Shown in pieces: positions 1 to 32,000 of a stretch of 32,000 nt of DNA. Origin of the DNA: Fibrobacter succinogenes subsp. succinogenes S85 (GTDB lineage Bacteria; Fibrobacterota; Fibrobacteria; Fibrobacterales; Fibrobacteraceae). How positions within the stretch are numbered: position 1 is the first letter of the stretch; each line of letters starts with the position of its first letter. Where the stretch lies: positions 3,810,001 through 3,842,000 of the forward strand of contig NC_017448.1 of NCBI RefSeq assembly GCF_000146505.1, read 5' to 3'. The notes under the pieces are model-generated. The model was not told the origin of the DNA. It did not search any database and was given only the letters and a program-made list of their open reading frames with translations. A program made the translations under genes and the position numbers.

Positions 1-333
1 AAGATGACTTTTTACGCCATCTGCTTTTGCTTGTGTTTTTTGTTGCTTTATTCCGTGACGCTTGGCTCTGGCCTCCCGCCGCTCTTTACGCAGGCAAGTT
101 CGTGGGGTTGGGGCTTTATGCTGGGCCTTGTGCCGACGGTGCTCTCACTCATCTTCATGGTCAAGGCTGTGAAAATTATCGGCTCCACGCCCACGGCAAT
201 TCTCGGTGCTTTGGAACCCGTGACTGCCGTGACCATTGGCGTAATGGTCTTTGGAGAAACGCTAACGACTCGCATTATTGCGGGTATCGCCTTGATTCTC
301 GGTTCTACCATGCTGGTGGCTGTGAAAAAGTAG
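1..333 (+). CDS. EamA/DMT-family transporter, C-terminal fragment (5' end lies outside the window)
   Basis: Frame 1 is open from the window edge and stops at TAG 331-333. The approximately 110 aa are almost entirely hydrophobic with 3-4 TM helices. The ...VFGE.LT...IAGIALILGS... pattern is typical of the second EamA repeat. Confidence 0.6.
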   Translation, partial: KMTFYAICFCLCFLLLYSVTLGSGLPPLFTQASSWGWGFMLGLVPTVLSLIFMVKAVKIIGSTPTAILGALEPVTAVTIGVMVFGETLTTRIIAGIALILGSTMLVAVKK

Positions 334-340
334 AATAGTC

Positions 341-396
341 GCACCGTAGGTGCCAAACTAAAATCTACTGACTAATGACTATTGACTAGTGACCTA
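341..396 (+). repeat. Intergenic repeat copy A: GC hairpin (GCACC-gta-GGTGC), then CAAACTAAAATCTACTGACTAA, then four 7-nt-spaced GACTA units
   Basis: A 22-nt block is identical to 1630-1651. GACTA occurs at 370, 377 and 384, and GACCTA at 391 (period 7). The element starts 8 nt after the upstream stop codon. Confidence 0.75.
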
Positions 397-519
397 TTAC
401 AAACAACTAAGTTCTATATAATACATTCTGACTTTTTTTGGTGTAGTTTTCCACGTCTACTCCCGTTTTCCTGCATTTTTGCTCTCGTTTTTCTGTAATC
501 ATTTTATAGTTTTATTTAC

Positions 520-1578
520 ATGAAAAATTTAGTCCAAACTCTTTTGCTTTCTTCGGTGGCGGCGTTGTTCGCATCGTGCAATAGCTCAACATCTGGTCCG
601 GAATCATTTCGGGAACCGATAAGTTACACTCCGGATGGCAAATGTACGATTGATATGTTAAAGTACAAAACTCAGGAACAGTTGGACTCGTTGCGTACTT
701 TTTGTGATACCATTTTTGTTCATAGTGTCTTGAATGTTTATAAGGACACTGTTTACGACGATACTTTGATTACAGGCAATGAAAAGTACACCAGCTTTAT
801 TTATTTTGATCGTTATACGGAAAAATACGATACACTTACTAAGCAAAGTGCTGCAAAAAGTGGGACTTCAGGCCCATGCGGTAGAGTTCCTGTTTATTGC
901 AATCTTGATTCCTCTGATACGCAAAAGACGTTTAGTTGCGAAATTTCCAGTGTGTGTTATATGTATAATCAGACAGATAATCTTGCAACGAGTTCTGCCG
1001 AGGTTGCTGTCGTTCGTTTAGATCCTGTATTAATAACGAATGAGCCACTGTGTTCTCAACCGGGGTATCGCTGTGTGCGTGATACTGTTTTCCATGATGT
1101 TCTTCATAAAACATATCGAACAATTGCTCGTGACACAACATTCTTGAATTATGGTCCAAGAGCTTGGACGGATTATGTTCCTGCCATCAATGCGCCCGCA
1201 TTTGATACGGTTACGTTCCGCAATGCGCTGGATACGCTTGACACGCAAAAGCCAATCTTTGGAATAGATACTTTGTTCTCAGGATATACCATTACGGTGG
1301 ATGGGTTGCCGGACTGGGCATCGAATAATACTAAATGTACGACGGTAGATTCTTCACGTATCTGTATTTATCAAGATATTCTTCGTCCAATATCAATGCT
1401 TACGACTTATCCAACGCTTTACAATAAAAAGCCATTCTATCTTTGGAATAATCTTGAATCGCCTTTGGAAAAAGACACTTTGATTACATGGAAATTGAGA
1501 TATAGATATTCCGGTGGTCATAATTTTGAAGGAAATCGCGACTCGTTAGAAATAACTACGCTCTTTAAGGGAATTTAG
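520..1578 (+). CDS. Hypothetical Cys-rich lipoprotein (352 aa)
   Basis: Long ORF with an N-terminal signal peptide and lipobox (LFASC). It is AT-rich. I recognise no family motif. Confidence 0.75.
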   Translation: MKNLVQTLLLSSVAALFASCNSSTSGPESFREPISYTPDGKCTIDMLKYKTQEQLDSLRTFCDTIFVHSVLNVYKDTVYDDTLITGNEKYTSFIYFDRYTEKYDTLTKQSAAKSGTSGPCGRVPVYCNLDSSDTQKTFSCEISSVCYMYNQTDNLATSSAEVAVVRLDPVLITNEPLCSQPGYRCVRDTVFHDVLHKTYRTIARDTTFLNYGPRAWTDYVPAINAPAFDTVTFRNALDTLDTQKPIFGIDTLFSGYTITVDGLPDWASNNTKCTTVDSSRICIYQDILRPISMLTTYPTLYNKKPFYLWNNLESPLEKDTLITWKLRYRYSGGHNFEGNRDSLEITTLFKGI

Positions 1579-1616
1579 ACTTTGGTCGTTGGTTAATAGT
1601 CAATGGTTTTATAACC

Positions 1617-1671
1617 GCGCCATTGGCGCCAAACTAAAATCTACTGACTAAAGACTAATGACTAATAACTA
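1617..1671 (+). repeat. Intergenic repeat copy B: GC hairpin (GCGCC-att-GGCGC), the same 22-nt block, then GACTA heptads
   Basis: GACTA occurs at 1646, 1653 and 1660, and AACTA at 1667. The hairpin differs from copy A by a paired A-T to G-C change. It lies 39 nt after the stop of the 520-1578 gene. Confidence 0.75.
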
Positions 1672-1689
1672 AATTGTTATATTAGCAGC

Positions 1690-1956
1690 ATGCTAAGTAC
1701 ATGTTCAATTTGCAAAAAGGAATTTAATGACAAGGTGGGGATGTCCCCGATGGAAAGTAACCTTGCCATCCGTTATCGCAATAAAATCGGCAATATTTGC
1801 CCCGATTGTCAGGCCGAAATCCGCAAGACCAAGCAGGGGCGGTGGCGCCTTTTCTTCTGGAATGTGAAGGTGGCTCTCTATTGCTTGCGATTCCTTGCGC
1901 TTTTTGCGCTCCCGTTTATTGCACTCGTTGTTGTTCTCGCTTTGTATGTATTGTAA
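1690..1956 (+). CDS. Small tail-anchored zinc-ribbon-like membrane protein (88 aa)
   Basis: Contains CxxC (CSIC) ... CxxC (CPDC), a basic linker and a C-terminal TM helix. The ATG lies exactly 6 nt after a TATATT box (1678-1683). There is no SD sequence. Confidence 0.55.
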   Translation: MLSTCSICKKEFNDKVGMSPMESNLAIRYRNKIGNICPDCQAEIRKTKQGRWRLFFWNVKVALYCLRFLALFALPFIALVVVLALYVL

Positions 1957-2107
1957 CTTGAACTTACTTATAGCTATTATTACCACTCAATAGTTGTTTA
2001 TCATTCGAGAAATGTTCTGGAAATATGGGAATGGAGGCTGTTCAGCTATTGCGAAATAAACTAAACATGAATAAGCCACAATTACAAAAAAGGACTAGGA
2101 AATAGGA

Positions 2108-2545
2108 ATGAAAAAAACAATAAATGTTATGAATCTTGTCGTTGCAACAATGATTTTTATGTGGATGGAAAGTCAAGATTTTTTTGTTCATTTTCTTGAT
2201 GTCCCTTATATGTATGGACAAGTTGAATTGTTGTATCTTATTATTCTTAATTTGGTATTGTTAAATGTTTTTGAATTATCGCCTAAAATTTCGCTTGTAT
2301 GCTCTGTTTTGATTATGTTGCTATTTCCGTTTACTGGAGGTCGATTCCGAGTTGACGGATGTAGTTACTATCTAGTTGTTGAAAAAATAATATGGAATAT
2401 TATCGGCGTTCGTTTTGTGCTTCCAAGTGATTTGACTTATTTTATTGCCTATAGTTTGGTTCCTACTATTATCTATAGCATGTATTTACTTCTGTTCATT
2501 TTTGGTGCTGTTGCTGTATTTAGGAAAATGAAGGCTAAAGCTTAA
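2108..2545 (+). CDS. Hypothetical polytopic membrane protein (145 aa, about 4 TM)
   Basis: ORF with four hydrophobic segments. A purine-rich AGGAAATAGGA sits just upstream of the ATG. Confidence 0.6.
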   Translation: MKKTINVMNLVVATMIFMWMESQDFFVHFLDVPYMYGQVELLYLIILNLVLLNVFELSPKISLVCSVLIMLLFPFTGGRFRVDGCSYYLVVEKIIWNIIGVRFVLPSDLTYFIAYSLVPTIIYSMYLLLFIFGAVAVFRKMKAKA

Positions 2546-2621
2546 TCCACATCTGGGTTTAATACGATTCGTTGGTGTAATCTGCCTATTGATGTTGTGT
2601 CAAACATCTAAAATAGTTGCC

Positions 2622-2819
2622 ATGAGAATATTTATATTTATTTTATTTCTTCTTGTGTTGCTAGGATGCTCACAAAGTGATGACGAAGCTCCAATTCAGA
2701 TTGAAAACGCAAATTATATATTTGGTGTTGGAAAAAGGAGAACATCTTATTTAGAGGTATCAAATAAGTGTATTATTGTTGAAATTGATTTTCCAGAATT
2801 TAATCTATGCAAACAATAA
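2622..2819 (+). CDS. Small hypothetical lipoprotein (65 aa)
   Basis: The internal ATG at 2622 gives MRIFIFILFLLVLLGCSQSD, a signal peptide plus lipobox LLGC. The upstream part of the tracked ORF (from TTG 2589) has no signal-peptide character. Confidence 0.5.
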   Translation: MRIFIFILFLLVLLGCSQSDDEAPIQIENANYIFGVGKRRTSYLEVSNKCIIVEIDFPEFNLCKQ

Positions 2820-2906
2820 TTCTATATTAACCTTATGCCTTGCGTTTCGTTACAGAGAGTGCCCCAGAAATTTCAGGAGGAATCTTCTGATTTGGAAATG
2901 TCGTAA
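2819..2906 (+). repeat. Approximately 85-nt repeat copy 1: TATATT box (2823-2828), 6 nt, then a 23-codon mini-ORF MPCVSLQRVPQKFQEESSDLEMS (2835-2906)
   Basis: About 85% identical, without gaps, to 7257-7340. It starts at the stop codon of the preceding gene and lies in the 5' region of the 2948 gene. Confidence 0.7.
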
Positions 2907-2947
2907 TTAAAGTGGGAAATTTTTGCAATTGAGAGGATGCTTACAAA

Positions 2948-3985
2948 ATGAAGTTGTGGAATAAATTGCTGAAAGTTTTTATTTTGTTTTCAGTGCTTAG
3001 TCTTTTGGGGTGTTTAAAAGATCAAAACATGCAAACAAAAGAAATTATAATTTTAAATTACAGAATAATTCCCCTAGATGTTTTTGTAAAAAACGAGGAT
3101 TCTATTTCTGTATTGGGGTATAGATTTTCAGACCTAGATGGTTATGCTTTTGTTCCTGTGACATTAAATTCTAATGATGATGGAAAAACTTGGAATTTGA
3201 AAGTATTTCCTGATGCAAAAAATATGCCTCGTTTTTTTCGGTACTCAAAGTATATTTTTTTATATAATTATGAGAAAGAAAAAACAAAAGCTTCTGTTTA
3301 TATATCAGAGGATTCTGGGAATTCATGGAACTTGTTTGGAGAACAGGAACTACTCAATAGTGAAATGCCGATATTTGGCAATCTAGATGAAAAAAATCCT
3401 GAAGTTCATCAGATTAATAAAGTTATAGCTGATGATTCTTGGTATGTTGAGGAAAAACCTTTATATACAAATTTTATAGTTCGTAAAGGAAATCCTGCTT
3501 TTACATCACAAGTTGGGCGCATTAATCGTTTTGATGGCTCGTCCACTATTATTGATGTGAAACAAGATCTTCATTCTACATTGATGTTTTATGATGAAGA
3601 GAATTATTGGATTTTAGGAAAAATATATCGTTCGGAACCTCGAAAAGCGAGCATAGTTCTTCTTAAATCTAATGGAAATCATGTTGAAAAGATTGGTGAA
3701 TGGCGTAATTTGTCAGGCTCTAAGCATGCCTCAGATTCTCCAAAAGCAATTTTGGTGACGGATGAAATAATTGCATTTGCTGTTACGGGACCATTTTTGT
3801 CAGGTCCGACCGTATTAAGATATAGCATAGATAAAGGCTCTCATTGGGAAGAAATAGAACTGCCTACATCAGAAACCGTGCAACTTTCTTATGATGATAT
3901 AAATAAGAAGTTAGTTGTAGCGCTTGCGGATCAGCTTTATTTCCGATATATTGAAATAGCTATAGGGAGCATATTGATGAGATAG
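2948..3985 (+). CDS. Asp-box (BNR) repeat lipoprotein, probable beta-propeller (345 aa)
   Basis: Signal peptide plus lipobox (SLLGC). Asp-box-like motifs are SNDDGKTW, SEDSGNSW and SIDKGSHW. GAGAGGA lies upstream of the ATG. Confidence 0.8.
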   Translation: MKLWNKLLKVFILFSVLSLLGCLKDQNMQTKEIIILNYRIIPLDVFVKNEDSISVLGYRFSDLDGYAFVPVTLNSNDDGKTWNLKVFPDAKNMPRFFRYSKYIFLYNYEKEKTKASVYISEDSGNSWNLFGEQELLNSEMPIFGNLDEKNPEVHQINKVIADDSWYVEEKPLYTNFIVRKGNPAFTSQVGRINRFDGSSTIIDVKQDLHSTLMFYDEENYWILGKIYRSEPRKASIVLLKSNGNHVEKIGEWRNLSGSKHASDSPKAILVTDEIIAFAVTGPFLSGPTVLRYSIDKGSHWEEIELPTSETVQLSYDDINKKLVVALADQLYFRYIEIAIGSILMR

Positions 3986-4019
3986 ACTAATCGTATGAAT
4001 TGGATTCTAGGAAAATAAT

Positions 4020-4976
4020 ATGTTCAGATTTATAATGAAATATTCATGTTTGACCGAAATTAGACTTACGAAATTTGGCAAAATGATTTTTGCTGTCGGT
4101 TGCCTGTTTCCTATTGGAATTGCGATTCTTGTTCCGTTGCTTCTTTTATGCGGAATGAAGGTTAGGGAAATAGATGAAAGATGGATTAATGAAGGTGTTT
4201 CAGATGTATTTGAAAAAAAGTCTTTTTCATATGATAAAGTAATTGTGTTTGCCAATGAAGTGACAATAAAGGATCATGCAAAGCAATACTCCATTATCGG
4301 ATACTTGGGAAAACAACGGCGGGTAAGTTTGAATACAAACGATGACGGTAAAACCTGGACGTTGACAGGTGCTGACACGGCAGTGTATTTTAATGAAAAA
4401 AAAGATGAATGGAATAATTTTGGCGATGCCGTTTTAGGAGGAAAGTTTGGAGAAATATACGTGAGTAAACAAGATTCTTTTTCAAACGAAAAAACGATTA
4501 TATTAGAAGAATTGAATGGTCCCAGTTCAAATTTGTCCGGCTATTGTCAAAGATGGGGAAAAATGTATGCCCAAAATAGCAACGACTGGGTTGTTTGTGG
4601 ATATGATGATGCGCCATCGTCAATCCATGAAGTTCGTATTATACATAGATCAGAAGGTGTATTTAAACTCCATACATCTTTTCCAAATAAATGGCACTTT
4701 TTTCGTTTAGAATATATGAAGCCATCGGATTTCTTTGTTAAAGGAAATCTAATGATTGGAATTTTTAGATTTCATATAGGAACAGGAACTTTACTTCACT
4801 ATCTATATTATAGCGTTAATGGGGGAGAAACATGGGAAAATGAAAAAATACCAGTTTTTTCACACGAACGCTTGTTGGTGACAAAAGATTCAATTGTTGT
4901 TCTCGGAATAACGGAAATACACGATGAAAAAAGGGCGAATGTCACCATTCTCTCAATGCCGATACCGAAAGAATAA
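4020..4976 (+). CDS. Asp-box (BNR) repeat protein with an N-terminal membrane anchor; paralog of 2948-3985 (318 aa)
   Basis: N-terminal TM (MIFAVGCLFPIGIAILVPLLLL). Motifs TNDDGKTW and SVNGGETW occur in the same relative positions as in the upstream paralog. The start is uncertain (4020, 4035 or 4083). Confidence 0.75.
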   Translation: MFRFIMKYSCLTEIRLTKFGKMIFAVGCLFPIGIAILVPLLLLCGMKVREIDERWINEGVSDVFEKKSFSYDKVIVFANEVTIKDHAKQYSIIGYLGKQRRVSLNTNDDGKTWTLTGADTAVYFNEKKDEWNNFGDAVLGGKFGEIYVSKQDSFSNEKTIILEELNGPSSNLSGYCQRWGKMYAQNSNDWVVCGYDDAPSSIHEVRIIHRSEGVFKLHTSFPNKWHFFRLEYMKPSDFFVKGNLMIGIFRFHIGTGTLLHYLYYSVNGGETWENEKIPVFSHERLLVTKDSIVVLGITEIHDEKRANVTILSMPIPKE

Positions 4977-5006
4977 TCCTATATTAAAATTATGTCCTAC
5001 TGAAAG

Positions 5007-5521
5007 ATGAATCCTTCATTAATTATATATGCCCTATTAACCCTCCTTCTCGCGGCATGCTCCAGCGAGGATGGGCCTGTGAAAACGGCCTGTTCTGTGG
5101 CTCGTTAAAAAGGTGCCAAAAATTCTGCATGGACCCAAAAGACAGTTCGTATGTGATGCTTACAGGATACCAAATTTTTAAAGGTAATCCAAAAAAGGAA
5201 TTTAAAGAGTTTTTTCAGTTTGATTTTGAAGAATACGATGGCGGGATTACTTGGGTTAGTTCCGAAAATATTGCATGTACAGAAAGTGGTTATTCTATTG
5301 AAATGATAGTGGGGTTTCTCAGGGAGACAGTTTACACAATAGATATTGATCGAGACGGAAATGTATCTTCGTCCCCAAAAATTAAAGGATGCTTGCAGCT
5401 TTACGATATGGAATCTCATAAGCTGAAAAAAGTGGGGGACCACTGCAATGAGGTTTATTCTTCTTTTCCCAGGGATGAATTCTATCGATTTGTGCACAAT
5501 AGAACATCAGTTCAAGATTAA
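5007..5521 (+). pseudogene. Frameshifted lipoprotein gene, a third (short) Asp-box-like paralog
   Basis: ATG 5007 encodes MNPSLIIYALLTLLLAACSSEDG..., a perfect signal peptide and lipobox, and stops at TAA 5106-5108. The long ORF 5057-5521 continues in the -1 frame and has no signal peptide of its own. It contains YDGGITW. Confidence 0.6.
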
Positions 5522-5632
5522 TATTTAATTTTTAGCGTATGGTGGAATAACTAGTTTTTCTATTATACAGGTAGGATTGTAGAGTAAATCATAACGTCGG
5601 ATTGCTTACCAAAAGAAAGGTCTCCAATAACT

Positions 5633-6283
5633 ATGCGATTACTTATAATATTGACTTTGCTACTTTGTGTCCTTGCAAATTCTCGATCCTATACAGTATT
5701 TGCATTAAACGATGAATCTCGTTATTTCCGTCAGGATTCCGCCTTGATTGTTTCTTCAAAATTTATAGAAATAAAAACTCCTTTTGAAAAATCTATCATG
5801 GATAGAATTTTTTATGGAAAGACGCCTGTTCTTATAGATACGCTATCTAAGTTTGTAGAAAAAAAAGAATATGGACGATTGTTTGCTGATGGAAAGAACG
5901 TTTCGAGTCTATTTTATATTGATTCTATTTCTCTGGTTTATGATATAGGGGATTCATGCGAACAAGAGGATGGTTTCTGTACTGATTACGAAACTTTTAT
6001 TGGAATTGACGGAAGTTTGGTTTATGTCCAGACAGGGGACTTTATTAAACGTTCCGATCATCCGTATGATTGCGGTGATTTCTTAAAAAAAATATCGGCG
6101 CAATATTTTCTTGTGAAATCTGATTTTTATTACAAAAAGTTTTATAATGAAGATTTTCTAATTACGAATAAGAAAATGAAATCTCGTCGAGGTTTCAGTT
6201 GCAGGGGCTGGGTCGGTTTCCCTTTGAATGAGTTTGGAAAAGAAGAGATTGATTTTTTGAAAAAACTTGAGAAAACGCCATGA
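5633..6283 (+). CDS. Hypothetical secreted protein (216 aa)
   Basis: N-terminal signal peptide (MRLLIILTLLLCVLANS). Its stop overlaps the next start (ATGA). Confidence 0.7.
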   Translation: MRLLIILTLLLCVLANSRSYTVFALNDESRYFRQDSALIVSSKFIEIKTPFEKSIMDRIFYGKTPVLIDTLSKFVEKKEYGRLFADGKNVSSLFYIDSISLVYDIGDSCEQEDGFCTDYETFIGIDGSLVYVQTGDFIKRSDHPYDCGDFLKKISAQYFLVKSDFYYKKFYNEDFLITNKKMKSRRGFSCRGWVGFPLNEFGKEEIDFLKKLEKTP

Positions 6284-7224
6284 TGAAAAGAATAGTCTTG
6301 CTTCTACTGTTTTGCTTTTTTTCTGTTTTTGCAGAAGGTAAAAATATTCAATGCGGGTTTATACCTTGTCAAATCAAGGATGCCGAGGCAATCTCTTTTT
6401 GGTGGAATCGAATTGCTTTTTCTAGAATCTCACAAGAATATGTGTTTGGCAGGTATTTCGAAGCCATCTTTGATACGTTTATACGGACCGATTTTGATAC
6501 TGAAAGTATAGAAAGTTTTCGATCTATAGACCATAAGTTTATTCACACGATAACAAAAAGTTGGTCGAGTCCTCTCGAGTTGGACGAAGTCAAAAAATCA
6601 AAAGACAAAAAATTTATTTTACGGCAACCTGTAGCAGAATGGTCTCAGTTATATATTTTGTCAAAGGAAGTAAAAGAAATTGAGCAATTTTTGAAAAAAG
6701 TTGTTTCTGAACACGAAATTTTGAATGCGGATTCTCTTATGCGGGATTTTGTCAAAAAAAGGCCCGCATATGTCAAAAAAGCAGTGAGGTCGGAAGAAGA
6801 ATTTTACGCAAAAATTCTACAGTATTTGGATTCGGCTAAAACATTGGATGGTTTATCGAAAAAAATTTCTCCTCCAAAGATAAATACTCGAGATGGATTG
6901 TTGGTGGTTAATAACGAGCTTTTGAAAATGGCTGTATTGGGTTCTGATTCCTTGGATGTGGATTCCTTGTTTCGCTATGTTAGCATGATACCTCCAAACA
7001 AGGGTTCAACGGCTTGCATTGATTATCTGATGAAGCTTAATTCGAAATTTTTGTTTGTCAAATTTGGGAGAGATCCCTTGTCTTGTGATGATTCAAAGCC
7101 CTGGATAGCCATCAGTAAAAAAGCCCTTACACCGGAAGAAAGAGCATTTTTAGATGGCATTGTGAAAGTACCTTTAGCACCGTTGAACGAAACAGGAAAA
7201 CTCATCATTCGTAAGAATTTGTAA
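6280..7224 (+). CDS. Hypothetical secreted protein (314 aa)
   Basis: Signal peptide MMKRIVLLLLFCFFSVFAEG. A 4-nt ATGA overlap with the upstream gene indicates translational coupling. Confidence 0.7.
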   Translation: MMKRIVLLLLFCFFSVFAEGKNIQCGFIPCQIKDAEAISFWWNRIAFSRISQEYVFGRYFEAIFDTFIRTDFDTESIESFRSIDHKFIHTITKSWSSPLELDEVKKSKDKKFILRQPVAEWSQLYILSKEVKEIEQFLKKVVSEHEILNADSLMRDFVKKRPAYVKKAVRSEEEFYAKILQYLDSAKTLDGLSKKISPPKINTRDGLLVVNNELLKMAVLGSDSLDVDSLFRYVSMIPPNKGSTACIDYLMKLNSKFLFVKFGRDPLSCDDSKPWIAISKKALTPEERAFLDGIVKVPLAPLNETGKLIIRKNL

Positions 7225-7256
7225 TATTTTTTAACTGCTTACGGTTGAAAAAATAG

Positions 7257-7340
7257 TCCTATATTAACTCTATGCCCTGCGTTTCATTACAGAGAAAACC
7301 CAAAAAATTTCAGGAGGAATCTTCTGATTTAGAAACGCAG
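7257..7340 (+). repeat. Approximately 85-nt repeat copy 2: TATATT box (7260-7265), 6 nt, then ATG 7272 mini-ORF (here open for 52 codons to 7430)
   Basis: Collinear with 2819-2906. The first 21 codons are shared: 3 synonymous third-position changes, with all non-synonymous changes confined to 2 codons. It lies upstream of the dxs-like gene. Confidence 0.7.
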
Positions 7341-7446
7341 CTGCTTGAGTTGGTGGTTGGCTTTATTTGTCAACCATTGAAAAATTTTTTTGCGAAACTT
7401 TTTGTATATATTACTAAAGGTCACCTTTAAAAATAGTTTGGTTCCT

Positions 7447-9195
7447 ATGCTCCTAGAAAAAATCAAGTCCCCTGCCGACGTGAAAGCGTTGGACATCAAG
7501 AGTCTCGAACAGCTTGCCGCCGAAATGCGCACAGCACTCCTTAAAAAGCTTTCTAAGCGTGGCGGTCACGTGGCGCCGAACCTCGGATTTGTAGAAGGGA
7601 CGATTGCGCTCCACTACGTTTTCGATTCTCCGAGGGACAAGATTGTCTATGACGTGAGCCACCAGAGCTACAGCCACAAGATGCTCACGGGTCGTGCCCA
7701 GGCATTCTTGGAAGAATCGCATTATGGCGATGTGACGGGCTATAGCGAACCGACCGAAAGTGAACACGATTTTTTCATGGTGGGGCATACCTCTACGTCG
7801 GTGAGCCTTGCGCTTGGCCTTGCAACTGCGCGCGATGTGTTGCGTGAATCGGGCAATGTGATTGCTGTAATTGGTGACGGTTCCTTGAGCGGTGGCGAAG
7901 CGTTTGAAGGTCTTGATAATGCTGGCGAATACGCTACGAATTTTATCGTTGTGGTGAACGATAACGAAATGTCCATTGCCGAAAACCACGGTGGTCTTTA
8001 CAAGTCTTTGGCGGAACTCCGCACGACTGCGGGCAAGTCCGAAAACAATTACTTTAAGTCGCTTGGCTTTGATTACAAGTATCTTGAACAAGGTAATGAT
8101 ATCGCTTCGCTCATTGAAATTTTCAAGTCCGTGAAAAATTCGACGCGCCCGGTCGTGGTGCATCTGCATACGCAAAAAGGCCGTGGCTATTCCTATGCCG
8201 AACAGAACCGCGAAGGCTGGCATTGGGCGGCTCCGTTCAATATCGAAACTAGCGAAATCAACTGGGGTAGTGGCGAAAATTACGGTGAAATTCTCGGCCT
8301 TTACCTCATGGCAAAAATCAAGAGTGATCCGAAGGTTGTCGTGATCCATTCTGCTGTTCCGGCGGGAATAGGCTTCTATGAAGCTCGACGTAAAGAGGCT
8401 GGCAAGCAGTACATAGATGTGGGTATCGCTGAAGAACATGCGGTGGCTCTTGCATCCGGGCTTGCAAAGGGTGGCGCTAAGCCGATTTATAGTACGCATG
8501 GAACATTCATCCAGCGTACGTACGACCAGCTTTCGCAAGACTTGTGCGCGAACAATAATCCCGCTACGATTCTCGTGACGATGTCTGGTGCCGATGGCAT
8601 GAACGATACGACGCACCTCTGCATCTTTGATATCCCGATGCTTTCGAACATCCCGAATTTGGTTTATCTTTGCCCGACATGCGTCGAAGAATTCAAGACG
8701 ATGGCGGACTGGGCGATTGACCAGACGGAACATCCGGTGGCGATTCGCGTGCCGAACGCTGTACATCACCGCAGCGATATTTTCGAGAAGGATTACTCCA
8801 GACTCAACAAGTTTAAGGTCGTGCATCGTGGCGAGCGTGTGGCATTGATCGGTCTTGGCGATTTCTACCAGCGGGCCGCAGCTGTGGCGCTTGAACTGCG
8901 TCGCGAAGGCATTGATGCAACGCTTGTGAATCCGCGTTATGCAAGCGGTGTGGATAAGGACTTGCTTTTGGAACTTGCAAAGACTCACGATGTGTTTGTC
9001 ACGCTCGAAAATGGCGTGATCGAGGGTGGTTTTGGTCAAAAAGTTGCGACAGCTCTTGGTGATACTTGCGCGAAGGTGCTTGTGCGCGGGCTTTCCAAGG
9101 AGTTCTACGACAAGGTGAGCTTTGCGGATCTCTGTGAGAAAAATCACTTGAATCCATCGCAGGTCGCAAAAGACGTGATGCAGCTCCTATCGTAA
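7447..9195 (+). CDS. dxs: 1-deoxy-D-xylulose-5-phosphate synthase family protein (divergent subtype)
   Basis: The N-terminus MLLEKIKSPADVKALDIKSLEQLAAEMR...GGHVAPNLG and the ThDP motif GDGSLSGGEAFEGLDNAG...VVVNDNEMSI match the DXS architecture. However, it has VSHQSYSHK and GHTSTS where canonical DXS has VGHQAYxHK and GHSSTS. I prefer ATG 7447 to the tracked TTG 7390. Confidence 0.8.
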   Translation: MLLEKIKSPADVKALDIKSLEQLAAEMRTALLKKLSKRGGHVAPNLGFVEGTIALHYVFDSPRDKIVYDVSHQSYSHKMLTGRAQAFLEESHYGDVTGYSEPTESEHDFFMVGHTSTSVSLALGLATARDVLRESGNVIAVIGDGSLSGGEAFEGLDNAGEYATNFIVVVNDNEMSIAENHGGLYKSLAELRTTAGKSENNYFKSLGFDYKYLEQGNDIASLIEIFKSVKNSTRPVVVHLHTQKGRGYSYAEQNREGWHWAAPFNIETSEINWGSGENYGEILGLYLMAKIKSDPKVVVIHSAVPAGIGFYEARRKEAGKQYIDVGIAEEHAVALASGLAKGGAKPIYSTHGTFIQRTYDQLSQDLCANNNPATILVTMSGADGMNDTTHLCIFDIPMLSNIPNLVYLCPTCVEEFKTMADWAIDQTEHPVAIRVPNAVHHRSDIFEKDYSRLNKFKVVHRGERVALIGLGDFYQRAAAVALELRREGIDATLVNPRYASGVDKDLLLELAKTHDVFVTLENGVIEGGFGQKVATALGDTCAKVLVRGLSKEFYDKVSFADLCEKNHLNPSQVAKDVMQLLS

Positions 9196-9231
9196 TGACC
9201 GAGCGTCGCTAATTTTAGTATTATGTAGCTC

Positions 9232-10395
9232 ATGAAAAAAGTTAAAATAATCGTCATGATTATTCCGCTGGTGCTTTTCTTTATTGCATCGGCGGTTTAT
9301 GTGTATTTTGCGAATGCCGAAGCGATGCACGATGTGATATTGGATAGCACGTCAAAAATTGATGTGGATCCCGATATTATTGAAAAGTCCCTGTCTAAAG
9401 TGCAAGTGGACATGGAACTCGGCGAGCCTTTTAAAGTTTACCCGATTGAAACGAGCCCCGATAGCGAGGTAGTTTTCCGCTCGACGTTGATTGAGTATCC
9501 GTTTGGGAGTTCTCCGCGTGCGGATTCGCAGAATAACGTGAGCTTGCGTGGTATCATCTTGTACGTGCATGGCTACAACGACTATTATTTCCAGAAGGAA
9601 CTTGCCGAAAAGGCGGACTCTGCGGGCTTTGCATTCTTTGCGATTGATTTGCACTATTGCGGACGCTCGTATGTGGATGGTGACCCGCGTGGTGACATGC
9701 GTAATATCAAGGAGTTTTACGCCGAACTTGATGTCGCTGTAGAACTCAGCAAAAAAATTGCAGTGGACGATTACGAAGAGGCGGAACGCGTTCCGTTTGT
9801 GATTGTGGCGCATTCCCAGGGTGGTTTGATTTCGTCGCTTTACGTGAATGACCGCAATGATGAACATTTTGCAGCGCTTGTGCTCAATAGCCCGTTCTTG
9901 GATATGAACTTTAATTGGTTCCTGCGTAAGATCGGCCTTCCGATTCTTGCGGATTTGTCGATATTCCTGCCGGATTTTTCCGTCGGTTCTACGGGAAATC
10001 CCAACTATGCCTACTCCCTTTTGAAACATGAAAAGGGCGAATGGGAGTACAACGAAAATTTGAAGAGTGAATCGCGCCCGACGCAATATTTAGGCTGGCT
10101 CCGTGCGATTATGAATGGTCAAAAGCGTGTTCACTCCAAGCTTGATATTAAGTCTCCGGTGCTTGTGATGAATAGCGATTGCACTGCAGATGGCGACGAA
10201 TGGACGGACGATTACATGCATTGCGATGGCGTATTGAACGTGGAACATATTCAGGAATGGGCTCCGAATTTGGGCGAAAAGGTGACGACGCGTACAATTC
10301 CCGATGGCTTGCACGACTTGTTCCTCTCTCGCAAGGATGTTCGCGATAAGGCTTACCAAGAAGCGTTTAGCTTTATCGATGCCCATGTGAAATAA
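9232..10395 (+). CDS. Membrane-anchored alpha/beta hydrolase (lysophospholipase / monoacylglycerol-lipase-like)
   Basis: N-terminal TM helix, HGYNDY oxyanion-region motif, nucleophile elbow AHSQGG, and a C-terminal DGLHD histidine region. Confidence 0.75.
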   Translation: MKKVKIIVMIIPLVLFFIASAVYVYFANAEAMHDVILDSTSKIDVDPDIIEKSLSKVQVDMELGEPFKVYPIETSPDSEVVFRSTLIEYPFGSSPRADSQNNVSLRGIILYVHGYNDYYFQKELAEKADSAGFAFFAIDLHYCGRSYVDGDPRGDMRNIKEFYAELDVAVELSKKIAVDDYEEAERVPFVIVAHSQGGLISSLYVNDRNDEHFAALVLNSPFLDMNFNWFLRKIGLPILADLSIFLPDFSVGSTGNPNYAYSLLKHEKGEWEYNENLKSESRPTQYLGWLRAIMNGQKRVHSKLDIKSPVLVMNSDCTADGDEWTDDYMHCDGVLNVEHIQEWAPNLGEKVTTRTIPDGLHDLFLSRKDVRDKAYQEAFSFIDAHVK

Positions 10396-10431
10396 GTTAT
10401 CTTTTACTTTGTATTTTTAAGGAGTTTTTAA

Positions 10432-10872
10432 ATGAATAAGTTATTGGCTATTTCTTTCTGTGCAATGTTACTTACGACGGCTTGCAATTCTTCTGAAGAA
10501 CCGAAGCCGCAGGCTGTTGCTAAAAAGGTCGAGGCAGTTCAGCCCGCCGCAGCTGTTGTTGAACAGAAAGTAGCTCCGATTACGACTGTGGATTGGCAGA
10601 AGGCTTTTGAAATGCATAAGGCTGGTGCAGTCCTTATTGACGTGCGTACTCCGGCCGAAGTGGCAAAGGGTATGGCCGCTGCAACTGCAATCAACATTCC
10701 GCTTCAGGAAATGCCGCAGCGCTTGAGCGAATTCCCGAAGGATAAGGACTTGCTGATTTACTGCCGCAGTGGCAAGCGTAGCATGGCCGCTTCCAAGTTC
10801 CTCGTTGAAAACGGTTACACCCGTGTGTTCAACGTCGAAGGTGGCATCCTCGCTCTCCCGCCGCAGAATTAA
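10432..10872 (+). CDS. Rhodanese-domain sulfurtransferase, lipoprotein
   Basis: Lipobox LTTAC. The active-site loop CRSGKRS follows LLIYC, the classic single rhodanese domain pattern. A strong SD (AAGGAG) lies upstream. Confidence 0.85.
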   Translation: MNKLLAISFCAMLLTTACNSSEEPKPQAVAKKVEAVQPAAAVVEQKVAPITTVDWQKAFEMHKAGAVLIDVRTPAEVAKGMAAATAINIPLQEMPQRLSEFPKDKDLLIYCRSGKRSMAASKFLVENGYTRVFNVEGGILALPPQN

Positions 10873-10881
10873 TTTTTTTGA

Positions 10882-12147
10882 ATGACTCCAGAAATCACAA
10901 ACTTCATGCAGTTTGCCTTAGAGCAAGCTTTCTTTGCGATTGGCGAGAGCCGCCCGAATCCGGCGGTCGGTGCCGTAGTCGTCAAAGATGGAATTGTCGT
11001 GGGGAAGGGGCGCACGCAGCGTCCTGGGAGTGCTCATGCCGAAGTCATGGCATTACGCGATGCGGGAGAACTCGCTCGCGGAGCCTCTATTTTTGTGACT
11101 CTGGAACCGTGTTGCCATTACGGTCGCACGCCGCCTTGCACCAAGGCGATTATTGAAGCGGGAATTCAGAAAGTCTATTTTGCACATTCCGACCCGAATC
11201 CTGTGGTGCATGGGAAATCTCGCAAGATTCTTGAAGAGGCGGGTGTTGAAGTTCACGAGGGCGTGGACGCTTGCATTCTCGCTTGCGTCGAGGATTGCTC
11301 GAACGGTGAATCTTGTACGGAATGCCGCGTCTTTGAGTTTACGAGCTCGTTGCCGTTGGATAAAGCTTCTCGTGAAGCCGAAGGTCTAGCGGTCTTTGCC
11401 GAAGTGGAACGCTATTTTGAAGCGTATGATTATTTTGTAAGCACCAAGCGCACCTTTGTGGAAGTCAAGTCTGCTGTTTCTCAGGATGGCTTTATGGGCT
11501 GCGTGGATAAGGCGGGGAACCATTTGCCGCTAGCAATTACAAAACAAGGCGCAAACTGTTGGAATCATGAACTCCGTGCGATGAGTGATGCTGTTCTTGT
11601 TGGTGCGGGCACGCTCCTTGCCGATAACCCGGGCCTTGACGTGCGTTATGCCGCAGGCAACAATCCTGTGAAAATCGTCTGGGCGGGGCATCACGAATTT
11701 ACTGCTGATGAAATTTCGCGTTTGAAAATTTTCAGTGCTAGTGATGCTAAGCCTATCGTGTTTTCGTGCGTGGCGCAACCGAAATTGCTGAACGTTGCGG
11801 AGTGCGTTATACTCTTAAACGATTCTTTTGCCGAAAACTGGCGTGCGATGGTTGATGATTTGTCTGCTCGTGGAATGCACCGCCTGATGGTTGAACCCGG
11901 CGCTGGCCTTGCCCGTGAACTGTTCAATGGCGCGGCAGTCGCGCAGTCGCAAAATGCGCAGCCTTTATGGAACCGCCTTGATCTTTGGCGCTCCACCGAT
12001 TCTTCTGTTGATATTGCCCTTGAAAATCTCATCGAGTCTGGCGCCGTCAAGGCTGGCCTTGAATACCCCGAATTGCCCGCTAACATCGTTGCCAAAGAAT
12101 CCGCCGTCATCGGCCCCGATGTCTTGACCGTGTATTATCCGGGGTAG
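10882..12147 (+). CDS. ribD: Bifunctional riboflavin biosynthesis protein RibD (pyrimidine deaminase / uracil reductase), with an extra Cys-rich insert
   Basis: CDA-fold zinc motifs HAEVMAL and LEPCCHYGRTPPC, then the reductase domain (KSAVSQDG...). At 421 aa it is longer than the usual approximately 360-370 aa. Confidence 0.9.
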   Translation: MTPEITNFMQFALEQAFFAIGESRPNPAVGAVVVKDGIVVGKGRTQRPGSAHAEVMALRDAGELARGASIFVTLEPCCHYGRTPPCTKAIIEAGIQKVYFAHSDPNPVVHGKSRKILEEAGVEVHEGVDACILACVEDCSNGESCTECRVFEFTSSLPLDKASREAEGLAVFAEVERYFEAYDYFVSTKRTFVEVKSAVSQDGFMGCVDKAGNHLPLAITKQGANCWNHELRAMSDAVLVGAGTLLADNPGLDVRYAAGNNPVKIVWAGHHEFTADEISRLKIFSASDAKPIVFSCVAQPKLLNVAECVILLNDSFAENWRAMVDDLSARGMHRLMVEPGAGLARELFNGAAVAQSQNAQPLWNRLDLWRSTDSSVDIALENLIESGAVKAGLEYPELPANIVAKESAVIGPDVLTVYYPG

Positions 12148-12150
12148 TGT

Positions 12151-13059
12151 ATGAAGTTTCTCGCAGCCCTAATTTTATTCCTTGTGGCTTGCGCATTTTC
12201 TGATAATACGCAATACGAATGGACTGATGAAAATGGCTGTTCGTATTGCCTTTATGGACGTATAGAAAATGGGAAATGCGTGCATCCCGCAAAGGAAAGT
12301 TGGGGTGGTTATTCTTCCTTTTTTTATTTATTGAAAACTAGAAAAATAGAAAATAATTTTTTCGTGGTTGATTATCCTTTCAGCCCGAAGTTCCATGTCT
12401 ATTGTGAAAATGAAGCCGATTATTGCAAGACGATAAACGATTCTATGGCTAAAAAGTTGATGCCGTCTTTGAAGGATCGAAAATCCTTGTGTAATGAACA
12501 ACGTAAAAAGACTGAAAATACGGGCATGTTTTACGATATGCCTATACCTCGTGAAGATGTAGAGTTCCGCTGCGATTTTGTGAAGTTTAATAATAAAAAA
12601 TCATTCCTTGAAGTTTTGGATACTGGAATTTGCCCAGTTCGTGCGAATGCAGGCTTAATGGGGAGCCAGCGTACAAAGACTTTTTTATGGGGTAATTTTA
12701 ATGTGGTAAAGAGAAAGGGTGAGTTTTGGATAGATGATGATCAACTCTTTCTTCAATCAACTGATCGTCAACAGCGTCAAATAAAAAAATTTGTTGTTAG
12801 GAAAGCCTTTTTTACCCTCGGCGAATGTTCCCTTTCAAATTGCGAAATTCTGAATTATGTCGGAGAACAACTTCAGGATTTCGATATCAAATGCAACTTT
12901 ATTAAAAAGAAGGATAACGAGGGGAATGTGACAGTCCTTGCAGAGGGCGTTTGCCCCATAGAAATCTTGGATAAGGACGGCAAAAAGCAGGTATATCGAG
13001 TACGCTCCGTTAAAGACGGTGACTCCTATAAACTGATAATGACCAATAAGCAAAAATAA
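12151..13059 (+). CDS. Hypothetical Cys-rich lipoprotein with an internal duplication, embedded in the rib operon
   Basis: Lipobox LVAC. It is AT-rich compared with its neighbours and starts 3 nt after the ribD stop. The internal repeat is FRCDFVKFNNKKSFLEVLDTGICPV versus IKCNFIKKKDNEGNVTVLAEGVCPI. Confidence 0.75.
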   Translation: MKFLAALILFLVACAFSDNTQYEWTDENGCSYCLYGRIENGKCVHPAKESWGGYSSFFYLLKTRKIENNFFVVDYPFSPKFHVYCENEADYCKTINDSMAKKLMPSLKDRKSLCNEQRKKTENTGMFYDMPIPREDVEFRCDFVKFNNKKSFLEVLDTGICPVRANAGLMGSQRTKTFLWGNFNVVKRKGEFWIDDDQLFLQSTDRQQRQIKKFVVRKAFFTLGECSLSNCEILNYVGEQLQDFDIKCNFIKKKDNEGNVTVLAEGVCPIEILDKDGKKQVYRVRSVKDGDSYKLIMTNKQK

Positions 13060-13113
13060 TCCGCCTTTTACCCCTATCAATAACCTGCACTTTCCTTCCT
13101 ACTGTCTACTTTT

Positions 13114-13143
13114 CTATATGGCACTCCTTTGGAGTGCATATAG
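13114..13143 (+). promoter_or_regulatory. Near-perfect 13-bp-stem hairpin (CTATATGGCACTCC-ttt-GGAGTGCATATAG) upstream of ribE
   Basis: The inverted repeat was read directly and has one bulged G. No function is known. Confidence 0.4.
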
Positions 13144-13157
13144 TGCGGCTCGGCCAT

Positions 13158-13197
13158 GCCAACGCAATACTTGTGTTGGCGCGGCGCTCGCCTTTTT
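13158..13197 (+). terminator. Putative intrinsic terminator region after the lipoprotein gene
   Basis: Hairpin GCCAAC...GTTGGC (13158-13180), then the short GC stem GGCG-cggcgct-CGCC followed by TTTTT (13193-13197). Confidence 0.4.
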
Positions 13198-13213
13198 CTA
13201 TATTTGCCCGCGT

Positions 13214-13813
13214 ATGTTTACGGGTATAATTCAAGCAACCGGCGAAATCATTTCCCTCGAAAATAGGGGAGACGCGCTTACCATGCGCATGAAGTCGCCG
13301 GGATTCTTCAAAAACAGCAAACTGGGCGACAGCATTGCCAATAACGGCGTGTGCCTCTCCGTTGAAAACTGTACCGATGACGAAGCAACGTTCTGTCTCA
13401 TGCACCAGACCGTCGTGAATACGTCCTTCCAGCAGGCAAAAGTCGGGGATCTCGTGAATCTCGAGTATCCTTGTCGCGCCGATAGCTTTATGGGCGGTCA
13501 CTTTGTGATGGGGCATGTGGACTGCACTACCGAAGTCTTGCGCGTTACTCCGCGCGAAACGGGCGTGGAAGTCGATTTGGCTCTGCCAGCTGACTTGCGT
13601 CGCTATGTCATCCGTCGTGGATCCATCACCTTAAACGGTATTAGCCTTACGGTGGCCGAAAAAGGGGAGGATTACATCCGCGTCTGCATTATCCCCGAGA
13701 CCTTAGCCCGCACGAATCTCAGGAACTGGGTGCCTGGCACCGTGGTGAATGTGGAAGTCGATATGCTCGGCAAATATATTGAAAACTATCTAAAGGAACG
13801 TGACCTTGCTTAA
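13214..13813 (+). CDS. ribE: Riboflavin synthase (alpha subunit)
   Basis: [12 protein letters not shown] is the canonical N-terminus. The two lumazine-binding repeats are present (NGVCLSV... and NGISLTV...). The true start is ATG 13214, inside the longer tracked ORF. Confidence 0.9.
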
Positions 13814-15047
13814 TACGATTGAAGAGGCCATTGAAGATTTCAAGAACGGTAAGTTCTTGGTCGTGGTTGATGACGAAGACCGTGAAAATGAGGGCGATTT
13901 CATTATCGCCGCCGAAAAGATTACACCGGAAAAGGTGAACTTCATGCTCCACGAGGGGCGTGGCGTGCTTTGCTGCCCGCTTCCGATTTCTCGCTGCCGC
14001 GAATTGAATCTCACGCGTCAGACTGCCGAAAACACTTCCATGCTCGGCACTCCGTTCACTGTCATGGTCGATAAGCTCGAAGGATGCACCACGGGTGTTT
14101 CTGCCCACGACCGTGCCGCAACGATCCAGGCTCTCGCCGATCCGAATTCCAAGCCCTCTGACTTTGGCCGTCCGGGTCACATTTCTCCGCTTTACGCCCA
14201 GGAAGAAGGCGTTTTGCGCCGTGCAGGCCACACCGAAGCCGCTGTGGACCTCGCCAAGCTCGCTGGTCTCCGCCCGGCTGCCGCCCTCATCGAAATCATG
14301 AACGAAGACGGTACGATGGCTCGTATGCCGCAGCTCCAGGAAGTCGCCAAGAAGTTCGACCTCAAGATTATCTCCATCCGCGACTTGATTGACTACCGCC
14401 TGAAAACGGAAAAGCTTGTGCAGCGCGTGGCCGCTCCGCACGTTTCGACCAAGTACGGCGATTTCACGGCTTATGCCTACCGCAGCAAGACCGATGGCGT
14501 CGAACATGTGGCCTGGGTTGCCGGTAATCCGGACTTCAGTAAGCCGGTTTATGTGCGTGTCCACAGCGAATGCCTCACGGGCGATATCTTTGGTAGCCTC
14601 CGTTGCGATTGCGGGGACCAGCTTGCCGCAGCCATGAAGTTCATTGGCGAACATGGCGGCGTGTTCCTCTACATGCGCGGTCAGGAAGGCCGTGGCATTG
14701 GTCTTTGCAACAAGCTCCGCGCGTACGAATTGCAAGAAAAGGGTATGGACACGGTCGAGGCGAACCTCCACCTTGGGTTCAAGTCCGACTTGCGTCAGTA
14801 CGGTACGGGCGCCCAGATTTTGGCAGACCTCGGCGTGAAGGAAATGCGACTCCTCACGAACAATCCGAGCAAGATTTCTGGCATTTCCGCTTACGGTCTC
14901 AAGATTGTGGAACGCGTGCCTATCGAAATCAAGCCCAACAACATCAACCGTTTTTACCTGCGCACCAAGAAAGAAAAGATGGGCCACGAGCTCCATCTCG
15001 ACAATGCAGATCATGGCGCAGCCGAAGTTTTAGATGAAGGAAAATAA
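13800..15047 (+). CDS. ribBA: Bifunctional 3,4-dihydroxy-2-butanone-4-phosphate synthase / GTP cyclohydrolase II
   Basis: [10 protein letters not shown] (DHBP synthase) and the RCDCG zinc motif with HSECLTGD (GCH II). The GTG start overlaps the ribE stop by 14 nt. Confidence 0.9.
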
Positions 15048-15048
15048 G

Positions 15049-15516
15049 ATGAAAGAATTCAAAAATTCCCTCAATGGTTCTGGTTTGAAGGTCGCGATTG
15101 CTGTCGCCCGCTTCAATGAAGTAGTGACTGACCGCCTCCTTGAAGGCGCTGTCCGCGAACTTGAAACGCTCGGCGTCGATAGCGATGATATCGCTGTGGC
15201 TCATGTGCCGGGTGCATTTGAATTGCCGGGCCTCTGCCGCAGATTTGTGGATTCTGGCGATTACGATGCCGTGATTGCTCTCGGTGCCGTTATCCGTGGC
15301 GAAACGGGTCACTACGACGTGGTCGTGAACAACTCTACGGGCGGAATCGCATCGCTCGCTGCCGAAGGCAAGGTTCCGGTGATTCTCGGAATCTTGACGA
15401 CCGACACGGTTGACCAGGCGATGAACCGCGCAGGCCTCAAGGCTGGAAACCTCGGCTGCAACTGGGCAAGAACTGCCGTTGAAATGGTAAATCTTTACAA
15501 GCAGATTGGGAAATAA
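15049..15516 (+). CDS. ribH: 6,7-dimethyl-8-ribityllumazine synthase
   Basis: VARFNE...VPGAFELP...GAVIRGETGHYD are hallmark motifs. ATG 15049 is preceded by GAAGGA. An alternative start is 15034. Confidence 0.9.
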   Translation: MKEFKNSLNGSGLKVAIAVARFNEVVTDRLLEGAVRELETLGVDSDDIAVAHVPGAFELPGLCRRFVDSGDYDAVIALGAVIRGETGHYDVVVNNSTGGIASLAAEGKVPVILGILTTDTVDQAMNRAGLKAGNLGCNWARTAVEMVNLYKQIGK

Positions 15517-15518
15517 TT

Positions 15519-15959
15519 ATGGCACAAGTAAGTTTTAGACCTGCTCGCGTCTTTGCGATGCAGTTGCTTTACGCAATGGAAATTTCTGGCGGTACGGTCG
15601 CTGATGCACTCCCGGGTGTTCTGGAAGCCCAGCCGCTCCAGGACAACATGAAAAAGTACGGCATGAAGCTTGTCGACTTGGTCCTTGCTCACAAGGCCGA
15701 ACTCGATTCCGAAATTGAAGCCTGCTCCGCTCATTGGGGAATTGAGCGCATGGCGACTCTCGACAGGATTGTGCTGCGCATCGCGATGGTCGAACTTTTG
15801 TATGTTCCTGAAATCCCGATGAAGGTGGTCATCTCTGAAGCTGTTCAGGTGGCTGCTAAGTTCAGCACGGATTCTTCGGGTACGTTCGTGAACGGACTCC
15901 TCGCCGGATTCTTGCAGAAGCGTGGCATGGTTGCAAACAATACTAAGAAGGATGCTTAA
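15519..15959 (+). CDS. nusB: Transcription antitermination factor NusB
   Basis: RPARVFAMQLLYAME is a NusB-like N-terminus. The C-terminal FVNGLL motif and the conserved ribH-nusB adjacency both support the call. Confidence 0.85.
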   Translation: MAQVSFRPARVFAMQLLYAMEISGGTVADALPGVLEAQPLQDNMKKYGMKLVDLVLAHKAELDSEIEACSAHWGIERMATLDRIVLRIAMVELLYVPEIPMKVVISEAVQVAAKFSTDSSGTFVNGLLAGFLQKRGMVANNTKKDA

Positions 15960-15964
15960 TTTTT

Positions 15965-18900
15965 ATGAAGATTAACGAGAAGTGGCATAAGCACATCTTT
16001 GCCGGTATCGCTGGCTTTATTGCATTGATCGTTTACATGATGACGATGGCCCCGACGGTCTCTTTCTGGGACTGCGGTGAATTCGTCGCCTGCGCTAACA
16101 CACTTGGCATTCCGCATCCTCCTGGAACGCCGTTCTTCGTGTTCTTTGCCCGTGCGGTCATTCTCCTTTTGCCGTTCGTGGGCGAAATCGCAAAGCGCGT
16201 GAACTACATCTCTGTGGTGAGTTCTGCCGCAACGGTCTATGTGACAGCCCTCTTTGCCTGGGAACTTTTGGCAACGGTCCTCAAGACTGACAGCCTTGCC
16301 GAAAAGATTTCTGAAAAGATGCGCACGTTTGTGCTCGGCACTGCCGCTCTCGTCGCTGGCTTCCTCCTCACGTTCTCCGATACGTTCTGGTTCAACGCGG
16401 TCGAAGCTGAAGTCTATGGCGTTGCCATGTTCATCTTGATGCTTGTCTCTTACCTCGGTCTCGTGTGGTACAACAAGCGCGAAGAATCGGGTAGCGACCG
16501 CATCCTCATCTTCATTTGCTATATCGCATTCCTTGGCGTTGGCGCTCACCTTTACACGATGCTCACTGTCCCGGCTGTGTTTGCCTTGCTTCTCGTGGCT
16601 CAGCCGAAAAAGATTGTTGAACGCATCCCTATCTGGATTACGGGTACGCTCCTTTGCTCCGTGATTTACATGGTCTCTGCTTTCATTGAAATCTCGCTTT
16701 TCTGCCTTGTCGTACTTTCTCTTGTGGTCTTTGTGCCTGCTATCCGTAGCGTTTTCCCGGCTCGCGTGAACCATGCGTTCAAGCTTTCGCTTGCCTTTGC
16801 GTTCTTTGCTTTGGTCGGCTACAGCACGCACCTCTACATCCCGATCCGTTCGGAACTCAACCCGACGATTGACGAAAACGACCCGGAACTGAACATCCGC
16901 GACGAACAGGGCAACCTCCAGCTCGGCAACCTCTTCGAAGCCAAAAACTGGGAAGCTTTCAATGCGTTCATTGAACGTAAGCAGTATGGTTCCGAAAGCA
17001 TGATTACCCGTGCTTTCTACCGTCGTTCCCAGATTGCTCACCAGGTGCTCTCTTTCCCGAGCATGAGCTATGGTGGTTACCAGATGGCTCAGTACCTGCC
17101 GACTAAGGTGGGCGGGGTGAATTACGCTAATGGTGTTTACGCTTTTGATGCTTCCGAAAATGAACCGATTGAACGTTTGGGATTCAAGTTCCCGACGCAG
17201 ATGTCGTTCATGGGCGACAATACCTTTATGCAGCTCTTTTTCTTCTTGCTGTTTAACGGTCTCCTGGTTGCAACTTGCGTGTACGTTTACAAGCGCAACA
17301 AGCATGTGGGTATCTTTATTTCGTCGCTTTATGCCCTTTGCTCTCTTGGTCTCCTGTTCTACATCAACTTTGCCGATGGCACCCGCATGGAACAGCGCGA
17401 CCGCGACTACTGGGTGAGCGCTATGACGCGCAATGTGGCCGACCTGAACAACGCCGGTGCGGGCATTACATCTCTCCCGGACCCGAACGAACTCATTGAC
17501 CTTCGCCAGGAGATTGAGACTGCCAAGTACAGGATTGAACGCCTCCGCATGCGTAATGCGCCGGCATCGCAGATTGTTGAATTCGAAAGGAAGATTAGCG
17601 CTGCCGAAAATACCACAGCTTGGAAGAACTGGCAGAAGATTGAAGAAAGCTTTGCCCGCTTTGGCCAGCGCGCTCCGTTCCCGGAAGCTGTCCACATGGA
17701 AGTCCGTGAACGTGACTACTTCTACACGCCGGCTTTCATCTTCATGAGCATGATTTACGGTATCGGCGCAGGTATCCTTGTGCTCCTTGCCGCAACGACT
17801 ACAACAACGGCCGCCTTCGCCTCTCCGATTGCAGCTGCTCTCGTGCTCGTCTCTTTACTTGTCCCGTGCATTTCGAACTACAAGGAACATGACCGTTCCG
17901 GCCTCTGGGTTCCTTGGGATTACGCCTACAACCTCCTCAACAGCTGCCGTCCGAACGCCATCCTCTTCACGAATGGCGATAACGACACGTTCCCGCTGTG
18001 GTTTGCTCAGGAAGTTGCCGGTGTCCGTAAGGACGTCCGCGTGGTGAACCTCTCCTTGGGTAACACCGACTGGTACATCAAGCAGATGCTCACGAACGAG
18101 CCGGTTCTCAAGCTTTCTTACAACAAGGAAACCATCGACAACGACATGGTCCTTGACAATAGCAGCGCCAACAACCCGAACCACCAGGTTGCTACTTGGG
18201 TTCGCCGTGCCGAAGCCTTGAAGCCGAAGCTCAAGGAACGTATTGATCAGATGGAAGCTAAGGGCTACCTCTCTGATGCCGATTCTGCAAAGCTTCTCCA
18301 GTTCAAGGTGAACTACCAGGTCTGGGATGCATTCCTCGATTGGGCCAAGAAGTATCGCTCCAGCATGATGCTCACGCAGTACAAGCTCGTGATTGATCTT
18401 GCTCTCCAGAACATGGACCGCCCGATTGAAATCTCGACGACTGTCGGCAATTCGAACTTCATGGGCCTTGAAAAGTACATGGTCCAGGAAGGTATGGTCT
18501 ATAACTTTGTGAAGGGCGACCTCACGCCGAAGCAGAACGCCTTTGATGCCAAGGTTACGGCAGCCATGATCGACACCGTTTACAAGTTCCGCGGTCTCGG
18601 TGACGGTTCTGCTTACATCAACTCCGAAACGGAACGTTTGCTCAGCAGCTATGTCTCGCTCTACTTGCAGATTTCGTTCGACGCTCGTGAAAAGATTGCT
18701 GCCCTCGTGACCAAGAAGCCGTTTACCAGTGCTGACAAGGCCGAAGTCGAAAGAATTGCTACCGACGCCGCCAAGTACCTCGAACTCGGCATTTACCAGT
18801 TCCCGAGAGAATGGCGCAACTACTGGGCCGCCTCTTACGTTTATGCCTCTGCAGGCATGAAGGATAAGGCTGTCGATGTTATTGAACGCGGCCTTAAGAA

Positions 18901-19042
18901 CATTCCTGCATACGATGGTCCGGGCCAGAACCGCCTTGCAATGAGCCTCAAGCAGATTGAAGCGATTACTGAGGATTTGCTCAAGGTCGATGAAGCTCCA
19001 GCTGATGCTCCTGCTGCTGACGCCGCTCCTTCTGTAAATTAG
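15965..19042 (+). CDS. DUF2723 / TMEM260-like GT-C fold membrane glycosyltransferase with a large C-terminal soluble (TPR-like) region (1025 aa)
   Basis: The N-terminal APTVSFWDCGEFVACANTLGIPHPPGTPFF matches the DUF2723 signature (DxGE ... HPPG). It has about 10 or more TM segments and a long hydrophilic C-terminus. Confidence 0.75.
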   Translation: MKINEKWHKHIFAGIAGFIALIVYMMTMAPTVSFWDCGEFVACANTLGIPHPPGTPFFVFFARAVILLLPFVGEIAKRVNYISVVSSAATVYVTALFAWELLATVLKTDSLAEKISEKMRTFVLGTAALVAGFLLTFSDTFWFNAVEAEVYGVAMFILMLVSYLGLVWYNKREESGSDRILIFICYIAFLGVGAHLYTMLTVPAVFALLLVAQPKKIVERIPIWITGTLLCSVIYMVSAFIEISLFCLVVLSLVVFVPAIRSVFPARVNHAFKLSLAFAFFALVGYSTHLYIPIRSELNPTIDENDPELNIRDEQGNLQLGNLFEAKNWEAFNAFIERKQYGSESMITRAFYRRSQIAHQVLSFPSMSYGGYQMAQYLPTKVGGVNYANGVYAFDASENEPIERLGFKFPTQMSFMGDNTFMQLFFFLLFNGLLVATCVYVYKRNKHVGIFISSLYALCSLGLLFYINFADGTRMEQRDRDYWVSAMTRNVADLNNAGAGITSLPDPNELIDLRQEIETAKYRIERLRMRNAPASQIVEFERKISAAENTTAWKNWQKIEESFARFGQRAPFPEAVHMEVRERDYFYTPAFIFMSMIYGIGAGILVLLAATTTTTAAFASPIAAALVLVSLLVPCISNYKEHDRSGLWVPWDYAYNLLNSCRPNAILFTNGDNDTFPLWFAQEVAGVRKDVRVVNLSLGNTDWYIKQMLTNEPVLKLSYNKETIDNDMVLDNSSANNPNHQVATWVRRAEALKPKLKERIDQMEAKGYLSDADSAKLLQFKVNYQVWDAFLDWAKKYRSSMMLTQYKLVIDLALQNMDRPIEISTTVGNSNFMGLEKYMVQEGMVYNFVKGDLTPKQNAFDAKVTAAMIDTVYKFRGLGDGSAYINSETERLLSSYVSLYLQISFDAREKIAALVTKKPFTSADKAEVERIATDAAKYLELGIYQFPREWRNYWAASYVYASAGMKDKAVDVIERGLKNIPAYDGPGQNRLAMSLKQIEAITEDLLKVDEAPADAPAADAAPSVN

Positions 19043-19058
19043 TTCTCGAGGTATTGTC

Positions 19059-19997
19059 ATGGATTTGAGCTTGGTTATCCCTGTTAAGGAAGAAAGTGAA
19101 AACCTTCCTGAGTTGTTTAAGGAAATTTGGGCCGCCATTCAGCCGACCGGTATGGAATTCGAGGTTATCGTTATCGATGACGGTAGCCGCGACAATACCT
19201 GGGAAGTGGTGGAGGGGTTGGCCAAGGAATACAACGCTATGCCGGGTTCCTCGGTAAGCGCATTCCGTTTCCAGTTCAACTGCGGCAAGGCCGCGGCGCT
19301 CGCCCTTGGCTTTTCCAAGGCTCGTGGCAAGTACGTAGCCACGCTCGATGGCGACTTGCAGGATGACCCGCTCGAAATCCCGAAGATGATCAAGATTCTC
19401 GAATCCGGTTACGACCTCGTTTCCGGCTGGAAGATTCGCCGCCTCGATCCGTGGCACAAGACGATGCCTTCCAAGCTTTTCAATTTGACCGTGTCGATTG
19501 TCTGCGGCAAGCGCCTTCACGATTTCAACTGCGGCATCAAGGCATACCGCAGTTCCGTGGTCCGCTTTATCCAGCTTTACGGCGACTACCACCGCTTTAT
19601 CCCGGTGATGGCCAAGTGGCAGGGCTTCCGCATTACAGAAATGCCGGTGGCGCACCGCGCCCGAGTTCATGGAGTCTCGAAGTATGGCGTTTCCCGCCTA
19701 GTGAGCGGATTCCTTGACTTGGTCTCCCTCATGTTCATGCGTAGCTTCTCCTCGAAGCCGCTCCATTTCTTTGGCCTTTTCGGGCTGTTGCTGCTCGTTT
19801 TTGGCCTTGGCATTTGCGGCTATTTTGGCTATGAATGGATACAGACGGGGGCAATGCACGTGCGTCCGCTCTTGTTGGCTGGCGCCTTCTCGCTTGTCAT
19901 GAGCGTCCAGTTCTTCTCGCTTGGGCTCCTTGGCGAAATGATGAATGGCAATAAAAAACGCACTTATCCGGTTTCTGATGTCATTGGCCAGTTGTAA
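19059..19997 (+). CDS. GT2 polyprenyl-phosphate glycosyltransferase (GtrB/ArnC-like) with two C-terminal TM helices
   Basis: VIPVKEE...VIVIDDGSRDNT...LDGDLQDDP (the DxD-type motif), plus a two-TM C-terminal hairpin typical of GtrB-like enzymes. Confidence 0.8.
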   Translation: MDLSLVIPVKEESENLPELFKEIWAAIQPTGMEFEVIVIDDGSRDNTWEVVEGLAKEYNAMPGSSVSAFRFQFNCGKAAALALGFSKARGKYVATLDGDLQDDPLEIPKMIKILESGYDLVSGWKIRRLDPWHKTMPSKLFNLTVSIVCGKRLHDFNCGIKAYRSSVVRFIQLYGDYHRFIPVMAKWQGFRITEMPVAHRARVHGVSKYGVSRLVSGFLDLVSLMFMRSFSSKPLHFFGLFGLLLLVFGLGICGYFGYEWIQTGAMHVRPLLLAGAFSLVMSVQFFSLGLLGEMMNGNKKRTYPVSDVIGQL

Positions 19998-20030
19998 TTT
20001 TGTATAGATTTGTGTTTAGAGAGGTATTTA

Positions 20031-20744
20031 ATGGCGTTTCCTAAGAGTTTGGTAATCATTCCGACTTACAATGAGAAGGAGAATATTCTCCTCATCATGT
20101 CGGCGATTTTGGAACAGAATGAATGTCTTGAAATTTTGGTGGTGGACGATGGCTCTCCGGACGGTACGGGCGACCTCGTTCAGGCCGAAGCGGACAAGAA
20201 TTCACGAATTCATTTGATTCGCCGTAAGGGCAAAATGGGCCTTGGCTCCGCTTATGTGACTGGATTCAAGTGGGCACTCGAACGTGATTACGAACGCGTG
20301 TTCGAAATGGATGCCGACTTCAGCCATTCTCCGACGGACTTGAACCGCTTCCTGGAAACTGCCGAAAATGCCGACCTCGTGCTAGGTAGCCGCTATCAGG
20401 ACCACCGCATCAGCGTGGTGAACTGGGACTTGCGCCGCCTCATTTTGAGCTATGGTGCAAATGTCTATACCCGCATTGTGACGGGCCTCCCAATTAGCGA
20501 TGCGACGGGCGGCTTCAAGTGCTTCCGCCGCGAAGCGCTGCAGGCTTTGAACCTCGACAAGATGAAGAGTGACGGTTACTGCTTCCAGATTGAAACGACT
20601 TTCAAGATTTGGAAGAAGGGCCTTCGCGTCAAGGAAATCCCCATCATCTTTACGGACCGCACACGTGGCACCTCCAAGATGAGTGGTGGAATCATCTCCG
20701 AAGCGTTCTTCCTCGTGCTGAAACTACGATTAGGACTGGCTTAG
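20031..20744 (+). CDS. Polyprenol-phosphate mannose synthase-like GT2 (Dpm1/Ppm1-like, soluble type)
   Basis: IIPTYNEKENI...LVVDDGSPDGT...MDADFSHSP, approximately 238 aa. SD GAGAGG precedes ATG 20031; the tracked TTG 20010 is less likely. Confidence 0.8.
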   Translation: MAFPKSLVIIPTYNEKENILLIMSAILEQNECLEILVVDDGSPDGTGDLVQAEADKNSRIHLIRRKGKMGLGSAYVTGFKWALERDYERVFEMDADFSHSPTDLNRFLETAENADLVLGSRYQDHRISVVNWDLRRLILSYGANVYTRIVTGLPISDATGGFKCFRREALQALNLDKMKSDGYCFQIETTFKIWKKGLRVKEIPIIFTDRTRGTSKMSGGIISEAFFLVLKLRLGLA

Positions 20745-20777
20745 GTATGGGCGCGCTTCGCTTTGAGCTATGGGGTC

Positions 20778-20800
20778 GCCTTGCTTTGCAAGGCTTTGGG
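20778..20800 (+). terminator. Weak terminator-like hairpin after the Dpm1-like gene
   Basis: GCCTTGC-ttt-GCAAGGC followed by TTTGGG. Confidence 0.3.
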
Positions 20801-20910
20801 CAAAATCAAGACGACTTCAATATCAAACAATAATGATGTTCCTTTAAGCAATAACCCCACACCCCAAAGCATCCCATAAGGGATGCGAGCCCACAACCTC
20901 ATAACCCGCT

Positions 20911-22545
20911 ATGCTTTCCTGTTCCGTCATTATCATTGCTTATAACTCTTGCGACTTCATTCCGGCATGCCTCAAGTCTGTGCGCGATGCTTGCGAAGGA
21001 ATCGATTCGCAAATTATTGTTTTGGATAACGGTTCCAACGAGCCGATTATTCCCGAAATCAAGAACTTCTTCCCGGAAGTGGAATGGATTGACTCCAAGG
21101 AAAATTTGGGCTTTGGTAAAGGCTGTAACCTCGCTGAAAAGCATGCGACTAAGCCGTATCTGTTCTTTATCAATCCGGATACGATCATTTCGAAGAACGC
21201 TTTCCGCGAAATGCTCCAGTTCATGGGAGAACATCCGGATGCAGGTACTGTCGGTTGCCGTATTCTGAACGAAGATGGAACGCTCCAGTGGGCATGCCGC
21301 CGCTCTTTCCCGACGATTGTTTCTGCAGTGTCGAAGACGATAGGTCTTGCTGCACTTTTCCCGAAGAGCAAGACGCTCGCCAGCTATAACATGACGTACG
21401 CCGATCCGGACGAGATGATTGAAGTTGATGCCGTGAGTGGCTCCTTCTTCTGCATCCGTCGTGACGTTTATGAAAAGTTGAACGGCTTTGACGAAGACTT
21501 CTTTATGTATGGTGAAGACCTTGATCTTTGCTTTAGAACAAAGAAAATGGGGCTCCACAACTATTACACTCCGGTCACGAACATCCTGCATTTTAAGGGG
21601 CAGAGTTGCCGTACGCGCCGTTGGGGCTCGTATGTAGACTTCTACAAGGCGATGCTTATCTTTGTGAAAAAGCACAAGGACCTTTATTTTGTCCCGAATT
21701 TCCTTGTGTCTTTCGGTATTCTGTTTGCCGCATTCGTGGGCATGTTCTCGCGCCTTATCCCAAAGTTCTGGAAGATGTTCCTCGACTTGGGCGTGGTTGC
21801 CATTTGGGCTTTCTTCATTCTCTGTTACGAAGCAGGTATGGTTTCCACGAGCGACAATGTTGTTATCCATAATGGCTTTGATGACTGGATTTTGGCTGTC
21901 TTAGTGGTTGTCCTGAATCTCGTGTTCCTCATGTTCCGTGGGGAATATACGGTTTCAAGTCTCAAGGGCGAAAAGTTCTTGCGTTACTTGATTCCTTTGA
22001 ACTTGCTCATTGTCGGTGGGTATTCGGCGTTCCGCTACTTCACCCAAAGCCCTGTTGTCATTGATTCTTCGGCCTATTTGCCGTACGATTCCCATTGGAT
22101 GACGCTTGCGGTCTGCTCCAGCCTCTTCATCCCGTTTGCGCTTTTGGCTTGGCGTCGCGTCGCGTTCTGGATAAACTATTTCTACCGCATCTTTGCGAAG
22201 AAGCGTCACCGCTCCATCTTGCTGGGTGGCCGCGAAGATTCCCTCAACAACTGGTTCGATAGCTACAACGTGATTCCGGGTATTGAAATTCTCGGATGCG
22301 TGAGTTCTGAACCTGAAAAGTTGAGCGAAGAAAACCGCAAGCATCTCCTTGGCCCGCTTTCGGACATGGAGTCCATTTGCAACCGCACGGGCTGCCGCGA
22401 GCTTTTGGTGGTCTCGAATTTCTCGGGTTACCGCGAAGAATTCAACATCAACTGGCTTGATAAACTGGGCATGTGCGTGTATTTGCTCATCGGAAATGGC
22501 AAAAACGGCAATTTTGCCCTCGTAAACCTCAAATATCTTCGTTAA
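20911..22545 (+). CDS. GT2 glycosyltransferase fused to a polytopic membrane region and a C-terminal Rossmann-like segment (544 aa)
   Basis: The N-terminus VIIIAYNS...VLDNGSNE...YGEDLDLCFR is a GT2 (rhamnosyltransferase-like) domain. It is followed by about 6 TM segments, then ILLGGRED...VIPGIEILGCV, which resembles the pre-catalytic domain of polyprenyl glycosylphosphotransferases. Confidence 0.7.
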   Translation: MLSCSVIIIAYNSCDFIPACLKSVRDACEGIDSQIIVLDNGSNEPIIPEIKNFFPEVEWIDSKENLGFGKGCNLAEKHATKPYLFFINPDTIISKNAFREMLQFMGEHPDAGTVGCRILNEDGTLQWACRRSFPTIVSAVSKTIGLAALFPKSKTLASYNMTYADPDEMIEVDAVSGSFFCIRRDVYEKLNGFDEDFFMYGEDLDLCFRTKKMGLHNYYTPVTNILHFKGQSCRTRRWGSYVDFYKAMLIFVKKHKDLYFVPNFLVSFGILFAAFVGMFSRLIPKFWKMFLDLGVVAIWAFFILCYEAGMVSTSDNVVIHNGFDDWILAVLVVVLNLVFLMFRGEYTVSSLKGEKFLRYLIPLNLLIVGGYSAFRYFTQSPVVIDSSAYLPYDSHWMTLAVCSSLFIPFALLAWRRVAFWINYFYRIFAKKRHRSILLGGREDSLNNWFDSYNVIPGIEILGCVSSEPEKLSEENRKHLLGPLSDMESICNRTGCRELLVVSNFSGYREEFNINWLDKLGMCVYLLIGNGKNGNFALVNLKYLR

Positions 22546-22608
22546 AAATCGCCCTTTTTTATAAAAATGTGTTATTTTTTTAACGAAATAACACTATTAA
22601 AAGGTTTT

Positions 22609-22866
22609 ATGCTCGATTCTAAATTGTTAAGTATTCTTTGCTGCCCGGAAACTCGTCAACCTCTTTCCCAGGCGGGCGAGGACTGCATCGCTCTTTTGAA
22701 CAATGCTATTAAAGCTGGTACGCTCAAGAATGTTGCCGGCGAAGCTATTACTGAACCCCTGGCCGAAGCGCTTACGACTCCTGATGGTTCTCGAGTCTAT
22801 CCGGTTCGTGAAGGCATTCCTGTACTTTTAGCGGATGAAGCTATTCTTCTTCCATTGGAGAAATGA
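22609..22866 (+). CDS. Trm112/YcaR-family small protein
   Basis: LLSILCCPETRQPL ... YPVREGIPVLLADEA is the family signature. ATG 22609 is preferred. The stop overlaps the next start (ATGA). Confidence 0.8.
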   Translation: MLDSKLLSILCCPETRQPLSQAGEDCIALLNNAIKAGTLKNVAGEAITEPLAEALTTPDGSRVYPVREGIPVLLADEAILLPLEK

Positions 22867-25757
22867 TGGCTGTAACGTTGGATTCTCTCAGAAAGACTGT
22901 AAAAAAGAATAAGGGGCGTTCTCAGGCTTTGGCCTGGCTTGCCGACATGGAACGTGCTTCGGGTGACTACGAAGCCGCCCTCAAGACGGTGGATGCCGCT
23001 CTTGCCGCGTCTCCGTCCGATATTCCGGCAATGTTGGTCCGTGCCAAGATTTTGGCGGGCCAGCAGGATTTTGCGGGGAGTATCTCTGAATACAAGAAGG
23101 TGCTCGCCAAGGATCCGTTCTGTCTCTCTGCCCATAAAAGAATGGGGGAATCCTACGATAAGCTTGGCAAGGAAGCCGAACGCAACGCCTGCTTCCGCCG
23201 TGTTCACGACATGGACCCGCTAGACCCGTTCTGGAAAGATGAATACGATGTCTTGACCGAAGAAGAACAGGCTAGCCTGGTTGCTCCGCCGATGGACGAT
23301 AGCTCGTTCACGATGGATGTTACTGACGATTCTGAAAATGCAGAATCTGGCGAAGACAATATCTTTGCAAATCTTGCAGCATCGCTTCCGAATACGGACG
23401 AAGAAGACAACTCTTCGATGGATGCTTTGCGCAACTCTCTTAATTTTGCTTCTGATGAAATCGCCAAGGGTGGCGATGAGGTTCAGGATGCAAGCTTTGA
23501 TCAAGCCTTGAATTCGTCCGAAGTGTCGTCTGCAATTTCTGACATCTTGGGCGGTGATGACGATCTTGACGTGGAGGAATCTTCCGGTGAAAAGTCTTCC
23601 GCTTCGTCTTCTCTCTTCTCGCATTTTGCGGATGAGAACGAAAAGGCTGATGAAGCTGTTGAACCGCAGCTTGAAGAAAAATCTAACGAAAATGAATTTA
23701 GTCTCGACAGTCTGGACGAACCGCTAGAAGCGGACGAACATGCGACGAATGTCGATGATGCATTCTCTTCGCTTTTGGGAGAAGATGAACTCCCGGAAGA
23801 AGCTCCGGCTACACAAAGTGCTGCTCCTGCACAGGAAGAGGGGGGACTGTTTGAAAAGTCCGCCGATGCAGACTTTAGCCTGAATGAAAATGCAAGCTTG
23901 GACGAAGGTGCAGGTCTGAATGAAGACTCCGGCTTGAACGAAGGTACTGATGCTCCGGCTGAATCTCTTGATGTGCCGGATGAAGAACCGACGGATCAGG
24001 AAAACCTTGCTGGCGGGCATTCCGAAAGTGCCATTCCGACGACGCACATGGATTTCTCGGATGAAGAAGACTATGGTGAACCGAATCTTCTTAATTTGGA
24101 TGAATCCGAAGAACCTAAGGCAGAAGAATCTGCAACGAATGTCGATGATGCGTTCTCTTCGCTTTTAGGCGATGATGAACTCCCCGAGGAAAAGTCCGAA
24201 AAGCCCGCTGAAACAGCTGAAGAAGAAGTTTCTTTAGAAGAGCCTATTGCAGAACAGCCGGCAGAAGAAACTGTTGAAGAGGCTGTTGAAGAAACTGCCG
24301 CTCCGGTTGAAAAAACTGCTGCCGAACCTTCTCTTGAAGAAACCGCATCTGAAAGTGAATCTGCTGAATTGACTTTGGATGAACCGGCTGCGGAAGAGTC
24401 AACTGCAGATGAGTCTACTGAAAAAACGCTTGAAGAATCTGTCGAAGATTCTTTTGGTAGTTTGTTTGAAAAGTCTGCCGATGCAGATTTCAGCTTGAAT
24501 GACGAACCTTCGGCTGACGAGTCCTCGGAATCTGTTCTTGAAAAGGCTCCTGAATTTACCCCGACGGAATCTGCGGAAAATATCGCACCGGCAGCAGGTC
24601 TTGTTCCGACCTCTCACATCGACTTCTCTGATGAAGAAGATGCACCGAAGGCTGATGATGATTTTGTCTTGGATTTAGACGAAGAAGCTCCGGCGGAAAA
24701 GCTTGAAGAACCTGCTGCTGAAGAAGTTGCTGAAAATGTTGCCGAAGCTCCTGCTGAGTCTTTGGAAAATGTGGCAACTGAAGAAGATGAATCTGCCGCT
24801 GATGAAGTGGATGGCGCCTTTGACGCTCTCTTCGGTGACGATGATGACGCTCCGGCTGAAAAGGCTGTTGAAGAAACGCCTGTTCAGGAAGAACTTGCTG
24901 CTGACGAATCTCCGAAGGAAGAAGACTTAGCTAAAGAAATGGGTGGCGCATTTGCCTCCATGTTCGGCGATGATGATGCTACGCCTGCTGAATCCGCTCC
25001 TGCTGAAGAACCGGTTGAAAAAGCTCCTGCTGAAGAACTTTTAAGTCAGGAAGCGACAAGCGCAGAATTTGAAGAAGAAGCGGTCAAGGATGACGTTGAA
25101 AAGAGCGTCGATGAATCCTTTGATAGTATCTTCGGTGCTGATGCCGATGACCTTCCGGAAGAAAAATCCGAAGTTGCTGAAGCTCCTGCTGACGCTTCGA
25201 CTAGCTCAGTGACCGAAAATATTGAAGAAACCGCAGCTCCGGCCGAAGAACCAACAAGCGTGTTCTCTGCTCCGATTGATTCTTTTGAAGAACCGTCTGA
25301 CGAGACTCTCGAAGAGCCTGCCGCAGAACAGCTTGAAGAACCTGTTGCTGAAACGGCTGAACCGGTCGCAGAAGAAGCTCCTTCCGCTGAACTCGATTCC
25401 ATTGACTCCGAAGTTTCTAACGCATTCAAGGGCCTCTTTGACGAAGACGATTCTTTGCCGGAATCCGATGAACCGAACAATAACGGTGTAGATTACCTGA
25501 TGTCCGGCGATTCCGATGATGAGGTGGCTGCAAGCCTCGTTGAAAATGCCGATGCTCCGCTATCCCGAGGTGCTACCGATTTGGACGACAGTCTGAACAC
25601 GCGTACGCTTGCGGACATTTATATGGAGCAGGGCGTTTACGATAAGGCTCTTGAAATTTATTCGGATCTTGCCAAGAAAAATCCGGATAACGAAGATATC
25701 AAATCTCGTCTTGAAGAAGTAAAGAAACTCTGTCGCGAAAAGTTTGGAGAAGTCTAA
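22863..25757 (+). CDS. TPR-capped, hyper-acidic repeat protein (FimV/HubP-like scaffold candidate), 964 aa
   Basis: N-terminal TPRs run to about aa 120. An approximately 780-aa D/E/A/P/S-rich low-complexity core follows, with about 8 copies of the motif [DE]x[AS]F..[LIM]FG[DE]DD..P. The C-terminal TPR-like helix pair is TLADIYMEQGVYDKALEIYSDLAKKNPDNEDIKSRLEEVKKL. Confidence 0.8.
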   Translation: MMAVTLDSLRKTVKKNKGRSQALAWLADMERASGDYEAALKTVDAALAASPSDIPAMLVRAKILAGQQDFAGSISEYKKVLAKDPFCLSAHKRMGESYDKLGKEAERNACFRRVHDMDPLDPFWKDEYDVLTEEEQASLVAPPMDDSSFTMDVTDDSENAESGEDNIFANLAASLPNTDEEDNSSMDALRNSLNFASDEIAKGGDEVQDASFDQALNSSEVSSAISDILGGDDDLDVEESSGEKSSASSSLFSHFADENEKADEAVEPQLEEKSNENEFSLDSLDEPLEADEHATNVDDAFSSLLGEDELPEEAPATQSAAPAQEEGGLFEKSADADFSLNENASLDEGAGLNEDSGLNEGTDAPAESLDVPDEEPTDQENLAGGHSESAIPTTHMDFSDEEDYGEPNLLNLDESEEPKAEESATNVDDAFSSLLGDDELPEEKSEKPAETAEEEVSLEEPIAEQPAEETVEEAVEETAAPVEKTAAEPSLEETASESESAELTLDEPAAEESTADESTEKTLEESVEDSFGSLFEKSADADFSLNDEPSADESSESVLEKAPEFTPTESAENIAPAAGLVPTSHIDFSDEEDAPKADDDFVLDLDEEAPAEKLEEPAAEEVAENVAEAPAESLENVATEEDESAADEVDGAFDALFGDDDDAPAEKAVEETPVQEELAADESPKEEDLAKEMGGAFASMFGDDDATPAESAPAEEPVEKAPAEELLSQEATSAEFEEEAVKDDVEKSVDESFDSIFGADADDLPEEKSEVAEAPADASTSSVTENIEETAAPAEEPTSVFSAPIDSFEEPSDETLEEPAAEQLEEPVAETAEPVAEEAPSAELDSIDSEVSNAFKGLFDEDDSLPESDEPNNNGVDYLMSGDSDDEVAASLVENADAPLSRGATDLDDSLNTRTLADIYMEQGVYDKALEIYSDLAKKNPDNEDIKSRLEEVKKLCREKFGEV
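23742..24650 (+). repeat. In-frame tandem duplication of an approximately 390-nt coding module inside the acidic protein gene
   Basis: The NVDDAFSSLLG-DELPEE block occurs at 23742 and 24132. LFEKSADADFSLN occurs near 23848 and 24462. H(M/I)DFSDEED occurs near 24034 and 24601. The similarity is also visible at the nucleotide level. Confidence 0.8.
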
Positions 25758-25758
25758 T

Positions 25759-26859
25759 ATGGCTGAACTTCGCATCGAACAGCTCTTGCGTGAGATGGTG
25801 AACCGCAAGGCGTCTGACTTGCATTTGCGAGTTGGCGTTCCGCCTGTTTATCGTATCAATGGCGCGTTGCAAAGACTTTTTGATGTGCGCATCGATAGCG
25901 CCATGATGGATTCCTTCTTGGATGATATCATGAATCGCGATCAGAAACAGCGTTTTGAAGCGAACAAGGAATGCGACTTTGCCGTGGGCGCCCGCGATAT
26001 GGGCCGTTTCCGTGTGAACGTGTTTCGCCAGCGTGGTACAATCGCAGTTGTGATTCGTCATATCAAGGCTGTGATTCCACCGTTCGAAGAATTGCATTTG
26101 CCCGAAATCATTCGCGATTTGGCTTTGACCAGGCGTGGCCTTGTGCTTGTGACGGGTACGACGGGTTCGGGTAAGTCCACAACGCTTGCCTCGATGATTG
26201 ACTACATCAATCAGAAAGAATCTGTGAACGTCATTACAGTCGAAGACCCGATTGAATACCTTTATCGTGATAACGTGGCGATTATCTCGCAGCGTGAAAT
26301 TGGTGTGGATACGCTTTCTTACGCGAATGCACTCCGTGCCGCGCTCCGTCAGGACCCGGATGTGCTCCTTGTGGGCGAAATCCGTGACCTTGAAACGATG
26401 CAGATTGCGCTTACCGCTGCCGATACGGGCCACATGGTGTTTGCGACTATCCATACGACGAACGCCGTAGAAACGATCCACCGTGTGCTTTCGATGTATC
26501 CGCCGCACCAGCATGACGAAATTCGTCTGTTGCTTGCCGAAGTCTTGGTGGGTATCATTTCGCTCCGTCTTTTGCCGACGAAGGATGGCAAGGGGCGAGT
26601 CCCTGCTGCCGAAATTCTCGTGAATACGGGTGCCATCAAGGAATACATCCAGGACAAGAACAAGATTGACATGGTGGAACAGGCTGTTGCCGAAGGCCAC
26701 ATTCAATACCATAGCCAGACGTTCGACCAGGCGCTCCTCGAACTTTACCAGAACGAGCAGATTTCGCTTGAAACGGCTATGAATGCTGCTACGAACCGCG
26801 ATGACTTTGACCTTAAGATTCGTGGTATCTCTGGTACATCTGACCGCGGCTGGATGTAG
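25759..26859 (+). CDS. pilT: Type IV pilus retraction ATPase PilT (twitching motility protein)
   Basis: Walker A GTTGSGKSTT, Walker B/Asp box DPDVLLVGEIRD, and His box ATIHT. The length (about 366 aa) and the C-terminal AIKEYI motif are typical of PilT/PilU. ATG 25759 lies 1 nt after the upstream stop. Confidence 0.9.
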   Translation: MAELRIEQLLREMVNRKASDLHLRVGVPPVYRINGALQRLFDVRIDSAMMDSFLDDIMNRDQKQRFEANKECDFAVGARDMGRFRVNVFRQRGTIAVVIRHIKAVIPPFEELHLPEIIRDLALTRRGLVLVTGTTGSGKSTTLASMIDYINQKESVNVITVEDPIEYLYRDNVAIISQREIGVDTLSYANALRAALRQDPDVLLVGEIRDLETMQIALTAADTGHMVFATIHTTNAVETIHRVLSMYPPHQHDEIRLLLAEVLVGIISLRLLPTKDGKGRVPAAEILVNTGAIKEYIQDKNKIDMVEQAVAEGHIQYHSQTFDQALLELYQNEQISLETAMNAATNRDDFDLKIRGISGTSDRGWM

Positions 26860-26870
26860 TTTAGACGAAA

Positions 26871-26896
26871 GGCGAGCAAAAATGCTCGCCTTTTAT
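26871..26896. terminator. Rho-independent terminator between the convergent genes
   Basis: GGCGAGCA-aaaa-TGCTCGCC followed by TTTTAT on the + strand. On the - strand the same stem is followed by TTTCGTC. Confidence 0.75.
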
Positions 26897-26940
26897 CTTT
26901 AGTCTTTCGTCTGTAGGGCCTCTACGGCCCGTTCTTTCGT

Positions 26941-29079
26941 CTACTTCGTATAAACGCAGCGATCGGTGCTGTTTCCGAAGCAGGTCTTGGTCATGCCGCT
27001 CACGCTGCTCACGACGCCCGGCTTACCTACGCTAGAGACCATCTTGCTACCCGAGAAGCTTGGCTTGAATGCGATATCCGATGTGCCATAATAGCTATTG
27101 GTGTCGAAATTAACGCTGTATTGTGTACCTTCTTCGGAGTTGTTTGTGCCGAATCCGAGCAACTTGCCGCCTGTAATCGATGTTGTTCCGTCGGAATCGA
27201 CCATGCCGCCCATACCGCCGTTCATGCGGCATTCCACGATGATGACGCCTCCGGTGATGCTGATGCCGCCATTGCTGTCGATGCCGTCTGTGTCGCCTGT
27301 GCCCACGTAAACGTAGTGGTAACCGCCAGAGACCTTGAGATTCCCGGTGCTACCGCCCATGCCTCCGCCTGCTCCGCCCCAGCCGCCGCGACTTGTGTTG
27401 CCTGTGGAGGTCGTGCTTGTGCCGCCGGCTGCATTCCAGCCATCGTCTGTAGTGATGACGCTTGTGATGCCGCCTTCAAAGTTCATGTCCGGAGATTCCA
27501 TACCTTCGTAGGCGATGGTCACGCTCACGTTGGCGTTGTCCTTGACGTAGAGTGCTTTTTCGGCGTGGACACCGTCGTCGTCTGTTGCGATGGTCATTGT
27601 GCCGCCGCTGAGCGTGATTGTTCCGCCACTGTGGATACCGTCGTCACGGCTGTTGATGTCAATAACGCCACCGCTGATGGTTATGCTTGAATCGCCCTTG
27701 ATGCCCTTCATGCTTTCGCTCGGGGAGCAGGAGCTTCCGCCACCCATGCCGCCCGGGAATCCGCCACCGCCGAATCCGCCGCTGCTACTGGTGTTTAAGC
27801 TGAGGCAGGATTGTCCGCCGCCAGTTGTAATCTTGATGTTCGGACTCTTGGATTCGCCATTGGCAACGACAACTGCGTTTGCTGCCGTGATGCCGTCAAA
27901 TGCAGATGTTACGGTGATGGTGCCGCCTGTGATTTCGATGGAACCCTTGCCGTTTGCCAAATCTGTTGCGTCTTCGGTATCGCTCTTGATGCCGTCGCCT
28001 TCGGTCGTGGTGATATTGATTGTACCGCCGCTGATTTCAACGGAGCCTTTACCCTTGAGGCCGTTATTCTTGGCGTTCACGGTGATGAGGCCGTTTTTCA
28101 CTTTCAAGTCGTTGCTGGTATGGATACCGTTGTTGTAGTTGGCCTTGACGATAAGCGTACCTTCGCCTTTGATGGTCAGGTCATCCTTGGCGTAAATGCA
28201 AGCGCCCGTCGTATCGGTCTTGGCTTCGCCGGAGTCATTGGTGTAGTTGTAAGTCTTGGTGCGCGAAGAACCGTCCGTGAACGTGTTGGTCGTGCCGTTT
28301 TTGGCAACGACAAAAGCCTTGCTTGCTTTTTGCACGTAAATCGGGGCGTCCGCGGTGTTTGTGAGCGTGAGGCCCTTCATGTTCAGGTAGACGGAACTAT
28401 CCGTCTTGGCGGTGTTTACGAGAATCTGGGCGTCGCTACCGCTGTAAGAACCGCTAAAGTCGTATTCGCCGCCGCAAGTAATGGTAACTGTACCGCCCGT
28501 AGCGGTGACGCAGTTATTTGTATTGGCGACCGTTGCGCCGCTTGCGGCGTAGGTGATGACCGGTGTTTCACCGTTGCTAATCACTTGCTGTACGGGGGAG
28601 CTTGAAGAACTTTGTGTGGCAGGCGTGCTAGAGGAACTCTGTACGCTCGGTATCGTCGAGCTGCTTGAATTGACGGCCGGGGCAACGCTGCTTGAAGATG
28701 CGGTGACGGCACTGCTTGTACCGTTGTTAGCGCTGCTTGCCGGAGTGTTGGCGGAGCTGCTCGAAACGGAGACGTTGGAATTCGAGGATGCGTTGAGGCC
28801 TGAATCGCTAGAATTGGCGACATTGGAATTTGAGGAAATGCCGGAGCCCGAGTCACTAGATACCGAGGTGTTTGATGTCGGAACTGTCTGGTTTTCGCTA
28901 CCGCTGCTTGCCGGATTTTCTGTTGCTCCGGTTTCTGTACCAGTCTGCGAGTCGCTAGAGGTGATTCCTTCGCCTGCGTTGTAAAAATCGCCTATGGCGG
29001 GGTTCGAGTCCGAACAGCCAGCGAACATGGCCAAAGAAAGGCCAGAAATGCAACTCATTGTCAGAAGCTTTATTTTCAT
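26941..29079 (-). CDS. Beta-helix carbohydrate-binding lipoprotein (Cthe_2159-like) with a long Ser/Thr/Asn-rich linker
   Basis: MKIKLLTMSCISGLSLAMFAGC gives the signal peptide and lipobox. An approximately 130-aa S/T/N low-complexity linker follows. Then come repeated turns of the form GDGI(K/H)S...G.I.I.GGT(I/M).I....DG(I/V)H. Gly-rich GGFGGGGFPGGMGGG loops are present. The start at 29079 is preceded by GGGAGA. Confidence 0.7.
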   Translation of the reverse strand: MKIKLLTMSCISGLSLAMFAGCSDSNPAIGDFYNAGEGITSSDSQTGTETGATENPASSGSENQTVPTSNTSVSSDSGSGISSNSNVANSSDSGLNASSNSNVSVSSSSANTPASSANNGTSSAVTASSSSVAPAVNSSSSTIPSVQSSSSTPATQSSSSSPVQQVISNGETPVITYAASGATVANTNNCVTATGGTVTITCGGEYDFSGSYSGSDAQILVNTAKTDSSVYLNMKGLTLTNTADAPIYVQKASKAFVVAKNGTTNTFTDGSSRTKTYNYTNDSGEAKTDTTGACIYAKDDLTIKGEGTLIVKANYNNGIHTSNDLKVKNGLITVNAKNNGLKGKGSVEISGGTINITTTEGDGIKSDTEDATDLANGKGSIEITGGTITVTSAFDGITAANAVVVANGESKSPNIKITTGGGQSCLSLNTSSSGGFGGGGFPGGMGGGSSCSPSESMKGIKGDSSITISGGVIDINSRDDGIHSGGTITLSGGTMTIATDDDGVHAEKALYVKDNANVSVTIAYEGMESPDMNFEGGITSVITTDDGWNAAGGTSTTSTGNTSRGGWGGAGGGMGGSTGNLKVSGGYHYVYVGTGDTDGIDSNGGISITGGVIIVECRMNGGMGGMVDSDGTTSITGGKLLGFGTNNSEEGTQYSVNFDTNSYYGTSDIAFKPSFSGSKMVSSVGKPGVVSSVSGMTKTCFGNSTDRCVYTK

Positions 29080-29180
29080 GATTATATCTCCCATTCAACA
29101 ATTTTCTTAAAACGTATATTTCTTCAAATATGTTTAAAATGGTTGAATTGTTCTTTTTTAAGGACATTGAAATTTTAAGC

Positions 29181-29204
29181 GGAACAAAAAGTTCCGTACG
29201 GAAC
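29181..29204. promoter_or_regulatory. Triple GGAAC/GTTCC half-site palindrome in the divergent promoter region
   Basis: GGAAC-aaaaa-GTTCC-GTAC-GGAAC. The 14-bp core GTTCCGTACGGAAC is a perfect palindrome. It lies between the divergent starts at 29079 (-) and 29266 (+). Confidence 0.5.
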
Positions 29205-29265
29205 GAAAGGGCTCAAATTTTCCATTTTTGGCGAATCCGGCGAGCGAAAATGCTAAATTTGGTAA

Positions 29266-30861
29266 ATGCTTTTAAAGAAAATATTCCCCTTTTTGTCTTG
29301 CTTTTTACTGGTTGCAGGTGTAAGCGAATCAAAGGCGGCTTCGCCGGTTATTGAACCCGAACATTCCCGCAACTTGCGCAATCTTGAAACCGCTCCGATG
29401 TTGTTCGAATACCATCGCCAGACGACGGGCAACGAACGCCAGTACTTTACGTACCCGCGCAGGGACACGACTTTCCGCAAGAATTTCATGAATACGGAAG
29501 GGAACGCGCTCCTTTACTTTGATAATTTGCGCGGCCCGGGCATTCTAGGGAACGGTCTCGATAGCGCAGGGAATACGATTCCGCGTGTGGCTATTGCGGC
29601 AAGCATTGTCGGTGGTATTGATTACCGTGGTGGTGAATCGCTTGGAGACCAGGTTTGGACAGGACGAGACTATCGCTATGAAAAAAAGTCCATTGGCGAT
29701 ACGATTTGGCCAGGAATTGACGGTGGTCTTTACTTGCGTGGCTTTGTGGATTCTGTAGACTTCGTGTTGGATGCGCGCATTTATAGCGAAGGGCATTCAT
29801 CGAAGTCTCCGAAGTCTTTTGATGGTGAATTTCTTGAAATTCAGCGCGAAGAAAATAACTCCGGTGTTGAGTACACGAGCTATGCGCGTTATCGTACGCA
29901 CTTTGCGTTCAACTACGACTGGTTGCGCCTTGACTTTGGCCGTGACGTGATGCACTGGGGGCCGGGCTACTACAACAACTTGACCTTGAACCAGTTCGCG
30001 CTCCCGTACAACATGATGAGCTTGGACTTGATGATAGGGCCTCTTCGCGTGATGAGCTTTTACGGGGACTTGCGTATATACGGCAGTATGAGCGACAAGA
30101 ACAAGGAATTTACGCGAAACCTGTTCGGTCACCGATATGAATTGGCTGTGGGGAATGCAACGTTCGGTATAAGCGAACTCACTGTGCTTTATGACAATAT
30201 GAAGCCTTGGCTTTTTGTGCCGACGGCGCCGTTGTTCATGGAAAAAGGGAACTATTCTGAAAGCAGCAATAACGGATCCATTTCGTTTGACTTTAACTAC
30301 CGCCTGTTCAATATGGTGCGTCTTTATACGGAATTTTTCCTGGATGATATGGAATCTCCGATTAGCTTGATCAAGAATGACAATATCGAAGCCAAGTGGG
30401 CTTGGATGGCAGGTCTCCAGGCGGGTCATGATTTTTATTACAAAGGACACAAGATTGAAGCGGGCACGATTTTTGAATATGCCCGTGTAGAACCGTACGT
30501 TTATTCGCACTTTGATAAGAATACGGCGCAGATAGCGCATCTCGGTTTCCCATTGGGCAATCAGGGTGGCCCGAACAGTCGTACGATTGACTGGAATGTG
30601 TTTGCCCGTTTGGATGGACATATCTTTGCATCTGTTCGTCAGACGTGGTTCTGGAAGGGGACTGATTACGGTAGTGCCGTAAACGATACGACTCCGAAAT
30701 CAAATCACATGAAACTTCCCAAGCATTATTTGAAAGGCGCCAAGCTCCAATATACGATTACGCCTGCCTTGAGTTACGAAGGGCAACGATTCGCATTTTT
30801 GGGTGAACTTTCCTTTGTTGATGATAAACGTGCTTATATCCGTGCAGGATTCAAGTGGTAG
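29266..30861 (+). CDS. Putative outer-membrane beta-barrel protein (possibly Wzi / capsule-assembly-like)
   Basis: N-terminal signal peptide, alternating amphipathic strands rich in aromatic residues, and a C-terminal ...YIRAGFKW ending in an aromatic residue (beta-signal). The Wzi similarity is from memory only. Confidence 0.55.
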   Translation: MLLKKIFPFLSCFLLVAGVSESKAASPVIEPEHSRNLRNLETAPMLFEYHRQTTGNERQYFTYPRRDTTFRKNFMNTEGNALLYFDNLRGPGILGNGLDSAGNTIPRVAIAASIVGGIDYRGGESLGDQVWTGRDYRYEKKSIGDTIWPGIDGGLYLRGFVDSVDFVLDARIYSEGHSSKSPKSFDGEFLEIQREENNSGVEYTSYARYRTHFAFNYDWLRLDFGRDVMHWGPGYYNNLTLNQFALPYNMMSLDLMIGPLRVMSFYGDLRIYGSMSDKNKEFTRNLFGHRYELAVGNATFGISELTVLYDNMKPWLFVPTAPLFMEKGNYSESSNNGSISFDFNYRLFNMVRLYTEFFLDDMESPISLIKNDNIEAKWAWMAGLQAGHDFYYKGHKIEAGTIFEYARVEPYVYSHFDKNTAQIAHLGFPLGNQGGPNSRTIDWNVFARLDGHIFASVRQTWFWKGTDYGSAVNDTTPKSNHMKLPKHYLKGAKLQYTITPALSYEGQRFAFLGELSFVDDKRAYIRAGFKW

Positions 30862-30866
30862 AATGT

Positions 30867-32000
30867 ATGAAAAAGCCTGAACTTTTAGCACCTGCGGGTG
30901 ACCTTGTACGAATGAAGTATGCATTTGCCTATGGGGCAGATGCGGTTTATGCCGGGCAACCGGCGTTCTCGTTGCGCGCTCGCGAAAACGGTTTTAAGAA
31001 TCTTGATGACCTTGCTGAAGGCATTGCGTATGCGCATGAACATGGCAAGAAGTTCTACCTCACGAGTAACGTGATTCCTCGTAACGTGAAGGTGGAATCA
31101 TTCCAGAAGGCTTTGAATGCTGCGCTTGAACTCAAGCCGGATGCCTTGATTGTCGCAGATCCGGGCTTTGTGGGCTGGCTTTTGAAGGAACATCCAGAAA
31201 CGGAAGTTCATTTGTCTGTGCAGGCGAATACGACAAACTATCTTGCAGCTTCGTTCTGGAAAAACTTAGGCGTTCGCCGTATCATCTTGAGTCGTGAACT
31301 TCGCCTGTCTGAAATTTTAGAGATAAAGAAACAAGTTCCAGACCTTGAACTGGAAGTGTTCGTCCACGGTGCTGTTTGTATGGCCATGTCGGGTCGTTGC
31401 ATGCTTTCGAACTGGGTGACGCACCGCGATGCAAACCAGGGCGCCTGTGATAACAGCTGCCGTATGCCTTATCGCTTGTATGCGAACTCCGGTCCGCAGG
31501 TCGAGGACTATCGCGAACATGAAGGCTCTTTTGCGCTCCAGCGCACCGACCGCCCGGAGCTTGACCCGATTGCGCTCGACGAAGACACGTGGGGTACTTA
31601 CTTTATGAGTAGTCGTGACCTCTGCGCCCTGGACGTGATTCCAGAACTTGTGGCGGGCGGGCTTGACTCCTTCAAGATTGAAGGTCGTACACGCTCTGTG
31701 TACTACTTGAGCCAGGTCGTGCGCGCTTATCGCATGGCTATTGATGCCGTAGCAGAAGGCAATCCCGTACCCGAAGAAAGCCGTCGTGCGATTACCTTTG
31801 TCGATGGGCGAGGCTTTATGCCGGGATTCCTGCGCGGACCGTTACCGCAGAACTACGAAGCGACGCATGTGGATGCCGCTGGTGGCTGTGTGGCGGCCCA
31901 GATTAAGGACTTTGATGAGGCAACGGGCGCCTGCCTTGTGAACGTGAAAAATCCTTTCTCTATGGATGATACGTTGGAACTGATGACGCCCGATGGCATG
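30867..32000 (+). CDS. Peptidase U32 family protein (YegQ/TrhP-like), 3' end outside the window
   Basis: MKKPELLAPAGDL..., AVYAG...FSLRA and EVFVHGAVCMAMSGRCMLS are hallmark U32 motifs. The frame is open to the window edge. Confidence 0.85.
   Translation, partial: MKKPELLAPAGDLVRMKYAFAYGADAVYAGQPAFSLRARENGFKNLDDLAEGIAYAHEHGKKFYLTSNVIPRNVKVESFQKALNAALELKPDALIVADPGFVGWLLKEHPETEVHLSVQANTTNYLAASFWKNLGVRRIILSRELRLSEILEIKKQVPDLELEVFVHGAVCMAMSGRCMLSNWVTHRDANQGACDNSCRMPYRLYANSGPQVEDYREHEGSFALQRTDRPELDPIALDEDTWGTYFMSSRDLCALDVIPELVAGGLDSFKIEGRTRSVYYLSQVVRAYRMAIDAVAEGNPVPEESRRAITFVDGRGFMPGFLRGPLPQNYEATHVDAAGGCVAAQIKDFDEATGACLVNVKNPFSMDDTLELMTPDGM

What the first reader, a model, noticed from the sequence alone, without database searches (positions are those of the whole stretch)
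334..7446. AT-rich, mobility-gene-free island of about 9 exported or membrane proteins with no recognisable function
About 7 kb between a transporter gene and a dxs-like gene shows a sharp drop in GC. Spot counts of 60-nt lines give about 22-32% here and about 50-65% downstream.

Every gene is on the + strand, and every product carries a lipobox, a signal peptide or TM segments. The products are:
- a Cys-rich lipoprotein
- a tail-anchored zinc-ribbon protein
- a 4-TM protein
- a 65-aa lipoprotein
- three Asp-box paralogs
- a translationally coupled pair of secreted proteins

I see no integrase, transposase, tRNA or phage gene. Instead there are two families of intergenic repeats.

This architecture resembles islands of fast-evolving cell-surface proteins, or immunity-type / interbacterial-defence gene arrays. 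No toxin, secretion-system or known immunity domain is recognisable, so the function is open. This is the most likely place in the window for an undescribed system.
Basis: partly seen in the sequence, partly recalled or inferred. Interest (0 to 1): 0.7.

Follow-up and report, generated by a model that had tools for sequence, protein, structure and literature searches.

The report
Toxin-less immunity gene array in Fibrobacter
The AT-rich stretch upstream of dxs in Fibrobacter succinogenes S85 is mostly a strain-variable array of exported "antidote" (immunity) genes left over from Rhs/Tc-type toxin cassettes, which is a known kind of bacterial self-defence locus, here made of previously unnamed protein families.

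Summary
The window is Fibrobacter succinogenes S85 (CP001792). The AT-rich, all-plus-strand, mobility-gene-free region is real: GC is 0.354 against 0.504 for the rest of the window. It is composite.

- g1 (lipoprotein) and g2 (Zn-ribbon protein) are syntenic native genes in many relatives.
- 1960-7442 (g3-g9) is a variable insert. The closest relative lacks it, and another relative has part of it swapped.

In that relative, the g5-g7 slot holds an orphan Rhs C-terminal toxin (TIGR03696 core end plus tip). The toxin's first 21 codons and upstream box are the S85 "intergenic repeat".

In rumen metagenomes, homologs of g5, g6 and g8/g9 sit directly downstream of full-length SpvB-TcdB-RHS toxins or leader-bearing orphan toxins. 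They co-vary with the toxin-tip family. S85 keeps these genes under purifying selection (dN/dS 0.16-0.38) but has no toxin core or tip here. g7 is a deletion pseudogene and g4 is internally deleted.

Verdict: a heterogeneous polyimmunity (orphan immunity) locus. It is a new member of a known kind, built from unnamed immunity families. One unexplained feature is the conserved cassette "leader". Interest is moderate.

The parts
335..393 (+). D3 repeat, copy 1 (downstream of eamA). It has the hairpin GCACC-GTA-GGTGC, then CAAACTAAAATCTAC, then tandem TGACTAA heptamers. It is not part of the immunity array.
   Evidence: The hairpin arms show a compensatory change between the two copies (read).
520..1578 (+). 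g1: a 352-aa Cys-rich lipoprotein (ACX76305). It is a syntenic, fast-evolving native gene and not part of the variable insert.
   Evidence: Present upstream of dxs in 10 relatives at 53-93% identity. dN/dS is 0.15-0.32. GC3 is 0.35. No family match.
1611..1669 (+). D3 repeat, copy 2 (between g1 and g2). It is absent from the closest relative, L008.
1690..1956 (+). g2: an 88-aa CxxC...CxxC zinc-ribbon protein with a C-terminal TM helix. It is a native gene that lies directly upstream of dxs in relatives lacking the insert.
   Evidence: Identity is 64-100% in relatives. g2 is 25-26 nt from dxs in L015 and L018. GC3 is 0.55. A sub-threshold full-length match to TIGR04104. dN/dS is 0.12.
1960..7442 (+). 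Variable insert: the toxin-less immunity gene array (5.48 kb, GC 0.341).
   Evidence: Replaced by 121 nt in L008, whose dxs is 97% identical. Partly different content in L030. GC.
2108..2545 (+). g3: a 145-aa multi-TM protein (ACX76307) at the head of the array. An immunity role is inferred only from its position.
   Evidence: Found with g4 ahead of the first leader in L030, L063 and L064. dN/dS is 0.16. No toxin partner was found.
2622..2819 (+). g4: a 65-aa lipoprotein, an internally deleted form of a 131-aa lipoprotein.
   Evidence: 168 nt present in L030 (6853-7019) are missing in S85. Full-length forms occur in L060 and L063. The partner is unknown.
2806..2906 (+). Leader relic 1: the TATATTAA box, an ATG at 2835 and 21 conserved codons (MPCVSLQRVPQKFQEESSDLE) of an orphan Rhs-CT cassette, truncated at +63. 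It is possibly a promoter for g5 and g6.
   Evidence: Aligns with the start of the L030 orphan toxin. Homology with L030, L060, L063 and L077 breaks at 2898. The block shared with L073 starts at 2806.
2948..3985 (+). g5: a 345-aa Asp-box lipoprotein (ACX76308), probably a beta-propeller. Predicted immunity protein for toxin-tip family A.
   Evidence: An 86% identical homolog overlaps the stop codon of a full-length Rhs gene in L087 and L088. The family is narrow, with 8 clusters. PF15902 scores 25 bits against a cutoff of 33. A low-confidence model matches only beta-propellers. dN/dS is 0.20.
4020..4976 (+). g6: an Asp-box protein with an N-terminal TM anchor (ACX76309; the likely true start is 4083). 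Predicted immunity protein for toxin-tip family A.
   Evidence: A 40% identical homolog directly follows the full-length TcB-TcC toxin in L053 and L054 (E 4e-77). A 90% identical homolog follows a leader-core-tip orphan in L058, L059 and L070. dN/dS is 0.33-0.38.
4967..4998 (+). Leader fragment 2: the TATATTAA box plus an ATG and two codons. The rest has been lost.
   Evidence: Homology with L059 ends at 4987.
5007..5521 (+). g7: a pseudogene. The signal peptide of a 378-aa Fib_succ_major lipoprotein is fused out of frame to the last ~149 codons of a 454-aa paralog (a 2.0-kb deletion).
   Evidence: Both parent genes are intact in L073. The deletion junction is at 5068/5072. The frames were read.
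5633..6283 (+). g8: a 216-aa secreted protein (Fisuc_2728). Predicted immunity protein for toxin-tip family B, together with g9.
   Evidence: It follows family-B tips in L030, L077, L069 and L078. In L083 the gene after the tip begins with a g8-like signal peptide before the locus ends. dN/dS is 0.26-0.36.
6280..7224 (+). g9: a 314-aa secreted protein (FSU_3299), translationally coupled to g8. Predicted immunity protein for toxin-tip family B.
   Evidence: g9-family genes follow family-B tips in L030, L077, L069, L078, L053-L056 and L065. The family is narrow. dN/dS is 0.16-0.23.
7247..7430 (+). Terminal leader relic 3: the box, an ATG at 7272 and a 52-codon ORF. Its 3' part forms a terminator-like hairpin (7350-7380 plus a T-run).
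   Evidence: The same terminal form abuts dxs in L030, L068, L072, L075, L077 and L079.
7398..7413 (+). Conserved promoter-like box CTTTTTGTATATATTA upstream of dxs. It marks the right edge of the insert.
   Evidence: Conserved in front of dxs in L008, L012, L014, L016 and L019.
7447..9195 (+). dxs-like gene, the native right flank.
   Evidence: PF13292 E 6e-83. Used as the anchor.

Best explanation
Window 1960-7442 is a heterogeneous polyimmunity (orphan immunity) array. It sits between two native genes, g2 and dxs.

Origin. The array descends from the orphan-cassette arrays that lie downstream of Tc-type Rhs toxins (SpvB-TcdB-RHS fusions partnered with a TcA-like protein) in rumen Fibrobacter. 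In those arrays each cassette has four parts:
- a conserved leader (a TATATTAA box, an ATG and about 32 codons);
- a variable length of GC-rich Rhs core end;
- an AT-rich toxin tip;
- one or two AT-rich immunity genes.

What S85 retains. In S85 every core and tip has been deleted. What remains is the immunity genes and three leader relics:
- g5 and g6 are Asp-box, probably beta-propeller, proteins anchored by a lipobox or a TM helix. They match tip family A.
- g8 and g9 are a coupled pair of secreted proteins. They match tip family B, which carries an HxH...SxxD motif.
- g3 and g4 probably belong to the array too.

Inferred mechanism.
- The products are exported to the periplasm or membrane. 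There they bind and neutralise toxin tips delivered by competing Fibrobacter strains, or by S85's own toxins if it has any elsewhere. This implies that the toxins act in the cell envelope.
- The leader relics probably supply promoters.
- The terminal relic supplies a terminator that insulates dxs.
- Array content changes by recombination and deletion whose end-points often fall at leader copies.

Shown: homology, synteny with toxins, co-variation with tip family, boundaries, composition and purifying selection.
Inferred: the protective function, the localisation, promoter activity and the recombination mechanism.
For: Source and boundaries: the window is S85. The insert is absent from L008 and partly swapped in L030.

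Toxin link:
- The L030 ORF in the g5-g7 slot matches TIGR03696 (Rhs_assc_core) at 44 bits against a cutoff of 32.5.
- Its start equals the S85 repeat.
- Its homologs are leader + core end + diverse tips, one of which is an Amidase_3 domain.
- A profile search places the core end closest to TcdB2-TccC3, E 5e-17.
- The main gene in L053 is SpvB + TcdB_midN + RHS and follows a TcA-like protein.

Immunity positions:
- g6 homologs follow a full-length toxin (E 4e-77) and orphan toxins (90% identity).
- A g5 homolog overlaps the stop codon of a full-length Rhs gene.
- g8/g9-family genes follow family-B tips in five different contexts, with tips 30-97% identical to the L030 tip.
- The tips ahead of g5 and g6 are homologous to each other, E 1e-26.

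Composition: Rhs core GC is 0.58-0.63, while tips and immunity genes are 0.29-0.35, matching the island.

Selection: dN/dS is 0.16-0.38.

Boundaries at leaders.

No toxin in S85 here: no core-end or tip hit anywhere in the window.
Against: - No protection assay exists, and no immunity family in Pfam, NCBIfam or PADLOC matches.
- g3 and g4 have no identified toxin partner.
- g7 is dead and g4 is truncated, so part of the array is decaying.
- I could not search the rest of the S85 genome, so whether the genes are truly orphan is untested.
- The toxin-tip model and the g5 model are low confidence, and the tip's activity is unresolved.
- Promoter function of the TATATTAA box is not shown. The sigma-70 scan was uninformative.
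Confidence: 0.8

Rival explanations
1. Genomic fossil. The segment is a decaying remnant of a former toxin locus with no present function. The ORFs persist only because too little time has passed.
For: The toxins are gone. g7 is a frameshifted deletion fusion. g4 has lost 168 nt. A 347-aa gene and 2.0 kb were deleted relative to L073. The leaders are truncated.
Against: g3, g5, g6, g8 and g9 are intact, with dN/dS of 0.16-0.38 across pairs with dS up to 0.55 (up to 1.45 for the distant g6 pair). Near-identical copies recur in dozens of contigs, in clusters of 44-130 members. The g8-g9 coupling is preserved.
Confidence: 0.1
2. The products are fast-evolving cell-surface proteins, such as adhesins or glycan-binding lipoproteins, involved in fibre or host interaction. 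Their linkage to toxins is coincidental.
For: All products are exported. g5 and g6 have Asp-boxes and a sialidase/sortilin-like propeller signal. The g7 parent genes carry the Fib_succ_major domain typical of Fibrobacter surface lipoproteins.
Against: Homologs sit immediately after toxin tips, even overlapping the stop codon. The family of the downstream gene tracks the family of the tip in several independent contexts. The families are very narrow, which is unlike general adhesins.
Confidence: 0.05
3. The products are accessory factors for toxin export, folding or activation rather than immunity proteins. In S85 they would then be useless leftovers, or serve toxins encoded elsewhere.
For: Classical Tc toxins that target eukaryotes need no immunity protein (general knowledge). 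Two genes (g8 and g9) follow a single tip, which is unusual for an immunity gene.
Against: S85 retains the genes under purifying selection without the adjacent toxin. Tip-specific co-variation is the hallmark of immunity genes as described by Zhang et al. 2012. Exported lipoprotein immunity has a precedent in Imm65 for Tox-JAB-1.
Confidence: 0.05

Closest known systems
Orphan rhs-CT/rhsI cassette arrays of Enterobacteria (Poole et al. 2011, PMC3150448; Koskiniemi et al. 2014, PMC3967940; Starsta et al. 2020, PMC7043789; found, details from my own knowledge)
   Same: In the relatives (L053, L059, L030), a main rhs gene is followed by cassettes of partial core + polymorphic tip + immunity gene. 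The core is GC-rich and the tips and immunity genes are AT-rich. Content differs between strains.
   Different: - S85 has no core or tip at this locus, only immunity genes and leader relics.
- The Fibrobacter cassettes each begin with a conserved leader that has its own ATG, joined to at least six different core positions.
- The delivery module is SpvB-TcdB (Tc type) rather than PAAR/VgrG-T6SS.
- The immunity proteins are exported.
Polyimmunity loci (Zhang, de Souza, Anantharaman, Iyer, Aravind 2012, PMC3482391)
   Same: Tandem, same-strand, closely spaced genes for unrelated immunity proteins. They are not interrupted by toxins, vary between strains, and are proposed as a pre-emptive defence against non-kin toxins.
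   Different: - There is no adjacent XerC/D recombinase.
- The immunity families are not among the named Imm families.
- Extended loci were reported only for Proteobacteria, Bacteroidetes, Firmicutes and Actinobacteria, so Fibrobacteres would be an additional lineage.
- Toxin-cassette leader relics show how this array arose.
Acquired interbacterial defence (AID / rAID) orphan immunity clusters of gut Bacteroidales (Ross et al. 2019, from memory; related preprint 10.1101/2025.05.03.651265 listed)
   Same: Arrays of orphan immunity genes in gut commensals, with conserved intergenic sequences and toxin-gene fragments. They are thought to protect against competitors' effectors.
   Different: Those arrays neutralise T6SS effectors and are associated with mobile elements or a tyrosine recombinase. 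Here the toxins are Tc/Rhs-type, and S85 has no recombinase or mobile element.
Tc (ABC) toxin complexes, e.g. Photorhabdus TcdB2-TccC3 (PDB 6h6e) and Yersinia YenC2
   Same: The toxins whose immunity genes S85 keeps have the SpvB-TcdB-RHS architecture, a TcA-like partner, and a core end most similar to TccC3.
   Different: Classical Tc toxins are insecticidal and have no immunity genes (general knowledge). The Fibrobacter versions carry tip-specific exported downstream genes, which implies a bacterial, envelope-level target. None of the toxin machinery is in the S85 window.
Integron gene-cassette arrays
   Same: Same-strand cassettes separated by a recurring element that contains an imperfect palindrome. 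The array sits beside housekeeping genes.
   Different: There is no IntI integrase. The repeat lies at the 5' end of each cassette, is translated and carries a start codon. There is no covariation support for an attC-like fold.

Membership tests
Rhs/TcC polymorphic toxin locus with orphan cassettes | A full-length toxin gene with RHS repeats and an Rhs-associated core end (TIGR03696 / PxxxxDPxG motif). | tested here: not met
   There is no core-end hit anywhere in the 32-kb window. The feature is met only in relatives: L053, L054, L083 and L087.
Rhs/TcC polymorphic toxin locus with orphan cassettes | Orphan modules made of a partial core plus a polymorphic C-terminal tip. | tested here: not met
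   S85 has only leader relics of 63 nt, 32 nt and about 100 nt, with no core or tip. Intact orphans are present in L030, L053, L058, L059, L060 and L063.
Rhs/TcC polymorphic toxin locus with orphan cassettes | A gene immediately downstream of each tip that co-varies with the tip family (the immunity position). | tested here: met
   This holds for homologs of g5, g6 and g8/g9 in other contigs.
Rhs/TcC polymorphic toxin locus with orphan cassettes | A GC-rich core contrasted with AT-rich tips and immunity genes. | tested here: met
   Core GC is 0.58-0.63. Tips and immunity genes are 0.29-0.35 in L053, L059 and L087. The S85 insert is 0.341.
Polyimmunity locus (Zhang et al. 2012) | Several tandem immunity genes in one orientation with short intergenic distances. 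| tested here: met
   g3-g9 are all on the + strand. Gaps range from a 4-nt overlap to about 130 nt.
Polyimmunity locus (Zhang et al. 2012) | Not interrupted by toxin genes or toxin cassettes. | tested here: met
   There is no core or tip homology in the window. Only non-toxic leader relics remain.
Polyimmunity locus (Zhang et al. 2012) | The number and type of immunity genes differ between strains. | tested here: met
   L008 has none. L030 and L077 have toxin + g8 + g9. L073 has extra genes. L072 and L075 have an IS element.
Polyimmunity locus (Zhang et al. 2012) | An adjacent XerC/D-type recombinase (frequent, not obligatory). | tested here: not met
   No recombinase family appears among the island products, and none among the genes called around the island in S85.
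Polyimmunity locus (Zhang et al. 2012) | The products actually neutralise cognate toxins. | not testable with these tools
   This needs co-expression or competition experiments.
Integron cassette array | An IntI integrase and attC recombination sites with a conserved folded structure. | tested here: not met
   There is no integrase. The leader palindrome has no covariation support: covariance term -0.10, z -2.3.
BNR/Asp-box beta-propeller (sialidase / sortilin-Vps10 type), for g5 and g6 | A profile match above threshold and a propeller fold. | tested here: inconclusive
   g5 scores 25.2 bits on PF15902 (cutoff 33). g6 scores 19.3 bits on PF02012 (cutoff 27). The g5 model has pLDDT 51, but all top Foldseek hits are propellers, with E about 5e-6 and TM 0.2-0.37.
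JAB/MPN-like toxin domain, for tip family B (in relatives only) | The HxH...SxxD metal site on an MPN fold. | tested here: inconclusive
   The motif HLHP...MFSxGD is conserved. The tip is modelled at pLDDT 62-87, but the best Foldseek E-value is 0.03. MPN proteins (Rpn8, Npl4, RadC) appear only among weak hits.

The most novel reading that the evidence does not exclude
The conserved leader may be a dedicated cassette-exchange and expression module. It consists of a TATATTAA box, an ATG and about 32 codons, and it contains the near-invariant palindrome TCAGGAG-N4-CTTCTGA. It heads every orphan cassette and also closes each array as a terminal relic.

On this reading it gives every toxin/immunity cassette its own promoter and start codon. 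It also provides the homology or recognition site by which cassettes are swapped, deleted and moved between chromosomal sites and strains. The S85 island would be one product of such an integron-like shuffling system that has no linked integrase, serving Tc-type toxins used for bacterium-against-bacterium warfare in the rumen.
Probability: 0.15. Interest if true: 0.65.

Novelty: new member of a known kind. Interest (0 to 1): 0.4.

Why it matters
- It gives a function to a block of S85 genes that public records annotate only as hypothetical proteins, a putative membrane protein, a 'BNR repeat protein' and an 'enterotoxin domain protein'.
- It defines at least three immunity families and two toxin-tip families that none of the domain libraries searched recognises.
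- It indicates that the main rumen cellulose degrader takes part in strain-level toxin warfare using Tc-type (SpvB-TcdB-RHS plus TcA) toxins.
- The immunity proteins are exported, which implies envelope-acting payloads. That is a testable and unusual role for a toxin class known mainly as insecticidal.
- It is also a clear example of how a polyimmunity locus arises from an orphan-cassette array by loss of the toxins.

Tried and rejected
- **Family libraries.** Pfam, NCBIfam, PADLOC and PHROGs scans of all nine products gave nothing above threshold.
- **RNA genes.** Rfam and tRNA scans found nothing.
- **Promoter scan.** The sigma-70 scan found fewer sites than in shuffled sequence, so it was uninformative.
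- **Phage or ICE origin.** Rejected for S85, which has no mobility genes here. IS3 elements do occur at the same site in L072/L075 and near the array in L086.
- **Leader as the N-terminus of full-length Rhs proteins.** Rejected. The complete 2238-aa L053 toxin starts differently. In an exhaustive HMMER search, 16 of the 18 hits carry the leader at residue 1 of short proteins of 52-218 aa. One carries it from residue 2 of a 45-aa protein. The remaining hit is a weak internal match in a 938-aa protein that is probably spurious.
- **Leader as a structured RNA or attC-like site.** There is no covariation, and the conserved palindrome overlaps my search bait.
- **Codon-position test on the leader.** Identities were 0.88, 0.89 and 0.81, which does not decide between protein-level and DNA-level constraint.
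- **g5 structure.** The model is low confidence.
- **g4 partner.** The sequence upstream of g4 in L060 is non-coding.
- **Literature.** Searches on the locus tags and on Fibrobacter Tc/Rhs toxins found no prior description of this locus.

Full report
**Source and observation**

The dxs-like protein of the window is encoded identically in Fibrobacter succinogenes subsp. succinogenes S85 (CP001792.1). Window base 1 corresponds to L002 position 2555, and the upstream genes are SMC and EamA.

The composition drop is real. GC is 0.354 for 334-7446, against 0.504 for 7447-32000. GC3 is 0.17-0.34 for g3-g9, against 0.52-0.69 for the flanking genes.

All plausible genes are on the + strand. There is no tRNA, no Rfam match and no recognisable integrase, transposase, phage or defence family.

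Two repeat families exist:
- D3 lies at 335-393 and 1611-1669.
- The second family lies at 2806-2898, 4967-4998 and 7247-7353. Its CTATATTAA core occurs nowhere else in the window, with 0.06 expected by chance.

**The region is composite**

I anchored on dxs and fetched 45 loci from one genome per species, then compared all island proteins with them.

- g1 (lipoprotein) and g2 (Zn-ribbon protein with a TM tail) are present and syntenic upstream of dxs in about ten genomes of the F. succinogenes clade. g1 is 53-93% identical and g2 is 64-100% identical. g2 has native GC3 (0.55), and in L015 and L018 it lies only 25-26 nt from dxs.
- g3-g9 are absent from the closest relative, L008 (dxs 97% identical). 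There, S85 1960-7442 is replaced by 121 nt.
- Other relatives carry a TraB/GumN lipoprotein gene in this slot, or nothing.

The variable unit is therefore 1960-7442, not 334-7446.

**The link to toxins**

L030 (dxs 96% identical) has g3, g4, g8 and g9. In place of g5-g7 it has a 270-aa ORF containing ...RWVSTDPTWLADGINLYAYVNGNPLSGVDPSG. This ORF matches TIGR03696, the RHS repeat-associated core domain, at 44 bits against a cutoff of 32.5. The match covers the last 44 positions of the profile.

Its first 21 codons (MRCVSLQRMPLKFQDESSDLE) and the TATATTAA box upstream are the S85 repeat. Homology between S85 and L030 breaks exactly at S85 2898, 63 nt into this 'leader', and resumes 4 nt before g8.

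Homologs of the ORF all share one design:
- the same leader;
- then a variable length of Rhs core end, joined at six or more different core positions;
- then different tips, one of which is a PF01520 peptidoglycan amidase.

A profile of this family matches the core end of Photorhabdus TcdB2-TccC3 best, with E 5e-17.

L053 contains a complete locus. In order, it holds:
1. a TcA-like 3316-aa protein;
2. a glycosyltransferase;
3. a 2238-aa SpvB + FG-GAP + TcdB_midN/midC + RHS protein;
4. two leader-bearing orphan cassettes with their downstream genes;
5. a terminal leader relic (followed by two small ORFs) next to a housekeeping gene.

**The S85 genes occupy immunity positions elsewhere**

- g6: a 40% identical full-length homolog (E 4e-77) directly follows the full-length toxin in L053 and L054. 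A 90% identical homolog follows a leader-core-tip orphan in L058, L059 and L070.
- g5: an 86% identical homolog overlaps the stop codon of a full-length Rhs gene in L087 and L088. The tips preceding g5 and g6 are themselves homologous, with 37% identity and E 1e-26. So two distantly related Asp-box proteins pair with two related tips.
- g8/g9: genes of this family follow tips of the L030 type (30-97% identical to the L030 tip) in L030/L077, L069/L078, L053-L056 and L065. In L083 the gene after the tip of a full-length 2237-aa toxin begins with a g8-like signal peptide before the locus ends.

This tip-specific co-variation is the operational definition of immunity genes in polymorphic toxin systems, as laid out by Zhang et al. 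2012.

The composition fits too. Rhs cores have GC 0.58-0.63, while tips and downstream genes have 0.29-0.35, the same as the S85 insert.

**State of the S85 array**

Neither a core end nor a tip is detectable anywhere in the window. S85 therefore keeps the immunity genes without the toxins.

Comparison with L073 shows that S85 is a reduced version of a larger block. L073 carries leader relic - g5 - 347-aa gene - g6 - two Fib_succ_major lipoproteins - g8 at a different chromosomal site. The shared block starts at S85 2806, the first base of leader 1. Relative to L073:
- S85 has lost the 347-aa gene. Its ATG now heads the annotated g6 ORF.
- S85 has lost 2.0 kb. This fuses a signal peptide out of frame to the last ~149 codons of the second lipoprotein, producing the pseudogene g7.
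- Separately, g4 has lost 168 nt relative to L030.

The intact genes are nevertheless under purifying selection, with dN/dS of 0.16-0.38 against 0.04-0.06 for dxs. They recur nearly unchanged in many contigs.

**Ends and signals**

The terminal leader relic (7247-7430) contains the strongest terminator-like hairpin of the region, at 7350-7380 plus a T-run. It is followed by the dxs promoter-like box CTTTTTGTATATATTA, which is conserved in relatives that lack the insert.

The same terminal form abuts dxs in L030, L068, L072, L075, L077 and L079, so this is a recurrent array site. In L072 and L075 an IS3 transposase lies beside it.

Breakpoints between related arrays fall at leader copies, at S85 2806, 2898, 4987 and 7353.

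**Proteins**

No library names any island product.

g5 and g6 have Asp-boxes and sub-threshold Sortilin-Vps10 / BNR matches. A low-confidence g5 model (pLDDT 51) matches only beta-propellers.

Tip family B conserves HHLSM, HTMG and HLHP...MFSxGD motifs. Its model is moderate (pLDDT 62-87 over the tip) and has no significant structural match. MPN/JAB folds appear only among weak hits.

The g5 and g9 families are narrow, with 8 and 12 clusters. Their members carry Fibrobacter labels or none, apart from a few MAG labels that may be binning errors.

**The leader**

The leader is not the N-terminus of the full-length L053 toxin. An exhaustive HMMER search found 18 hits:
- 16 carry it at residue 1 of short proteins of 52-218 aa;
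- one carries it from residue 2 of a 45-aa protein;
- one is a weak internal match in a 938-aa protein that is probably spurious.

Many leader-initiated ORFs of 270-801 aa are intact through the core into the tip.

The leader's most conserved part is the imperfect palindrome TCAGGAG-GAAT-CTTCTGA. There is no covariation support for a structure, and that segment was also my search bait. Codon-position conservation (0.88, 0.89, 0.81) does not decide between protein-level and DNA-level constraint. Its role as promoter, start module or recombination handle therefore remains an inference.

**Comparison and verdict**

The locus works like, and meets the tested criteria of, a heterogeneous polyimmunity locus as defined by Zhang et al. 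2012. It is tandem and same-strand, it is not interrupted by toxins, and it varies between strains. It lacks the frequently associated recombinase.

It is not itself an Rhs toxin locus, because the core and tip criteria fail in the window. It is derived from one.

That paper already lists Fibrobacteres among the lineages with TcdB/TcaC-type RHS toxins. I found no paper describing this locus or Fibrobacter immunity arrays.

The kind of system is known, however. The new elements are the immunity and toxin-tip families, the lineage, and the leader-bearing cassette design. Whether S85 carries cognate toxins elsewhere could not be tested.

Noticed in passing
window 12151-13059 (+): A 302-aa Cys-rich secreted or lipoprotein-like ORF with low GC (0.378; GC3 0.376) and no Pfam match. 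It is wedged between ribD and ribE of the riboflavin operon, making it a second AT-rich 'guest' gene in a housekeeping context.
   Followed up: partly
window 335-393 and 1611-1669: The D3 repeat flanks g1. It has a hairpin with a compensatory change (GCACC...GGTGC against GCGCC...GGCGC), then CAAACTAAAATCTAC, then 3-4 tandem TGACTAA heptamers. The second copy is absent from L008. Its function is unknown.
   Followed up: partly
leader copies, e.g. window 2870-2887 and 7307-7324: A near-invariant imperfect palindrome, TCAGGAG-GAAT-CTTCTGA, which also contains AGGAGG. It lies inside the translated leader of every orphan cassette. The arms are more conserved than the loop, but there is no covariation, and my search bait overlapped it.
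   Followed up: partly
L064 1214-1279: A metagenome contig in which the leader plus about 170 nt of Rhs core is followed by 59-63 nt that are about 90% identical to g2 codons 50-71. This is either a chimeric assembly or a recombination product.
   Followed up: no
L030 7172-7984: The orphan toxin ORF in this MAG is 270 aa, while P0001, which is identical over those 270 aa, is 327 aa. The L030 copy is truncated near its C-terminus and is probably inactive.
   Followed up: partly
L053 1-8939: A complete Tc-toxin-like locus in a rumen contig: a TcA-like 3316-aa protein, a UDP-glycosyltransferase and a TcB-TcC fusion. Exported immunity-type genes lie downstream, which suggests Tc toxins are used against bacteria.
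   Followed up: partly
L072 57-1135, L075 220-486, L086 38-1359: IS3-family transposase genes lie directly beside the terminal leader and dxs (L072, L075) or beside a g5-containing array (L086). Mobile elements therefore visit these arrays in some strains, though not in S85.
   Followed up: no
proteins P0003, P0034 and P0073: A family-B toxin (69% identical) and a g9 homolog (87% identical) carry NCBI labels from a Treponemataceae MAG, and a g3 homolog carries an 'archaeon' MAG label. This is either binning error or transfer between rumen taxa.
   Followed up: no
L009, L010, L013, L017, L026 (g2-dxs gap): In five relatives the same g2-dxs slot holds a 308-aa TraB/PrgY/GumN-family lipoprotein gene (PF01963, E 1e-60) with GC of about 0.41. 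The SMC-eamA gap also varies, from 1.6 to 4.9 kb. The whole neighbourhood is an insertion hotspot.
   Followed up: partly
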